The position numbers were made by a program, and so were the translations under genes. Positions 1-57,280 of a stretch of DNA of 57,280 nucleotides are shown one piece after another (the first letter of the stretch is position 1; the number at the start of each line of letters is the position of its first letter). Where the stretch lies: the sequence record DRR378314_1639; one strand, 5' to 3'. The notes beneath the pieces were generated by a model. The model did not search any database. It was not told the origin of the DNA and worked only from the letters and a program-made list of their open reading frames with translations.

Positions 1-840
1 CGATACCTGCTGTGCCAATTGTGGCCACAACTCGTCTATACCGGCATCGGTGCGAAAAGTTATCTCCACTTGTTCTTCACTCACCTTGCGAATGGACTCT
101 ATTTGCTCAACGCCCTGCCAGCTATCCAAAGCCAGTTGAGCGTTGGTTGTTAACCGATAAACGGGCTTGGGCAGCAAAGTATCGCGTATCTCCTGCAAGC
201 TACCCTGAGCTACCGCGCGTCCTTTATTCATAAGCAACATAGTGTCGGCTAAGCGTTCAACCAGTTCCATTTGGTGCGCACTTAGTACCACAGTCTTGCC
301 CCGTTCACGCAACTCGTTTAATACCGTCAGCACGTGCTCCTGGTTTACCGGGTCTAATCCCGAAAAGGGTTCATCCAGAATAACCAGTTGTGGATCGTGC
401 AGCAGCGTGGCAATAAGTTGTACTTTTTGCTGGTTTCCCTTAGACATCTGACGCAAGGGCTCATCTTTGCGATCAGTCAGTTCGAACCGCTCCAGCCAAT
501 TATCAATATCGCTGCGTATATCGCTCAGCTTCAACCCGCGCAAACTGGCAATATAATTCAGGTTATCCAGTATGGTACGATCCTGATACAAACCGCGGTC
601 TTCAGGCAGGTAAGCAAAGTCGTGATAGGTCAGCTCAATACTCTCGCCGTTGTTCTCAACGAGGATCTCGCCTTCGTCGGGTTGTGTCAGGCCAACCAGC
701 ATACGAACCAGGGACGACTTACCGGCACCGTTAGGACCGAGTAACGCCTGAATCTTGCCGGGCTGAATATCGAGGGAGATAGCGTCTACCGCCGTTACGG
801 TGCGGTAACGCTTAGTGACATTATTAACTGAAAGGCGCAT
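1..840 (-). CDS. ABC transporter ATP-binding protein (NatA/YhaQ-like), truncated by the window edge; missing from the ORF track
   Basis: Manual translation from ATG at 840: MRLSVNNVTKRY...GPNGAGKS (Walker A), MSKGNQQK signature, VILDEPFSGLD (Walker B), SAH H-loop. The frame stays open to position 1. Confidence 0.9.
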   Translation of the reverse strand, partial: MRLSVNNVTKRYRTVTAVDAISLDIQPGKIQALLGPNGAGKSSLVRMLVGLTQPDEGEILVENNGESIELTYHDFAYLPEDRGLYQDRTILDNLNYIASLRGLKLSDIRSDIDNWLERFELTDRKDEPLRQMSKGNQQKVQLIATLLHDPQLVILDEPFSGLDPVNQEHVLTVLNELRERGKTVVLSAHQMELVERLADTMLLMNKGRAVAQGSLQEIRDTLLPKPVYRLTTNAQLALDSWQGVEQIESIRKVSEEQVEITFRTDAGIDELWPQLAQQVS

Positions 841-886
841 GTTATTTTTCTGTTATTTGCTTAAGAAGCGCCTATCTTAGAAAGAC

Positions 887-918
887 AAAGGGCCCGTAAC
901 AAGTGTTACGAGCCCTTT
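887..918 (-). terminator. Intrinsic terminator hairpin downstream of pckA
   Basis: On the minus strand AAAGGGCTCGTAAC-ACTT-GTTACGGGCCCTTT, 21 bp after the pckA stop. Confidence 0.75.
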
Positions 919-939
919 AATTTGTTTCAAACTATGAAT

Positions 940-2541
940 TTACAGCTGAGGGCCTGCGGCAACCAGCGCTTTACCGTTATCGGTATCAGTAAATTTCTCA
1001 AAGTTTGCGACAAAACGTTCGGCTAAGTCTTTGGCGCGAACGTCCCACTCACCGTCATCTTCGTATGTTTTACGTGGGTCCAGAATGCTACTGTCTTCAA
1101 CGCCGGCCAGCTCAGTTGGCATAGCCAGGTTAAAGTGAGGCAACTGCACAAATTCAGCATCTTCAATTGAACCATCTAAAATGGCGTCAATAATAGCGCG
1201 AGTCGCTTTAATAGAAATGCGCTTGCCAGTGCCGTTCCAACCGGTGTTAACCAGGTAAGCTTCTGCGCCAGCCGCTTCCATACGCTTAACTAAAACTTCC
1301 GCATACTGCGTTGGGTGCAGACTTAAGAAAGCCGCGCCAAAACAGCTGGAGAAAGTAGGTGTAGGTTCGGTTACACCACGCTCAGTACCGGCTAATTTAG
1401 CAGTAAAGCCGGACAAGAAATGATACTGCGCCTGTTCTTTAGTCAGCTTAGAAACCGGAGGCAATACGCCAAAGGCATCGGCTGTCAGGAAAATAACTTT
1501 CTTTGCGTGCCCCGCTTTAGACACCGGCTTCACAATGTTTTCAATGTGATAAATGGGGTAAGACACGCGAGTGTTTTCAGTTTTCGAGTTGTCGTCAAAA
1601 TCAACGATTCCGTTGTCATCGACAGCAACGTTTTCTAATAGTGCGTCACGGCGAATCGCGTTGTATATGTCAGGTTCCGCTTCTTTCGACAAGTTGATGG
1701 TTTTTGCGTAGCAGCCACCTTCAAAGTTGAATACGCCGTCGTCATCCCAACCGTGTTCGTCGTCACCAATGAGTGCGCGTTTCGGGTCAGTCGACAAAGT
1801 GGTTTTACCCGTGCCAGACAAGCCGAAGAAAACAGCCACGTCGCCTTCTTGACCTACGTTGGCAGAGCAATGCATAGAAGCAATGCCTTTTAGCGGCAGG
1901 AAGTAGTTCATCATTGAGAACATACCTTTTTTCATTTCGCCGCCGTACCAGGTGCCGCCAATTAACTGAATTTTTTCAGTTAAGTTAAACGCCACAAAGT
2001 TTTCTGAATTCAGTTCCTGTTCCTGCCACTTAGGATTAATGCACTTGGCACCATTCATAACAACGAAGTCTGGCTCAAAGTTTTCCAGCTCTGCTTCGCT
2101 TGGGCGAATGAACATGTTTTTTACGAAATGCGCCTGCCATGCCACTTCGGTAATGAAGCGAACAGCAAGACGAGTGTCTTCGTTAGCACCGCAATAGGTA
2201 TCCACTACAAACAAACGTTTGTGCGACAACTGCTCAGTGACCAAACCTTTCAGTTCATTCCAGGTTTCGGTCGACAGTGGTTTGTTGTCGTTTTTGCCTT
2301 GATCAGCCCACCAGACGGTATCGCGAGTTGTGTCATCGCGGACAATGTATTTGTCTTTAGGGGAACGTCCGGTGAAAATTCCGGTATCGACAGCAACCGC
2401 ACCCAGGTCCGTTACCGTTCCTTTTTCATAACCTTGCAGGTCTTCGCGAGTTTCCTCTTCGAATAGCAGGTCGTAGGACGGATTATGGACAATTTCTTCG
2501 ACATCTGTGATGCCGTAGCGGCTCAGATCCAGATTAGGCAT
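940..2541 (-). CDS. pckA: Phosphoenolpyruvate carboxykinase (ATP)
   Basis: [20 protein letters not shown]-loop, IGDDEHGW and [10 protein letters not shown] motifs; 533 aa. Confidence 0.98.
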
Positions 2542-2748
2542 GACGTAAGGCTCCTGAGATTACGGTCGTTCGTTAACGTTAACAGCAGCAACACAGCGTA
2601 AAAAATCCTGTTTTACAGTTTGGTTACTGGCTAATTTTCAGGGCGCGAATATTAACCTGATTGTGTAAAAAAAGATAGAGCAAAATTTTGCCAGTTCGTT
2701 AGAATGCCCGCCTGACTTTTGTATGCAGCAGTGGGTTTCTGATCATTT

Positions 2749-4068
2749 ATGCGTGACTCCTTTCACAGCCGAATTGGCTTTATATTAGCAGCCGCGGGCT
2801 CTGCCGTTGGCCTGGGAAATATTTGGGGCTTCCCTACTCAAGTTGCGAACCACGGCGGCGGCGCCTTCCTGCTGGTGTATCTTTGCGTAATCTTTATACT
2901 TGCCATACCCGCTTTATACAGCGAAATGCTGATAGGCCATAGTGCGCAGGCGAACCCGGTTCGCTCCTTAACGCAGCTGTCCGAAGGACGCGCCCGCCCT
3001 ATTGGCCGCTTAATGGGTTACCTTAATGTGCTGGGCTCCTGCTTAATGCTCAGCTTTTATCATGTGGTGGCCGGCTGGATGCTAGTTCACGCTTTAGGCT
3101 TTCTGGCTCGTGGCTTTGGTATTGAAGTTGCTGCCGAATTTTTGCTGAACAGCTCACTAACCCGCGACTTAATTTTCACCGCTGTATTTTTACTCGCCAC
3201 CGCTTACGTAGTGTTTCAGGGCGTGGAAAAGGGTATAGAGCGCTGGTCAAAGCGTCTGATGCCTACCTTAGTCGTTTTACTGGTAGCGCTTATTGCCTAC
3301 ATGCTGACCTTACCCGGCGCCGACGAAGGCCTGAAAAAATACCTTGTCCCCGACTTCAGCCTCATGACTGACACCAGCATTTTAGTGGCGGCTATGGGCC
3401 AGGCGTTCTTCTCGCTTTCCATTGGTTTGGGCGGCATGATGATATACGGCTCCTATCTAAAGCCCGGTGCTAACTTAGGTCGTTTAAGCTTGTCAGTGGC
3501 TGCACTGGATACTTTTATCGCTTTTCTGGCAGGGCTGTTAATTATTCCTGCTCTGTATGCAGGCATTCACCTGGGCGTTAATGTCGGCGAAGGCTCTAAA
3601 CTCATTGGCGAAGGCCAGCTCATTTTTGCGGTACTGCCAGAGCTATTTAATAGCATGGGCATTGCCGGACCTTTTGTGGCTTTTGCATTTTTTATGTTGC
3701 TGAGTATTGCCGCTCTAACCTCGACCATTGCTCAGGCCGAAGTACCGGTGTCTTACTGCATAGAAGAGCGCAAACTGAAACGGCCAGTGGCAACCGCCCT
3801 GTCACTGAGCGTTATCGCGATGTTTTCATTGCTGTTGATTCTGTTCTTTGAGCCGCTGTTTGGCTGGGTTGTTACTGCTGTCACACAGTTCCAGCTGCCG
3901 CTGTCAGGGTTATTCTACTTGCTGGTAGTAGGCTGGTTATGGCACCGCAGCAATCACCTGAAAGCTATTGCTGCGGGCAGTGTCGGCTTAACCTTATTAC
4001 GCTGGCATATCCGATATTTATGTCCGGTACTGATGAGCATCGTGTTTTATCACGTAGCCTTTGGTTAA
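2749..4068 (+). CDS. Sodium-dependent transporter, NSS/SNF family
   Basis: AAAGSAVGLGNIWGFP, GGGAF and GQAFFSLSIG motifs; many TM helices. Confidence 0.93.
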   Translation: MRDSFHSRIGFILAAAGSAVGLGNIWGFPTQVANHGGGAFLLVYLCVIFILAIPALYSEMLIGHSAQANPVRSLTQLSEGRARPIGRLMGYLNVLGSCLMLSFYHVVAGWMLVHALGFLARGFGIEVAAEFLLNSSLTRDLIFTAVFLLATAYVVFQGVEKGIERWSKRLMPTLVVLLVALIAYMLTLPGADEGLKKYLVPDFSLMTDTSILVAAMGQAFFSLSIGLGGMMIYGSYLKPGANLGRLSLSVAALDTFIAFLAGLLIIPALYAGIHLGVNVGEGSKLIGEGQLIFAVLPELFNSMGIAGPFVAFAFFMLLSIAALTSTIAQAEVPVSYCIEERKLKRPVATALSLSVIAMFSLLLILFFEPLFGWVVTAVTQFQLPLSGLFYLLVVGWLWHRSNHLKAIAAGSVGLTLLRWHIRYLCPVLMSIVFYHVAFG

Positions 4069-4074
4069 GCTGGG

Positions 4075-4608
<534 letters not shown>

Positions 4609-4752
4609 TTATTTGCACGCTTTTCATTTGGCCTAAAGAGTACACGCAAGTGCACACTAAACAAAAGCCCGATATTCAAATTAAGGATGCGAGTTGCGAC
4701 TAACATCAGTAAACTAGAGGGTAACTTACGTTTTCAAATAGTGGAGTAAAAA

Positions 4753-5943
4753 ATGAGCTCAGCCTTTTATCAGCAACTGGCCGACCAACTGGCCGAAACC
4801 AAAGCCGAAGGCTTGTACAAGAAAGAACGTATTATCAGTTCGGACCAAAGCTCTGAAATTACGGTGAATAACCGCAAGGTACTCAACTTCTGCGCTAACA
4901 ACTATTTGGGTCTGGCAAACCACCCGGACTTAATAAAAGCCGCCAAGCAAGGTCTGGACGAACACGGATTTGGTACGGCTTCAGTGCGTTTTATTTGTGG
5001 TACTCAGGACATTCACAAAACACTGGAACAAAAACTGAGTGAGTTTCTAGGTACGGAAGACACTATTCTGTATTCCTCGTGTTTTGACGCCAACGGCGGT
5101 TTGTTCGAAACCCTAATGGGCCCCGAAGATGCTATTATTAGTGACGAGCTCAACCACGCCAGCATTATTGACGGTATTCGCTTGAGTAAAGCGAAACGCT
5201 TCCGCTACAAAAACAACAATCTGGAAGACTTAGAAGCTCAGCTTAAGCAAGCTGACGCAGACGGCGCACGCCACAAGTTAATCGCAACCGACGGTGTGTT
5301 CTCAATGGACGGCGTTATTGCCAACTTAAAAGGTATTTGCGACCTGGCCGACAAATACGACGCACTGGTCATGATGGATGACTGTCACGCAACTGGTTTT
5401 CTGGGCGAAAACGGTAAAGGCACACATGAATACTGCGACGTTATTGGCCGTGTTGATATTATCACCGGTACCTTAGGTAAAGCGCTGGGTGGTGCTTCTG
5501 GTGGTTACACTTCAGGCAAGAAAGAAGTCATTGACTGGTTACGCCAGCGTTCACGCCCTTACCTGTTCTCTAACTCAGTAGCACCTGCCATTGTGCAGGC
5601 ATCTATTCGTGTACTGGATATGCTGGCAGAAGGCGGCAAGTTGCGCAGCCAACTGTGGGAAAACGCCAGCTACTTCCGTGAGCAAATGACGAACGCAGGC
5701 TTTACTTTGAGCGGCGCAGACCACGCCATTATTCCTGTTATGGTCGGCGACGCCAAACTCGCGTCAGAAATGTCAGATCGCCTGTTGGAAGAAGATATTT
5801 ATGTGATCGGCTTTTCCTTCCCTGTCGTTCCTAAAGGCAAAGCTCGTATCCGCACGCAGATGTCTGCGGCACACACACGTGAACAACTGGATCGCACCAT
5901 TGAAGCCTTTACCCGCATTGGTAAAGAGCTGGGTGTGATTTAA
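4753..5943 (+). CDS. kbl: Glycine C-acetyltransferase (2-amino-3-ketobutyrate CoA ligase)
   Basis: [31 protein letters not shown] (PLP lysine); directly upstream of tdh. Confidence 0.97.
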
Positions 5944-5953
5944 GGAGTAAAGA

Positions 5954-6979
5954 ATGAAAGCTTTATCAAAACTGCACGCAAAACCCGGCATTTGGATGAC
6001 CGACGTGGAAAAGCCGGAATGCGGTTACAACGATTTGCTGATTAAAATTAAGAAAACCGCCATTTGCGGCACCGATGTTCACATTTATAAATGGGACGAC
6101 TGGTCGCAGAAAACCATTCCGGTGCCTATGGTGGTCGGCCACGAGTACGTGGGTGAAGTTGCCGCTATGGGCGACGGTGTTCGTGGCTTTGAAATTGGCG
6201 ACCGTGTCTCCGGCGAAGGCCACATTACCTGTGGTCACTGTCGTAACTGCCGTGCTGGCCGTCGCCACTTATGCCGCAATACCTATGGTGTGGGTGTTAA
6301 TCGTCCGGGGGCTTTTGCAGAATACCTGGCACTGCCAGCTGAAAACGCTTTTAAACTGCCAGATGACGTTACTGATGAAATGGCAGCTGTATTTGACCCA
6401 TTTGGGAATGCTGTTCACACCGCCCTGGCTTTTGACCTGGTGGGTGAAGACGTGCTGATTACCGGTGCGGGTCCTATTGGTATTATGGCAGCAGCCGTTG
6501 CCCGTCACGTTGGCGCACGCCACGTGGTTATTACCGACGTTAACGAATACCGCCTGGACTTAGCTCGTAAAATGGGCGTTACCCGGGCAGTGGACGTTAG
6601 CAAAGAGAAGCTGTCCGACGTAATGACTGAACTCGGCATGAAAGAAGGTTTTGATGTGGGTCTGGAAATGTCCGGTGTGCCATCAGCTTTCTCACAAATG
6701 CTGGAAACCATGAACCATGGCGGCAAAATTGCCATGCTGGGCATTCCACCAGAAAACATCGCTATAGACTGGAACCAGGTTATTTTTAAAGGTTTGGTTA
6801 TTAAAGGCATTTATGGCCGTGAGATGTTTGAAACCTGGTACAAAATGGCCAGCTTGCTGCAGTCCGGGCTGGATATTTCGCCTATTTTAACGCACGAAAT
6901 GCCTATTGATGACTTTGAGAAAGGCTTTGAAACCATGATTTCAGGCCAGTCCGGCAAAGTCATACTGAACTGGGATTAA
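5954..6979 (+). CDS. tdh: L-threonine 3-dehydrogenase
   Basis: ICGTDVH, GHE, CGHCRNC zinc motifs, [19 protein letters not shown]. Confidence 0.98.
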
Positions 6980-6986
6980 TGCGTAA

Positions 6987-7325
6987 ATGAGCAATTATCA
7001 GCTAATGGAATTACCCATCGCCGTCGAGCATTGGCAAAATGGCGATGCGGTTTTTGTTGATATCCGTGATCCGCAGTCCTTTGCTGCGGGCCACATTCCG
7101 GGCTCTCAACACCTGGATAACAGCAACCTGCCGCAGTTCCTGAGTTCGGTTGATAAAAACCAAAAAGTGATTGTGGTTTGCTACCATGGCATTAGCAGTC
7201 AGGGCGCTGCTGATTACATAGCAGGTAACGGCTTCACTGATGTACACAGCATGGATGGCGGTTACACGGCCTGGTCCATGTCTTTTCCTGAACACACTTT
7301 TCATAAAGAGAACGAAAGGGACTAA
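6987..7325 (+). CDS. glpE: Thiosulfate sulfurtransferase (single-domain rhodanese)
   Basis: DIRDPQSF, GHIPG and CYHGISSQGAA active-site loop; precedes glpG. Confidence 0.93.
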   Translation: MSNYQLMELPIAVEHWQNGDAVFVDIRDPQSFAAGHIPGSQHLDNSNLPQFLSSVDKNQKVIVVCYHGISSQGAADYIAGNGFTDVHSMDGGYTAWSMSFPEHTFHKENERD

Positions 7326-7328
7326 ACC

Positions 7329-8153
7329 ATGCGACGATTGCTCAGCAGCCGCGACTCAGACTGGATGCACAAGCTGTATCAGTATTTACGTCAGCAAGGC
7401 ATGCCAGTCAGCGTTACTGAACGCGGTGAGCAATTGGAATTATGGTTACATCAGAGCAGTTATGAAGCTGCCGCTAAAACACTGATTCAACAGTTTAAAG
7501 ATAACCCAGAGCTAGCCGCTGCGCCCGTTCAAGCAAAGCGAACTTCGGAACGAGGTTCATCATCACTGTCTTTTAGTTTGCTGCAACAAAGCGGTTGGCT
7601 GACCCGAATTGTCGCGGTTCTGGCGTTGCTGGTGTTTGGGATGGTGCAAATGTACCCCGAAACCGTACTGGAGACACTGAGGATCAGCCAATATTTTTCG
7701 GCGCTTCCCTACGATCAGCCCTGGCGCTTTATTACTCCGGTACTGATGCACTTTACCCTTCTGCACCTGGTCTTTAATATTTTCTGGTGGTGGTATCTGG
7801 GCGGCCGTATTGAACGTTCTCTGGGTATATCCTGGTTACTGGCTCTGCTGTTATTCTGCGGTATTACTGCAAACGTTATTCAGTATCTTTTCAATGGCCC
7901 TAACTTTGGTGGGCTGTCCGGTGTGGTCTATGGCTTGCTTGGTTTCTGCTGGATATACAGCTTCAATCGCCCAACGCCGCTGTATCTGCCACCGGGGCTG
8001 ATTATCTTCATGCTGCTGTGGTTAGTAATTGGCTACACCGACATGCTATGGATAAATGTTGCTAACGAGGCTCATCTGGCCGGGCTGCTTTCCGGCTGTT
8101 TCGCAGGTTTTGTAGTGCGTTGGTTAAACCCTAAAATGCGGCCGCTTCACTGA
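7329..8153 (+). CDS. glpG: Rhomboid intramembrane serine protease
   Basis: WRFITP, HLVFN, GLSG (catalytic Ser) and AHLAG (catalytic His). Confidence 0.93.
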   Translation: MRRLLSSRDSDWMHKLYQYLRQQGMPVSVTERGEQLELWLHQSSYEAAAKTLIQQFKDNPELAAAPVQAKRTSERGSSSLSFSLLQQSGWLTRIVAVLALLVFGMVQMYPETVLETLRISQYFSALPYDQPWRFITPVLMHFTLLHLVFNIFWWWYLGGRIERSLGISWLLALLLFCGITANVIQYLFNGPNFGGLSGVVYGLLGFCWIYSFNRPTPLYLPPGLIIFMLLWLVIGYTDMLWINVANEAHLAGLLSGCFAGFVVRWLNPKMRPLH

Positions 8154-8545
8154 TAAATGTACTTGGTAAAAAGAACATCGCGGATAACTGGATTACCGGT
8201 TTCCTGCTGCATCAGTTCTTTTGCTCTTTCTATACATTTTAAACGAAGTTGATCGCGTCCCGTCATGGTTCGCACCTGACGTTCGGTCGCGGTACTTAAA
8301 ATTGACACAAAGGCATTACGCAATAAAGGCGCGTGGTGTTCTACCACACTAACGTAACTGGGGTCCGGCACCATCACTTCAATAGCAACCCGAATGAAAC
8401 CCAACCGGTAATCGTTTCCCTCTTTCAGGTAATTGGTGGTGATATCAGGCTCAAAGCCGTAGTACGAAACGTCGTCTGCCGACGCCACCGTTACACTGCT
8501 GAACCAAAGAAAAATACTGGCAAATACTGTTATCAGAAGTTTCAT
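8147..8545 (-). CDS. FliL-like protein (orphan, outside a flagellar cluster)
   Basis: Signal-like N-terminus, ITTNY, HHAPLLRNA, GRDQLR and C-terminal VLFTKYIYQ, all typical of the FliL family. Confidence 0.8.
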   Translation of the reverse strand: MKLLITVFASIFLWFSSVTVASADDVSYYGFEPDITTNYLKEGNDYRLGFIRVAIEVMVPDPSYVSVVEHHAPLLRNAFVSILSTATERQVRTMTGRDQLRLKCIERAKELMQQETGNPVIRDVLFTKYIYQ

Positions 8546-8623
8546 AGCCCTACCCGGCCCGATTGCTGTTCAATTAAGTTCTCTCTGCTATCATAGCGAC
8601 AGAGCTTAATAACGCCAACACAA

Positions 8624-9205
8624 ATGACAACAGAGTTTTATGCTACCCCGGTTTTTCCAGTTAGCAAAGCACTGCAATGGATGCCGCCCGAACAACTTGA
8701 ATTAACCTCCACACAAGCCGACTGGCTGCTTTACGAAGGTTCGCTTACAGAACGTCTGAAGCAGGTAGGCCAGCAGTTCTCCGTTAAGTTACTGGGCCAG
8801 CAATTGCTTGCCCCTAACACTGAAGAAAAGCAAAGGTTAAAAGGTAAAGACCAAGTCGTTATTCGGGAAGTTCTACTATACTGTAATGAAAAGCCTTGGG
8901 TTTTTGCGCGCAGTCTATTTTCGCCCAGCGCCGAAAACGCCAATACACTGAATTTACAACAACTGGGGAATCAGTCATTGGGCGAGTCTTTATTTGCCCG
9001 TAGCGATTTATACTGCGGAGACATAGAAGTGGCAAAAGTTGCTCTGGAACACCCGGTTGCTCAGCTTAATCAGCAATGGTTTGGGATAAACCAGAGGCTG
9101 CTCGGCAGGCGCCGAGTATTTTCAACGGGCGGTGAGCAACTGTTAGTCAGTGAAGTATTTCTGCAACCGTCGCCACTTTACTCTTCGCCGAATAACAGGA
9201 GTTAG
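8624..9205 (+). CDS. ubiC: Chorismate pyruvate-lyase
   Basis: WLL..GSLT.RL, REVLL, PWVFARS, LG..LF, RR..F and LLVSEVFL; upstream of ubiA. Confidence 0.93.
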   Translation: MTTEFYATPVFPVSKALQWMPPEQLELTSTQADWLLYEGSLTERLKQVGQQFSVKLLGQQLLAPNTEEKQRLKGKDQVVIREVLLYCNEKPWVFARSLFSPSAENANTLNLQQLGNQSLGESLFARSDLYCGDIEVAKVALEHPVAQLNQQWFGINQRLLGRRRVFSTGGEQLLVSEVFLQPSPLYSSPNNRS

Positions 9206-9206
9206 T

Positions 9207-10058
9207 ATGCAAAAGTTAGTCGCTTTTTGGCAGTTAATGCGTGCGGACAGACCCATTGGTACCTATCTACTTGCCTGGCCGACCATCTGGGCACTCATGA
9301 TAGCCGGAGCTGGCGAGCCGCCCCTGCGTATCGTCGTCATATTTTTGCTCGGTACTTTTGTCATGCGCTCTGCCGGTTGTGTTATTAACGACTTTGCCGA
9401 CCGTAATTATGACGGTCACGTACGCCGCACGCGCCAGCGTCCTATTCCGGCGGGAAGAATATCGGCAACTGAAGCGATGATAGGTTTCATCGCCCTGTTA
9501 GCCATTGCCTTCGGGTTGGTTATGCAACTGAACACTGAAACGGTCATGCTCAGCTTTTTTGCCGCCGGCGTAGCGGCACTTTACCCGTTTTGTAAACGCT
9601 GGACGCATTTGCCACAAATAGTGCTGGGCATCGCCTTTAGCTTCGGCATTCTCATGGCCTTTACCGCACTAGAATCTGACCAGTGGTTTATTGCTGGCTT
9701 GCTGTTTCTTGCTAATATTCTATGGACGGTTGCCTACGATACCGAATATGCCATGGCAGACCGCGAAGACGACTTAAAAATAGGCCTGCAGAGCACGGCA
9801 ATTTTGTTTGGTCGCTTCGACCGTCTGGCTATTGGCTTGATGCAACTCGCGACTCTGGCCTTATTGGGCTGGGTATTGCACTTAATTACCGTTGAACTTT
9901 GGGTGTGGCTGGCATTAGCGGCTATTTTTCTGTTGTTTGCTTACCAGCACTGGCTAATACGACACAGAGAGCCCGGAAAGTGCTTCCAGGCTTTTCTGCA
10001 TAACCATTATATTGGCATGGTATTCGCTATTGGCTTAGCCGTGCATTACTGGTTCTAA
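9207..10058 (+). CDS. ubiA: 4-hydroxybenzoate octaprenyltransferase
   Basis: LMRADRPIG, AGCVINDFADR and YDTEYAMADREDD. Start placed at ATG 9207 behind the AGGAG SD. Confidence 0.96.
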   Translation: MQKLVAFWQLMRADRPIGTYLLAWPTIWALMIAGAGEPPLRIVVIFLLGTFVMRSAGCVINDFADRNYDGHVRRTRQRPIPAGRISATEAMIGFIALLAIAFGLVMQLNTETVMLSFFAAGVAALYPFCKRWTHLPQIVLGIAFSFGILMAFTALESDQWFIAGLLFLANILWTVAYDTEYAMADREDDLKIGLQSTAILFGRFDRLAIGLMQLATLALLGWVLHLITVELWVWLALAAIFLLFAYQHWLIRHREPGKCFQAFLHNHYIGMVFAIGLAVHYWF

Positions 10059-12568
10059 TCTCTCTCAGTCGGCTTTTGCTCTACTTTGGGTGCTTCTTTT
10101 TGTTCACGTTCGGCCTGCTCTTTTAGCTGCTGAACAAACTGCTCAACCGACTGACGAATGGTTTGTAGCACAGGTCCGTCAATGAGCTCATCGACCTGAT
10201 CGCTGAGCTCACCCACCGGCTCTGCAGCAATTTGCTGGCCGTCGTCATTAATTTCTACCAGACCTTGCTGTTTTAAACTGGCAATGAGCGTAGACATAAC
10301 TTTCTTATCGTAAAATTCCGGGGCATCAATGCCGTGAATGGAACTTAAACGTTCGGCAAGGGTAATAGACTGCTTTTCAAGATCCGCCCGCATAATAGGC
10401 TGCGCCTGTTGCAGCAATTCCAGTACAATACAATAACGCTGCAAGGTTTCACTGGCACTGTTGGCCAATAGCCGTAACCGATACCACTGCGCACTTTCCC
10501 GTTGTGCAATTGTGCAAACGCCATCTTCCAATGTAATTAACTGCTGGCGTGCCAACTCTTCTGCAAGAGCTTCTGCCCAGAGCGGTAGGTCTTCAACATT
10601 ATGACTCAAATAAAGTTCAGCTTTTAATGACGGATAAATTGCCTGTGTTCGCGCCGCAATTTCAGCCACTCTCACTTTTTTCTTCGCCATGATAATTGAC
10701 GCAACGATGCCGGGAACCACCATCAAGTGAAGAATATTATTCCGATAGTAAGTCATGGCTATGGCTGTCATGTGCTCCAGCGAGACGACTTCACCCATGG
10801 TATCGCTATTGACCGTAAATTTGTCAGTACGCAAAGCCTGTTGCCAAAGCTCTTCCGGTGTTTCGTCCGGCACGCTCATCATATTGCTGTATGGTACTTC
10901 GCGCAGCACGCCCAAATAAACGTCCAACTGAGCAAGCAGCTCTTCTTTCATCAACGCATGGTGCTCTGAACTCAGCAAAGCTAAAGCGGTAAGGTTAACG
11001 CTGTTAGCCGCCGCTGAATCGTTAATGCCCTGCATAACTTGCTCGGCTAAGCCTCCCACCACCGGGTTCAACCAGCCTGGACGTTCCGGTTCCTGTGCCC
11101 CTCGGGTGACCGATTCATGCCAGTTAGGTGCCACTTTGTCTAAATGGTGTTTTAAATTAATAGGCTGACCGAAAGTGACAAAACCCTGGCCAAAGTTGCG
11201 CAGCTTGGCAACGGTTTTCAGAATTTGAAAAACCGATTCTTTTTCTTTGTCCTTACCTTTAAGCTCTTTCAGGTAAGTAGCCACTTCCATAATATGTTCG
11301 TAACCAAGGTAAACAGGCACCAGCGATACCGGCCGTTGCTGGTCGCGAAGCATGCCCTGCACGGTCATCGCCAGCATACCGGTTTTAGGCGGTAACAAGC
11401 GGCCGGTTCTTGAGCGGCCACCTTCACTGAAGTATTCCACTGGGTAACCCTTTTGAAACAACCAGCACAAGTATTCACGAAAAACAGCGGAGTACAGCTT
11501 GTTACCCCGGAAGCTTCGGCGAATAAAGAACGCACCACCACGTCGGAAAATACCGCCAACCGGGAAAAAGTTAAGGTTCACGCCAGCCGCTATATGCGGC
11601 GGTACAAGGCCTTCTTTATAAATAACATAGCTGAGCAGCAAATAGTCCATGTGGCTACGGTGACAAGGAACGTAGATGACCTCGTGTCCTTGTTGAGCCA
11701 ACCGCCTAATTGTATCCCCGCCTTTTACGTGAATGCCGTTGTAAATCCGGTTCCACATCCAGGTCATAAAACGATCTAGAACCCGAATAAGCGTTGAATT
11801 ATAGTTGGCGGCGATTTCATCGATATAAGATAACGCGCGTTTCCGGGCGGCTTCTTCACTAATTTTCTTGCCTCTGGCTTCATCCGATACGGCCTTTTTT
11901 AACGCCGGCGTATTAATGAGTGCTGACATCAGCTCTTTGCGCTGACTCAGTTTAGGGCCGGCAACGGCATGGCGCATACGTACGAAGTGAACTCGCGCTA
12001 CCCGCGCCAATTTGTGTGCAATACGCATATCGGTGCCGTGCTCACGCGCCATAGTACCCAGGCTCACCGAACGAGAGAAGCGCAGCAACACTTGTCGACC
12101 AGAAAAAATTACCAGCCAGAATTTACGCCAATGCCCGGGGTTATCTAAGTCACCGGTCATGGTGTTACCGGCATGCGCCTCTTCTCCGGCCTGGCGGCCC
12201 CAGAATACGCCCGCAGGTATCAGTTGCACATCCAGCTCCGGCTGGTCTTTATGCAGGGTTAATAACTGGTGAAATTCGGATACCGTTTGATCAGATACCT
12301 CGTTCGCCAGCTCTTCCAGGTACATGATTCGGTTATAGGTTTTACCATTAACCTCAAGAGGGTCGACAGGGTCTGGCAAACCGCGCTTCTGCGCCGCCCG
12401 CTGCAAAATGGATAGATCCGCTTTAGAGGTTGAACGCATTACATAGACAATTGGCTTGCCAACAGTTGCTGAATGCTCTTCTTCAGTACCATCCCAAATT
12501 TCCTGAAAGCGCGTTAACCAGCGTAACGGGTATTTAAAAATTGGGAAAAAGCGGCTTATTCCTTTCAT
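10055..12568 (-). CDS. plsB: Glycerol-3-phosphate 1-O-acyltransferase
   Basis: HRSHMDY (HxxxxD), GAFFIRR and EGGRSRTG acyltransferase motifs; 837 aa. Confidence 0.97.
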
Positions 12569-12655
12569 ATAGAGACCTCTGTTTTAAACAGAAATACAGG
12601 ATACCAACTTCGTGTAAAAATGTCGTTCAAGAAATTACTTGCGAAATCAATTTAC

Positions 12656-12692
12656 CTGTATATACTCACAGTATCACTGTACAAATAAACAG
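12656..12692. promoter_or_regulatory. Two tandem LexA (SOS) boxes
   Basis: CTGT-ATATACTC-ACAG (12656-12671) and CTGT-ACAAATAA-ACAG (12677-12692). Both are perfect CTGT-N8-ACAG sites directly upstream of lexA. Confidence 0.95.
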
Positions 12693-12699
12693 GTACATT

Positions 12700-13317
12700 A
12701 TGCGCCCGTTAACACCAAGACAATCTGAAATTCTTGAGCTTATTAAGGATAATCTGCACGCAACCGGTATGCCGCCGACTCGTGCCGAAATTGCTCATAA
12801 GCTGGGTTTTCGCTCTGCCAACTCCGCAGAGGAGCACCTGAAAGCGCTGGCCCGTAAAGGCGTTATTGAAATACTACCCGGCATGTCCCGCGGCATTCGC
12901 CTTGTCGGCGATGACTACGATATCGCCGATGGTCTGCCGTTAATAGGCCAGGTTGCAGCAGGCGAACCTTTATTGGCTGAACAACATGTTGAAGGCCATT
13001 ACAAAATTGATGAATCACTGTTTCATCCTGCCGCCAGTTTCTTACTAAAAGTAAACGGTATGAGCATGAGAGACATTGGAATTTTAGACGGTGACTTACT
13101 GGCTGTACATAAAACCGAACAAGCACGTAACGGACAAATAGTCGTTGCACGAGTTGAAGACGAAGTCACTGTAAAGCGTTTTGAACAGCGCGGAAAAACT
13201 ATTTTGCTTCATCCAGAAAATGAAGATTTCTCTACCATTACTGTCAACCTTGCCGAGCAAGTTTTTGCCATTGAAGGGCTTGCGGTGGGTGTGATCAGAA
13301 ACGGAGCGACCTTATGA
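12700..13317 (+). CDS. lexA: SOS repressor LexA
   Basis: [22 protein letters not shown] cleavage site, GMSM (Ser) and VTVKR (Lys). The real start is ATG 12700, not the track's 12541. Confidence 0.98.
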
Positions 13318-13751
13318 AAACTCAATATCAGCAAAAATTACATCATCCGGGTCTGTGGACTGCTGAAACGTCAGTATCACCCTTCCCTATGGATGCGAAA
13401 AGCAGTAAGGATTCATTCGACGTCGATAGTCTGTCTCCAGTTGTGCAGCGCGCGTTACAACAAAAACCCAGCCAGTGGGTAACAGTTATTGGCGGCGACA
13501 AGAACGTCATTCAACAGCTTATCGCTTGTGGCGTTGCTGAATCTCAAATTCGCTGGTTACGGAGTCACTCGGTTGAGCGCTGTGAATGGGCGCTGGAGCA
13601 AGCTCTACTCGCTGGTACCAGCAGTATGGTTATCGGTTATCTTGATTCTGTTTCCAGTCGCACCTGGCAGCGTGCGAAAATGGCCAGTAAATTAAGCGAA
13701 ACACAGTATTTTCTGTTTGATAAAAACACACTGACATCCCACCTGCACTAA
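13314..13751 (+). CDS. SulA-like SOS cell-division inhibitor (divergent)
   Basis: ATGA overlap with lex[18 protein letters not shown] segment and C-terminal ..SHLH resemble SulA. Confidence 0.7.
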
Positions 13752-13781
13752 CCCCACCTTTGTTGGTGTGTTTTCTTCCCC

Positions 13782-13806
13782 AAGGCTGCTTTTGCAGCCT
13801 TTTTTT
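13782..13806 (+). terminator. Intrinsic terminator of the lexA-sulA operon
   Basis: AAGGCTGC-TTTT-GCAGCCTT followed by a T run. Confidence 0.85.
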
Positions 13807-13841
13807 AACAGATCCGCTTATTTTTTGTTCGTTCGTGTGAT

Positions 13842-13855
13842 TTGATCTGGATCTT
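13842..13855. promoter_or_regulatory. Possible FNR/CRP-family site upstream of the cox operon
   Basis: TTGAT-CTGG-ATCTT matches 8/10 of TTGAT-N4-ATCAA; a TGTGA half-site lies at 13836-13840. Confidence 0.4.
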
Positions 13856-13894
13856 TCGTTGTAAATTCGTTAATAAATGCAGTACCCGAATATA

Positions 13895-14050
13895 AAAATA
13901 ATATAACAACGATAACTACAACAAAGAGTCAGTAGAGAAAGCGATTTCTGGGGAGAAGCTGTACCTTTTTCTGCTTACCTCTTTGTTCTTCTAATTCAGG
14001 CTAGCAAAACTTGCTTTGCTGTCTCATTGAAGAATAAGAGGAGAAGCCAC
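13895..14050 (+). promoter_or_regulatory. Structured 5' leader of coxB (candidate cis-regulatory RNA)
   Basis: A-rich tract, then hairpin 13920-13987 (9 bp + 11 bp helices with G-U pairs) and hairpin 13986-14034; contains an anti-SD segment. Confidence 0.5.
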
Positions 14051-15178
14051 GTGAAAATGAAGCCTTTGTGGGCACTATTGGCGCTAACGAGTCTACCGGC
14101 TGCTGCTCAGTCGCGTCTCAATATGACCCAAGGTGTCACTGAAGTGAGTAACCGGGTTTACGATCTCCACATGACGATTTTCTACATCTGCTGTGTGATT
14201 GGCGTGATTGTATTTGGTCTCATGTTTATTTCGATGATCCGACACCGGAAGTCGAAGAACCCAACCCCCTCCAATTTCCATGAAAACGTCAAAGTAGAAA
14301 TAGCCTGGACTATAGTGCCGCTGCTGATACTTGCAGGTATGGCAGTGCCGGCGACCACGACACTAATTGCCATGGAAGACACTTCAGATGCAGATGTAAC
14401 GGTGCAAGTCACCGGATCGCAATGGAAATGGCACTACAAATACTTTGAAAATGAGGTCGAATACTTCAGCCGTTTAGCCACTCAGCAAGAACAAATTGAT
14501 AATCAGTTTGAGAAAGGCGAAAACTACCTGCTGGAAGTGGACCGTCCGTTAGTTATTCCAACCAATAAGAAAGTGCGTTTTCTGGTTACCTCAGATGATG
14601 TTATTCACAGCTGGTGGGTTCCTGACTTCGCCATTAAAAAAGACGCGAACCCCGGTTTTATTAATGAAACCTGGACTAGGGTAGATGAGCCCGGAATTTA
14701 TCGTGGTCAATGTGCCGAGTTGTGTGGCAAAGACCATGGCTTCATGCCCATCGTTGTTATAGCGAAGGAGCCCGCCGAATACGAAAAATGGATTACCGAG
14801 AAAGAAGAAGAGCAACGTAAAGCACGCGAACGTGAACAAGAGTTGCTTGCTATGGAAATGTCAGAAGACGAACTCATGGACCTCGGTGAGAAAGTATACA
14901 ACAGTACTTGTGCAGCTTGTCACCAGGCTAACGGTCAAGGCGTAAACGGCGTGTTCCCGGCACTTGCTGGTTCAGGCGTTGCGGTAGATCCTGAAGCCAT
15001 AGACAAACACATCGACACCGTTGTTAACGGCGTTACCGGCACGGCTATGCAAGCCTTTGGAAGTCAGCTTTCCATGCGCGAGTTAGCCGCAGTTATCACC
15101 TACGAGCGTAATGCCTGGGGTAACGATACCGGAGACCTGATTCAGGCCGCCGATATTAACGAAGTCATGAATCAATAA
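14051..15178 (+). CDS. coxB: Cytochrome c oxidase subunit II with C-terminal cytochrome c domain
   Basis: EIAWT, QWKW.Y, DVIHSWW, CAELCGKDHGFM (CuA) and C-terminal CAACH heme-c motif. Start GTG 14051 follows a GAGGAG SD. Confidence 0.96.
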   Translation: MKMKPLWALLALTSLPAAAQSRLNMTQGVTEVSNRVYDLHMTIFYICCVIGVIVFGLMFISMIRHRKSKNPTPSNFHENVKVEIAWTIVPLLILAGMAVPATTTLIAMEDTSDADVTVQVTGSQWKWHYKYFENEVEYFSRLATQQEQIDNQFEKGENYLLEVDRPLVIPTNKKVRFLVTSDDVIHSWWVPDFAIKKDANPGFINETWTRVDEPGIYRGQCAELCGKDHGFMPIVVIAKEPAEYEKWITEKEEEQRKAREREQELLAMEMSEDELMDLGEKVYNSTCAACHQANGQGVNGVFPALAGSGVAVDPEAIDKHIDTVVNGVTGTAMQAFGSQLSMRELAAVITYERNAWGNDTGDLIQAADINEVMNQ

Positions 15179-15188
15179 GGAGACGGTG

Positions 15189-16775
15189 ATGAGCACTGTA
15201 GTGGAAGAGACACATCACGATACACACCACGATCATAAGCCGTCTGGTATTGGTCGCTGGCTATTTACAACGAACCATAAAGATATTGGTTCGATGTATT
15301 TATGGTTTAGCTTCACCATGTTCCTGGTGGGCGGCGCTATGGCAATGATCATTCGCGCGGAACTGTTCCAACCTGGATTGCAACTTGTTGAACCCCAGTT
15401 TTTTAACCAAATGACCACGGTGCATGGTCTGGTTATGATTTTTGGTGCTGTTATGCCTGCTTTTACGGGCTTGGCTAACTGGATGATCCCCATGATGATT
15501 GGCGCACCAGATATGGCGCTGCCCCGGATGAATAACTGGAGCTTCTGGATTTTACCTTTTGCTTTCATGATTTTGTTGGGTTCTTTGTTTATGGAAGGTG
15601 GCGGCCCGGCATTTGGCTGGACAGCTTACGCACCGCTTTCCACAACTTACAGCTCGGATTCAACGGCATTGTTCGTATTTTCAGTACACATTATGGGTAT
15701 TTCATCCATTATGGGCGCTATTAACGTCATCGTTACTATTATGAACATGCGCGCACCGGGCATGAATTACATGAAAATGCCATTGTTCGTCTGGACCTGG
15801 TTTATTACGGCTTTTCTGCTTATTGCCGTAATGCCAGTACTGGCGGGTGCCGTTACCATGTTGCTTACCGACAAATACTTCGGTACGAGTTTCTTTGACG
15901 CCGCTGGCGGTGGTGACCCAGTGATGTACCAGCATATATTCTGGTTCTTTGGGCATCCGGAAGTTTACATCATGATTTTACCGTCCTTCGGTATCATTTC
16001 GGCAATTATCCCGGCCTTTGCCCGCAAACGATTGTTCGGCTACTCCTCCATGGTATATGCCACGGCGGCCATTGCCTTACTGTCCTTCCTGGTGTGGGCT
16101 CACCATATGTTCACCACCGGTATGCCGGTGTTTGCTGAGCTGTTCTTTATGTACTGCACCATGCTCATTGCGGTTCCCACCGGGGTGAAGATCTTTAACT
16201 GGGTAGCCACTATGTGGCGCGGCTCCATGACCTTTGAAACACCCATGCTGTTTGCGCTGGCGTTTGTGATCCTATTTACCATAGGTGGTTTCTCCGGCTT
16301 AATGCTGGCTATAACTCCCGCTGACTTCCAGTATCACGACACGTACTTCGTCGTCGCCCACTTCCACTATGTTTTGGTCACAGGTGCCATTTTCTCTATT
16401 ATGGCAGCGGCTTATTACTGGCTACCTAAGTGGACCGGCCATATGTACGACAGTACGCTGGCGAAAACTCACTTCTGGACATCGCTTATTTCCGTAAACG
16501 TGCTGTTCTTCCCTATGCACTTTGCAGGACTTGCCGGTATGCCAAGACGTATTCCGGATTACGCCACGCAGTTTGCTGATATTAACCAGATAGCAAGTAT
16601 CGGCGGTTTTGCCTTTGGGTTATCACAGCTTATTTTCCTTTGGGTGGCTATTAAGTGCGTTAAAGGTGGCGAAAAAGCAGCGGCTAAACCCTGGGAAGGT
16701 GCGGAAGGACTGGAGTGGACAGTTCCGTCACCAGCGCCTTATCACACCTTTGAAAAACCGCCCAAAGTGGAGTGA
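15189..16775 (+). CDS. coxA: Cytochrome c oxidase subunit I (type A1)
   Basis: TNHKDIG, FWFFGHPEVY, VWAHHM, VAHFHY and GMPRR. Confidence 0.98.
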   Translation: MSTVVEETHHDTHHDHKPSGIGRWLFTTNHKDIGSMYLWFSFTMFLVGGAMAMIIRAELFQPGLQLVEPQFFNQMTTVHGLVMIFGAVMPAFTGLANWMIPMMIGAPDMALPRMNNWSFWILPFAFMILLGSLFMEGGGPAFGWTAYAPLSTTYSSDSTALFVFSVHIMGISSIMGAINVIVTIMNMRAPGMNYMKMPLFVWTWFITAFLLIAVMPVLAGAVTMLLTDKYFGTSFFDAAGGGDPVMYQHIFWFFGHPEVYIMILPSFGIISAIIPAFARKRLFGYSSMVYATAAIALLSFLVWAHHMFTTGMPVFAELFFMYCTMLIAVPTGVKIFNWVATMWRGSMTFETPMLFALAFVILFTIGGFSGLMLAITPADFQYHDTYFVVAHFHYVLVTGAIFSIMAAAYYWLPKWTGHMYDSTLAKTHFWTSLISVNVLFFPMHFAGLAGMPRRIPDYATQFADINQIASIGGFAFGLSQLIFLWVAIKCVKGGEKAAAKPWEGAEGLEWTVPSPAPYHTFEKPPKVE

Positions 16776-16781
16776 TAAATC

Positions 16782-17351
16782 ATGTCTGAACAGCGTCCCG
16801 ACAACAGCATTCTGGTTAAGCGACTGTTACTGACAGTCGCTGGAATGTTCGCATTCGGCTTCGCGCTGGTACCACTTTACGACGTATTTTGTGAAGTGAC
16901 GGGCTTTAACGGTCGTACCAGTAACGAGGCAGCGGTTTATCAACAGGTTGAAGTGGATGAATCACGCACGGTCACGGTGCAATTCCTGACACGCAATGCC
17001 AAAGGTATTCCGTGGAAGTTTGAGCCATCGATCAAGCAAGTCAAGATTCATCCGGGTGAAGTTAAAGTAGTTAATTTTTTAGCAGGAAACCCGACTTCCT
17101 CGAACATGATCGCTCAGGCTATTCCATCTGTAGCGCCTGCGGAAGCCTCTCTTTACCTGAACAAAGTAGAGTGCTTTTGCTTTAACCAGCAACCGCTGGC
17201 CGCTGGCGCTGAAACAGAAATGCCAATGCAGTTTTATCTGGACCCGGACATTCCCGATCATATTACGACCTTTACCCTGTCATACACGCTGTACGATATG
17301 ACAGCCAATACGTCGGCTGAAGCAATTGCTCAGCTGTTAAAAACAGAATAA
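16782..17351 (+). CDS. ctaG: Cytochrome c oxidase assembly protein CtaG/Cox11
   Basis: VPLYDVFCEVTG and KVECFCF copper motif. Confidence 0.95.
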   Translation: MSEQRPDNSILVKRLLLTVAGMFAFGFALVPLYDVFCEVTGFNGRTSNEAAVYQQVEVDESRTVTVQFLTRNAKGIPWKFEPSIKQVKIHPGEVKVVNFLAGNPTSSNMIAQAIPSVAPAEASLYLNKVECFCFNQQPLAAGAETEMPMQFYLDPDIPDHITTFTLSYTLYDMTANTSAEAIAQLLKTE

Positions 17352-17363
17352 GGAAACGACGTT

Positions 17364-18239
17364 ATGGCAGAACAACAAAGTTATTATGTTCCTGCTTCCA
17401 GTCCCTGGCCAATTGTTGGTGCAGTTGGGCTAGGCTTAATTGCCTGGGGCGCTGGACACACTGTTATTGATATGAGCAAAGAGCAGGATGGTTATGGCAG
17501 TACTGTATTGACCATTGGCTTAGTCGTTATAGCCGTCATGCTCTTTGGTTGGTTTCGTGACCAAATCAACGAATCCATGAGCGGTAAATACAGTAACCAA
17601 CTCGGCGACTCCTACAAACAAGGTATGAGCTGGTTTATTTTCTCCGAAGTCATGTTCTTTGCTGCTTTTTTTGGTGCCCTTTTCTACGCTCGCGTTATTG
17701 CCGTTCAGTGGCTGGGAGGAGACAGTAACAATGCTATGACCAATGAGGTTCTCTGGCCAGAGTTTGTTGCGCAATGGCCGTTGGTAAAAACGCCTGGTGG
17801 CACGGAAACTCAGGCTATGGGTTGGTATGGTCTGCCGGCTATCAACACGCTTATTTTGTTGGCCAGTTCAGTGACCTGTCACTTTGCTCACACAGGCCTG
17901 GAACAAAATAAACGTAAACAGCTAACCGCAATGCTGGGCGTTACCATTATTCTGGGTTGCATTTTCCTCTATCTGCAAGGCGCTGAGTATGTGCATGCCT
18001 ACCAAGATTTAAATCTAACGCTTGATTCCGGTGTTTATGGCAACACCTTTTATATGCTCACCGGGTTCCACGGTATGCACGTAACCTTAGGAACCGTGAT
18101 GCTTATCATCATGTTCCTGAGGGTTTTGAAGGGGCATTTTACACCAGATAACCACTTCGCTTTTCAGGCGACCAGCTGGTACTGGCACTTTGTTGATGTC
18201 GTTTGGTTATGCCTGTTCGTCGTGGTTTACATACTCTAG
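17364..18239 (+). CDS. coxC: Cytochrome c oxidase subunit III
   Basis: SPWP, FIFSEVMFF, TGFHGMHV and YWHFVDVVW. Confidence 0.97.
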   Translation: MAEQQSYYVPASSPWPIVGAVGLGLIAWGAGHTVIDMSKEQDGYGSTVLTIGLVVIAVMLFGWFRDQINESMSGKYSNQLGDSYKQGMSWFIFSEVMFFAAFFGALFYARVIAVQWLGGDSNNAMTNEVLWPEFVAQWPLVKTPGGTETQAMGWYGLPAINTLILLASSVTCHFAHTGLEQNKRKQLTAMLGVTIILGCIFLYLQGAEYVHAYQDLNLTLDSGVYGNTFYMLTGFHGMHVTLGTVMLIIMFLRVLKGHFTPDNHFAFQATSWYWHFVDVVWLCLFVVVYIL

Positions 18240-18264
18240 AAAAACGCCCCGTCTAATAGGGGCG
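18240..18264 (-). terminator. Probable terminator for the antisense DUF2909-like gene, with its stop codon in the loop
   Basis: On the minus strand CGCCCC-TATTAGAC-GGGGCG followed by TTTTT. Confidence 0.55.
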
Positions 18265-18468
18265 CGGGTTTAAAGGTAAAAAGCCACTAACCGTCGCCGC
18301 TATCAGTATCACAAGGATAACGGCGGCCACTCCCACCCGTTTCCCCAGATAATGGGACATGGGTGGTTTATTCGGGTCGTTACGCAGCATACTGAATAAT
18401 GCGCGGAACAGATTCACCACCATATAACCAAGCAGCAGTACAATAATGATTTTAAAAAAGACCAACAT
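18253..18468 (-). CDS. Small two-TM protein, DUF2909-like, antisense within the cox cluster
   Basis: MLVFFKIIIVLLL...NLFRALFSM...MSHYLGKRV...G.LPLNPRPY; AGAGG SD upstream of ATG 18468; usual position between coxC and surf1. Confidence 0.8.
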   Translation of the reverse strand: MLVFFKIIIVLLLGYMVVNLFRALFSMLRNDPNKPPMSHYLGKRVGVAAVILVILIAATVSGFLPLNPRPY

Positions 18469-19201
18469 ACGTTTTCCTCTTATCGCTACGTTAGTTACTC
18501 TGCTGGCAATTGCGGTGTTGGTCAAGCTAGGTTTTTGGCAACTAGAGCGCGCGGAAGAAAAACGTAAGCTATTTTCCGATTACGAACAGCAACAATCGAA
18601 AGGGGATGCAACGGCACTGTCTCAGCTAGGAACAATATCTTCTAAGTCTGATCGCTTTCTTTTTGCCAAAATGGAAGGCGAATTTGTTAAACAACCGGTC
18701 TTTTTTCTCGATAATAAAATGACCGATGGCATTGTCGGCTATCACGTTATTGCCTTGTTTCGCCCTGACGCCAAACCCAATAATTACATTCCTGTTAATA
18801 TGGGCTGGGTACCTGCTCCTGCATCCCGGCAAGAACTGCCCGAAATAGATATTCCCGAGAGTAGACAGAATCTTACGGGCTACCTGTACTTTCCCTCGAA
18901 CAACAAATTTGTCAGTAATACTTATGAAACCGAGTTAGCTGATGACCGAATACGAGTACAAGAGTTTCAGCCTAACGCCATTAGTAAGGAACTCGACATT
19001 CCGTTAACCGACTACACCTTTTTATTGAAATCACCAGACACCCTGGGTTGGCAACGTAACTGGAAACCCCAGGTAATGTCGCCGCAAAAACATCAGGGTT
19101 ACGCTGTTCAGTGGTTTTCGCTGGCCATTGCGTGCTTGGTGATTTTTGTATTTGCTGTTATAAAACTGAATAAACAACCAAAAAAAGAGGAGACCCGATG
19201 A
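18446..19201 (+). CDS. SURF1-family cytochrome oxidase biogenesis protein
   Basis: LGFWQLERAEEK, VNMGWVP and HQGYAVQWF. Confidence 0.93.
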   Translation: MILKKTNIRFPLIATLVTLLAIAVLVKLGFWQLERAEEKRKLFSDYEQQQSKGDATALSQLGTISSKSDRFLFAKMEGEFVKQPVFFLDNKMTDGIVGYHVIALFRPDAKPNNYIPVNMGWVPAPASRQELPEIDIPESRQNLTGYLYFPSNNKFVSNTYETELADDRIRVQEFQPNAISKELDIPLTDYTFLLKSPDTLGWQRNWKPQVMSPQKHQGYAVQWFSLAIACLVIFVFAVIKLNKQPKKEETR

Positions 19202-19743
19202 GCTCCCTGAATCGCTCTCGCCGTTCCATGATTATTGTTTTCCTTGCTTTTATAGTCCCCGTTTTGGCCGCGTGGCTTTTTTTGTCTCAAAACTGGTATG
19301 AGGCGGGAACCAATAAAGGCTTTTTATTGCAACCCACCATTACCTTAGAACAACAAGCCGAACAGCTACCAGAAGGTTGGCAAGTAGGATATATCGCCCC
19401 GCAGAACTGTGCAATCACCTGCGAAAATGCTTTATACGTTATGAACCAAATCGATGTCGCTATTGGCAAAGACACCGATAGGCTAACCCCTGTAGTGTTG
19501 CACCAAAGCGAAAGCCTTCAGGCTGGCTTTAATCATAGTGCCCCGCATATTACCCAGCTGGTAACGCCTGAACTGATCGAACAACTTTCAGCTCTGCCCG
19601 AAAACACCTTGTTTATTATCGACCCGATGCATAACGTCATGCTGTATTACCCCACCCATGAGGACAAAGAGCAAATGATAACGGAAGGTAAAAACGTGCT
19701 GGCGGATCTTCGCAAACTGCTTAAATTGTCCAGAATTGGGTAG
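19198..19743 (+). CDS. Membrane-anchored cox-cluster protein (SCO/thioredoxin-like, CxxxC)
   Basis: N-terminal TM, TNKG, CAITC, IIDP and DLRKLLKLSRIG; ATGA-coupled to surf1. Confidence 0.75.
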   Translation: MSSLNRSRRSMIIVFLAFIVPVLAAWLFLSQNWYEAGTNKGFLLQPTITLEQQAEQLPEGWQVGYIAPQNCAITCENALYVMNQIDVAIGKDTDRLTPVVLHQSESLQAGFNHSAPHITQLVTPELIEQLSALPENTLFIIDPMHNVMLYYPTHEDKEQMITEGKNVLADLRKLLKLSRIG

Positions 19744-19752
19744 GGAAATGAC

Positions 19753-20742
19753 ATGCGTTTACTGGTAAAAATTAGTGTTTTTTTTGCTTTTATCGTTATT
19801 GTTCTTGGCGCCTTTACCCGGCTCACTGAAGCAGGCCTGGGTTGTCCTGACTGGCCCGGCTGCTACGGTTTTTTGAAGGTACCATCGCAGGAGGAGCACA
19901 TTCAGCAGGCGGAACTTAGGTTCCCGGATGCACCTGTGGAGCACGCCAAAGCCTGGAACGAAATGGTGCACCGCTACTTTGCTGGCACCCTGGGGTTATT
20001 AATATTGACCATTGCCATTATTTCCTGGGTTAAAAGCCGTCGCTACAGTCATTACCCGACTCCGGTTAAATTGCCCACTTTGCTTCTCGGGCTAGTAATA
20101 TTTCAGGCGGCTCTGGGTATGTGGACAGTTACCATGAACCTCCAACCGCTCATAGTCATGGGGCATTTGCTGGGCGGCTTTTCGGTTATATCGCTGCTAT
20201 ATCTGCTCTCGCTGCGGCTGTCGTCATTTCGGCTGGCCGGTGGTGACCCGGAACTCAGGCGCTATCGGGGGCTGGCATTTTTTACGCTACTGGTGGTTAT
20301 TGGTCAAATAGCCTTAGGTGGTTGGGTTGCTGCAAACTATGCCGCCGTAGCCTGCACTGAGCTACCTTTTTGCGAAGGTAACTGGACGGCGCAGCTAGAC
20401 TTTGCCGGAGCCTTCAGCATACCCGAGGCTGACACCTATCAATACGGTGCTCATGACTACAACGACCGTATGACTATGCACGTAATGCACAGAGTGGGCG
20501 CTATTATTACTTTTTTAGTGATTTGTACTCTACTCTTTAAATGCTGGCGAAAAGCGAAGTCGCACTTTTTCCGGCGCTCATTAATTGTTATTGGCTTGTT
20601 ATTATCTTTGCAAATTCTGCTGGGTATTAGTAACGTAGTCTTTCAATTACCGCTTTGGAATGCAGTGGCACATAATGCCGTAGGGGCTTTATTGTTGCTG
20701 TCGCTGGTCGCGTTGAACTACAACTTGTCCAGAAAAGCGTAG
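19753..20742 (+). CDS. ctaA: Heme A synthase (COX15/CtaA)
   Basis: [28 protein letters not shown] and AHN. Confidence 0.94.
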
Positions 20743-20755
20743 AGGAGTTGAAACT

Positions 20756-21652
20756 ATGCAATCCGTTGCCACAAATAATATAACAAAAACGCGCAACGCT
20801 CATTGGCGGGACTACCTTGAACTGACCAAGCCCCGTGTCGTCGCCTTGCTGTTACTCACCGCCGTGGTTGGCATGTGTCTGGCCACTGAAGAACTGGTGT
20901 CGCTGAAAGTACTAGTGCCGGCGCTGACTGGTATTGGACTCATGTCTGCCGCTGCGGCCGCCATTAATCACCTGGTTGACCGCCATATTGACGCAAAAAT
21001 GGCGCGCACACTTCGGCGTCCGCTGCCTCAGGGAAATTTGTCACCTGCAAAAGTCACCACGTTCGCTGCATCTATAGGTGTCATTGGTTTTGTGACCCTG
21101 TATGCCTGGGTTAATCCATTAACTGCCTGGTTAACCTTTGCCAGTATGGTGGGTTACGCTGTGGTTTATACCATGTTCTTAAAACGCGCAACGCCGCAGA
21201 ACATTGTTATTGGTGGTTTAGCCGGTGCTGCACCACCGTTACTGGGCTGGACCTCGGTGACCAACGAAATTAACGCGCCAGCGGTACTGCTGGTGATGAT
21301 CATTTTCACCTGGACCCCGCCCCACTTCTGGGCTCTGGCGGTACACCGCGCTAAAGATTATGCCCGCGCTAAAGTGCCAATGCTGCCGGTAACCCATGGT
21401 ATTGAGTTCACCAAAACCTGTATTTTTCTGTACACCGTTTTGCTGACCGTGGTTTGCCTTATGCCGTTTTTAATTGGCATGACAGGAATGATTTATCTGG
21501 TCGGCGTCAGTGTGCTTAATGCTATTTTCTTGGCTTACGCCTGGAAGTTGAAATACTCGCCCAGCAAGAAAACAGCCTTTAACATGTTTGCCTTTTCTAT
21601 CTGGCACCTCATGCTGCTGTTTGTGATTTTACTGGTCGATCATTACGTATAA
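20756..21652 (+). CDS. cyoE: Protoheme IX farnesyltransferase (heme O synthase)
   Basis: [25 protein letters not shown] and WTPPHFWAL. Confidence 0.96.
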
Positions 21653-21664
21653 CTGGAGTAAGAC

Positions 21665-22279
21665 ATGAGTCGTATCGTTACGCTGCTGGCTGCGCTTATC
21701 GCCCTTGCTGCAGGGTTCGCAGTTTACAACTTTTGGCCCGAAGAAAAGCCGGAAGCTTTAATTTATGAGCCGCCTCGTGCGTTAAAATCATTTAAGTTAA
21801 ACAGCACAGCCGACGGCACTATTGAAAACGATGCACTGAAAGGTCAGTGGACCTTGCTCTTTACCGGTTATACCTTCTGTCCTGATATCTGTCCAACCAC
21901 CATGTCAGACTTAAAAGGAGTGCTACCTTCATTACAGGAAGAAGTGTCTAAACCGGTGAAAGTCTGGATGATTTCAGTTGACCCTCAGCGTGATGACATT
22001 GAACGTTTAACTCAATACGTTAACTATTTTGGTGACGACTTTGTTGGTGTGCGAGCCGAGCACAAAGAGCTGTTCCCTTTCGTACGTGATTTAGGCTTAA
22101 TGTATTCCATTCCCGATGAAGGCGAGGAAAATTACTTGGTTAACCACAGCGCCGCTATTATTCTGGTTAACCCGAACGGGCACCGTAAAGCGATATTTAA
22201 TGCCGACCACCAACGTGGGGAAATACCGGTAGTCGACATGGAACAACTGGCAAAAGATTTTGCCATTATCGCCAATTAG
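21665..22279 (+). CDS. SCO1/SenC copper chaperone
   Basis: GYTFCPDICP, ISVDP.RD and VNHS. Confidence 0.94.
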   Translation: MSRIVTLLAALIALAAGFAVYNFWPEEKPEALIYEPPRALKSFKLNSTADGTIENDALKGQWTLLFTGYTFCPDICPTTMSDLKGVLPSLQEEVSKPVKVWMISVDPQRDDIERLTQYVNYFGDDFVGVRAEHKELFPFVRDLGLMYSIPDEGEENYLVNHSAAIILVNPNGHRKAIFNADHQRGEIPVVDMEQLAKDFAIIAN

Positions 22280-23361
22280 TCAGGCCAACTGCCTGACTCG
22301 TTCGGACGGATAAGTGCTACGGAATACCAATAGTAACGAGACTCTGATGCGCTGGGTGCCGTGCAATTGACGCGTGAGCGCCCAATGTTAATGTCCTTTT
22401 CAAGCGTCACACTAAACTGAGTATCGCTTTCCCATTCAGGTTTTAAGACTGAACCTCCGGCAAAGCATTGCAGCGCATCGGTACGCATATCGTTTAGTGT
22501 ATCGCCCGCTTCCAGCGTTACGCTAATCGTTGGGCGCTTATTTTCATGTGCGACTAAAGGCTCTTCCGGTTGGTAAGCACTTACCGGCATGGCTTTCGAA
22601 TTCAACTTGGCTTTCAGCGTATTTAAGTTCGCGTAGATACCAGACGCAGGAAAACGCGTAATAACAGTATCCTCACTCCACTTAGACCATGGGCCTGAAT
22701 GCTGAGCAAAGGCCAGAAAGCCCCATTCATCCAGTAAAGCTCGCAACTCGTTGTTGTACTCACCGTAAGGATAGGCAAAATACTTCTGCTGTTCGCCTAA
22801 GTTCTCATCAATGGCTTCTTGTGCGGTAATAACATCGTAATGCATACGTTCGCGCCATTCTTCACCACTCTCACCTTCCTGCTTGCGAATAAGGTGTGCG
22901 TGAGTCTGCCCGTGGTTAGCAATAGTCGCCCCGTTCTGCTGAATTTCTTTAAGCTCTTCCCAGCCCATGTAATGGCCGCTGTGCTTACGCAAGAGCTCAG
23001 GGTTAACGAACACCGTATAGGGCATTTCAAACTCTTCCAGAACCTTTACAGCGTTTTCATAGACGTTTTGGTAGCCGTCGTCGAAGGTTATAACAACGGC
23101 TTTTTCGGGAAGCTCTTCGCCTTTTTCAATGGCATCACGAGCGTCAGTAATATCAATAACGTTAAAGTTGTGCTCCTGCAGGTATTGCAGATGCTCACGA
23201 AAAGTCTCCGGGTCAATAGAGGTAACAGCCGGAGTTGAGTCACTCACATGGTGATACTGCAGCACCACCACACTGTCGGCGCTGCCTGCCTGAGCTAATG
23301 GTGAGCACCCCAGCAATAACCCCGACGCGGCACTCAACGTCATTTTGTTCAACATCTTCAT
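22276..23361 (-). CDS. Exported polysaccharide deacetylase (CE4/NodB domain)
   Basis: Signal peptide, LQYHHV, ITFDDG, NHGQTH and FAYPYG. Confidence 0.9.
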   Translation of the reverse strand: MKMLNKMTLSAASGLLLGCSPLAQAGSADSVVVLQYHHVSDSTPAVTSIDPETFREHLQYLQEHNFNVIDITDARDAIEKGEELPEKAVVITFDDGYQNVYENAVKVLEEFEMPYTVFVNPELLRKHSGHYMGWEELKEIQQNGATIANHGQTHAHLIRKQEGESGEEWRERMHYDVITAQEAIDENLGEQQKYFAYPYGEYNNELRALLDEWGFLAFAQHSGPWSKWSEDTVITRFPASGIYANLNTLKAKLNSKAMPVSAYQPEEPLVAHENKRPTISVTLEAGDTLNDMRTDALQCFAGGSVLKPEWESDTQFSVTLEKDINIGRSRVNCTAPSASESRYYWYSVALIRPNESGSWPD

Positions 23362-23418
23362 ACTGACTCCTGATAAAGTATAAAAGCCGTTTTTAACCGA
23401 GTTTACTTAAGGATAGTT

Positions 23419-24741
23419 ATGCACAAGCTGTTTGGATTCTCATTGTCTGATCACAGCCGCGTTTTTGCGATTGCCCTGCCAATGATTATTTCCAATATTG
23501 CTGCGCCCCTTCTCGGTCTGGTCGATACTGCCATCATAGGTCATTTGCCGGACGCTATCTACTTGTCGGCTGTTGCCGTTGGTGCCATGGTGGTCAGTTT
23601 TATCTATCTGCTGGCGGTGTTTCTGCGCATGGCCACAACCGGTTACATAGCTCAGTCATACGGTGCCGATGACATTCATGCTCAGCGCCAGCACTTTAAT
23701 AACGGCATTATTATTGCGCTGGGTTTAGGTGTTTTAATAGCGGTTGCCAGCCCTTTAATTAATGACTTAGCCATGTGGGTTATCGCCCCTTCTGCCGAGC
23801 TCGAAGGCTACGCCCGCGATTACATCGAAATACGCCTATGGTCTGCACCGGCTTCGCTGATAACGCTGGTCGCTCTGGGGGTATTATTAGGCCGACAAAA
23901 CAGCCGCAAAGCCATGCTTCTGGTGATAATCACCAACGCCGTGAATGTGGTGATGGATGTGATACTCATTCTCGGCTTTGGACTGAATGTAAAAGGTGCC
24001 GCCTGGGCGTCGCTTAGTGCTGAGTGGGTGACCGCTATTGTCGGCTTCTACTGGACCGCCCGCGCGCTGGGCTGGCACTTACGCCACTGGCAGCTGAAGT
24101 TTCAGCAGCTGCGTCAGTTTTTAGGCGTTAACGGTAATATTTTTATACGCAGTCTGATACTGCAGCTCTGTATGGCAACCATGACCGGCTACGCCACTCG
24201 CTACGGCAGTACCATGGTGGCGGTTAACGCCGTACTAATGCAATTTCTTATGTTGATATCGCTGGGCTTAGACGGCATTGCTTATTCTGTGGAAGCTTTA
24301 GCTGGCGAAGCTAAAGGTCAGAAGCGCTACGATAAAATCCGTTACTGGTGCAAAATTACTTTGCTCTGGTCATCACTCTTTGCTGTGGTTTATACGTTGG
24401 TTTTTGCCCTGGCCGGCAGTGCAATTATTCGCCTTATTACCGATATTCCTGAAATTATCCGGGTTGCCGAAAACTACCTGCCATGGATAGTGGTGTTGCC
24501 ACTCATTGCTCACTGGAGCTATTGGTTTGACGGTGTTTTCATTGGTTTATCGTTCAGCCGTGGTATGCGTAATACGATGATCTTAAGCGCTTTAATTGGC
24601 TTTCTGCCTTTATGGTGGGCGGGATTGCCGCTGGAGAACCACGGTCTGTGGTTAGCTCTCAGCGGCTTTTTATTCATGCGTGGTATTACCCAGGCAATTT
24701 GGCTTAAATACTTTAGTTCGCCAGGCCATCCATCAGGATAA
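23419..24741 (+). CDS. dinF: MATE efflux protein, DinF family
   Basis: IALPMIISNIAAPLLGLVDTAIIGHL, FLRMATTG and LDGIAY; about 12 TM helices. Confidence 0.9.
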   Translation: MHKLFGFSLSDHSRVFAIALPMIISNIAAPLLGLVDTAIIGHLPDAIYLSAVAVGAMVVSFIYLLAVFLRMATTGYIAQSYGADDIHAQRQHFNNGIIIALGLGVLIAVASPLINDLAMWVIAPSAELEGYARDYIEIRLWSAPASLITLVALGVLLGRQNSRKAMLLVIITNAVNVVMDVILILGFGLNVKGAAWASLSAEWVTAIVGFYWTARALGWHLRHWQLKFQQLRQFLGVNGNIFIRSLILQLCMATMTGYATRYGSTMVAVNAVLMQFLMLISLGLDGIAYSVEALAGEAKGQKRYDKIRYWCKITLLWSSLFAVVYTLVFALAGSAIIRLITDIPEIIRVAENYLPWIVVLPLIAHWSYWFDGVFIGLSFSRGMRNTMILSALIGFLPLWWAGLPLENHGLWLALSGFLFMRGITQAIWLKYFSSPGHPSG

Positions 24742-26098
24742 GCTGCGGAGGTAAGCCGCCACTGGTTGCATCAACGGCAACTGCCGTGTAGATACCACCA
24801 CCCTCTAAAGTCAGAACCGGCGTCTGGATAGCAATGTCCTGCGTGCCTGTTGCGGTTACAGTAACCACGTAGTCACCCGGAGTTAACGAAACGTTGCCGG
24901 TGCTCACCAGGCCTTCTGCGTCAAACGCAATATCGGTAAAAGCAGCGTCTGCGCCGCTAATATCATCGGTTTCTGTAACGTAGATATCAACATTACCGGC
25001 ACTTGGCGCTGCGTGAACCAACTGTATTTTGGCTGCAGTCGCCACGCTGCGACGCTCTTCAGTCAACACTTGCAGACCAATAGTACTCAGTTCACCGACA
25101 GCATAAACTGAATAACTCATTGCGTTTTCCACTTCCAGAGGCAGGTCCTCAAGCACTACGGGAGAACCTCCGGCAGCGGCAACATCAACACTGTATTCAG
25201 CGGCTTCCAGATTTAAGTAGTCTGTTGCACTTAAAAATGCCAGGTCAGCAATTTGAGGATCCGCAGCATCATTTAATGTCACATCAACATTCGGTGCATC
25301 AGCTACGGCGTGCACGACGCGAACATCCGCACCAGCGTCTGCATCATTGATTAAGGTGGTTGTTTCACCGTCGCTCACTTGCAGAGTAACGGGTGAATTC
25401 GCAGAATTAGCAGCAACATTATTGGTTGCGGCAATAATATAATCACCACCGTCAGCCAGGCTCACGGTTCCTGAGTCGTAAATTACTGCATCGTCACCCG
25501 CACCGGTTAAACGAATGCGGTAGTCACCGGTTTCCACATCAACCTGACCACTGTCTTCGCCGTAAGCAAGCGTTAAAGTAGCTGAGGCACTGCTTAACTC
25601 AGCGTCCGGAGTTGTCAAATACACATCAACAGTCGGCGCACCATACGCAACATGTACCACCTGAATACGGCTTTCACCTGCCGCAACATCCGATACAGGG
25701 TTAGAAAGAACCAATGGCTCTAAAGACTCGTCACCCAGCTGACCGGCAGCAAAAACTTCGTAGCGAGTATCAGCAGCAAAAGTTAAGGACGCCGGACCAA
25801 TAGCATCAACAGTACTTTCATCGGGTAAAATACCCTGAACCGTAATGTCATAGTCACCGGCATCAACTTCCAGAACGCCGGAAGATGTATGGTAAGGCAC
25901 ATTTTCTAATAATGCGGTTTCACCTGCTAAAACATTAACGTTGGGTGAATCGGCAGAGGTGTGGTGTACCCGTACAAAGCTTGATTCAGCTTCAGGAGGT
26001 GGTGTGTTAGTATCGTCATTGTCACTGTCGAACCAGTCACAACCTGTGATGAGAAAAAGCGATGTCGCTATGACACCCAGTTTTTTGATCCCTTGCAT
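24713..26098 (-). CDS. DUF4397-like acidic lipoprotein with four internal repeats
   Basis: LITGC lipobox; four repeats of the form (V/I)(R/Q)xxH...P/GxVD/N(V/I). Confidence 0.8.
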   Translation of the reverse strand: MQGIKKLGVIATSLFLITGCDWFDSDNDDTNTPPPEAESSFVRVHHTSADSPNVNVLAGETALLENVPYHTSSGVLEVDAGDYDITVQGILPDESTVDAIGPASLTFAADTRYEVFAAGQLGDESLEPLVLSNPVSDVAAGESRIQVVHVAYGAPTVDVYLTTPDAELSSASATLTLAYGEDSGQVDVETGDYRIRLTGAGDDAVIYDSGTVSLADGGDYIIAATNNVAANSANSPVTLQVSDGETTTLINDADAGADVRVVHAVADAPNVDVTLNDAADPQIADLAFLSATDYLNLEAAEYSVDVAAAGGSPVVLEDLPLEVENAMSYSVYAVGELSTIGLQVLTEERRSVATAAKIQLVHAAPSAGNVDIYVTETDDISGADAAFTDIAFDAEGLVSTGNVSLTPGDYVVTVTATGTQDIAIQTPVLTLEGGGIYTAVAVDATSGGLPPQLILMDGLAN

Positions 26099-26131
26099 AA
26101 TTTAAATCCTCGTATTGATTAGGCAAATATC

Positions 26132-26165
26132 GTTACGAGCATTATTTGTGCAAGGGATCACATTT
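26132..26165 (-). promoter_or_regulatory. Overlapping CRP-like box and ECF (RpoE-ChrR type) promoter candidate for the DUF4397 gene
   Basis: TGTGC-N6-TCACA at 26147-26162 (9/10 to CRP); on the minus strand TGATCC(26160-26155)-N17-CGTAAC(26137-26132). Confidence 0.55.
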
Positions 26166-26213
26166 TTATAACATCAAAAAATCGAAAGATACTAAGTTGT
26201 ATAATCGAAAGGT

Positions 26214-26792
26214 CTAGTAGTAGGAGTGTTCTCCGGGCTCATGATCAGTGATATCACGCACGCCTTTCACTTCTTCCGGGAAACGCTCAAGCAACTCTTT
26301 TTCAATGCCGTTTTTCAGCGTTACGTCAATCATACTGCAACCATTACAGCCACCGCCGAATTGCAGAATAGCAACGCCGTCATCAGTAATTTCCGAAATC
26401 ATTACCTGACCGCCATGGCTAGCCAATTGCGGGTTAATTTCAGCTTGTATAACGTACTCTACCCGCTCAATTAATGGGGCGTCATCGGCAACTTTACGCG
26501 CTTTGGCGTTAGGTGCTTTAAGGGTTAACTGAGAGCCCATTTCCTGCTCTTCAAAATCAATAGCGGCGTCTTCTAAAAAAGGCGCACTGCCTGAATCCAC
26601 TACGGCGTCAAAACCATTAAACGGTAGACGCTCGTCGTCCGGCTCGACCGAATCTGGCGGGCAATAAGAAACACCACACTCTGCGTTTGCCATACCGGGG
26701 TTAACCACAAATACACGAATACACGTGCCATCGGGCTGATCGGCTAATAGCTTCTGAAAGTGGGACTGCGCTGCTTCTGAAATACGAATCAT
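26214..26792 (-). CDS. nfuA: Fe/S biogenesis protein NfuA
   Basis: [29 protein letters not shown] and GGGCNGC. Confidence 0.97.
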
Positions 26793-26812
26793 AAATACTG
26801 ACCTCACGGCTT

Positions 26813-26837
26813 ATACCTGAGTAAATTACTAGGGTAT
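26813..26837. promoter_or_regulatory. IscR type-1-like operator upstream of nfuA
   Basis: 25-bp imperfect palindrome ATACCTGAGTAAATTACTAGGGTAT; nfuA is an established IscR target in gammaproteobacteria. Confidence 0.75.
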
Positions 26838-26863
26838 AGTGTAACCGAAACGCCCTGCAGTTT

Positions 26864-27553
26864 CTAGTCGTGCTGGTTATAGACAACCGCCCACGCATCC
26901 ACCGCTCTAGCCCCTTTTTTGTAGAGCGCATCGGCTGCTGCCATCATAGTGGCGCCGGTACTCAGCACGTCGTCCACAACCGCTACCGTACAGCCACTAA
27001 AATCCTGTAAAGCGAGTTGGCTGCCCCGACTGTTCTCCCAGCGTAATGCCTTTGATGCCATATGCTGCATGGGCACGGCCCGTATTTTACGTAACCCGCC
27101 CGCAATGTAAGGTAACTCAAGAGCCACTGACACATGCCGCGCCAGTAACGCAGTCTGGTGGAAGCCTCTTTTACGCCAGGCTTGTTGCGTCATAGGCACC
27201 GCAACAACGCAGTCTGGCAGTGGCTGTTCGCGATAGCAAAGGCGTAAATGAGCCGCTAACTGGTTTGCCAGTAAAGGGGCCAGCTCGGCTTTATAGCGAA
27301 ATTTAAACTGAGCAATAAGCTGTTGTACCTGCGGCTCCCAGCGCAATGCACCGTACCAGTAGCGGCACGGCTTCTGCTCCGCCACTAAATGCTGTTCAAT
27401 ATCGGACAAATGCTGACAACAACGCGGATACCAACGCGGCAGTGCTTCTTCGCAATAAGGGCAAAGGCTTGCAGCGGCCACCTTAGAATAACCGCAACTC
27501 CAGCATGTGCCCAACTCAAAAGCATTGGCGAAACGCTTTAAAAACGCTAGCAT
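26864..27553 (-). CDS. comF: ComF/GntX-family phosphoribosyltransferase-like competence protein
   Basis: N-terminal CxxC..CxxC, KRGFHQ and VVDDVLSTGAT; bioH-comF-nfuA synteny. Confidence 0.88.
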   Translation of the reverse strand: MLAFLKRFANAFELGTCWSCGYSKVAAASLCPYCEEALPRWYPRCCQHLSDIEQHLVAEQKPCRYWYGALRWEPQVQQLIAQFKFRYKAELAPLLANQLAAHLRLCYREQPLPDCVVAVPMTQQAWRKRGFHQTALLARHVSVALELPYIAGGLRKIRAVPMQHMASKALRWENSRGSQLALQDFSGCTVAVVDDVLSTGATMMAAADALYKKGARAVDAWAVVYNQHD

Positions 27554-27589
27554 ACCACCCCTTAATTAATAACTCGGACAGGTAGTATA

Positions 27590-28357
27590 GTGAGCATTTC
27601 GGTAACGTGCTGTGGTACAGGAACCCCTATTGTTGTACTCCATGGCTGGGGAATGAATTCGAACATCTGGCAACCCGTGGTACCGGCATTAAGCGAGCAC
27701 TTTCAGTTGTACTGTATCGACCTGCCCGGCTTTGGCGACTCTGTCTGGTCATCAGAGAATGAGGTGTCGCTGGAGAGTTTTGTTGAACAAATAATGCCAG
27801 CCCTGCCGCCACGCTTTCATTTAATGGGGTGGTCTTTAGGCGGGTTAATTGCGACACAAATTGCGCTGACGCATTCTGACCGGGTTATGTCCCTAACCAC
27901 CGTTGCATCGTCACCGCACTTTGTGGAAAGCAACGACTGGGCGGGCATTAAGCCGACCATTCTGGAGCAGTTTCAACAGCAACTGGACAGCAACTTTAAA
28001 AAGACCATTGAGCGTTTTTTAGCGATTCAGGCCATGGGCAGCGAGGACGCACGCGAACAGGTTAAGCAGGTAAAGCAGCTGATATTTACCAAGCCAATGC
28101 CTGACCAGGGTGTGCTGAAACAGTCCTTAACCATTTTGCAAACCGCAGATTTACGCCAGCAGCTTCCGAACATTGAAGTGCCCGTTAACCGTTTTTACGG
28201 ACGCCTGGACAGCCTGGTTCCGGAGCGCGCTATCAACGATATTTCCGCACTGGCGCCGGAGTCAAAAGCTTTGGTATTTACCAAAAGCGCACACGCCCCG
28301 TTTATTTCAGAGCCGGAGCGCTTTGTAAGTGAATTGCTGAAGGTTGTTGAGAACTAA
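27590..28357 (+). CDS. bioH: Pimeloyl-ACP methyl ester carboxylesterase
   Basis: LHGWGMN, DLPGFG, GWSLGG nucleophile elbow and AHAPFIS. Confidence 0.94.
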
Positions 28358-28372
28358 GAGTTAAAAATCAAA

Positions 28373-29185
28373 CTAGCGCTGGCAATGAGTGCAGTACACG
28401 GTGCTGCGCTGACCCAAGCGAATTTCTTTTAACCGGTTACTGCACACCATGCAAAGCTTCCCCCCACGCCCGTATACCTGAAGTTTTTGAGCGAAATAGC
28501 CCGGGTTACCGTCCACTTGGGTGAAATCTTTTAAGGTAGTGCCGCCCAGCTCTATAGCGCTTGCCAGTGTTTCTTTTATTATCGGTACCAGTTTCTGGTA
28601 GCGCACTTTACTGATTTTCCCGGCCGCCCGTTTCGGGTTGATACCCGCCTTAAACAAGGCTTCGTTCGCGTAAATATTACCGACACCCACCACAACTTTA
28701 TTATCCATAAGAAAGGTTTTCACCGACTGCGAACGCCCGCGTGAGCGCTCAAATAAATAGTCGATATTAAACGCGTCGGTTAACGGTTCCGGGCCAAGCT
28801 GGCTTAGCAGTTCATGCCCGCTTGCATCACTCTCACTATATAGCAAAGCACCAAAACGCCGCGGATCGTTCAAACGCAGGGTTTGCCCGTTATCGAACTC
28901 AATATCAATATGGTCATGTTTGTAGTGAGTTGTTTCAGCCGGAACCACACGCAGCTTACCCGACATACCCAAATGCAGTATCAGGCAGCCATTATCTGTC
29001 TGTAAGAGCAAATATTTTGAGCGGCGGCTGACCGAACGCAAAACATGTCCTTCGACCTGATGCACAGTTTCAGGGACCGGCCAGCGCAGGCGCTTATCGT
29101 GAACCTTAACCGACTTAATTGTGCGGCCTTCAATGTGTGGAGAAATGCCTAAACGGCTGACTTCAACTTCGGGTAACTCTGGCAT
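28373..29185 (-). CDS. mutM: Formamidopyrimidine-DNA glycosylase
   Basis: [21 protein letters not shown] and a C-terminal zinc finger. Confidence 0.98.
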
Positions 29186-29200
29186 AAACCTAAAACTTCC

Positions 29201-29707
29201 TTAATGACCCAGTAACTGACTGGCAGTAAATTCTATAACACGATAATTCTGTTGCTGATTTGGCAAACGGATCATCAACTCGGGCTCTGCATAAAGCTCA
29301 ATACGTGCTTCTTCGCCTCCGACAAAACCAAAATAGACTTCCGTTATCAAATTTTCAGCTGACTGTTCGGTTGGCGTCATGGTTAATGCCAACCAATTTT
29401 CAGCAACGCTGGCGGCCGCTTTTTCCGATAAGCGACATGGATCCTGGCATTGCCATTGCCTATCATTTAACGCTAGCTTCAGTTGGTCAATTTGTATCGT
29501 TCTCAAGTTTCCGTCATTCGGTATCAAGCCAATGACCTCGCCCGGTTCAGCCTCTTGCGCAATACCGTCGTCCGCTTCCTCTTTGACCGGCGGAGCGACA
29601 TACCAGAACACCACCATGATAATTAATATCACGTAAACCAGAACGTTGTTCCATGCTCTTCGGGTCATGGTCAGTCCAAATATTTTTCGCTTCTCATTCA
29701 CTTTCAT
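29201..29707 (-). CDS. Hypothetical single-TM protein
   Basis: RRAWNNVL followed by a TM helix and an acidic periplasmic domain; co-oriented just upstream of mutM. Confidence 0.7.
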   Translation of the reverse strand: MKVNEKRKIFGLTMTRRAWNNVLVYVILIIMVVFWYVAPPVKEEADDGIAQEAEPGEVIGLIPNDGNLRTIQIDQLKLALNDRQWQCQDPCRLSEKAAASVAENWLALTMTPTEQSAENLITEVYFGFVGGEEARIELYAEPELMIRLPNQQQNYRVIEFTASQLLGH

Positions 29708-29825
29708 GGGCTTGCGCTCTTTGTGCTAAGGTTCGAGTAATTCTTTTGTTGCCGTATTCCTTGTTACTGGAGACAGAATACCCTATATTCTCGCGCGACA
29801 ACAAAATACGGGGCTTTATTGCATT

Positions 29826-30443
29826 ATGGTGCTATCTGATATTATCGACAAAGTTGCCGACCACGGCTACTGCATTATCGATGATTTTCTGCAGCCGCAG
29901 CGTTCGCAGGCTCTGTATCAATATGCTCTGCAATTACCCGCGCAATACTGGAACCTGGCAGGTATAGGCCGCCAGCAAAACCAGACCATTAATACCATGG
30001 TTCGTAACGACCGCATTTACTGGCTAACGTCCGAAGAGCCGCGTCATAAAGACTACCTAAGCATTATGGATGAATTACGCCACGAATTTAACCGCGAGCT
30101 CTTTCTTGGCCTGTTCGATTACGAATGCCACCTGGCGCATTACCCTAAAGGCGCGTTTTATAAAAAACATCTGGATGCGTTTAAAGGCAGAAGCAACCGA
30201 GTGCTCACAACGGTATTTTATCTGAACCCCGAATGGCAGGAAACCGACGGTGGGCAATTGGTTATTTATGGCGACAAGGGACAGGTGCTGGAAACCGTAC
30301 GGCCTAAACAAGGGCGTTTAGTGGTATTTTTAAGCGACCGCTTTGTGCATGAAGTACAACGCTCGGAACGTGACCGCTTCAGCATTACCGGCTGGTTCCG
30401 TATTAATGCCAGCATTTCGGGCATTATTGACCCGCCACGATAA
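29826..30443 (+). CDS. 2OG-Fe(II) oxygenase, prolyl-hydroxylase (EGLN/SM-20)-like
   Basis: RNDRIYW, YKKHLD (HxD), FYLN, HEV and RFSITGW. Confidence 0.88.
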   Translation: MVLSDIIDKVADHGYCIIDDFLQPQRSQALYQYALQLPAQYWNLAGIGRQQNQTINTMVRNDRIYWLTSEEPRHKDYLSIMDELRHEFNRELFLGLFDYECHLAHYPKGAFYKKHLDAFKGRSNRVLTTVFYLNPEWQETDGGQLVIYGDKGQVLETVRPKQGRLVVFLSDRFVHEVQRSERDRFSITGWFRINASISGIIDPPR

Positions 30444-30461
30444 ACTCAAACGCCACCCAAT

Positions 30462-30489
30462 AAAAAACCCAGCCGAAGCTGGGTTTTTT
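30462..30489. terminator. Bidirectional intrinsic terminator
   Basis: AAAAAACCCAGC-CGAA-GCTGGGTTTTTT between the convergent oxygenase and rpmG genes. Confidence 0.92.
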
Positions 30490-30506
30490 GTAAGCTTTGA
30501 AACCAA

Positions 30507-30662
30507 TTACTTGATTTTAGCTTCTTTGAAGATCACGTGCTTACGAACCACTGGATCGAATTTTTTGATCTCCATTTTTTCTGGCATGGTGCGTTTGTTT
30601 TTGTCTGTGGTATAGAAGTAACCTGTACCAGCAGATGACACTAAACGAATCTTATCGCGCAT
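30507..30662 (-). CDS. rpmG: 50S ribosomal protein L33 (below the ORF-track cutoff)
   Basis: Manual translation [51 protein letters not shown]. Confidence 0.97.
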
Positions 30663-30673
30663 AATTTAGTTCC

Positions 30674-30910
30674 TTAAACCTTAACACCACGGCCGCGGAG
30701 ATCCGCTAATACCGTATCGATACCGTTTTTATCAATGATACGCATACCTTTAGTAGAAATGCGTAACTTAACCCAACGCTTCTCGCTTTCTACCCAAAAG
30801 CGGTGCGATTGAAGGTTCGGCAGGAAGCGACGTCTAGTCGCATTGCGTGCGTGCGAGCGGTTGTTACCGACTACCGGACGCTTACCTGTAACTTGGCATA
30901 CTTGTGACAT
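30674..30910 (-). CDS. rpmB: 50S ribosomal protein L28
   Basis: [30 protein letters not shown]; start at ATG 30910. Confidence 0.97.
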
Positions 30911-31092
30911 GTCTTTACTCCAAAATTGCTGCAAGCTCGCCTGTCGCCCAACGTGACCTTGCCTATAAATCCGAGGGCGCATTTTATACAGCAAACTGCC
31001 CTTCTAATCAAGCTTATACGACGGAAATTTGATCGTCATCGATCGTTCGGTGCGGATTTTACGTGATTTTTAACCAAACCGCCAGTACAAAA

Positions 31093-31767
31093 CTACAACA
31101 ATCCGCGCTCTGCAAAAGAAATTGGATCGCCGGCGCCCACGACGAAATGATCCAACAACGCTACATCAATTAAAGTCAGGGCTTTTTTAACTCGTTCGGT
31201 GACTCGCTGGTCAGCCTGGCTGGGCTCTGCAACACCCGATGGATGATTATGTGCAAGAATAACCGCCGCCGCATTATACTGCATAACCAGCTTTATTACC
31301 TCACGCGGATACACCGGCGCGGCGTTAATGGTGCCCTGAAACAGCTCTTCGTAACGTAGCAGCCGGTGCTGGCTGTCCAGCAGTAAAATAGCAAAGACTT
31401 CGCGGCCCTGATGACGCAGCTGCGAGGTTAAATAGTCTTTGACCATGGTAGGTTCAGTAAAGCCGTCCGAACGCTCCAACTGCCATTTCAGGTAGCGTCG
31501 TGACAATTCCAGCACAACCCGTAACTGATTCACCCGGGCTGGCCCTATGCCATTACAAGCCAACAGCTGCTCAGGAGTAGCTGTCAGCAAGGCGCCTACT
31601 CCGCCAAAGTCGCTTAACAGCCGGCGCGCAAAACTGACCACGTCCTGCCCGCCACTGCCGCTACCAAGTAAAATGGCTAATAATTCTGCGTCACTCAGGT
31701 ATTCTGCTCCCTGAGTCTGCAGTTTTTCTCTGGGTCGTTCTGAAACGGGCCATTCCTTGACGCTCAT
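31093..31767 (-). CDS. radC: RadC/YicR JAB-domain protein
   Basis: ERPREKL, LSDAELLAILL, AHNHPSG and LLDHF; start at ATG 31767. Confidence 0.95.
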   Translation of the reverse strand: MSVKEWPVSERPREKLQTQGAEYLSDAELLAILLGSGSGGQDVVSFARRLLSDFGGVGALLTATPEQLLACNGIGPARVNQLRVVLELSRRYLKWQLERSDGFTEPTMVKDYLTSQLRHQGREVFAILLLDSQHRLLRYEELFQGTINAAPVYPREVIKLVMQYNAAAVILAHNHPSGVAEPSQADQRVTERVKKALTLIDVALLDHFVVGAGDPISFAERGLL

Positions 31768-31775
31768 TATTTTCT

Positions 31776-31799
31776 CCTTAATTCTTACCTTAATTCTTA
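31776..31799. repeat. Perfect 12-bp tandem duplication in the radC/coaBC intergenic region
   Basis: CCTTAATTCTTA at 31776-31787 and again at 31788-31799. Confidence 0.85.
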
Positions 31800-31877
31800 A
31801 GAGAGAAGTATAACGACCATCTACCCAGTTACGGGGTCTCATGTTATCTTTACACGACTTAACACTAAGGGGTTCGC

Positions 31878-33098
31878 ATGGCACAGCTGCAGAACAAACA
31901 CATACTTTTAGGTATTACCGGTGGCATTGCCGCCTATAAGGCGCCTGACCTGGTGCGCCGTTTGCGTGAGCAGGGCGCAGAAGTTCGTGTGGTGCTGACT
32001 GCCGGTGCCAAAGCCTTCGTAACCCCACTTAGCTTACAAGCTGTGTCCGGCTTTACGGTCAGCGACGACCTGCTGGATCCGACAGCAGAAGCCGCTATGG
32101 GCCATATTGAACTGGCTCGCTGGGCTGACCAAATTGTTATTGCTCCGGCAACGGCTAACACCATTGCCCGTATTGCTCACGGCTTTGCCGATGACCTGTT
32201 GAGTACCTTGGTTTTAGCCAGTAAAGCGCCGCTCGCCATTGCTCCGGCAATGAATCAACAAATGTGGGCGGCTACTGCGGTGCAGGAAAACATTGAAACG
32301 CTACTTAGCCGTGGTGTGCAAATGATAGGCCCGGAAAGTGGCGAACAGGCCTGTGGCGATGTCGGTTACGGCCGCATGAGTGACCCTACAGAGATTGTGC
32401 AGGCGTTAATAAAAAAAGCCCCTGAAGCCAAGCAAGACTGGCAGGGTAAAACCTTTGTGATTACCGCAGGCCCGACCCGTGAAGCCATCGACCCAGTGCG
32501 CTACATCAGTAATCACAGTTCCGGAAAAATGGGGTATGCCCTGGCTGAAGCTGCTGCACATGCAGGGGCTGAAGTCATTTTAGTATCCGGGCCAACGCAA
32601 CTGCCCACGCCCGCCGGCGTTCAACGCGTTGACGTAGAAACCACAGAACAAATGCTAAACGCGGTACAGCAGCAACTGCCAAACTGCGATGTGTTTATTG
32701 GTTGTGCCGCTGTGTCAGACTATCGGGTTGCTGAGGTTGCCTCGCAGAAAATAAAAAAAGAACAGAACAACCAGCCGCCACAACTAAAGCTGGTGCAAAA
32801 CCCGGACATTCTGCAGCAGGTCGCCAGCTCTGAAAAACCACCTTTTACCGTTGGGTTTGCGGCCGAAACTGAAAACCTAAAAGCCAACGCGTTGCGCAAA
32901 CTGGAACGAAAGCAGCTACAAATGATTGTCGCTAACGACGTTAGTCAGGTTGGGCTGGGTTTTAACAGCGACAGCAATAACGCCATTATTTTGAGTAAGG
33001 ACAGTGAGCAGTCACTTCCAACAATGAGCAAGCATGATATGGCTATTGCAATTATCGACGCGATAGCCAAACGTTATTTTAATACCACTGCTAATTAA
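31878..33098 (+). CDS. coaBC: Bifunctional phosphopantothenoylcysteine decarboxylase/synthetase
   Basis: GITGGIAAYK, PAMN, ACGDVGYGRM, TAGPTRE.IDPVRYISNHSSGKMG and GFAAET. Confidence 0.97.
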   Translation: MAQLQNKHILLGITGGIAAYKAPDLVRRLREQGAEVRVVLTAGAKAFVTPLSLQAVSGFTVSDDLLDPTAEAAMGHIELARWADQIVIAPATANTIARIAHGFADDLLSTLVLASKAPLAIAPAMNQQMWAATAVQENIETLLSRGVQMIGPESGEQACGDVGYGRMSDPTEIVQALIKKAPEAKQDWQGKTFVITAGPTREAIDPVRYISNHSSGKMGYALAEAAAHAGAEVILVSGPTQLPTPAGVQRVDVETTEQMLNAVQQQLPNCDVFIGCAAVSDYRVAEVASQKIKKEQNNQPPQLKLVQNPDILQQVASSEKPPFTVGFAAETENLKANALRKLERKQLQMIVANDVSQVGLGFNSDSNNAIILSKDSEQSLPTMSKHDMAIAIIDAIAKRYFNTTAN

Positions 33099-33116
33099 TA
33101 AGAAAGTGAGAACTCC

Positions 33117-33572
33117 ATGACGCAAGTCGAAGTAAAAATTTTAGATGACCGCATTGGCCAGTCTATTCCGCTTCCTGAATACGCCACACAGGGCTCCGCC
33201 GGAATGGATCTGCGTGCCTGCCTGGACCAGCCATTAACCATTGAGCCAGGACAAACTCAGTTAATAGGCACCGGTATTGCCATGTACATTGGCGACCCGA
33301 ATTATGCGGCCACTATTTTACCGCGTTCAGGGCTGGGCCATAAGCACGGCCTGGTGCTGGGTAACCTGGTCGGCCTTATCGACTCGGACTACCAGGGCGA
33401 GCTTAAAGTGTCCTGCTGGAACCGCAGTAACCAGGCTTACACCATTGAGCCCGGCGACCGTATTGCGCAACTAGTGATTTTGCCGGTTGTGCAGGCGCAA
33501 ATGTCGATTGTTGAAGAGTTCCACGAGACGGATCGTGGTGAAGGTGGTTTTGGTCATTCTGGTCGTTCGTAG
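33117..33572 (+). CDS. dut: dUTP diphosphatase
   Basis: [22 protein letters not shown] and [10 protein letters not shown]. Confidence 0.98.
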
Positions 33573-33620
33573 TTACAGCAACTAATCATTCTGGCCTCTC
33601 AAATAAGGAAAGTTACTGTC

Positions 33621-34211
33621 ATGGCAGAACAAAAACGTAACCGTCGTGAAGAAATTTTACAGGCTTTAGCGGCAATGCTGGAAACCAGTCCGGGTCAGCG
33701 CATTACTACAGCAAAACTGGCGGCTAATTTAGGCGTTTCAGAGGCGGCTTTATATCGTCACTTTCCGTCGAAAGCGCGGATGTTTGAAGGGCTTATCGAG
33801 TTTGTTGAAGACACCCTGCTAACCCGTATTAACATGATTATGGACGAGGAGAAAAACACCCTCTCCCGCTGTCACGCAATATTGCAGCTATTGCTGACGT
33901 TTGCCGAGCGCAACCCCGGTATTACCCGTGTTATGACAGGTGATGCATTAATGGGTGAACATGACCGTTTGCGTGGTCGTATGGAAGATTTGTTCAACCG
34001 TATAGAGAGTTCAATTAAGCAAATACTGCGCGAGAAAGCGATGCGCGAACAGCAGCGCTTTATTGTGGACGAAGCGGTATTAGCGAACTTATTACTGAGC
34101 TATGCCGATGGCAAAATCAGTCAGTTTGTACGGTCTAACTTTAAGCGTTTACCGACCGAGCATTTCTCGGCTCAGTGGCAGGTAATGGAGCAACAGCTAA
34201 TCAGTGCGTAA
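33621..34211 (+). CDS. slmA: Nucleoid occlusion factor SlmA (TetR family)
   Basis: [13 protein letters not shown] and ITTAKLA...[22 protein letters not shown]; follows dut. Confidence 0.96.
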
Positions 34212-34229
34212 ATAAAGGCGTAAAACAGA

Positions 34230-35231
34230 TCACTCCGTTTTACGCTCACGGCTTAATAAATCGATAGCGGCCTGTTGCGGTTCTTTGCCTTCGTAAAGGA
34301 CCGCATATATCTGCTCACAGATGGGCATTTCCACTTGGTTGCGAGCGGCTAAAGCAACCACTTCACGGGTATTACGGTAGCCTTCAACCGATTGCCCAAT
34401 ACTCTTCAGCGCTTCTTCAACTCCTTTGCCCTGACCTAAAGCCATGCCAAAACGGCGATTACGCGACTGATTGTCGGTACAGGTAAGAATTAAATCGCCC
34501 AAACCTGCCATACCAGTAAAGGTTTCGCTTTTTGCGCCTAACTTCAGACCTAACCGGGTAAGTTCAGCCAAACCGCGGGTAATAAGCGCCGTGCGGGCGT
34601 TAGCACCAAAGCCAATACCGTCGGCCATACCAGCACCAATAGCTATGACATTTTTAACCACGCCACCTAGCTGCACACCAATAAAGTCGTTATTGGTGTA
34701 AACCCGGAAAGAACGATCACAATGCAGAAGCCCGGAAAGCTCTTCGACAAAAGCCTGATCGGTTGACGACATAGAAATGGCAGTAGGTAAGCCTTTAGCC
34801 ATTTCAATAGCGAAAGTAGGACCGGATAACACCGCTAGCGGATGCTCGTCGCCCAGAGTTTCTTCTGCGACTTCGTACAAAAGACGCCCACTGTCCGGCT
34901 CTAACCCTTTGGTTGCCCAGGCAACGCGGGCATGTTCCGCTAACAAAGGTTTTGCCTGCTTCAGCATAGACGAAAACGAATGACTGGGAACCACAACCAC
35001 TACGTTTTTCACGTCTTTAAGGGCTTCGCCTAAGTCGGCAGTAACCTTTAATGATTCGGGAAACGGGCACGCCGGCAGGTACTCTTCGTTTTCATGAGCC
35101 GTTTGCATAACGGCAACTTTATCGGCATCCCGCCCCCATAAGGTAGTAGGAATACCTTTACGGGCAAAACAAATAGCAAGGGCGGTCCCGTAAGAGCCCG
35201 CCCCTAATACTGTCACCTGAGGTGTCTGCAT
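34230..35231 (-). CDS. gpsA: NAD(P)H-dependent glycerol-3-phosphate dehydrogenase
   Basis: [25 protein letters not shown] and [20 protein letters not shown]. Confidence 0.97.
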
Positions 35232-35243
35232 TATTGTATCTGC

Positions 35244-35747
35244 TTACGCGTCTGCAGTTTGCTGACCCTGAGCCTGTTCAGCTTGCTGCTGCATGTGACG
35301 CTGGAAAATCGCATCAAAGTTAACAGGAGCCAGGTTCAACTGTGGGAAAGTCGCACGGTTAACAAGGTTTGAAACGCACTCACGAGCGTAAGGGAACAAA
35401 ATGTTCGGGCAGAAAGAACCCAGCATGTGTGCCAGCTGGCCGTCCTGAACTTCTTCACCAATAGTGAAAATACCCGCCTGATGTACTTCACAAAGGAAAG
35501 CAACGTCGTCTTCAACTTTGTTAGTTGCCGTCAGAGTCAGTACCACTTCGTAAACACCGTCTTCAATTTTTTCGTGTTTAACGTTCAGGTCTAATTTAAG
35601 GTCAGGCTTCCATTCTTTACGGAAAATAGCCGGAGAGCTTGGAGTTTCAAAAGAGATGTCTTTAGCGTAGATACGCTGAATAGCGAATTGTACTTGCTGC
35701 TGTTGGTTTTCAGCTGCTGCGCCGTTTGCTTGCTGTTCTTCAGCCAT
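35244..35747 (-). CDS. secB: Protein export chaperone SecB
   Basis: [23 protein letters not shown] and LAPVNFDA. Confidence 0.97.
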
Positions 35748-35789
35748 GATTTTACTTCCTATTCTTTTTTAAGTATTAGACGAATTTTA

Positions 35790-36221
35790 TTATTTTTTCT
35801 GCGAAACCGGCAATTTGGCGCTGCGCCATGTGTTCATACCACCTTGCAGCACAGCAACTTGAGTAAAGCCTTCAGCCGTTAGCTGGCTAACTGCCGATTT
35901 TGCCGTCATTCCTGTTGCACAGACTATCACAATGGGGGCTTCTTTGAACTTTTCAATAGAGGAAAGTTCTTTTTGTTTAATTTTTTCCATCGGTAATGAC
36001 ACCGATCCGTGAATGTGTCCTTTCTTAAATTCATCCGGACTACGAATATCAACAAAAACGCCATCACCGCGGTTTACCCATACCGTGGCCTCTTGCGGTT
36101 CTAAATTTTTTGTCGGTGACATAGCCGAGCGAATCGTGGTCACAATCAGTGCGACTAGCAGCACAACCCAGATACCACTCATCATCGGGTTGCTTTTGAC
36201 AAATTCCATAATTTCTTGCAT
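35790..36221 (-). CDS. Membrane-anchored rhodanese-domain protein (YibN-like)
   Basis: N-terminal TM, VDIR, GHIHGS and LQGGM..W...LP; usual position upstream of secB. Confidence 0.88.
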   Translation of the reverse strand: MQEIMEFVKSNPMMSGIWVVLLVALIVTTIRSAMSPTKNLEPQEATVWVNRGDGVFVDIRSPDEFKKGHIHGSVSLPMEKIKQKELSSIEKFKEAPIVIVCATGMTAKSAVSQLTAEGFTQVAVLQGGMNTWRSAKLPVSQKK

Positions 36222-36386
36222 AAGACCTACCAGTATTCGTCGGTAACAGAAAAGAGTTGCGGGTCAAGAGTATACCTGTACAAATCGCAGTTTCCAGAAA
36301 AATCTTGGGTGGATGCGTAAGCTCTGGAAATCGAGTAGAATGTTGGCTAATTTCATCTGTGAAAACACCGAGCAATGAGGCCCATT

Positions 36387-37922
36387 ATGACTCCTACGAT
36401 AAAACCTTTGGTATTGTTGATTCTGGACGGCTGGGGTTACCGTGAAGATGCACCTGATAATGCGATAGCCAAAGCGAATACTCCGGTTATGGATCGTTTA
36501 TGGGAAAAATACCCGCATTGTTTGGTCGATGGCTCCGGTGGCGCAGTTGGTTTACCTGACGGCCAAATGGGTAATTCCGAAGTCGGTCACGTTAATTTAG
36601 GCGCTGGCCGCATTGTTTATCAGGACTTTACCCGCATTAGCAAAGCCATTTCTGACCGCAGTTTTTTCAGTAACACGATACTTTGCGACGCCCTGAAAAA
36701 AGCCAAAGCTGCTAAGGGTGCAGTCCATATTATGGGGTTACTCTCCGCCGGCGGTGTTCACAGCCACGAAGACCATCTGGTCGCAATGATAGAAATGGCG
36801 GTTGAGCAAGGCGCAGAAGACGTTTACCTGCATGCTTTCTTAGATGGTCGTGATACACCACCGAAATCGGCACAGCCTTCCATTGAACGTTTTGAAGCTT
36901 TATTTGCACGTTTAGGCAAAGGTCGTTTCGCCACCTTAAGTGGCCGCTTCTTCGCCATGGACAGAGACAAGCGCTGGGAGCGCATTGAACAGTCTTACAA
37001 AGCGGTTTATCACGGTCTTTCAGGGGTAACATCTGCCAACGCAACAGACGCAGTAGAAAACGCCTATGAACGCGGGGAAACCGATGAGTTTGTCACTCCG
37101 GTAGTTATTGGTCAGCCTGCTCCAATTGCTAATGGCGATTCCGTATTTTTTATGAACTTCCGTGCTGACCGTGCCCGTGAAATGACTCAAGCCTTCGTCG
37201 ACAAAGACTTCGACGGTTTTGATCGTGGCTCGCGCGCTGACATTAGCGAATTCGTTATGCTGACCCAATATGCCGATACCTTAGAAGCGCCCAGCGCCTT
37301 CCCACCCGAGCCTTTGAATAATGTTCTGGGTGAATGGCTTGCTAAGCATGATAAAACTCAGCTGCGCATTTCCGAGACCGAAAAATACGCACACGTTACT
37401 TTCTTTTTCAGTGGCGGACGCGAGCAGGAATTTGAAGGCGAAAAGCGTGTTCTTATTCCTTCACCTAAAGTTAAAACCTACGACTTACAGCCAGAAATGA
37501 GCTCAGAACAACTTACCGACGAGTTGGTTGCAGCCATTGAGTCTCAAGCCTTTGACGTTGTGATTTGCAACTACCCGAACGGTGACATGGTTGGACATAC
37601 TGGTAATTTTGATGCCGCCGTTAAAGCTTGTGAAGCCGTTGATCATAGTGTCGGACGAGTGGTTTCGGCATTAGAAGCTGTTGGTGGTGAATGTCTGATA
37701 ACGGCAGACCATGGCAACGCAGAGCAAATGAGTGACGCCACTACCGGGCAGGCACATACCGCTCATACGAACGAACTTGTGCCTTTTATTTATGTGGGCC
37801 GACCGGCTAAAGCCCGAAATGGACGCCTGTCAGACGTTGCACCAACCATACTGCATTTAATTGGCATGGAGCAGCCGGACGAAATGACCGGTACGTCGCT
37901 AATGACGTTAGAACAGGATTAA
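36387..37922 (+). CDS. gpmI: 2,3-bisphosphoglycerate-independent phosphoglycerate mutase
   Basis: [29 protein letters not shown] and TADHGNAE. Start probably ATG 36387. Confidence 0.97.
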
Positions 37923-37925
37923 CTT

Positions 37926-39071
37926 ATGCCAATAAGGCTGTTTTGGGCAGTGGCGCTGGGGCTGGTTGTTATCAGCCCCGGTTTAGCGCAGGACTATAGC
38001 GAGGATGATAAAGCCTCGACTCAAGCCGAAATTGCAGCGGTTAAAGAGGAACTGGCTAAGCGTTTACAGGCTATAGAAGAGCGAAGCAGTGCACTAAACT
38101 CAACTGAACGACAACTGCGTGATCTGGAAATAAAAACCTCAGAAATAGCCGGCTCTTTGCGCCAGACCGAAACCGAACTTAAAGAAATTACTGCAGAAAT
38201 AGCTGACTCAGAACAACGCCGCGAAGAGCTTAAGCAAAAACAAAAGCAGCAGATGACACAACTGGAAGATCAGCTGGTTTCCGCTTATATGAACGGTAAT
38301 CACGACTTTCTGAAAATGCTGTTAAACCAGCAAAACCCTGGCCAGTTTGAAAGAATGTTGAGCTATTACCAATACATGAATGCCGCCAGAGTTGAAGAGA
38401 TTGAAGTTATTCGACGCACTCAGGAAGAAATTGCCACGCTGACAGAACAACTTAAGCAGCAACAAAACCAGTTAGCGAGCTTACAGGCCGAACAACAAGA
38501 ACAACGCGCACAACTGGAGCAGCAGCAACACCGGCAGGAAGAGAAGTTAGCAGAGCTGCAACAACAGCAACGTAAAGACCGGTCCCGGGTAAATCAACTG
38601 GAGCAAAGCCGGGAGCAATTAGAGCAGGTATTAAGTGCCATTGAAACCGCGCTGGCTCAGCAAAAAGACGTTCGTCTGGTTGGCCTGCAGGCAGTCAAGA
38701 ATCAACTTCGCTGGCCAAGTGACGGAGACGTGAAACGCTTGTTTGGACAACGCCGCGAAGGTCCGCTTGAATGGAAAGGTGTGCTCATTGAAGGACAAAA
38801 CGGGCAACCGGTTCGCTCCATTGCTAACGGCCGTGTGGTATACGCAGACTGGCTGCGAGGCTTTGGTTTAGTCATCGTTATTGACCACGGTGAGAGTTAT
38901 ATGAGCTTATATGGCCACAACCAGACATTAACAAAAGCGGTTGGTGATAAAGTGCGTAAAGACGAAGAAATTGCACTGATGGGTCAGTCTGGTTCACGTA
39001 ATAGTGCGGCACTTTACTTTGAAATTCGCCATCAGGGGCGTCCACAAAACCCAAGTAACTGGATACGCTAA
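37926..39071 (+). CDS. envC: Murein hydrolase activator EnvC (coiled coil plus degenerate M23 domain)
   Basis: Signal peptide, long Q/E coiled coil, WKGVLI, YMSLYGHNQ and LYFEIR. Confidence 0.9.
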   Translation: MPIRLFWAVALGLVVISPGLAQDYSEDDKASTQAEIAAVKEELAKRLQAIEERSSALNSTERQLRDLEIKTSEIAGSLRQTETELKEITAEIADSEQRREELKQKQKQQMTQLEDQLVSAYMNGNHDFLKMLLNQQNPGQFERMLSYYQYMNAARVEEIEVIRRTQEEIATLTEQLKQQQNQLASLQAEQQEQRAQLEQQQHRQEEKLAELQQQQRKDRSRVNQLEQSREQLEQVLSAIETALAQQKDVRLVGLQAVKNQLRWPSDGDVKRLFGQRREGPLEWKGVLIEGQNGQPVRSIANGRVVYADWLRGFGLVIVIDHGESYMSLYGHNQTLTKAVGDKVRKDEEIALMGQSGSRNSAALYFEIRHQGRPQNPSNWIR

Positions 39072-39826
39072 TGTTAAGGTTTGTGCTAGCTTTGGGGTTA
39101 TTGCTGTGTCTGTCGGTTCCAGTCTACGCCTCTAAAATCGCTATTGTTATCGACGATATAGGCAATAATAAAAACGATTTAAAAGCAGCTCTGTTACCCG
39201 GCAATATCAGTTTCGCAGTACTACCCTATACCCCTTATGCCCGCGCTTTTGCTTTACGTGCCCATCATCAGAAAAAACAAATACTACTGCATATGCCAAT
39301 GGAAGCCGTTGAAAATAACCGACCGGGTCCCGGCGTGGTTACGGCGGATATGAACAATGCGCAGATCAAACTGCAACTGGTTGATGCCCTGGACTCAATA
39401 CCTTACGTTACTGGCGTGAATAATCATATGGGAAGCAAATTGACCCAACTACAAATGCCCATGCAAGCGGTGATGGAAACACTGGCGGCGCGCAAACTCT
39501 TTTTTATTGATAGCCGGACATCTGAGTTCAGCGTTGCAGAAAAAATGGCGGGAGAATTTGGTGTACGAACATCACATAGGCATGTGTTTCTTGATAACCA
39601 AGTTGATGAACCCTATTTACGGCAGCAATTTGAACAACTGCTGAGTATAGCCAAACATCAGGGACAGGCCATAGCTATTGGACATCCTTACCCAGAAACA
39701 CTTAGCTTTTTGCAAAAGCAACTACCATTATTAAAAGAGCAGGGTATTGAATTGGTATTCGTATCTGAGTTAACCACAGTAGTTAACCGCAATGAGTATC
39801 TTCTTCCAGTGACGTCAGCAAAATAA
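39071..39826 (+). CDS. Divergent polysaccharide deacetylase (YibQ-like)
   Basis: IAIVIDDIG, LLHMPME, NNHMGS, FIDSRT and AIGHP. Confidence 0.9.
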   Translation: MLRFVLALGLLLCLSVPVYASKIAIVIDDIGNNKNDLKAALLPGNISFAVLPYTPYARAFALRAHHQKKQILLHMPMEAVENNRPGPGVVTADMNNAQIKLQLVDALDSIPYVTGVNNHMGSKLTQLQMPMQAVMETLAARKLFFIDSRTSEFSVAEKMAGEFGVRTSHRHVFLDNQVDEPYLRQQFEQLLSIAKHQGQAIAIGHPYPETLSFLQKQLPLLKEQGIELVFVSELTTVVNRNEYLLPVTSAK

Positions 39827-40040
39827 GCGCCTGCTCGCGAGTTTCGCCGCAGACATAGTCATCGGCAGAAAACTCACCACACACTTTCGGCCGTTCTGGC
39901 TTCCCAAATAAACGACACAAATTATCGTCATCGAGTTGAACACAACGCACACCCGCCGGTTTGCCGTTAGGCATACCGGGGATGGGAGAACTAATTGAGG
40001 GGGCTATGCAGCAAGCGCCGCAACCAATGCGGCACTTCAT
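39783..40040 (-). CDS. YkgJ-family cysteine-cluster (CxxCxxCC-type) protein
   Basis: MKCRIGCGACCIAPSISS.IPGMP.GKPAG.RC.QL...LC...RP.VC. Confidence 0.88.
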   Translation of the reverse strand: MKCRIGCGACCIAPSISSPIPGMPNGKPAGVRCVQLDDDNLCRLFGKPERPKVCGEFSADDYVCGETREQALILLTSLEEDTHCG

Positions 40041-40901
40041 TTAGCTCATTGCGAGACGAAGTTTCTTCATCGCGTTTTGTTCAAGTTGGCGAACACGCTC
40101 TGCCGAGACTTCGTATTTTGCTGCCAGGTCATGCAGCGTCGTTTTGTCTTCCGATAACCAGCGAGACTGGACGATATCCTGACTACGCTCATCTAAGTGA
40201 CTCATTGCACCCAGCAGTTTCTGCTGTGTATGGCTTTCGTAGTCTTCCGCTTCAATTTCTGCGGCTAAGTCGGAACGCTTGTCTTCCAGATACATAGCCG
40301 GAGAATAGGCACTGCCCTCTTTCGAGTCATCGTCGTCTGAACTCAGTTCAAACGCCTGATCGTGAGCGCTCATGCGAGTTTCCATTTCCAGCACTTCTTT
40401 AGTACTGACACCCAGCTCATTAGCTACAGTTTCAACTTCTTTCTGGCTAAACCAACCTAAACGCTTTTTCATTTTACGCAGGTTAAAGAACAACTTACGC
40501 TGTGCTTTAGTGGTTGCCACTTTAACAACGCGCCAGTTACGCAGCACGTATTCATGAATTTCTGCTTTTATCCAGTGAACAGCAAAAGACACCAGACGCA
40601 CACCAACTGATGGGTCAAAGCGTTTCACGGCCTTCATTAGGCCAATATTGCCTTCCTGAATTAAATCGGCTTGCGGCAGACCATAACCCGAATAACTACG
40701 AGCTACGTGTACCACAAAACGGAGATGCGACATGATGAGTTCTTTCGCTGCATCAAGGTCACTGTTCTCGTATAATCTTGTTGCCAACGCCTTTTCTTTT
40801 TCGGCGGTGAGCATAGGAATACGGTTGACTGACTGAATATAGCCGTCGAGTCCTGCCCCTTGGGGAACCGATAATGCCATAGTGTTTAATTCAGTGCTCA
40901 T
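40041..40901 (-). CDS. rpoH: RNA polymerase sigma-32 factor
   Basis: [14 protein letters not shown], RpoH box QRKLFFNLR and SAERVRQLE. Confidence 0.98.
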
Positions 40902-40955
40902 TTAACAACCTCTACTTAAAATACCGACTTAATTACTGCTTTTTCAGTCAGCTTT

Positions 40956-40983
40956 TAAGACCCTTTTTGAGTCTAAAAGTTCC
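40956..40983 (-). promoter_or_regulatory. Sigma-E promoter of rpoH (P3-like)
   Basis: On the minus strand GGAACTT-N16-TCTTA; rpoH is an established sigma-E target. Confidence 0.8.
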
Positions 40984-41011
40984 ATTATGATCATTGCAGA
41001 TCAGGTAATTC

Positions 41012-41039
41012 AGTATAACTAAGCCTATGGCTTTCGCAA
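41012..41039 (-). promoter_or_regulatory. Possible sigma-70 promoter of rpoH
   Basis: On the minus strand TTGCGA-N16-TATACT. Confidence 0.5.
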
Positions 41040-41046
41040 CCCCATT

Positions 41047-42036
41047 TTATTCAGGTTCTATGCTTTGTATATGACGTCTTACAGCTAAGTAAGAACCTGC
41101 TAAACCTAATCCTACAGCGACCAACCATATAATCAACAGCTCGCCTAACGTCAGACCATTTAATTGGAAAGGCGTTTCGTAAAGTTCAGTTAAATCTACT
41201 ACGGCGCTCTCGACCCACCAGATCAGTAACGCGGTAGCTAACCAGGCAACCAGTCCGCCAATAATTCCGTACCAGACTCCGGTGTATAAAAAAGGACGCT
41301 GAATAAACGCGTTAGTCGCGCCGACCAGTTTCATCACCATAATTTCATCACGCTTGGACAGTATATTTAACCGAATCGTGTTCCCTACAATAAGCACCAC
41401 CGACAAACACAGCACCACGGCCAGCGCTCCGAGAATATCTTCAATTAAATTGAGAATTCCCTGTAGTCGGTTAAGCCATTCCAGATCCATTTTCGCGTAA
41501 GCGACTTCGCGTTGTTTTTCCAGCCGGTTGAGCAATTCCTCGGCCCGCTGCGGCGATCGATGCGACTCAGCCGGAATAACCACCAACACGTCCGGCAGCG
41601 GATTTGATGACAGGTAATCCAGTGTTTCACCAAAGCCCGACTCTTTCTTAAACTCTTCCAACCCCTGCTCTTTTGGAATAAGGCGCACTGACTCAACACC
41701 TTCGGAGAGTTCCGTTTGCGTTTTTAATGTATCGACTTCAGATTGCTGCAGATCCTTCCTTAAAAACAAGGTAACTTCAGAGGCTTCCTGCCAATTATCA
41801 GCAATACTGGTAGTATTTTTGACTAACACGTAAAGTGACGACGGCAGCGTCAGACTCAGCCCCAGTACCGCCATGGTCATAAGAGAAGCAAAAGGATTAC
41901 GCCACAACTCGCCTAAACTCGCAATGGCCTGCTGGGCATGATGCACAGGAACCATAACGAGTCTGCGCCACCAGGGCAATCGGCCGCGATTACTGGCACC
42001 TTTTTCAATGCTGCGGTTGCGGAACAATAAACTCAT
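41047..42036 (-). CDS. ftsX: Cell-division permease FtsX
   Basis: NPLP, IVGNTIRL and MKLVGAT..FI.RPFLY; overlaps the ftsE stop. Confidence 0.96.
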   Translation of the reverse strand: MSLLFRNRSIEKGASNRGRLPWWRRLVMVPVHHAQQAIASLGELWRNPFASLMTMAVLGLSLTLPSSLYVLVKNTTSIADNWQEASEVTLFLRKDLQQSEVDTLKTQTELSEGVESVRLIPKEQGLEEFKKESGFGETLDYLSSNPLPDVLVVIPAESHRSPQRAEELLNRLEKQREVAYAKMDLEWLNRLQGILNLIEDILGALAVVLCLSVVLIVGNTIRLNILSKRDEIMVMKLVGATNAFIQRPFLYTGVWYGIIGGLVAWLATALLIWWVESAVVDLTELYETPFQLNGLTLGELLIIWLVAVGLGLAGSYLAVRRHIQSIEPE

Positions 42037-42710
42037 AGTTCACTGTCCTCCAGACCATCGTTAATCATACGTCCGTCTTTTAAAGTTAGCGTGCGGTAGC
42101 GTAAGCGTGCAATGAGGCCTAAATCGTGGGTGGCAATGAGGACAGCAACACCGACTTTATTAAATTCTTCAAACAACCGGATAATTTCCATCGACAACTT
42201 AGGATCGAGGTTACCGGTGGGCTCATCGGCCAGTAGCAAAGGTGGCTTAGTCACAATAGCGCGGGCAATACCCACTCGTTGCTGCTCACCACCGGATAAC
42301 ATTTTCGGATAGTGTTTTACTTTGTCGGCTATACCCACTTTCTCCAGCGCAGCCACGACACGCTTGCGCGCCTCCTGAACACTGTAGCCTTCGATAATCA
42401 GCGGCAACGCAACGTTATCAAATACCGTTTTATCCATGAGCAGGCGGTGATCCTGAAAAATCATGCCAATATCACGACGCACATAAGGCACTTGCGAGGG
42501 CTTAATCTTTCGCAAATCGTGCCCGTTAATCAGCACCCGGCCTGCGGTTGGTCTTTCCATTAAACTGATGAGTTTAAGCAAGGTACTTTTACCCGCACCG
42601 GAATGGCCCGTTAAAAAGGCCATTTCACCGGGCTCTACGTGGAAGTCGACATGGCTTAGCGCCTGATGGCCTCCACGATAGGTTTTACTGACTTGCTCAA
42701 AGCGGATCAT
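42033..42710 (-). CDS. ftsE: Cell-division ATP-binding protein FtsE
   Basis: [17 protein letters not shown] and [11 protein letters not shown]. Confidence 0.97.
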
Positions 42711-42712
42711 GA

Positions 42713-44002
42713 TTAACTCGCTGTTGTCTGTTCTGATTCGTCTACGTTACGGTCAAATAGCGCCGCGATAAAGTCTTTTGCCACAAAAGGCCGTAAATCT
42801 TCTAAGCTTTCGCCCACACCAATATAGCGAATCGGAATAGCGAACTGGTCTGCGACCGCGAAAATCACCCCGCCTTTTGCGGTGCCGTCGAGCTTAGTCA
42901 TCACAATACCCGAAACGCCCACGGCCTCGGTAAAGAGTTTTGCCTGGCTAATAGCATTCTGACCGGTACCAGCGTCAAGCGTCAGCATCACTTCGTGCGG
43001 CGCTTCCGGGTCCAGCTTTTTCATTACCCGAACCAGCTTTTTCAGCTCTTCCATTAAGTTGGCTTTATTTTGCAGGCGTCCGGCGGTGTCCGCAATAAGC
43101 ACATCAACGTCGCGTGCTTTAGCAGCCTGCAGCGCGTCATACAGAACAGAAGCGCTGTCGGCTCCGGTATGCTGAGCAATAACCGGAATGTCGTTACGCT
43201 CGCCCCACACCTGAAGCTGTTCTACCGCCGCCGCACGGAAAGTATCGCCGGCGGCCAGCATTACCGACTTACCTTCAGCTTTAAATTGCTTAGCCAGCTT
43301 GCCAATAGTGGTGGTTTTGCCCACACCGTTTACGCCGGTCATTAGAATCACATAAGGCGAGTCAGATTCCGGTATCTCCAGACGCTTATCGACTGGTTTT
43401 AAAATCTCGGCTAACTGCTCTTGTAACAGCTCATACAAAGCTTCCGCGTCTTTTAACTGCTTGCGGTCAGCTTGTTTTGTCAGATTATCAATAATTTTGG
43501 TGGTGGTCGCGACACCCAAATCTGCCATTAATAGCTGAGTTTCGAGTTCTTCAAACAGGTCGTCATCAATTTTCTTACCACGGAATACGCCAATAAGACC
43601 TGAACCGATAGAACCGGAAGTTCTGCGTAAACCTTGGGTCAGACGTGCCCAGAAACCTTTCTTCTCACCCTTCTCTTTCGGTGCGGCTTCGGTTGGTTCT
43701 GGTTCAACAACTGACTCAGGCTCGTTAACCACTTCAGGTTGAGCTGCTTCTTTCGCTTCCGGAGCAGTTTTTGCCGCATGCGATTCAGCGGTAACTTGCG
43801 CACAGTCGTCAGCTGCACTGGGCAATTCTTCGCGTGTCTCGATTCTTTCTGGTTTCGGCTCGTCCTGACGCTTAGGTTCAGGCTCAGCTTCTGAGTCAGG
43901 CTCTGGCTGCTCTTGTTCTTCTACTACTGCATCTTCTTTTTTCTCTTCGGCCTCGGGTGCCTTTTCATTACGCTTTTTCTTAAACAGCGAAAACATCGAC
44001 AT
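42713..44002 (-). CDS. ftsY: SRP receptor FtsY
   Basis: Acidic E/P-rich A domain, GVNGVGKTT, DTFRAAA, DTAGR and TKLDGTAKGG. Confidence 0.98.
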   Translation of the reverse strand: MSMFSLFKKKRNEKAPEAEEKKEDAVVEEQEQPEPDSEAEPEPKRQDEPKPERIETREELPSAADDCAQVTAESHAAKTAPEAKEAAQPEVVNEPESVVEPEPTEAAPKEKGEKKGFWARLTQGLRRTSGSIGSGLIGVFRGKKIDDDLFEELETQLLMADLGVATTTKIIDNLTKQADRKQLKDAEALYELLQEQLAEILKPVDKRLEIPESDSPYVILMTGVNGVGKTTTIGKLAKQFKAEGKSVMLAAGDTFRAAAVEQLQVWGERNDIPVIAQHTGADSASVLYDALQAAKARDVDVLIADTAGRLQNKANLMEELKKLVRVMKKLDPEAPHEVMLTLDAGTGQNAISQAKLFTEAVGVSGIVMTKLDGTAKGGVIFAVADQFAIPIRYIGVGESLEDLRPFVAKDFIAALFDRNVDESEQTTAS

Positions 44003-44105
44003 ATTGGTTTCCTTGGAACTGACACGCAGGAATCGTTAAACTATAGGCTTTAGTTTACCATGCTGTTAACAAACTGACGACGGTCTGAATAAAGGAAGCC
44101 ACAGA

Positions 44106-44687
44106 GTGAGACAAAAACGCCAGACAAGCGCCAGCGGCGACTATCGGATTATTGGCGGAAAATGGCGCGGTCGTCGCCTTCCCGTTGCCGACAGCCCGGG
44201 TTTACGTCCCACCACGGACCGCGTACGCGAAACTCTGTTTAACTGGCTGCAGTGGGACATTACTGACGCCCGGGTGCTGGACTTATTTGCCGGCAGTGGC
44301 AGCTTAGGTTTCGAGGCTGCGTCGCGCGGAGCGGCTCAGGTGACCCTGATAGAAACCGTAAAACCCGTCAGCCAGCAGTTACAGAATAATGTCAGCTTGT
44401 TAAGCAGTGAAAACATTGATGTTATTACTCATAACGCACTCGACTGGCTGCAAACTGAATCCGCTGAAGCATACGACATGGTTTTTATTGACCCGCCGTT
44501 TCGCAAAGGGCTGGCTGATAAAACATTAAAACTACTGGATGAAAGCAACTGGCTGGCAGCCGACAATCAGGTGTATCTGGAAACAGAAAAAGAGTGGCCA
44601 TTGAAATTACCGGCAAACTGGCGTGTGACCAAAGAGAAAACTCACGGACAAGTTTGCTTTCGCTTACTGACTAAGGACATAGAATGA
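44106..44687 (+). CDS. rsmD: 16S rRNA m2G966 methyltransferase
   Basis: RIIGGKWRGR, RPTTDRVRETLFNWL, DLFAGSG and DPPF; divergent from ftsY. Confidence 0.96.
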   Translation: MRQKRQTSASGDYRIIGGKWRGRRLPVADSPGLRPTTDRVRETLFNWLQWDITDARVLDLFAGSGSLGFEAASRGAAQVTLIETVKPVSQQLQNNVSLLSSENIDVITHNALDWLQTESAEAYDMVFIDPPFRKGLADKTLKLLDESNWLAADNQVYLETEKEWPLKLPANWRVTKEKTHGQVCFRLLTKDIE

Positions 44688-44986
44688 AAGTTATTATTAT
44701 TGCTGGCAAAGTGGTTTTTGCCGTTATCTGGCTGGGTCTTTTTGCTCTGCTTGCAGGAGCAAACGGCGAGCTCAGCACTCAGTCCATTGGTTTGCTGAGC
44801 TTATTATTAGCCATTATGGTTATTACTCACTTGCTGCTGCTTGGTATTTTTGTTGCCACCATGAAAGAGGTCTTTCCCTGGCGCAAAGGCGACAGCTGGC
44901 AAATTCTGGCCTTTGGCATTTTCGCCTGGCTGTCTATTCTTCAGCGTCCAAAGCCAGACCAAGGTTCGACACCCCCTCGTCGTTAA
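44684..44986 (+). CDS. Small membrane protein (YhhL/DUF1145-like)
   Basis: Hydrophobic, GK....W, H and QIL.FGIF; follows rsmD as yhhL does. Confidence 0.7.
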   Translation: MKVIIIAGKVVFAVIWLGLFALLAGANGELSTQSIGLLSLLLAIMVITHLLLLGIFVATMKEVFPWRKGDSWQILAFGIFAWLSILQRPKPDQGSTPPRR

Positions 44987-45542
44987 GCATCATTTTTAAC
45001 TGGCTTACCAAAGCTCTGTTTACCGCAGGCTGTTGTTCAAGAAAGTTGATCATGGCCTGCTGAATCGCAACTTCGTATTCCATTAGCTCATGTGTCTGAA
45101 CGTGTTCTTTTAACTGCTCGGTACCCACTTCTTCGGCGTCATTGAGTTCAATAAATTTCGCCACACTGGCTTGTGATATTTTTGCCACATCCAGAAAGTT
45201 AGATCCGTTATCGTCCAGCAGCCCCTGCAACAACGTACTCAACGCCGTGCAGGCATCCATTGCCGGGTAGACACCCAGCATATCGTGCCCGTATTCACTG
45301 GGCGTTTGCTCGTCGACTTTTTCCTGCCAGCGGGTAAAGTTAACCTTCGTTTTCTTCGGGTTCGCGACCCAGTCCCAGCAGGCATTTAGCGTGCCGTGCA
45401 AAGGTTTACTGTCGCCAAAGCCCGTTAGCTGATGAAAAAAGTCATAGTTTGGAACCATACGTTCACAGAGGTATAACGCCATAACAATTTGCTGTTCACG
45501 CGGCAGTTCGCGTATGCGCTGAAAGGTATCGAGTTGACTCAC
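44934..45542 (-). CDS. YjaG/DUF416-family protein
   Basis: LCERM.PNY..F, GVYPAMDAC and VSNLGL. Confidence 0.85.
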   Translation of the reverse strand: MSQLDTFQRIRELPREQQIVMALYLCERMVPNYDFFHQLTGFGDSKPLHGTLNACWDWVANPKKTKVNFTRWQEKVDEQTPSEYGHDMLGVYPAMDACTALSTLLQGLLDDNGSNFLDVAKISQASVAKFIELNDAEEVGTEQLKEHVQTHELMEYEVAIQQAMINFLEQQPAVNRALVSQLKMMLNDEGVSNLGLALDAEE

Positions 45543-45604
45543 GTTCCGGCTCCAGACAGTGTATGCTTATCACTGTGTCGTTTTATTCGTTAAGGGCTCG
45601 TATT

Positions 45605-46564
45605 ATGCCGAAGTTATCGCTCCCCTGCCATGCCGATGTCGTACAAGCGCAGCAAAGAATTAATAGCTATACCGTCAAGACCCCTGTACTGACAAACCCT
45701 GCGTTAAATCAGCAATTGGGCTGCGAATTATTTTTCAAATGCGAGAATTTGCAACGTACCGGGGCCTTTAAATTCCGTGGTGCCACTAACGCGCTACTTA
45801 AGCTTAGCCCGGAGCAGCGCCAGCAAGGGGTTATCACCGTGTCTTCCGGCAATCATGGTGCGGCATTAGCCCATGCAGGTAAAGCTTTGGGTGTAAAAGT
45901 AAAAGTGGGTGTACCCATTAATGCTCCCGCAATAAAACGGCAAAATATTGAAGCCGGTGGTGCGGAAACTACCGACATAGAACCCGGTATGGCAGCGCGT
46001 GAAGCCATTGTGGCCAAGTGGCAAAAGGAAGGTAAAAGTCACTTTATACCGCCTTATGATCATGCCGACATTATTGCCGGTCAGGGCACAGCAACACTTG
46101 AGTTACTGGAGCAAACTGACGCACTGGATGCGGTAATCACGCCACTGGGTGGTGGGGGCTTGCTTTCAGGAGCTTGTCTTGCCTGCGACGGTACCGAAAT
46201 ACAAGTGTTCGGTGCGGAGCCGGAATTAGCGAATGATGCTTTCTTGTCATTAAAAGCCGGAGAGCGGCAACCGGCGTTACCCGCGAAAAGCCTGTGCGAT
46301 GGCTTACTGACTCAAGTTGGTGAATTGCCTTTTGCTATTATTCAGCAACGTATCAGCGATATCTTAGTCTTGAAGGATGAAGACACCCTAAGCGCCATGA
46401 AGCTGATTTGGCATCATCTGAAAATTATTGTGGAACCGTCGTCTGCTATCGCTTTAGCTGCGGTTATACAAAATAAGTCGCTATTTGAAGGTAAACGAGT
46501 GGGGTTGGTGCTGAGCGGTGGTAATGTTGCAGCGCAGCCGGAAGATATAAAGCTGCGCCAGTAG
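45605..46564 (+). CDS. PLP-dependent threonine/serine dehydratase-like enzyme (no ACT domain)
   Basis: KCENLQRTGAFKFRGA, SSGNHG, GGGGLLSG and LSGGN. Start probably ATG 45605. Confidence 0.88.
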   Translation: MPKLSLPCHADVVQAQQRINSYTVKTPVLTNPALNQQLGCELFFKCENLQRTGAFKFRGATNALLKLSPEQRQQGVITVSSGNHGAALAHAGKALGVKVKVGVPINAPAIKRQNIEAGGAETTDIEPGMAAREAIVAKWQKEGKSHFIPPYDHADIIAGQGTATLELLEQTDALDAVITPLGGGGLLSGACLACDGTEIQVFGAEPELANDAFLSLKAGERQPALPAKSLCDGLLTQVGELPFAIIQQRISDILVLKDEDTLSAMKLIWHHLKIIVEPSSAIALAAVIQNKSLFEGKRVGLVLSGGNVAAQPEDIKLRQ

Positions 46565-46582
46565 TCGAGCCTATATCAAAAC

Positions 46583-47014
46583 TTAGGTTGCGAAGATTTG
46601 ACTGTCGTCGTTGAAGGTTTTGAATTCTAGCGCGTTACCGCAGTAATCGTAGAAGAACATAGTGCCCTGCTCGCCCGGCTTACCTTTGAAGCGAATGTAG
46701 GGTTCTATGACAAACTCAATATCCGCAGCTTTCACACGTTCTGCCAACGCTTCCCAGTCGTCACGTAATAAGACAACGCCAAAATGTGGAACAGGAACCG
46801 AATGACCATCAACGCCGCTGTGATTTTTTAAACCGGCAACATTGGGCGCTACATGAGTCACAAACTGGTGACCAAAGAAGTTCCAGTCTATCCATTCGTC
46901 ACTGCTGCGTCCTTGTGACAGCCCAAGCACATCGCCATAAAACGAACGAGCATTATCGAGTGAGCTGACAGGAATGGCTAAATGAAAGGGTCGTACATTA
47001 GTTGTGTCTGACAT
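46583..47014 (-). CDS. VOC/glyoxalase-family protein
   Basis: [18 protein letters not shown] and GNALEFK. Confidence 0.88.
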
Positions 47015-47043
47015 ACTGCTAAATTGCCTTGCTCTTTAGCCAC

Positions 47044-47274
47044 TTAATGGCTGAGCTTTGCCGTTATGTTTTGTGGTGTACTGGTTTGCGGCGAACGACG
47101 CCACATTCTGACACCAATAGCGAACACAAGAAGCGCCCAGTTTACCGGTGGAATGAAACCGGCGGTTAATACCGCTAACAAATTCCATAGTGGTTTTTTC
47201 TGATGCTGGCCCACTAAAGTATAAAACAATAGAGCGGCTACGAGTCCTTGGAGTACCATGAGGCTCAATAGCAT
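47044..47274 (-). CDS. Small hypothetical membrane protein (76 aa)
   Basis: AAGGA SD before ATG 47274; hydrophobic segments around FIPPVNW. Confidence 0.6.
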   Translation of the reverse strand: MLLSLMVLQGLVAALLFYTLVGQHQKKPLWNLLAVLTAGFIPPVNWALLVFAIGVRMWRRSPQTSTPQNITAKLSH

Positions 47275-47425
47275 AAGTCTTTCCTTTTCGTTATTTAAAA
47301 AACGTCTTTGCGTTTCTGTTTTTTGTTCTAAATCAGCTTTTACTCGCAAGTAATTACTGATAGATAAAGACTACTCAATTATGACTAAACTGTAAAACTT
47401 TGTATAAGTCTATGAAATTAAAAGT

Positions 47426-47451
47426 AAAAAACCGACCAAAAGGCCGGTTTT
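47426..47451 (-). terminator. Intrinsic terminator of the CBS-CGL operon
   Basis: On the minus strand AAAACCGGCC-TTTT-GGTCGGTTTTTT. Confidence 0.8.
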
Positions 47452-47488
47452 ACATATTAAATATTGAATTTTTAATCGTTAATAGCGA

Positions 47489-48661
47489 TTAAAATGCATT
47501 AAGCGCGTTGTCTAAGTCGGCTTTAAGATCATCCAGATCTTCAATACCAACAGACACCCGCACGAAGTTATCCAGAATGCCTAACTTCTCACGATTCTCT
47601 TTTGGAACCGATGCGTGAGTCATAATAGCCGGGTGCTCAATCAACGATTCAACGCCGCCCAAGCTTTCCGCCAGAGCAAACACTTCTACCGACTCCAGGA
47701 ATTTGCGCGCCGCTTCTAAATCACCTTTCAGTAAAATAGAAATCATGCCGCCAAAGCCCTGCATCTGCTTTTTAGCCAACTCGTGCTGAGGATGGCTTTC
47801 AAGTCCCGGGTAAATGACTTTTTCCACTTTCGGGTGTTGCTCAAGCCACTTAGCTAATTCCATTGCCGCTTCGTTGTGATGACGCATACGCAATGCCAAC
47901 GTCTTCACGCCGCGCAGTGCCAGGTATGAGTCAAACGGACCGGCAATAGCACCTGCTGAGTTCTGTAAGAACAGCATACTCTCAACCAGGTCGTCATTGT
48001 CGCCCACAACAGCAATACCGCCGACCATATCAGAGTGACCATTGAGGTATTTGGTTGCCGAATGCATAACCATGTCTGCGCCCATCTCCAGCGGACGCTG
48101 GTTAAACGGCGTAGCGAAGGTGTTGTCCACCACCACAATAATGTCCGGGTTCTTTTTCTTCGCCAGTTTAACGATGGCTTCAATGTCGACCAGTTTCAGC
48201 ATCGGGTTGCTTGGCGTCTCGACCCAAATCATGCGGGTGTTGTCCTGAATGCTGGCTTCCACTGCGCTTAAGTCAGCTAAGTCGACATAAGAGAATTTCA
48301 GGCCAGCAGAGCGTCCGCGCACTTTATCGAATAAGCGGAAGCTACCGCCGTATAAATCGTCCATAGCAACGATGTGATCGCCGCTGTCCAGCAGTTCAAG
48401 AATGGTCGAGGTTGCTGCCATACCAGACGCAAAAGCCAGCCCTTGCTTGCCACCTTCCAGCGATGCAACCGAACGTTCCCAGGCAAAACGCGTGGGGTTG
48501 TGTGAGCGTGAATACTCAAAACCTTTGTGTTGGCCCGGGCTTTCCTGAGCATAGGTAGAGCTAGTAAAAATAGGAGGCATTACCGCACCGGTAACAGGCT
48601 CCGGAGACTGCCCGCCGTGAATGGCGCGCGTCGCGAATTTCATCGTTTTTTCATTTGCCAT
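47489..48661 (-). CDS. Cystathionine gamma-lyase/gamma-synthase family PLP enzyme
   Basis: YSRSHNPTR, FASGMAA, ETPSNP, HSATKYLNGHSD and AESLGGVESL; start at ATG 48661. Confidence 0.92.
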   Translation of the reverse strand: MANEKTMKFATRAIHGGQSPEPVTGAVMPPIFTSSTYAQESPGQHKGFEYSRSHNPTRFAWERSVASLEGGKQGLAFASGMAATSTILELLDSGDHIVAMDDLYGGSFRLFDKVRGRSAGLKFSYVDLADLSAVEASIQDNTRMIWVETPSNPMLKLVDIEAIVKLAKKKNPDIIVVVDNTFATPFNQRPLEMGADMVMHSATKYLNGHSDMVGGIAVVGDNDDLVESMLFLQNSAGAIAGPFDSYLALRGVKTLALRMRHHNEAAMELAKWLEQHPKVEKVIYPGLESHPQHELAKKQMQGFGGMISILLKGDLEAARKFLESVEVFALAESLGGVESLIEHPAIMTHASVPKENREKLGILDNFVRVSVGIEDLDDLKADLDNALNAF

Positions 48662-48689
48662 GATTCGGTTCCTTAATTTACAACAAGTA

Positions 48690-49655
48690 TTACAGCAGGT
48701 TTTGCTCACGCATCCAGTCGTCGTTGAACAGCTTGGACAAGTAACGGTTACCCGTATCACAAGCTAGCGTCACAACGCGTTTTGGCTCGGTTTGTTGTTG
48801 GCAATAACGCAGCGCCGCTGCAATTAAAGTTCCGCTTGACGAACCCACCATAACGCCTTCTTTTTCCAGTACTTTACGCGCGGTTTGCATGCCTTCTTTA
48901 TCAGAAATAGCAAATGCAGTATTGGCTAATTTGATGTCACAAATGGTCGGGATAAAATCTTCACCAATGCCTTCGGCCAACCAGCTGCCAGCTTCCACTT
49001 CTTCGTTACGGTTAACCAGTGGTTCTAAAATAGAACCTGCCGGATCAGCCAACACTAAGTCGATATCGCTTTTTTGTTCGCGTAAATAACGGCCAACACC
49101 GGTTAAGGTTCCGCCAGAGCCAACACCACAAACGAACGCATCCAGTTTACCTTCCATTTGTTCCCAAATTTCCGGACCAGTGGTTTTGTAGTGAGCATCG
49201 ACGTTTGCCGGGTTTTCAAATTGGTTTACATAGTAGTAACCGTTTTCTTCCGCCATGCGCGCTGCCATATCCTGATAATACTCAGGGTGGCCTTTTTGTA
49301 CGTCGGAGCGCGTCTGTACCACTTCGGCACCCATAGCACGCAGGTTGTTTACTTTCTCCTGGCTCATTTTGTCAGGCATAACAATTTTCAGCGGATAACC
49401 TTTGCTCGCCGCCACTAACGCCAGACCCAGCCCGGTATTACCGGCAGTCGCTTCAATAATGGTATCGCCCGGCTTTAATTTGCCTTGCTTTTCAGCCTGT
49501 TCAACCATTTCCACCGCAATACGGTCTTTAATTGAGCCGCCCGGGTTCTGCAGCTCGAGTTTTAAATACAGCTCGCACGGGCCGGTGTCCATATTGGTAA
49601 CGCGCACCATTGGCGTGTTGCCGACCATTTCCATTACATTATTAAAAACTTTCAT
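48690..49655 (-). CDS. Cystathionine beta-synthase/cysteine synthase family enzyme (catalytic core only)
   Basis: NPGGSIKDR, EATAGNTG, GSGGT and EGIGEDF; co-oriented with the CGL-family gene. Confidence 0.9.
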   Translation of the reverse strand: MKVFNNVMEMVGNTPMVRVTNMDTGPCELYLKLELQNPGGSIKDRIAVEMVEQAEKQGKLKPGDTIIEATAGNTGLGLALVAASKGYPLKIVMPDKMSQEKVNNLRAMGAEVVQTRSDVQKGHPEYYQDMAARMAEENGYYYVNQFENPANVDAHYKTTGPEIWEQMEGKLDAFVCGVGSGGTLTGVGRYLREQKSDIDLVLADPAGSILEPLVNRNEEVEAGSWLAEGIGEDFIPTICDIKLANTAFAISDKEGMQTARKVLEKEGVMVGSSSGTLIAAALRYCQQQTEPKRVVTLACDTGNRYLSKLFNDDWMREQNLL

Positions 49656-49783
49656 ATTGGCTCGCTTTGTTGTCGAGTGTCTGGTTCAATATTAGGCCAT
49701 TATCCCTTGACTGAGCTCGCTAAACAACCTTGCGCTTAGAACCGGATGATAGTTGTTATAACTAACCCCAAAATGAGGCTGTT

Positions 49784-50806
49784 ATGCTGGATTTACGCAG
49801 TGATACCGTAACCCTTCCCAGCGCTGCTATGCGCACCACCATTGCCGAAGCGACCGTCGGTGATGATGTTTATGGTGAAGACCCGTCAATTAACGCGCTG
49901 GAAAAGCGGGTGGCTGAATTGCTGGGTAAAGAAGATGCTTTGCTGTGCAGCTCGGGTACCCAAAGTAACTTACTGGGGTTAATGAGCCACTGCCGTAATG
50001 GCGAAGAATACATTGTGGGCCAGGAATATCACACTTACCGGTACGAAGCCGGCGGCGCTGCAGTTTTAGGCAGCATAGTGCCACAGACGGTAGAAGTAGA
50101 AGCGGACGGAACCTTGTCGCTTGAAACTATTGAAAAGCGTATAAAACCCAACGACCCGCACTTTCCTATCACCCGCTTGCTGGCCTTTGAAAATACCCAC
50201 GGCGGGCAGTTAATAGACCAGGACTATTTTGATAAAGCCCGTATTCTGGCCGGCCAAAACGGTTTGTCCATGCATTTAGACGGCGCCCGCCTGCCCAACG
50301 CCGCTATTGCCAGCGGCCGCAGCATGGCGGAACTTGCCGCGCCTTTCGACAGCGTGTCTCTATGTTGTTCAAAAGGTCTTGGTGCGCCTATTGGTTCACT
50401 GCTGGCAGGCTCAAAAGAATTAATTGCCCGCGCTCGACGTTGGCGCAAAATGGTCGGCGGCGGTATGCGTCAGGCCGGGTTTGTTGCCGTAGCCATTGAT
50501 TACGCGTTAACGCATCAGTTTGAGCGTATACAGCAGGACCACGAAAACGCGAAATGGTTGTTTGAACAACTTTCTGAGTTGCTGGCAGGTACCGAAGCCA
50601 AAGTCCGCTATTCCGGTACCAACATGACCTTTGTCGAGCTATCGGACAGTTTACCGGCGGACAGCTTGCGGGAACTGATGGCAGAGAATGAGATTAAACT
50701 GCCCGGCGGCCAGAAACTGCGACTGGTGTGCCACCTGAATGTCAGCCGCGAACAGCTGGAGCGTTTTGTCGAATTGTTCAAACAGTGGCTTATTCGCGAG
50801 CACTGA
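49784..50806 (+). CDS. ltaE: Low-specificity L-threonine aldolase
   Basis: DLRSDTVT, GDDVYGEDP, HLDGAR, SKGLGAP and GGGMRQAG. Confidence 0.95.
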   Translation: MLDLRSDTVTLPSAAMRTTIAEATVGDDVYGEDPSINALEKRVAELLGKEDALLCSSGTQSNLLGLMSHCRNGEEYIVGQEYHTYRYEAGGAAVLGSIVPQTVEVEADGTLSLETIEKRIKPNDPHFPITRLLAFENTHGGQLIDQDYFDKARILAGQNGLSMHLDGARLPNAAIASGRSMAELAAPFDSVSLCCSKGLGAPIGSLLAGSKELIARARRWRKMVGGGMRQAGFVAVAIDYALTHQFERIQQDHENAKWLFEQLSELLAGTEAKVRYSGTNMTFVELSDSLPADSLRELMAENEIKLPGGQKLRLVCHLNVSREQLERFVELFKQWLIREH

Positions 50807-50817
50807 GGTTGCAGTCC

Positions 50818-50925
50818 GTAGCCTGACGTTCACGTCAGGTGGGGTGTCAAGCTAACCACCAATGGTAATTCTTACCTCTTGGTATAAACGGGCAGATCGC
50901 ACCTGATGCAATAGCATCAGGCTAC
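50818..50925. repeat. REPIN/BIME-like element made of two inverted GTAG-type REP palindromes
   Basis: GTAG-CCTGACGT-TC-ACGTCAGG-TG (50818-50841) and, on the minus strand, GTAG-CCTGATGC-TATT-GCATCAGG-TG (50925-50900). The 58-bp spacer contains its own hairpin. Confidence 0.75.
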
Positions 50926-51260
50926 CCTTCTTCGGCTTCTTTATCTTCTGGGCCTTTGATTTCCATGACCTGAGCTCTTTGCTTCAGAACTTTCTCTTCC
51001 GATGCCACAAATCGCTTCAGGAGTTGCCTAATTAGCGGTTGGTATCCCAAGTTATAATGCTCTGCGATGGTCTTCAAATCGTCGATGAGCTCTTCTTCCA
51101 TACGAATAGATATAGGCCGCAGTCGCACAGACTGATTGATTGCATCTTCTATTGCCTGGTCAAATCCCACACGTTCTACATAAGCTTCTTCTTGACCTAA
51201 TTCACCACTATCCCATTTTTCATCTTGCTCAACCGCTTCTCTGATATCTTCTTTTTTCAT
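50922..51260 (-). CDS. Putative antitoxin, CopG/BrnA-like ribbon-helix-helix
   Basis: Acidic N-terminus (KWDSGELG), then ISIRMEEELIDDLKTIA...GYQPLIRQLLKRF, an RHH-like pattern; GGAGAG SD before ATG 51260. Confidence 0.7.
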   Translation of the reverse strand: MKKEDIREAVEQDEKWDSGELGQEEAYVERVGFDQAIEDAINQSVRLRPISIRMEEELIDDLKTIAEHYNLGYQPLIRQLLKRFVASEEKVLKQRAQVMEIKGPEDKEAEEG

Positions 51261-51289
51261 ACGACTCTCCAATTCATGCCGGGATATTT

Positions 51290-51571
51290 TTAGCTTCCAT
51301 ACTTTTCATAGATTTTTTGCTCTAACGAATTAGCTTCATAAGCAGTCTTTATATAGATAACTCCGTTAGAATGAATGAAGCAAACTTTTAGCTTTACCCC
51401 GTTATCTGTCTCGGATACAAACCATTGAGTAGGTGGAATGGTGCCATGCTTCTCTCTTTGATCTTTCAAGAAGCCACCTTGTCTATTTGCAAAAGCCTCT
51501 CTGATCATGCTTTCTGAGACGTTATGCTTGTTCTTTAGTTTTTCCCTAACTTTATCGCTAATTTCCAGCAC
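51290..51571 (-). CDS. Putative BrnT/DUF4258-like (RelE-fold) toxin
   Basis: 93 aa, basic; KL..KH.VS...I.EAF.N, TDNG..LKVCF and IKTAY patterns; toxin-first order with an RHH partner; GGAGG SD before the GTG start. Confidence 0.65.
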   Translation of the reverse strand: MLEISDKVREKLKNKHNVSESMIREAFANRQGGFLKDQREKHGTIPPTQWFVSETDNGVKLKVCFIHSNGVIYIKTAYEANSLEQKIYEKYGS

Positions 51572-51585
51572 AACTCCTCCATTGA

Positions 51586-51614
51586 ATTGTAGCGCAATAC
51601 ATCTGTATATACAA
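51586..51614 (-). promoter_or_regulatory. Sigma-70 promoter of the TA pair with an overlapping palindrome
   Basis: On the minus strand TTGTAT-N17-TACAAT; the perfect palindrome TGTATATACA (51604-51613) overlaps the -35. Confidence 0.7.
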
Positions 51615-51634
51615 AAGGCTCATAAATAAATTGG

Positions 51635-51659
51635 GACCGAACCTGATGCGGCAGCATCA
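51635..51659. repeat. Degenerate direct copy of the REP palindrome, containing the comM stop codon
   Basis: GACCGA-ACCTGATGC-GGCA-GCATCA compared with GATCGC-ACCTGATGC-AATA-GCATCA at 50895-50919. Confidence 0.7.
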
Positions 51660-53204
51660 TAAGCTCTGCACCTGCTCGATAAGCCGATCCAACGCACGAT
51701 AATTCAATGCCTCTGCCAGATGCTGCTGTTCTATTTTTTTGCTGTCGGCTAAATCGGCAATGGTTCGGGCTAAACGAAGTGTTCGGTGATAGGCCCGATG
51801 CGACAATTTCATTTTCTCGGCCGCTTTTGCCAAAAAAGCTTCGCTTTGTTCAGACAAAAAACATATCTGCTTTAACACTTTTGGTTTTAACTCGCTATTT
51901 AAGCAACCTTGTCGCATTAGTTGGCGATGCCGAGCTTTCTCGACTAAGCTTTTTGCTTGTAATGAGGTCATGGGCTGAGTCTTGTGCTTAGCTGCCCCCT
52001 TTAAACTCATAGACTCGCTCTCTCGGGGCACCATCACCTGTATATCAATACGATCTAACAGCGGTCCTGAGAGTTTACTTAAGTATTTTAAGATTTGATC
52101 CGGGGTAGAACGGCAGTTAGCTAAGGAGCCATCGAATTGACCGCAGGGCGAAGGGTTCAGCGCGCAAACCAGCTGAAAATTAGCCGGGAATTTGACGTTG
52201 TATCCTGCACGACTAATGGTAATTTCACCACTTCCGAGTGGTTCACGTAAGCAGTCCAATACATGTCGACTGAACTCGGGCATCTCATCTAAAAATAATA
52301 ACCCATTGTTTGCTAAGGATATTTCTCCTGGACGAATCGAATTACCCGTTCCACCTCCCACAAGCGCAGCGGCTGTACAGGTATGGTGCGGATTTCGCAG
52401 CTCGCGCCGTGTTAACGCCTCCGCATGATGGTAATCAAAAGACACCGACTTCACCGCAGCAATTTCCATGGCTTCCTGCTCGGTCAGTGGAGGTAATATG
52501 CCATTAAGCCGTTGCGCAAGCATGGTTTTTCCCGTACCTGGCGGCCCGACGAACAACAAGTGGTGCTTACCGGCCGCCGACAACAACAAAGCTCGTTTTG
52601 CCTGCTCCTGCCCAACCACGTCGGCTAAGTCGCCATCATGGTTCGATGATTCCTTTGCCCAATTTATCGGCTTTGATTCCCTCAGTGGCTGGTGATCGTG
52701 CAAATGTTCATAAACACTGACCAAATCGGCCGACAACCAGCTCTTTTGTTCACGTACTAACCCGGCTTCCTGCTCGTTAGCAATAGGCACAAACGCCTGC
52801 CGCTTTTTATTACGACACGCCAATAAGGCTGGGATTAAACCATTCACAGCCCGCAACTCGCCGGTTAACGCCAGCTCACCATAGAATTCTGCTTGCTCTA
52901 AAATACTGTCCGGTATTTGTCCCGAAGCCGCCAATATCCCCACCGCTATGGCCAAATCATAACGCGCCCCGGTTTTGGGGATATCCGCTGGCGCCAAATT
53001 CACTGTAATACGTGTGGCTGGCGGGTATTCAAATCCCGCGTTCATCAAGGCGGTTTTGACCCGATCACGAGCCTCCTTAACCGTGGTTGCCGGCATGCCG
53101 ACCATAGTAAAGCCTGGCATTCCCCTTGCCAGATCCACTTCAACCCGAATTTCCGGCGCATGAATACCTATCAATGCCCGGGTATAAATTCGCGCTAACG
53201 CCAT
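51657..53204 (-). CDS. comM: ComM/YifB Mg-chelatase-like AAA+ ATPase (intact)
   Basis: RITVNLAPAD, GELALTG, GPPGTGKT, PGEISLA.NGLLFLDE and LSGPLLDRID. Confidence 0.95.
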   Translation of the reverse strand: MALARIYTRALIGIHAPEIRVEVDLARGMPGFTMVGMPATTVKEARDRVKTALMNAGFEYPPATRITVNLAPADIPKTGARYDLAIAVGILAASGQIPDSILEQAEFYGELALTGELRAVNGLIPALLACRNKKRQAFVPIANEQEAGLVREQKSWLSADLVSVYEHLHDHQPLRESKPINWAKESSNHDGDLADVVGQEQAKRALLLSAAGKHHLLFVGPPGTGKTMLAQRLNGILPPLTEQEAMEIAAVKSVSFDYHHAEALTRRELRNPHHTCTAAALVGGGTGNSIRPGEISLANNGLLFLDEMPEFSRHVLDCLREPLGSGEITISRAGYNVKFPANFQLVCALNPSPCGQFDGSLANCRSTPDQILKYLSKLSGPLLDRIDIQVMVPRESESMSLKGAAKHKTQPMTSLQAKSLVEKARHRQLMRQGCLNSELKPKVLKQICFLSEQSEAFLAKAAEKMKLSHRAYHRTLRLARTIADLADSKKIEQQHLAEALNYRALDRLIEQVQSL

Positions 53205-53384
53205 CTGTCTCTCCGTGACTAAACAACGGCGTAACTATAAGCCTTGGGAAAATTCCTGTCTGTAAGCTAAACACTTCAAGCAATGACCGATATCATTCCT
53301 TCTCTCACTTGCTTTTATACCCACTTCTGTCATCATCTTGCCTTAATTAAGAACAAACCGAATAACCAAGGGTCACGAAAATCC

Positions 53385-53765
53385 ATGTTCCACCAACTGA
53401 ACCAACAGTGTCGAAAAGGTCGGTATATAGCACCATTGCTATTGCTGGTTTTTACGCTGTGCTGGGGACAAAATTTTGGTTGGTTAGACGGCTGTCCTAA
53501 GCATCAGCAAGCTTCAGCGACGGAGCAGATCACTGATAGCCACGCGGCTACAAATGCCAAACACGAAAGTGCCAAGGCAGACTGCGAAAAAACCACGCAT
53601 TTGCTGCAGCAGTTTCAGCCTGACATCACCTACGCGGCCCTCTCTTTCTTCGTTCTTTTGGTTTTGGCTCTGCAAACAGTTATTCACAAACATCTGCCAC
53701 CTCCACCGTTTTTCTTTTCCTGTAAAAGGCGACCCCACGCCGTATTTTGTTGCTTTCTGGAGTAG
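53385..53765 (+). CDS. ScsA-like membrane protein (first gene of the scs operon)
   Basis: TM with Cys, His/Cys linker with DCE, second TM, LPPPP, and C-terminal RPHAVFCCFLE. The tail resembles the R.H..FC.F.E end of ScsA as I recall it. Directly upstream of scsB; start probably ATG 53385. Confidence 0.7.
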   Translation: MFHQLNQQCRKGRYIAPLLLLVFTLCWGQNFGWLDGCPKHQQASATEQITDSHAATNAKHESAKADCEKTTHLLQQFQPDITYAALSFFVLLVLALQTVIHKHLPPPPFFFSCKRRPHAVFCCFLE

Positions 53766-53812
53766 CCCTTCCGACGGATTCTTATCGTTGGAATACTAAC
53801 TTCAGGAGTAAT
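53749..53812 (+). promoter_or_regulatory. Stem-loop sequestering the scsB Shine-Dalgarno with the scsA 3' end
   Basis: GTTGCTTTCTGGAGTAG (53749-53765) pairs with CTAACTTCAGGAGTAAT (53796-53812), enclosing the helix TTCCGACG/CGTTGGAA. Confidence 0.6.
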
Positions 53813-53814
53813 GT

Positions 53815-55899
53815 ATGAATAAAAATTTATCGTTATGGCTGCTATCGCTTATTGCTGCGCTGCTGCTTTATAGCGCGCAAAGCTTAGCAGAAACGCCGTC
53901 TACTGGCTGGCTCAGCCATGAAGACCACCCGCCGGTGTCGGTCAAGCTGGAACTGACCGGTCACTATGAGGCTGAGCGGAACCTATTACCTGCCCTGCTG
54001 CATGTGGAACTGAATGAGGGCTGGAAAACCTACTGGCGCTCGCCGGGTGAAGGCGGTATACCGCCAACCTTCGACTGGTCTCAGTCAGATAATATTAACC
54101 ATATTGAGTGGCACTGGCCAGTGCCATCACGCTACAGCATTCAGGGTATTGATACCCTTGGGTATCAGGGGTCGTTGACCTTCCCGTTAATGATACAACT
54201 AAGCCCCGATGCCCGGCAGGCTCACATTAGCGGTACGCTGACTATGTCGTCCTGTACCACCGTTTGTGTGTTAACGGACTACCCAATTGACTTGCACGTT
54301 GACATAAACACCCTAACCGTCGACAGTGATCGTGCCTTTGCCTTTAATCAGGCGATGGGCAAGGTGCCTCGGGAGTACGACAGCAATAACGTCAAGCAGG
54401 CTATTTGGTCCGACGCCAACCAGCGCGTTCAATTGACCATAGAGCGTGACAGTGGCTGGAAAAACCCACAGCTGTTTATACACAGCAACGACGAGACTTT
54501 GGCCGACGCAGAGTTTTCATCACCAGATATTCAGGTGGAAAGCAATTCGCTCACGGCGAATGTTGACGTTAGTCACTGGCTGGATCTGCCGGACCTAAAC
54601 GGCGCTGAACTTATAGCGACAGTCAGTGATGAAAAGTTTGCCGCTGAATATAAGATTCAGCTAACCGCAGGCACTATTGCTAATAACGCACCGCCGCTGT
54701 GGGCCATTTTACTTATGGCATTAGCTGGTGGGCTTATTTTGAACATTATGCCTTGCGTGTTGCCGGTACTGGGTTTGAAAGTTCAGAGCCTGATGCTGTC
54801 AGGAGTACAAGAACCGAAGGTCGTGCGTAAGCAGTTTTTCGCGTCGTCATTAGGTATTATCAGCTCGTTTCTGGTCATTGCCCTGGGGCTTATGGCGCTT
54901 CGCTGGTCAGGCGGTTCTGTCGGCTGGGGTATTCAATTTCAGAACCCTTACTTTATTGCCGCACTAGTGGCTATTACCTGGCTGTTCGCACTGAACTTAA
55001 TGGGCGCCTTTGAGTTTAAATTGCCGTCTGCTTTGAGTACCAGTGCCGCAACCGCCGGTGATGACAGCTACAAAGGGCACTTCCTGCAAGGCATGCTGGC
55101 CACCGTATTGGCAACACCTTGTACAGCGCCTTTTTTAGGCACCGCAGTAGCCTTTGCATTAGCGGCTGAGTCATCGGTTATTCTGCTGATTTTTGCCGCG
55201 CTTGGAGTTGGTATGGCGCTGCCCTGGTTACTTATAGCCGTGTTCCCGAAAACCGCAAAATTACTGCCCAAACCCGGTCGCTGGATGCAGTGGGTGAAAC
55301 CCGTTTTCGCCATTATGATGCTGGCAACCACGGTCTGGCTGACAACCTTGCTGAAAAACTTTATCGGCAACGAGTTATTCCTGGCGCTAACCGTCGGTTT
55401 ATCGGTTCTGACATTGGTGATTATTGGTAAAGTGCATGGCCGTAAGGCGCTGTTTTTATCCATTGGTGGCTTTTTGGTATTAGCTGCCGTTGTCGGTACG
55501 ACGTTAATTCTTACCGCAGACCGTTGGGTCAACAAACTACCGCAGGACCACCAATGGCAGCCACTAACCCAGCAACGTATTGATGAAGCCGTTGCCAGTG
55601 GCCAAACCGTGTTTGTGGATGTGACCGCAGACTGGTGTGTGACCTGCCAGGCTAATAAGGTGGGCGTATTACTGCAAGACCCGGTATTTACAGCCTTAGG
55701 TGAGAAGCACGTCACCCGCCTGCGCGGCGACTGGACCAAAGCCAACGAGAGCATTACCCAATACTTAAAGGCAAACAATACCTTTGGTGTGCCCTTTAAC
55801 AAAGTTTACGGACCCGGCGCTCCGGACGGTATAACCCTGCCCGTAGTACTCAGTAAAGATAAAGTTATGGACGCGCTGGAGGATGCTCGTGAGCAATAG
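53815..55899 (+). CDS. scsB: ScsB-type DsbD-family thiol:disulfide transporter
   Basis: Signal peptide, GWKTYWRSPGEGG and CTTVC (alpha domain), LNIMPCVLPV and ATPCTAP (beta), ADWCVTC (gamma). Confidence 0.9.
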   Translation: MNKNLSLWLLSLIAALLLYSAQSLAETPSTGWLSHEDHPPVSVKLELTGHYEAERNLLPALLHVELNEGWKTYWRSPGEGGIPPTFDWSQSDNINHIEWHWPVPSRYSIQGIDTLGYQGSLTFPLMIQLSPDARQAHISGTLTMSSCTTVCVLTDYPIDLHVDINTLTVDSDRAFAFNQAMGKVPREYDSNNVKQAIWSDANQRVQLTIERDSGWKNPQLFIHSNDETLADAEFSSPDIQVESNSLTANVDVSHWLDLPDLNGAELIATVSDEKFAAEYKIQLTAGTIANNAPPLWAILLMALAGGLILNIMPCVLPVLGLKVQSLMLSGVQEPKVVRKQFFASSLGIISSFLVIALGLMALRWSGGSVGWGIQFQNPYFIAALVAITWLFALNLMGAFEFKLPSALSTSAATAGDDSYKGHFLQGMLATVLATPCTAPFLGTAVAFALAAESSVILLIFAALGVGMALPWLLIAVFPKTAKLLPKPGRWMQWVKPVFAIMMLATTVWLTTLLKNFIGNELFLALTVGLSVLTLVIIGKVHGRKALFLSIGGFLVLAAVVGTTLILTADRWVNKLPQDHQWQPLTQQRIDEAVASGQTVFVDVTADWCVTCQANKVGVLLQDPVFTALGEKHVTRLRGDWTKANESITQYLKANNTFGVPFNKVYGPGAPDGITLPVVLSKDKVMDALEDAREQ

Positions 55900-56419
55900 C
55901 AAAGCGAAGCCGTCATGGGCAAAGCGGCTACGAACCGCAGCGCTTTATATTGTGCTGTTCTCGGTCGTCGCTTTCGTAGTCGATGCCTTTCGTAATAGTG
56001 ACGTGCCGGAGTCTGTTCCGCCGGAGCTGTCGTCACTAACGGACATAAACGGTGAGCAATATAACTTACGCGAGATGAGCAAGGACAGCCCGGTTGTTCT
56101 GTATTTCTGGGCAACCTGGTGTCCTGTTTGCCCCGCGGTATCGCCTACGGTTGATTACGTTGGCAACCACTACCCAACCATTAGCGTGGCATTGCGCTCT
56201 GGCGACAATGAAAAATTGAAGCATTATGCGCAGGCAAAAGGGTATGAGTTCCCTATTGTTAACGACAACCTCAACCGCGTCTCTAATGGCTGGCAGGTAT
56301 CTGCCACGCCAACCATCATCATTATTGAAAACGGTGACATTGTTTCAGCGACAACCGGAGTCACAACGCCTCCCGGCTTGTTTATTCGCCTTTGGATTCA
56401 CCAGTTTTTTTTGAAGTAA
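55889..56419 (+). CDS. Membrane-anchored thioredoxin-like protein (ScsD-like)
   Basis: N-terminal TM, YFWATWCPVC and cis-Pro ATP. Start probably GTG 55889 behind GGAGG. Confidence 0.85.
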   Translation: MSNSKAKPSWAKRLRTAALYIVLFSVVAFVVDAFRNSDVPESVPPELSSLTDINGEQYNLREMSKDSPVVLYFWATWCPVCPAVSPTVDYVGNHYPTISVALRSGDNEKLKHYAQAKGYEFPIVNDNLNRVSNGWQVSATPTIIIIENGDIVSATTGVTTPPGLFIRLWIHQFFLK

Positions 56420-56443
56420 CTCATTTTTAAGTAGGAAAGTTGT

Positions 56444-57175
56444 ATGAATTTTATCTATAAAACGTTTTTCATCGTTGCTTTTATCTTTAGCAGCAACGTA
56501 TTTGCGCAAGATTTAAACCCACAACAACAAGAAGATTTGGAGAAAGTCGAACAGCTATTGCGTGAGAATCCGCAGCTTATTTCAAACATTCACAGAAGTT
56601 TGCAACGCTTTTTAGAACAGCAAAGTGAGCAAAAAAACGCCATTGCTAACCATCAGGAATGGCTGTATCAGTCGGCGGCACATCCGGTTTTAGGTGACCA
56701 AGGTGTGCCGCATAAAACCATTGTGTTTACCGACTACAACTGTCCGTTTTGCAAGAAGTTAGAACCAGGCCTTCATAAGCTGATTGAGGAATATCCATCT
56801 ATTCAGGTTGTGAACATTTTTGTGCCTTTACGCCAACAGCAGGTCGATGGGCTCAAAACCAACTCAGCACTCTATGGACTGAACCTGTGGCACAATGACC
56901 CTAAGGCGTTCTTTGAAGCTCACAACTTAATGATGAAAAAGTCGGGCATGCACACCGCTGACTCGCTACAAAGCGTTGCGCAAGTCACGGGTACCGAAGC
57001 CTTTTTGTCACCATCCGGCGAGAACGAGGCAGTTATTCGCAAAAATATGTCAGCATTTCGCGACTTAGGATTTCGCGGCACACCGACTATTATCATTGGT
57101 CAGCAGGTAACACCTGGTTACATTCCTTATGACAAGCTTGAGGCCATAGCCGAAAAGCAATTTGACTTGGATTAA
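56444..57175 (+). CDS. DsbA-fold protein (ScsC-like)
   Basis: Signal peptide, L.ENP.LI helical N-domain, FTDYNCPFCK and cis-Pro GTP. Confidence 0.88.
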   Translation: MNFIYKTFFIVAFIFSSNVFAQDLNPQQQEDLEKVEQLLRENPQLISNIHRSLQRFLEQQSEQKNAIANHQEWLYQSAAHPVLGDQGVPHKTIVFTDYNCPFCKKLEPGLHKLIEEYPSIQVVNIFVPLRQQQVDGLKTNSALYGLNLWHNDPKAFFEAHNLMMKKSGMHTADSLQSVAQVTGTEAFLSPSGENEAVIRKNMSAFRDLGFRGTPTIIIGQQVTPGYIPYDKLEAIAEKQFDLD

Positions 57176-57190
57176 TCGATAAATAGATAG

Positions 57191-57212
57191 GGAGCTTGTT
57201 AAAAGCTCCTTT
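57191..57212 (+). terminator. Probable terminator of the scs operon
   Basis: GGAGCTT-GTTAA-AAGCTCC-TTT, 15 bp after the stop; the U tract is short. Confidence 0.55.
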
Positions 57213-57280
57213 AAACTCGGCGAAAGTACGCTTTGAGAATAAAAGGAGAAATCCAACCTCAACTTATTTGCAGAACCGTT

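Follow-up and report, generated by a model that had tools for sequence, protein, structure and literature searches.

What does the small gene scsA do at the head of an scs locus: does it act through its protein product, or does the translation of its own 3' end control scsB, the DsbD-family reductase gene directly downstream? The locus analysed here lies in a 57,280-nucleotide stretch of DNA (record DRR378314_1639), which we refer to as the window. A first-pass annotation of this stretch had proposed that the end of scsA masks scsB's Shine-Dalgarno sequence (SD) and that ScsA is a nascent-chain sensor of copper or redox state, with plain translational coupling as the simpler alternative. As detailed below, this interpretation is partly supported. 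Our literature search found no publication on this mechanism for ScsA, for which a peroxidase-like or accessory role is favoured in the field (PMC10907172; 10.64898/2026.05.22.727170).

The scs locus and the ScsA family

The first open reading frame of the locus is the Idiomarina homologue of ScsA and opens an scsA-B-D-C operon (Table 1). It encodes 126 residues with two predicted TM helices and precedes a DsbD-like gene (product with DsbD_N, DsbD_TM and Thioredoxin_7), which is followed by two thioredoxin-fold genes. The scsD-like frame overlaps the 3' end of scsB by 17 nt, and its product matched ResA/TlpA-like NCBIfam models below their cut-offs. The order A-B-D-C differs from that of Salmonella scsABCD and matches the order reported for Vibrio (PMC10907172). 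The scsA start at 53385 is the correct one rather than that of a longer frame from 53283, as the latter is closed by stops in relatives and overlaps the promoter-like site. In RNA-library runs, 5-8% of the sampled words were present, as contigs of related strains, and one contig of 151 nt spans 53709-53840, which is too little to claim co-transcription of scsA and scsB.

Table 1. Features of the scs locus, with positions in the window
Feature	Position	Strand	Basis
Sigma-70-like promoter candidate, 5' of scsA	53268..53296	+	Consensus scan, 9/12 matches, pattern match only
scsA homologue, 126 aa and TAG stop	53385..53765	+	ORF
TM1/signal-anchor, residues 15-30, ending in invariant L-C-W-G (C26)	53427..53474	+	AF2 helix
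Loop predicted to be periplasmic, residues 31-80, containing several His as well as C37 and C67 (D-C-E-K-T-T-H-L-L)	53475..53624	+	
TM2, residues 81-103	53625..53693	+	AF2 helix, block pLDDT 85-86
Predicted cytoplasmic tail, residues 104-126	53694..53762	+	
Tail motif R116-x-H118-x3-C122-x-F124-x-E126	53730-53762	+	
5' arm of outer stem: last 8 scsA codons and TAG stop	53741..53765	+	MFE and centroid structures
Inner 9-bp hairpin capping the structure (53769..53793), with helix TTCCGACG/CGTTGGAA	53769-76 and 53787-94	+	ViennaRNA fold
3' arm of outer stem: scsB SD AGGAG (53804-53808) and AUG (53815-53817)	53796..53817	+	
scsB, DsbD-family reductase, 694 aa	53815..55899	+	Pfam DsbD_N, DsbD_TM, Thioredoxin_7
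scsD-like membrane-anchored thioredoxin-fold protein	55883..56419	+	Pfam AhpC-TSA/Thioredoxin/Redoxin
scsC-like DsbA/DsbG-type periplasmic oxidoreductase	56444..57175	+	Pfam DSBA, Thioredoxin_4

The ScsA of the window matched no Pfam or NCBIfam model. A homologue was found in 23 of the 28 genomes of the genus, and the profile family comprises 58 representatives. The Idiomarina-seeded profile reaches Vibrio and Photobacterium proteins, and its widened version (A2) matches one small ORF in 42 of the 151 genomes of an Enterobacteriaceae sample, this ORF being the first gene of an scsABCD-type locus, which supports the earlier label 'ScsA-like'; all four matches tested in this sample were followed by a DsbD-like gene. 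Family members precede DsbD-like scsB genes in Vibrionaceae, Aeromonadaceae, and Enterobacteriaceae and also occur upstream of DsbA-like and DsbC/G-like genes, a placement that seems to resemble that of a portable leader. A search with the pattern HL[TIV][LF]CVFRE of a narrower alignment (A3) recovered 80 loci, including those of Pantoea, Erwinia, and Enterobacter. As this pattern contains the tail motif, these loci are pre-selected for it, and the conservation of the motif has to be judged on the genus search, the profile family, and the Enterobacteriaceae A2 sample, none of which was selected by motif. A class-wide genome sample was too sparse, with matches in 3 of 400 genomes, two of them borderline, and the complete E. 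coli genomes gave no match to an Enterobacter scsA-scsB stretch. One locus with stops inside the match (L023, E 0.002) and two borderline loci (L024 and L025) were left out of all counts, and L101 did not enter the junction counts, since a gene other than scsB follows it.

Judged by description, the Idiomarina protein resembles Salmonella ScsA in its family (by profile), its position before scsB, its size, and its two predicted TM helices. However, it contains neither the CX2C motif (CLAC) in TM1 nor the 'TAQRMAGLHAL' signature: at the CLAC site there is a single Cys (L-C-W-G-Q-N-F-G), most of 'AQRMAGLHAL' is missing, and only C-x-x-Q-x-x-G is common to both. Outside the close relatives of Salmonella ScsA, CLAC is not retained, and the enteric homologue in L137 carries CIAQRVAGLHAL, the ScsA signature described in the same study (PMC10907172). 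C26 is invariant in all 55 family representatives, and in the A2 alignment C67 never varies and C37 reaches at least 90% conservation. A hydrophobic segment at the position of TM2 is present in all 133 homologous ORFs, and the positive-inside distribution predicts a periplasmic location of the intervening loop. The two TM helices (15-30 and 81-103), the Cys/His-rich linker, and the terminal motif had all been noted before and are present in the window protein. The AlphaFold2 (AF2) model of ScsA (mean pLDDT 66.7, tail 55-58, pTM 0.36) was not used for fold searches because of its low confidence, and the prediction of a ScsA-ScsB complex, with a score of 0.00 and run without controls, is evidence neither way.

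The hairpin at the scsA-scsB junction

Positions 53749-53765 (GTTGCTTTCTGGAGTAG) comprise the end of codon C121 followed by C-F-L-E and the stop, and positions 53796-53812 (CTAACTTCAGGAGTAAT) include the AGGAG of the scsB SD. The first-pass annotation had claimed that these segments pair, and the minimum free energy (MFE) structure calculated with ViennaRNA for 53740-53830 is indeed the same nested hairpin (-26.5 kcal/mol). It extends beyond the earlier claim, as the outer stem reaches from 53741 to 53817 and also pairs the scsB AUG. Dinucleotide shuffles of the junction (n = 200) gave -15.1 +/- 2.7 kcal/mol, none of them being as stable (z -4.2). For pairing of the SD with the footprint of the ribosome terminating upstream, the probability was 0.996, the highest value of the 14 same-strand junctions of the window, for which the median was 0.009. 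As both the SD and the AUG are paired with the end of scsA, the free mRNA would hide the scsB start site. When the footprint at the scsA stop was forced to be single-stranded, the fold lost about 14 kcal/mol and GGAG was unpaired in the MFE structure.

The same outer-stem arrangement was found in 22 Idiomarina loci, and an inner hairpin, of unrelated sequence, is present in the other Idiomarina clades and in most other genera. The wider comparison covered 102 loci of Idiomarina, Vibrionaceae, Oceanisphaera, Psychromonas, and Pantoea/Erwinia/Enterobacter, which gave 100 distinct junction segments. In 89 of these segments, the SD was paired to the footprint of the terminating ribosome with P>=0.5, and little pairing (P<0.25) was seen in 10. 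The mean pairing was 0.77 with the native sequence versus 0.22 with a shuffled 5' arm, and 91 segments exceeded their own shuffled control. Blocking of the footprint raised the mean computed accessibility of the SD from 0.16 to 0.39, which is about the level obtained with shuffled arms (0.34). The spacing at the junction, 47-55 nt, is tight in most lineages.

Compensatory changes accompany this conservation, in agreement with what had been expected for an SD-occluding stem at gammaproteobacterial scsA-scsB junctions. Among 96 distinct junctions, the first base of the Arg codon covaries with its partner (C-G 66, A-U 16), and pairs of several types were found at the wobble positions of Arg (G-C 27, A-U 35, U-A 4, G-U 8) and Glu (A-U 58, G-C 20) and at the third base of the stop codon (A-U 65, G-C 15); at the Val wobble position all four Watson-Crick pair types were seen. 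Native arms were 3.3 kcal/mol more stable than swapped arms, and none of 2000 permutations reached the observed mean. RNAalifold found a 10-bp stem in 31 enteric and Pantoea junctions, in which the stop-codon pair is G-C in 16, A-U in 10, and G-U in 5 cases. With the covariance model built from these 31, the junction was detected in an additional 32 loci from other genera, in which 94.2% of the cells were paired, compared with 51-70% for slid partners, and the covariation score was reached by none of 500 shuffles; the same enteric-built model left the junction of the window unscored at E<=1. With a MAFFT alignment of 26 mixed-clade junctions, RNAalifold returned 0 pairs owing to misregistered 3' arms, and this alignment was replaced by the clade-restricted alignment and the covariance model. 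As related genomes are not independent, all of these counts overstate the number of independent events.

Because the stem is conserved with covariation and stands out against the shuffled-arm controls, we regard the translational coupling of scsA and scsB by SD unmasking as well supported at the sequence level. It could be argued that no structure has been selected and that the codons UUC CGN GAA UAA are merely complementary to a purine-rich SD, as UUCC is a natural anti-SD and the peptide constrains the 5' arm. Such a by-product is already disfavoured and very improbable in view of the compensatory changes at synonymous and stop-codon positions, the swapped arms (0/2000), the drop from 0.77 to 0.22 on arm shuffling, and the median near 0.01 of the other 13 window junctions. 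It is likewise improbable, if less so, that the stem-loop serves mainly as a stabiliser, a processing site, or a Rho/attenuation element between transcription units, with SD sequestration being secondary. Older work cited in PMC3672137 described scsA and scsBCD as two transcription units, the DUF2946 leader CruR uses Rho termination according to 10.1101/2025.02.05.636593, and some ScsA copies have long spacers and other hairpins, all of which would suit an element of this kind. However, the covarying pairs join exactly the terminal codons with the SD region, the spacing given above is tight, and no terminator-like sites or U-tract terminators were found in the region, so that an intrinsic terminator at the junction was rejected.

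The C-terminal tail of ScsA

The ScsA of the window ends in the terminal RRPHAVFCCFLE. In 123 distinct tails, counted back from the stop, E(-1), C(-5), and H(-9) are present in all 123 and F(-3) and R(-11) in 122 each, and the reading frame always stops directly after the Glu; as had been expected, the motif is conserved as amino acids and in a constant position before the stop. All 55 representatives, at 19-69% identity, have C122 and E126. Synonymous codons vary freely at the motif (AGG/CGA/CGG/AGA, GAA/GAG, UGU/UGC, CAC/CAU), and selection therefore acts on the peptide and not only on the RNA. The consensus tail is (P-P)-x-R-R-x-H-L-x-x-C-V-F-R-E-stop, with P at -14 in 87 of the 123 tails, and the Idiomarina version is K-R-R-P-H-A-V-F-C-C-F-L-E-stop. 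Beyond TM2 the tail has a median length of 26 residues (IQR 25-28), which is about the length of the exit tunnel, and its H-x3-C-x3-E falls on one helix face. Known arrest motifs, that is RAPP or a C-terminal polyproline, are absent from the tail. The LPPPP run pointed out earlier is present in the window protein but limited to its closest relatives, most Idiomarina having LAPPL, and because of this lack of conservation polyproline was rejected as an arrest element in Idiomarina. The base following the scsA stop is never U and is C in 51 of the 96 distinct junctions; in E. coli, U after the stop is the strongest and C the weakest termination context. At two loci with a DsbA-like gene downstream (L136 and L101), the SD lies about 90-280 nt downstream and is unpaired with the terminal codons, yet CVFRE-stop is kept, so the peptide motif can persist without the scsA-scsB hairpin.

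Can these observations be explained by plain coupling and an ordinary protein, without a programmed pause? We consider this quite possible, if somewhat doubtful. The hairpin would then tie scsB to scsA translation, ensuring a fixed stoichiometry and no ScsB from internal or processed transcripts, and the function of the tail would lie in the mature inner-membrane protein, where it might, for instance, form a cytoplasmic His/Cys/Glu metal site or contact ScsB or thioredoxin. All RNA evidence fits without arrest, and with 120-140 residues, two TM helices, and four conserved Cys, including conserved Cys in each compartment, ScsA could be a stable functional membrane protein. In addition, the tail motif is kept where the downstream SD is unpaired with it, and ScsA has been proposed as a substrate of ScsD (10.64898/2026.05.22.727170). 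On the other hand, conservation is highest in the tail rather than in the TM segments, the C-terminal end is constant in length across families at about 20-30% identity, the tail length matches the tunnel length, and the AF2 model is poor, above all in the tail.

The Salmonella genetics bear on both sides. According to PMC3672137, an scsA deletion is H2O2-sensitive, a phenotype of its own that would suit an ordinary protein; however, the scsABCD deletion is not sensitive, and the loss of the phenotype when scsBCD is also deleted looks regulatory. The same source describes C-terminally His-tagged ScsA as undetectable. The scsA deletion is not copper-sensitive (PMC10907172); if scsB needed ScsA as an activator, copper sensitivity might be expected, except where the deletion takes away the anti-SD arm as well.

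ScsA as a putative nascent-chain sensor

We favour, with a probability of about 0.45 for the whole explanation, the reading that scsA gates the translation of scsB in cis and that this gate includes a pause and sensing. A ribosome at the scsA stop would cover the whole 5' arm and would have to melt the stem; scsB would therefore be initiated only during, or shortly after, the completion of scsA. At this point, the whole 26-residue tail would be inside the tunnel with TM2 just emerging, and the invariant tail may act there as a termination pause or arrest element that prolongs the open time of the stem. By analogy with CutF, the dwell time would be set by the fate of the already exported part, with TM1 insertion, the oxidation or Cu(I) loading of C26, C37, and C67, and/or the pulling force of TM2 insertion as possible inputs, and ScsB synthesis would rise with copper-loaded or mis-oxidised envelope thiols. 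That a nascent-chain pause or arrest senses the envelope copper or thiol state in the manner of CutF and SecM is plausible by this analogy, at slightly less than even odds.

TnaC and SpeFL are known to arrest while a stop codon occupies the A site; their conserved residues extend over about 12-20 C-terminal residues with a fixed stop position. These peptides sense a cytoplasmic small molecule in the tunnel and control Rho termination, whereas ScsA is a membrane protein whose target would be an SD hairpin. ScsA shares with arrest peptides a C-terminal segment whose amino acids are conserved at a constant distance from the putative stall site, and a downstream SD within a predicted structure that a stalled ribosome would open. 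SecM-secA, VemP-secDF2, and MifM-yidC2 have C-terminal arrest segments of about 17 residues and SD-sequestering stems that are opened by the stalled ribosome, with release by pulling force on the N-terminal part once it is exported or inserted (in part from 10.1101/2025.02.05.636593). They monitor the export machinery and stall in elongation, whereas ScsA, which has no sequence similarity to them, would stall at termination and monitor copper/thiol stress.

For CutF-cutO of Rhodobacter capsulatus, which has a DUF2946 leader, the published model holds that the thiol/copper state of the exported part sets the ribosome dwell time (PMC9973294; 10.1101/2025.02.05.636593). CutF is like ScsA a small exported protein encoded directly 5' of a copper-stress enzyme; it has an N-terminal Sec signal/anchor and periplasmic Cys, its C-terminal motif is conserved, and a stem-loop covers the downstream SD. 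ScsA differs in having a second TM helix, a motif (R-x-H-x3-C-x-F-x-E) that ends exactly at the stop and is not RAPP or PPP, an anti-SD within the coding sequence and not in a spacer, and a DsbD-type reductase as target. The main text on CutF mentions neither Scs nor DsbD. CruR-bfrG of Bordetella pertussis, as described in 10.1101/2025.02.05.636593, is a copper-responsive upstream ORF of the DUF2946 type that acts in cis via its nascent peptide, by Rho-dependent termination over a 162-nt spacer and a copper-relieved arrest; the scsA-scsB junction of the window has no such spacer.

By profile, ScsA is not a Pfam DUF2946 member: PF11162 matched none of the 55 family representatives at E<=0.1 and was not found in any of the 10 genomes from the window's family within the phylum sample, and an NCBIfam scan of the ScsA family gave one weak CopL_fam match (E 0.012). 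With 31 DUF2946 sequences taken from genomes, hhalign aligned A2 with a probability of 62.9% over 72 columns of the N-terminal two thirds (signal peptide, linker, and C-x-L-x-x-L-L on C-G-Y-C-x-L-L), leaving the C-terminus unaligned; the probability with a single DUF2946 member was 1.4%, and a protein search from one member returned only itself. These 31 sequences end in R-A-P-P, and ScsA tails end in C-V-F-R-E or C-C-F-L-E. The architecture of ScsA appears to parallel that of the DUF2946 leaders. It is conceivable, but in our view rather unlikely, that ScsA founds a new class of termination arrest without RAPP or polyproline, is a sensor throughout Scs systems, and is kin to DUF2946. A His/Cys/Glu triad (H-x3-C-x3-E) would then be presented inside the exit tunnel, and the exported Cys would report envelope copper/thiol stress while the chain is still ribosome-bound. 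ScsA would be a translational sensor and not an enzyme in Salmonella, other pathogens, and marine bacteria, and ScsA and DUF2946 would have branched from a single old family of metal-sensing nascent chains.

The last codons of scsA both form an anti-SD RNA and encode an invariant peptide, a combination that marks a cis-acting translational gate. If the RNA part alone is true, published scsA deletions and tags probably alter ScsB translation, which affects the reading of the published scsA phenotypes. If the peptide part is true as well, it would widen the range of ribosome arrest sequences and extend CutF-type cross-membrane nascent-chain sensing to thiol-redox homeostasis, and it would explain why, in the Salmonella work, deletion of scsA is harmful only with scsBCD present and the protein is undetectable.

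The scsA homologue and its operon

The source genus is Idiomarina (best protein match 98% identical, named Idiomarina loihiensis), and the genes in the window follow the order scsA-B-D-C, which is the order reported in Vibrio according to the accessible text of PMC10907172. The start of scsA at 53385, as placed in the first-pass annotation, was borne out, since the longer frame from 53283, which overlaps the sole promoter-like site, is broken by stops in relatives. The frames of scsB and the scsD-like gene share 17 nt, and because of this overlap the operon after scsA looks translationally chained. Upstream of scsA, a divergent 515-aa ORF (51657-53204, - strand) with the P-loop GPPGTGKT may be one of the ComM/YifB-type Mg-chelatase-like ATPases, which it resembles.

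Features of the scs operon and its scsA-scsB junction
Feature	Position	Strand	Remarks
scsA homologue, 126 aa	53385-53765	+	no Pfam or NCBIfam family match
DsbD-family protein (scsB), 694 aa	starts 49 nt past scsA	+	DsbD_N, DsbD_TM, Thioredoxin_7
membrane-anchored thioredoxin-fold protein (scsD-like), 178 aa	overlap with scsB, 55883-55899	+	
DsbA/DsbG-like protein (scsC-like), 243 aa	start 56444	+	
5' arm of hairpin, codons A119-E126 and TAG	53741-53765	+	minimum-free-energy (MFE) fold
3' arm of hairpin, AGGAG (53804-08) and AUG (53815-17)	53796-53817	+	MFE fold

A query with the single protein matched 23 of 61 related genomes, namely 23 of the 28 within the genus and 0 of 33 outside Idiomarina; 22 of these 23 loci were kept, the match in L023 being broken by stops. 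With a profile of 13 Idiomarina sequences, 58 cluster representatives were found among 1.84 billion proteins (E<=1e-3), nearly all aligning through their own last residue. After removal of four representatives that were truncated, repetitive or had a different C-terminus (P0014, P0050, P0058, P0067), 55 sequences with 19-69% identity to the window protein were retained, in which C26, C67, C122 and E126 are invariant and C37, R116, H118 and F124 are conserved in at least 90%. Named members are 'hypothetical proteins' of Vibrio and Photobacterium and one 'Copper resistance protein'. Eighty named loci from Photobacterium, Vibrio, Enterovibrio, Psychromonas, Oceanisphaera, Pantoea, Erwinia and Enterobacter cannot serve as proof of motif conservation, because the search that found them selected on the tail motif. 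In the family of the Enterobacter locus, 42 of 151 sampled genomes each had one small ORF matching the profile; the C-terminus reads H-L-x-x-C-[VI]-F-[RQ]-E-stop in all 30 enterobacterial loci fetched, and the gene behind the homologue was DsbD-like in 4/4 tested. One enterobacterial homologue, followed by scsB-C-D in Salmonella order, bears CIAQRVAGLHAL. As this fits 'TAQRMAGLHAL', given as the ScsA signature in the accessible part of PMC10907172, we filed 53385-53765 as an ScsA homologue, so that its earlier label 'ScsA-like' is supported by the profile, the scsB context and the signature in a family member. The CLAC motif is absent from the window protein; the same part of that paper has it retained only by close relatives of the Salmonella protein.

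A conserved hairpin sequesters the scsB start site

The strings and coordinates first proposed for a hairpin at the scsA-scsB junction were exact, and the nested structure, which is the MFE fold of 53740-53830, reaches beyond what had been drawn: the end of scsA sequesters the scsB start site, Shine-Dalgarno (SD) sequence and AUG included. The outer stem is capped by an inner hairpin of 9 bp, and the whole has an energy of -26.5 kcal/mol (z = -4.2; 0 of 200 shuffles equally stable). A ribosome covers about -12 to +15 around its P site, and this footprint was used for the terminating ribosome. Forcing it single-stranded with the scsA stop in the A site cost about 14 kcal/mol and freed GGAG in the MFE fold; no ribosome but one finishing scsA covers the 5' arm. 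For pairing of the SD with the footprint at the upstream stop, this junction ranked first among the window's 14 same-strand junctions (P 0.996, median 0.009). The scsD-to-scsC junction reached 0.70, which we regard as ordinary tight coupling and not as a separate gate, because the 24-nt gap (stop 56419, start 56444) puts a terminating ribosome almost on the SD. No terminator-like site was found in the scsA-scsB region. The 5' strand of the inner hairpin (CUUCCGACG, 53769-53777) is itself anti-SD-like and could be a second SD trap upon partial unfolding; it stays occupied if the outer stem opens while the inner hairpin remains intact.

Folded and aligned across gammaproteobacterial junctions, the postulated SD-occluding stem proved to be conserved and covarying. 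The comparison took in 102 junctions with 100 distinct segments: that of the window, those of 22 Idiomarina loci, and 79 out of the 80 named ones. They include related genomes and hence are not independent; L101 was left out as its downstream gene is not scsB, and eight scsB starts, L059 among them, were corrected manually. Of the 100 distinct segments, 89 had SD and footprint paired with P>=0.5 (69 of them with P>=0.75) and 10 stayed below 0.25; the mean probability fell from 0.77 to 0.22 when the 5' coding arm was dinucleotide-shuffled. With the ribosome in place, computed SD accessibility rose in 84/100, yet on average only from 0.16 to 0.39. Four sequence-divergent Idiomarina clades realize one design with different sequences, the arms pairing as UUUCCUUGAAUAA/UUAUUCAAGGAA in L017 and CUGGAAUAGC/GCUAUUUUAG in L018, and in L022 the anti-SD lies 6-11 nt past the stop.

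In register-fixed counts over 96 distinct junctions, compensation falls exactly on sites that are free with respect to the peptide: the first base of the Arg codon (C-G 66, A-U 16), the wobble bases of Arg (G-C 27, A-U 35, U-A 4, G-U 8), Glu (A-U 58, G-C 20) and Val (all four Watson-Crick pair types), and the third base of the stop (A-U 65, G-C 15). As the partners came from a duplex search that minimises energy and is thereby biased toward pairs, three controls were added. Native arms averaged -15.6 kcal/mol versus -12.3 kcal/mol when arms were exchanged among junctions, and none of 2000 permutations matched the native value. RNAalifold found a 10-bp stem in 31 well-aligned enteric and Pantoea junctions, with the middle base of the stop codon in G-C 16, A-U 10 and G-U 5 times (UGA with UCA, UAA with UUA). 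A covariance model of these 31 picked up 32 loci in other genera (E<=1) and missed the window's own junction; in the alignment fitted to it, which leans toward structure, 94.2% of cells were paired versus 51-70% with slid partners, and its covariation score was reached by 0 of 500 column shuffles. The scsA-scsB RNA structure is under selection.

The C-terminal peptide is conserved independently of the pairing

Conservation of the terminal motif had been proposed as a check; in the form R116-x-H118-x3-C122-x-F124-x-E126-stop, its amino acids are conserved and its position relative to the stop is fixed. Among 133 ORFs (stops TAA 72, TGA 42, TAG 19), the frame closes without exception directly behind Glu, and in the 123 distinct 30-residue tails we found E(-1), C(-5) and H(-9) in all, F(-3) and R(-11) in 122 each, and P(-14) in 87. 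The LPPPP run is not conserved, most Idiomarina having LAPPL. Codons differ between clades (AGG-CGA, CGA-CGA or CGA-AGG for R-R; likewise CAC/CAU, UGU/UGC and GAG/GAA), and in most clades the core stem includes neither H(-9) nor R(-11), so the tail amino acids themselves must be under selection; pairing and encoded peptide are thus conserved independently. A median of 26 residues follow the last hydrophobic 15-mer (IQR 25-28, range 18-31). Given that the exit tunnel holds about 30-40 residues, the whole tail would be inside the ribosome at the stop codon, with TM2 just emerging. Directly behind the stop, U occurs in 0 and C in 51 of 96 junctions; in E. coli, U there makes the strongest termination context and C the weakest, but as the position is also paired, this is only a hint of weak termination.

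Coupling, a possible arrest sensor, and ScsA in other settings

Translation of scsB is most probably coupled to that of scsA through unmasking of the SD (about 85%). More tentatively, at somewhat below even odds, the tail would slow or arrest termination, giving a 30S subunit enough time at the open SD, and the dwell would be tuned by the state of the exported part, that is, by its loop cysteines (C26, C37, C67) and by TM1/TM2 insertion. This proposal is modelled on the CutF scheme, in which, according to the accessible portions of the sources, disulfides forming in the periplasmic part assist in pulling out the chain, an effect blocked by copper binding (bioRxiv 10.1101/2025.02.05.636593; PMC9973294). 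The arrest-sensor reading of ScsA is a well-motivated hypothesis and not a result. The original observation was confirmed, a conserved, covarying stem that sequesters the SD being overlapped by an invariant C-terminal peptide throughout the ScsA family; the LPPPP run fell.

The main rival, plain coupling with a function of the tail in the mature protein, is a serious possibility though not the favoured one: H-x3-C-x3-E would share one face of a short AF2 helix (117-123, low confidence there), and in two loci the role of the tail is independent of this hairpin, since L136 (the second copy in Vibrio harveyi, on chromosome 2) and L101 (from Photobacterium jeanii) retain the motif (...CVFRE-stop) with the SD far downstream and unpaired with the terminal codons. 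In L136 a GUUUUAUUUU stretch remains the pairing partner of these codons, the SD lying about 90 nt downstream behind a second hairpin. It is unlikely that the stem acts at the RNA level in some way other than by masking the SD, and a chance origin of the pairing is hardly credible. In Salmonella, as far as the available text of PMC3672137 goes, an scsA deletion causes H2O2 sensitivity whereas an scsABCD deletion does not, complementation with single genes failed for every scs gene, and C-terminally tagged ScsA was undetectable, which is compatible with a regulatory role of ScsA without proving one.

On paper, ScsA works like CutF-cutO and SecM-secA. By sequence it appears to lie outside DUF2946: the PF11162 model matched 0 of 55 ScsA representatives and was not found in 10/10 genomes of the window's family, being present in 52 of 401 genomes of a phylum sample (a tally including the unpublished, otherwise unused genome G971). 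In 31 DUF2946 sequences from genomes (L138-L168), the canonical RAPP arrest motif, R-A-P-P, closes the profile match almost without exception, preceded by an invariant Cys in a C-G-Y-C-type motif; at L138, the next ORF is His/Met-rich. An hhalign comparison gave only 62.9% probability, over signal peptide, linker and Cys motif, and a distant common origin is possible. We found no account of an scsA/scsB stem-loop in the literature searched, subscription-only papers (among them the 1997 and 2018 J Bacteriol scs papers) aside; the matches listed for ribosome stalling at scsA were all unrelated uses of the acronym, and the main text of the CutF paper mentions neither Scs nor DsbD.

ScsA-like genes also occur ahead of other partners. 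In L136 and L101 there is no scsB and the next gene is DsbA/ScsC-like, and one enterobacterial contig (L137; 2365-3729 and 13055-16715) has a pair of ScsA-like genes separated by about 10 kb, of which one is followed by a DsbC_N plus thioredoxin (DsbC/G-like) gene and the other by a canonical scsB-C-D set. In standing ahead of DsbA- and DsbC/G-like genes, ScsA-like genes resemble a portable leader.
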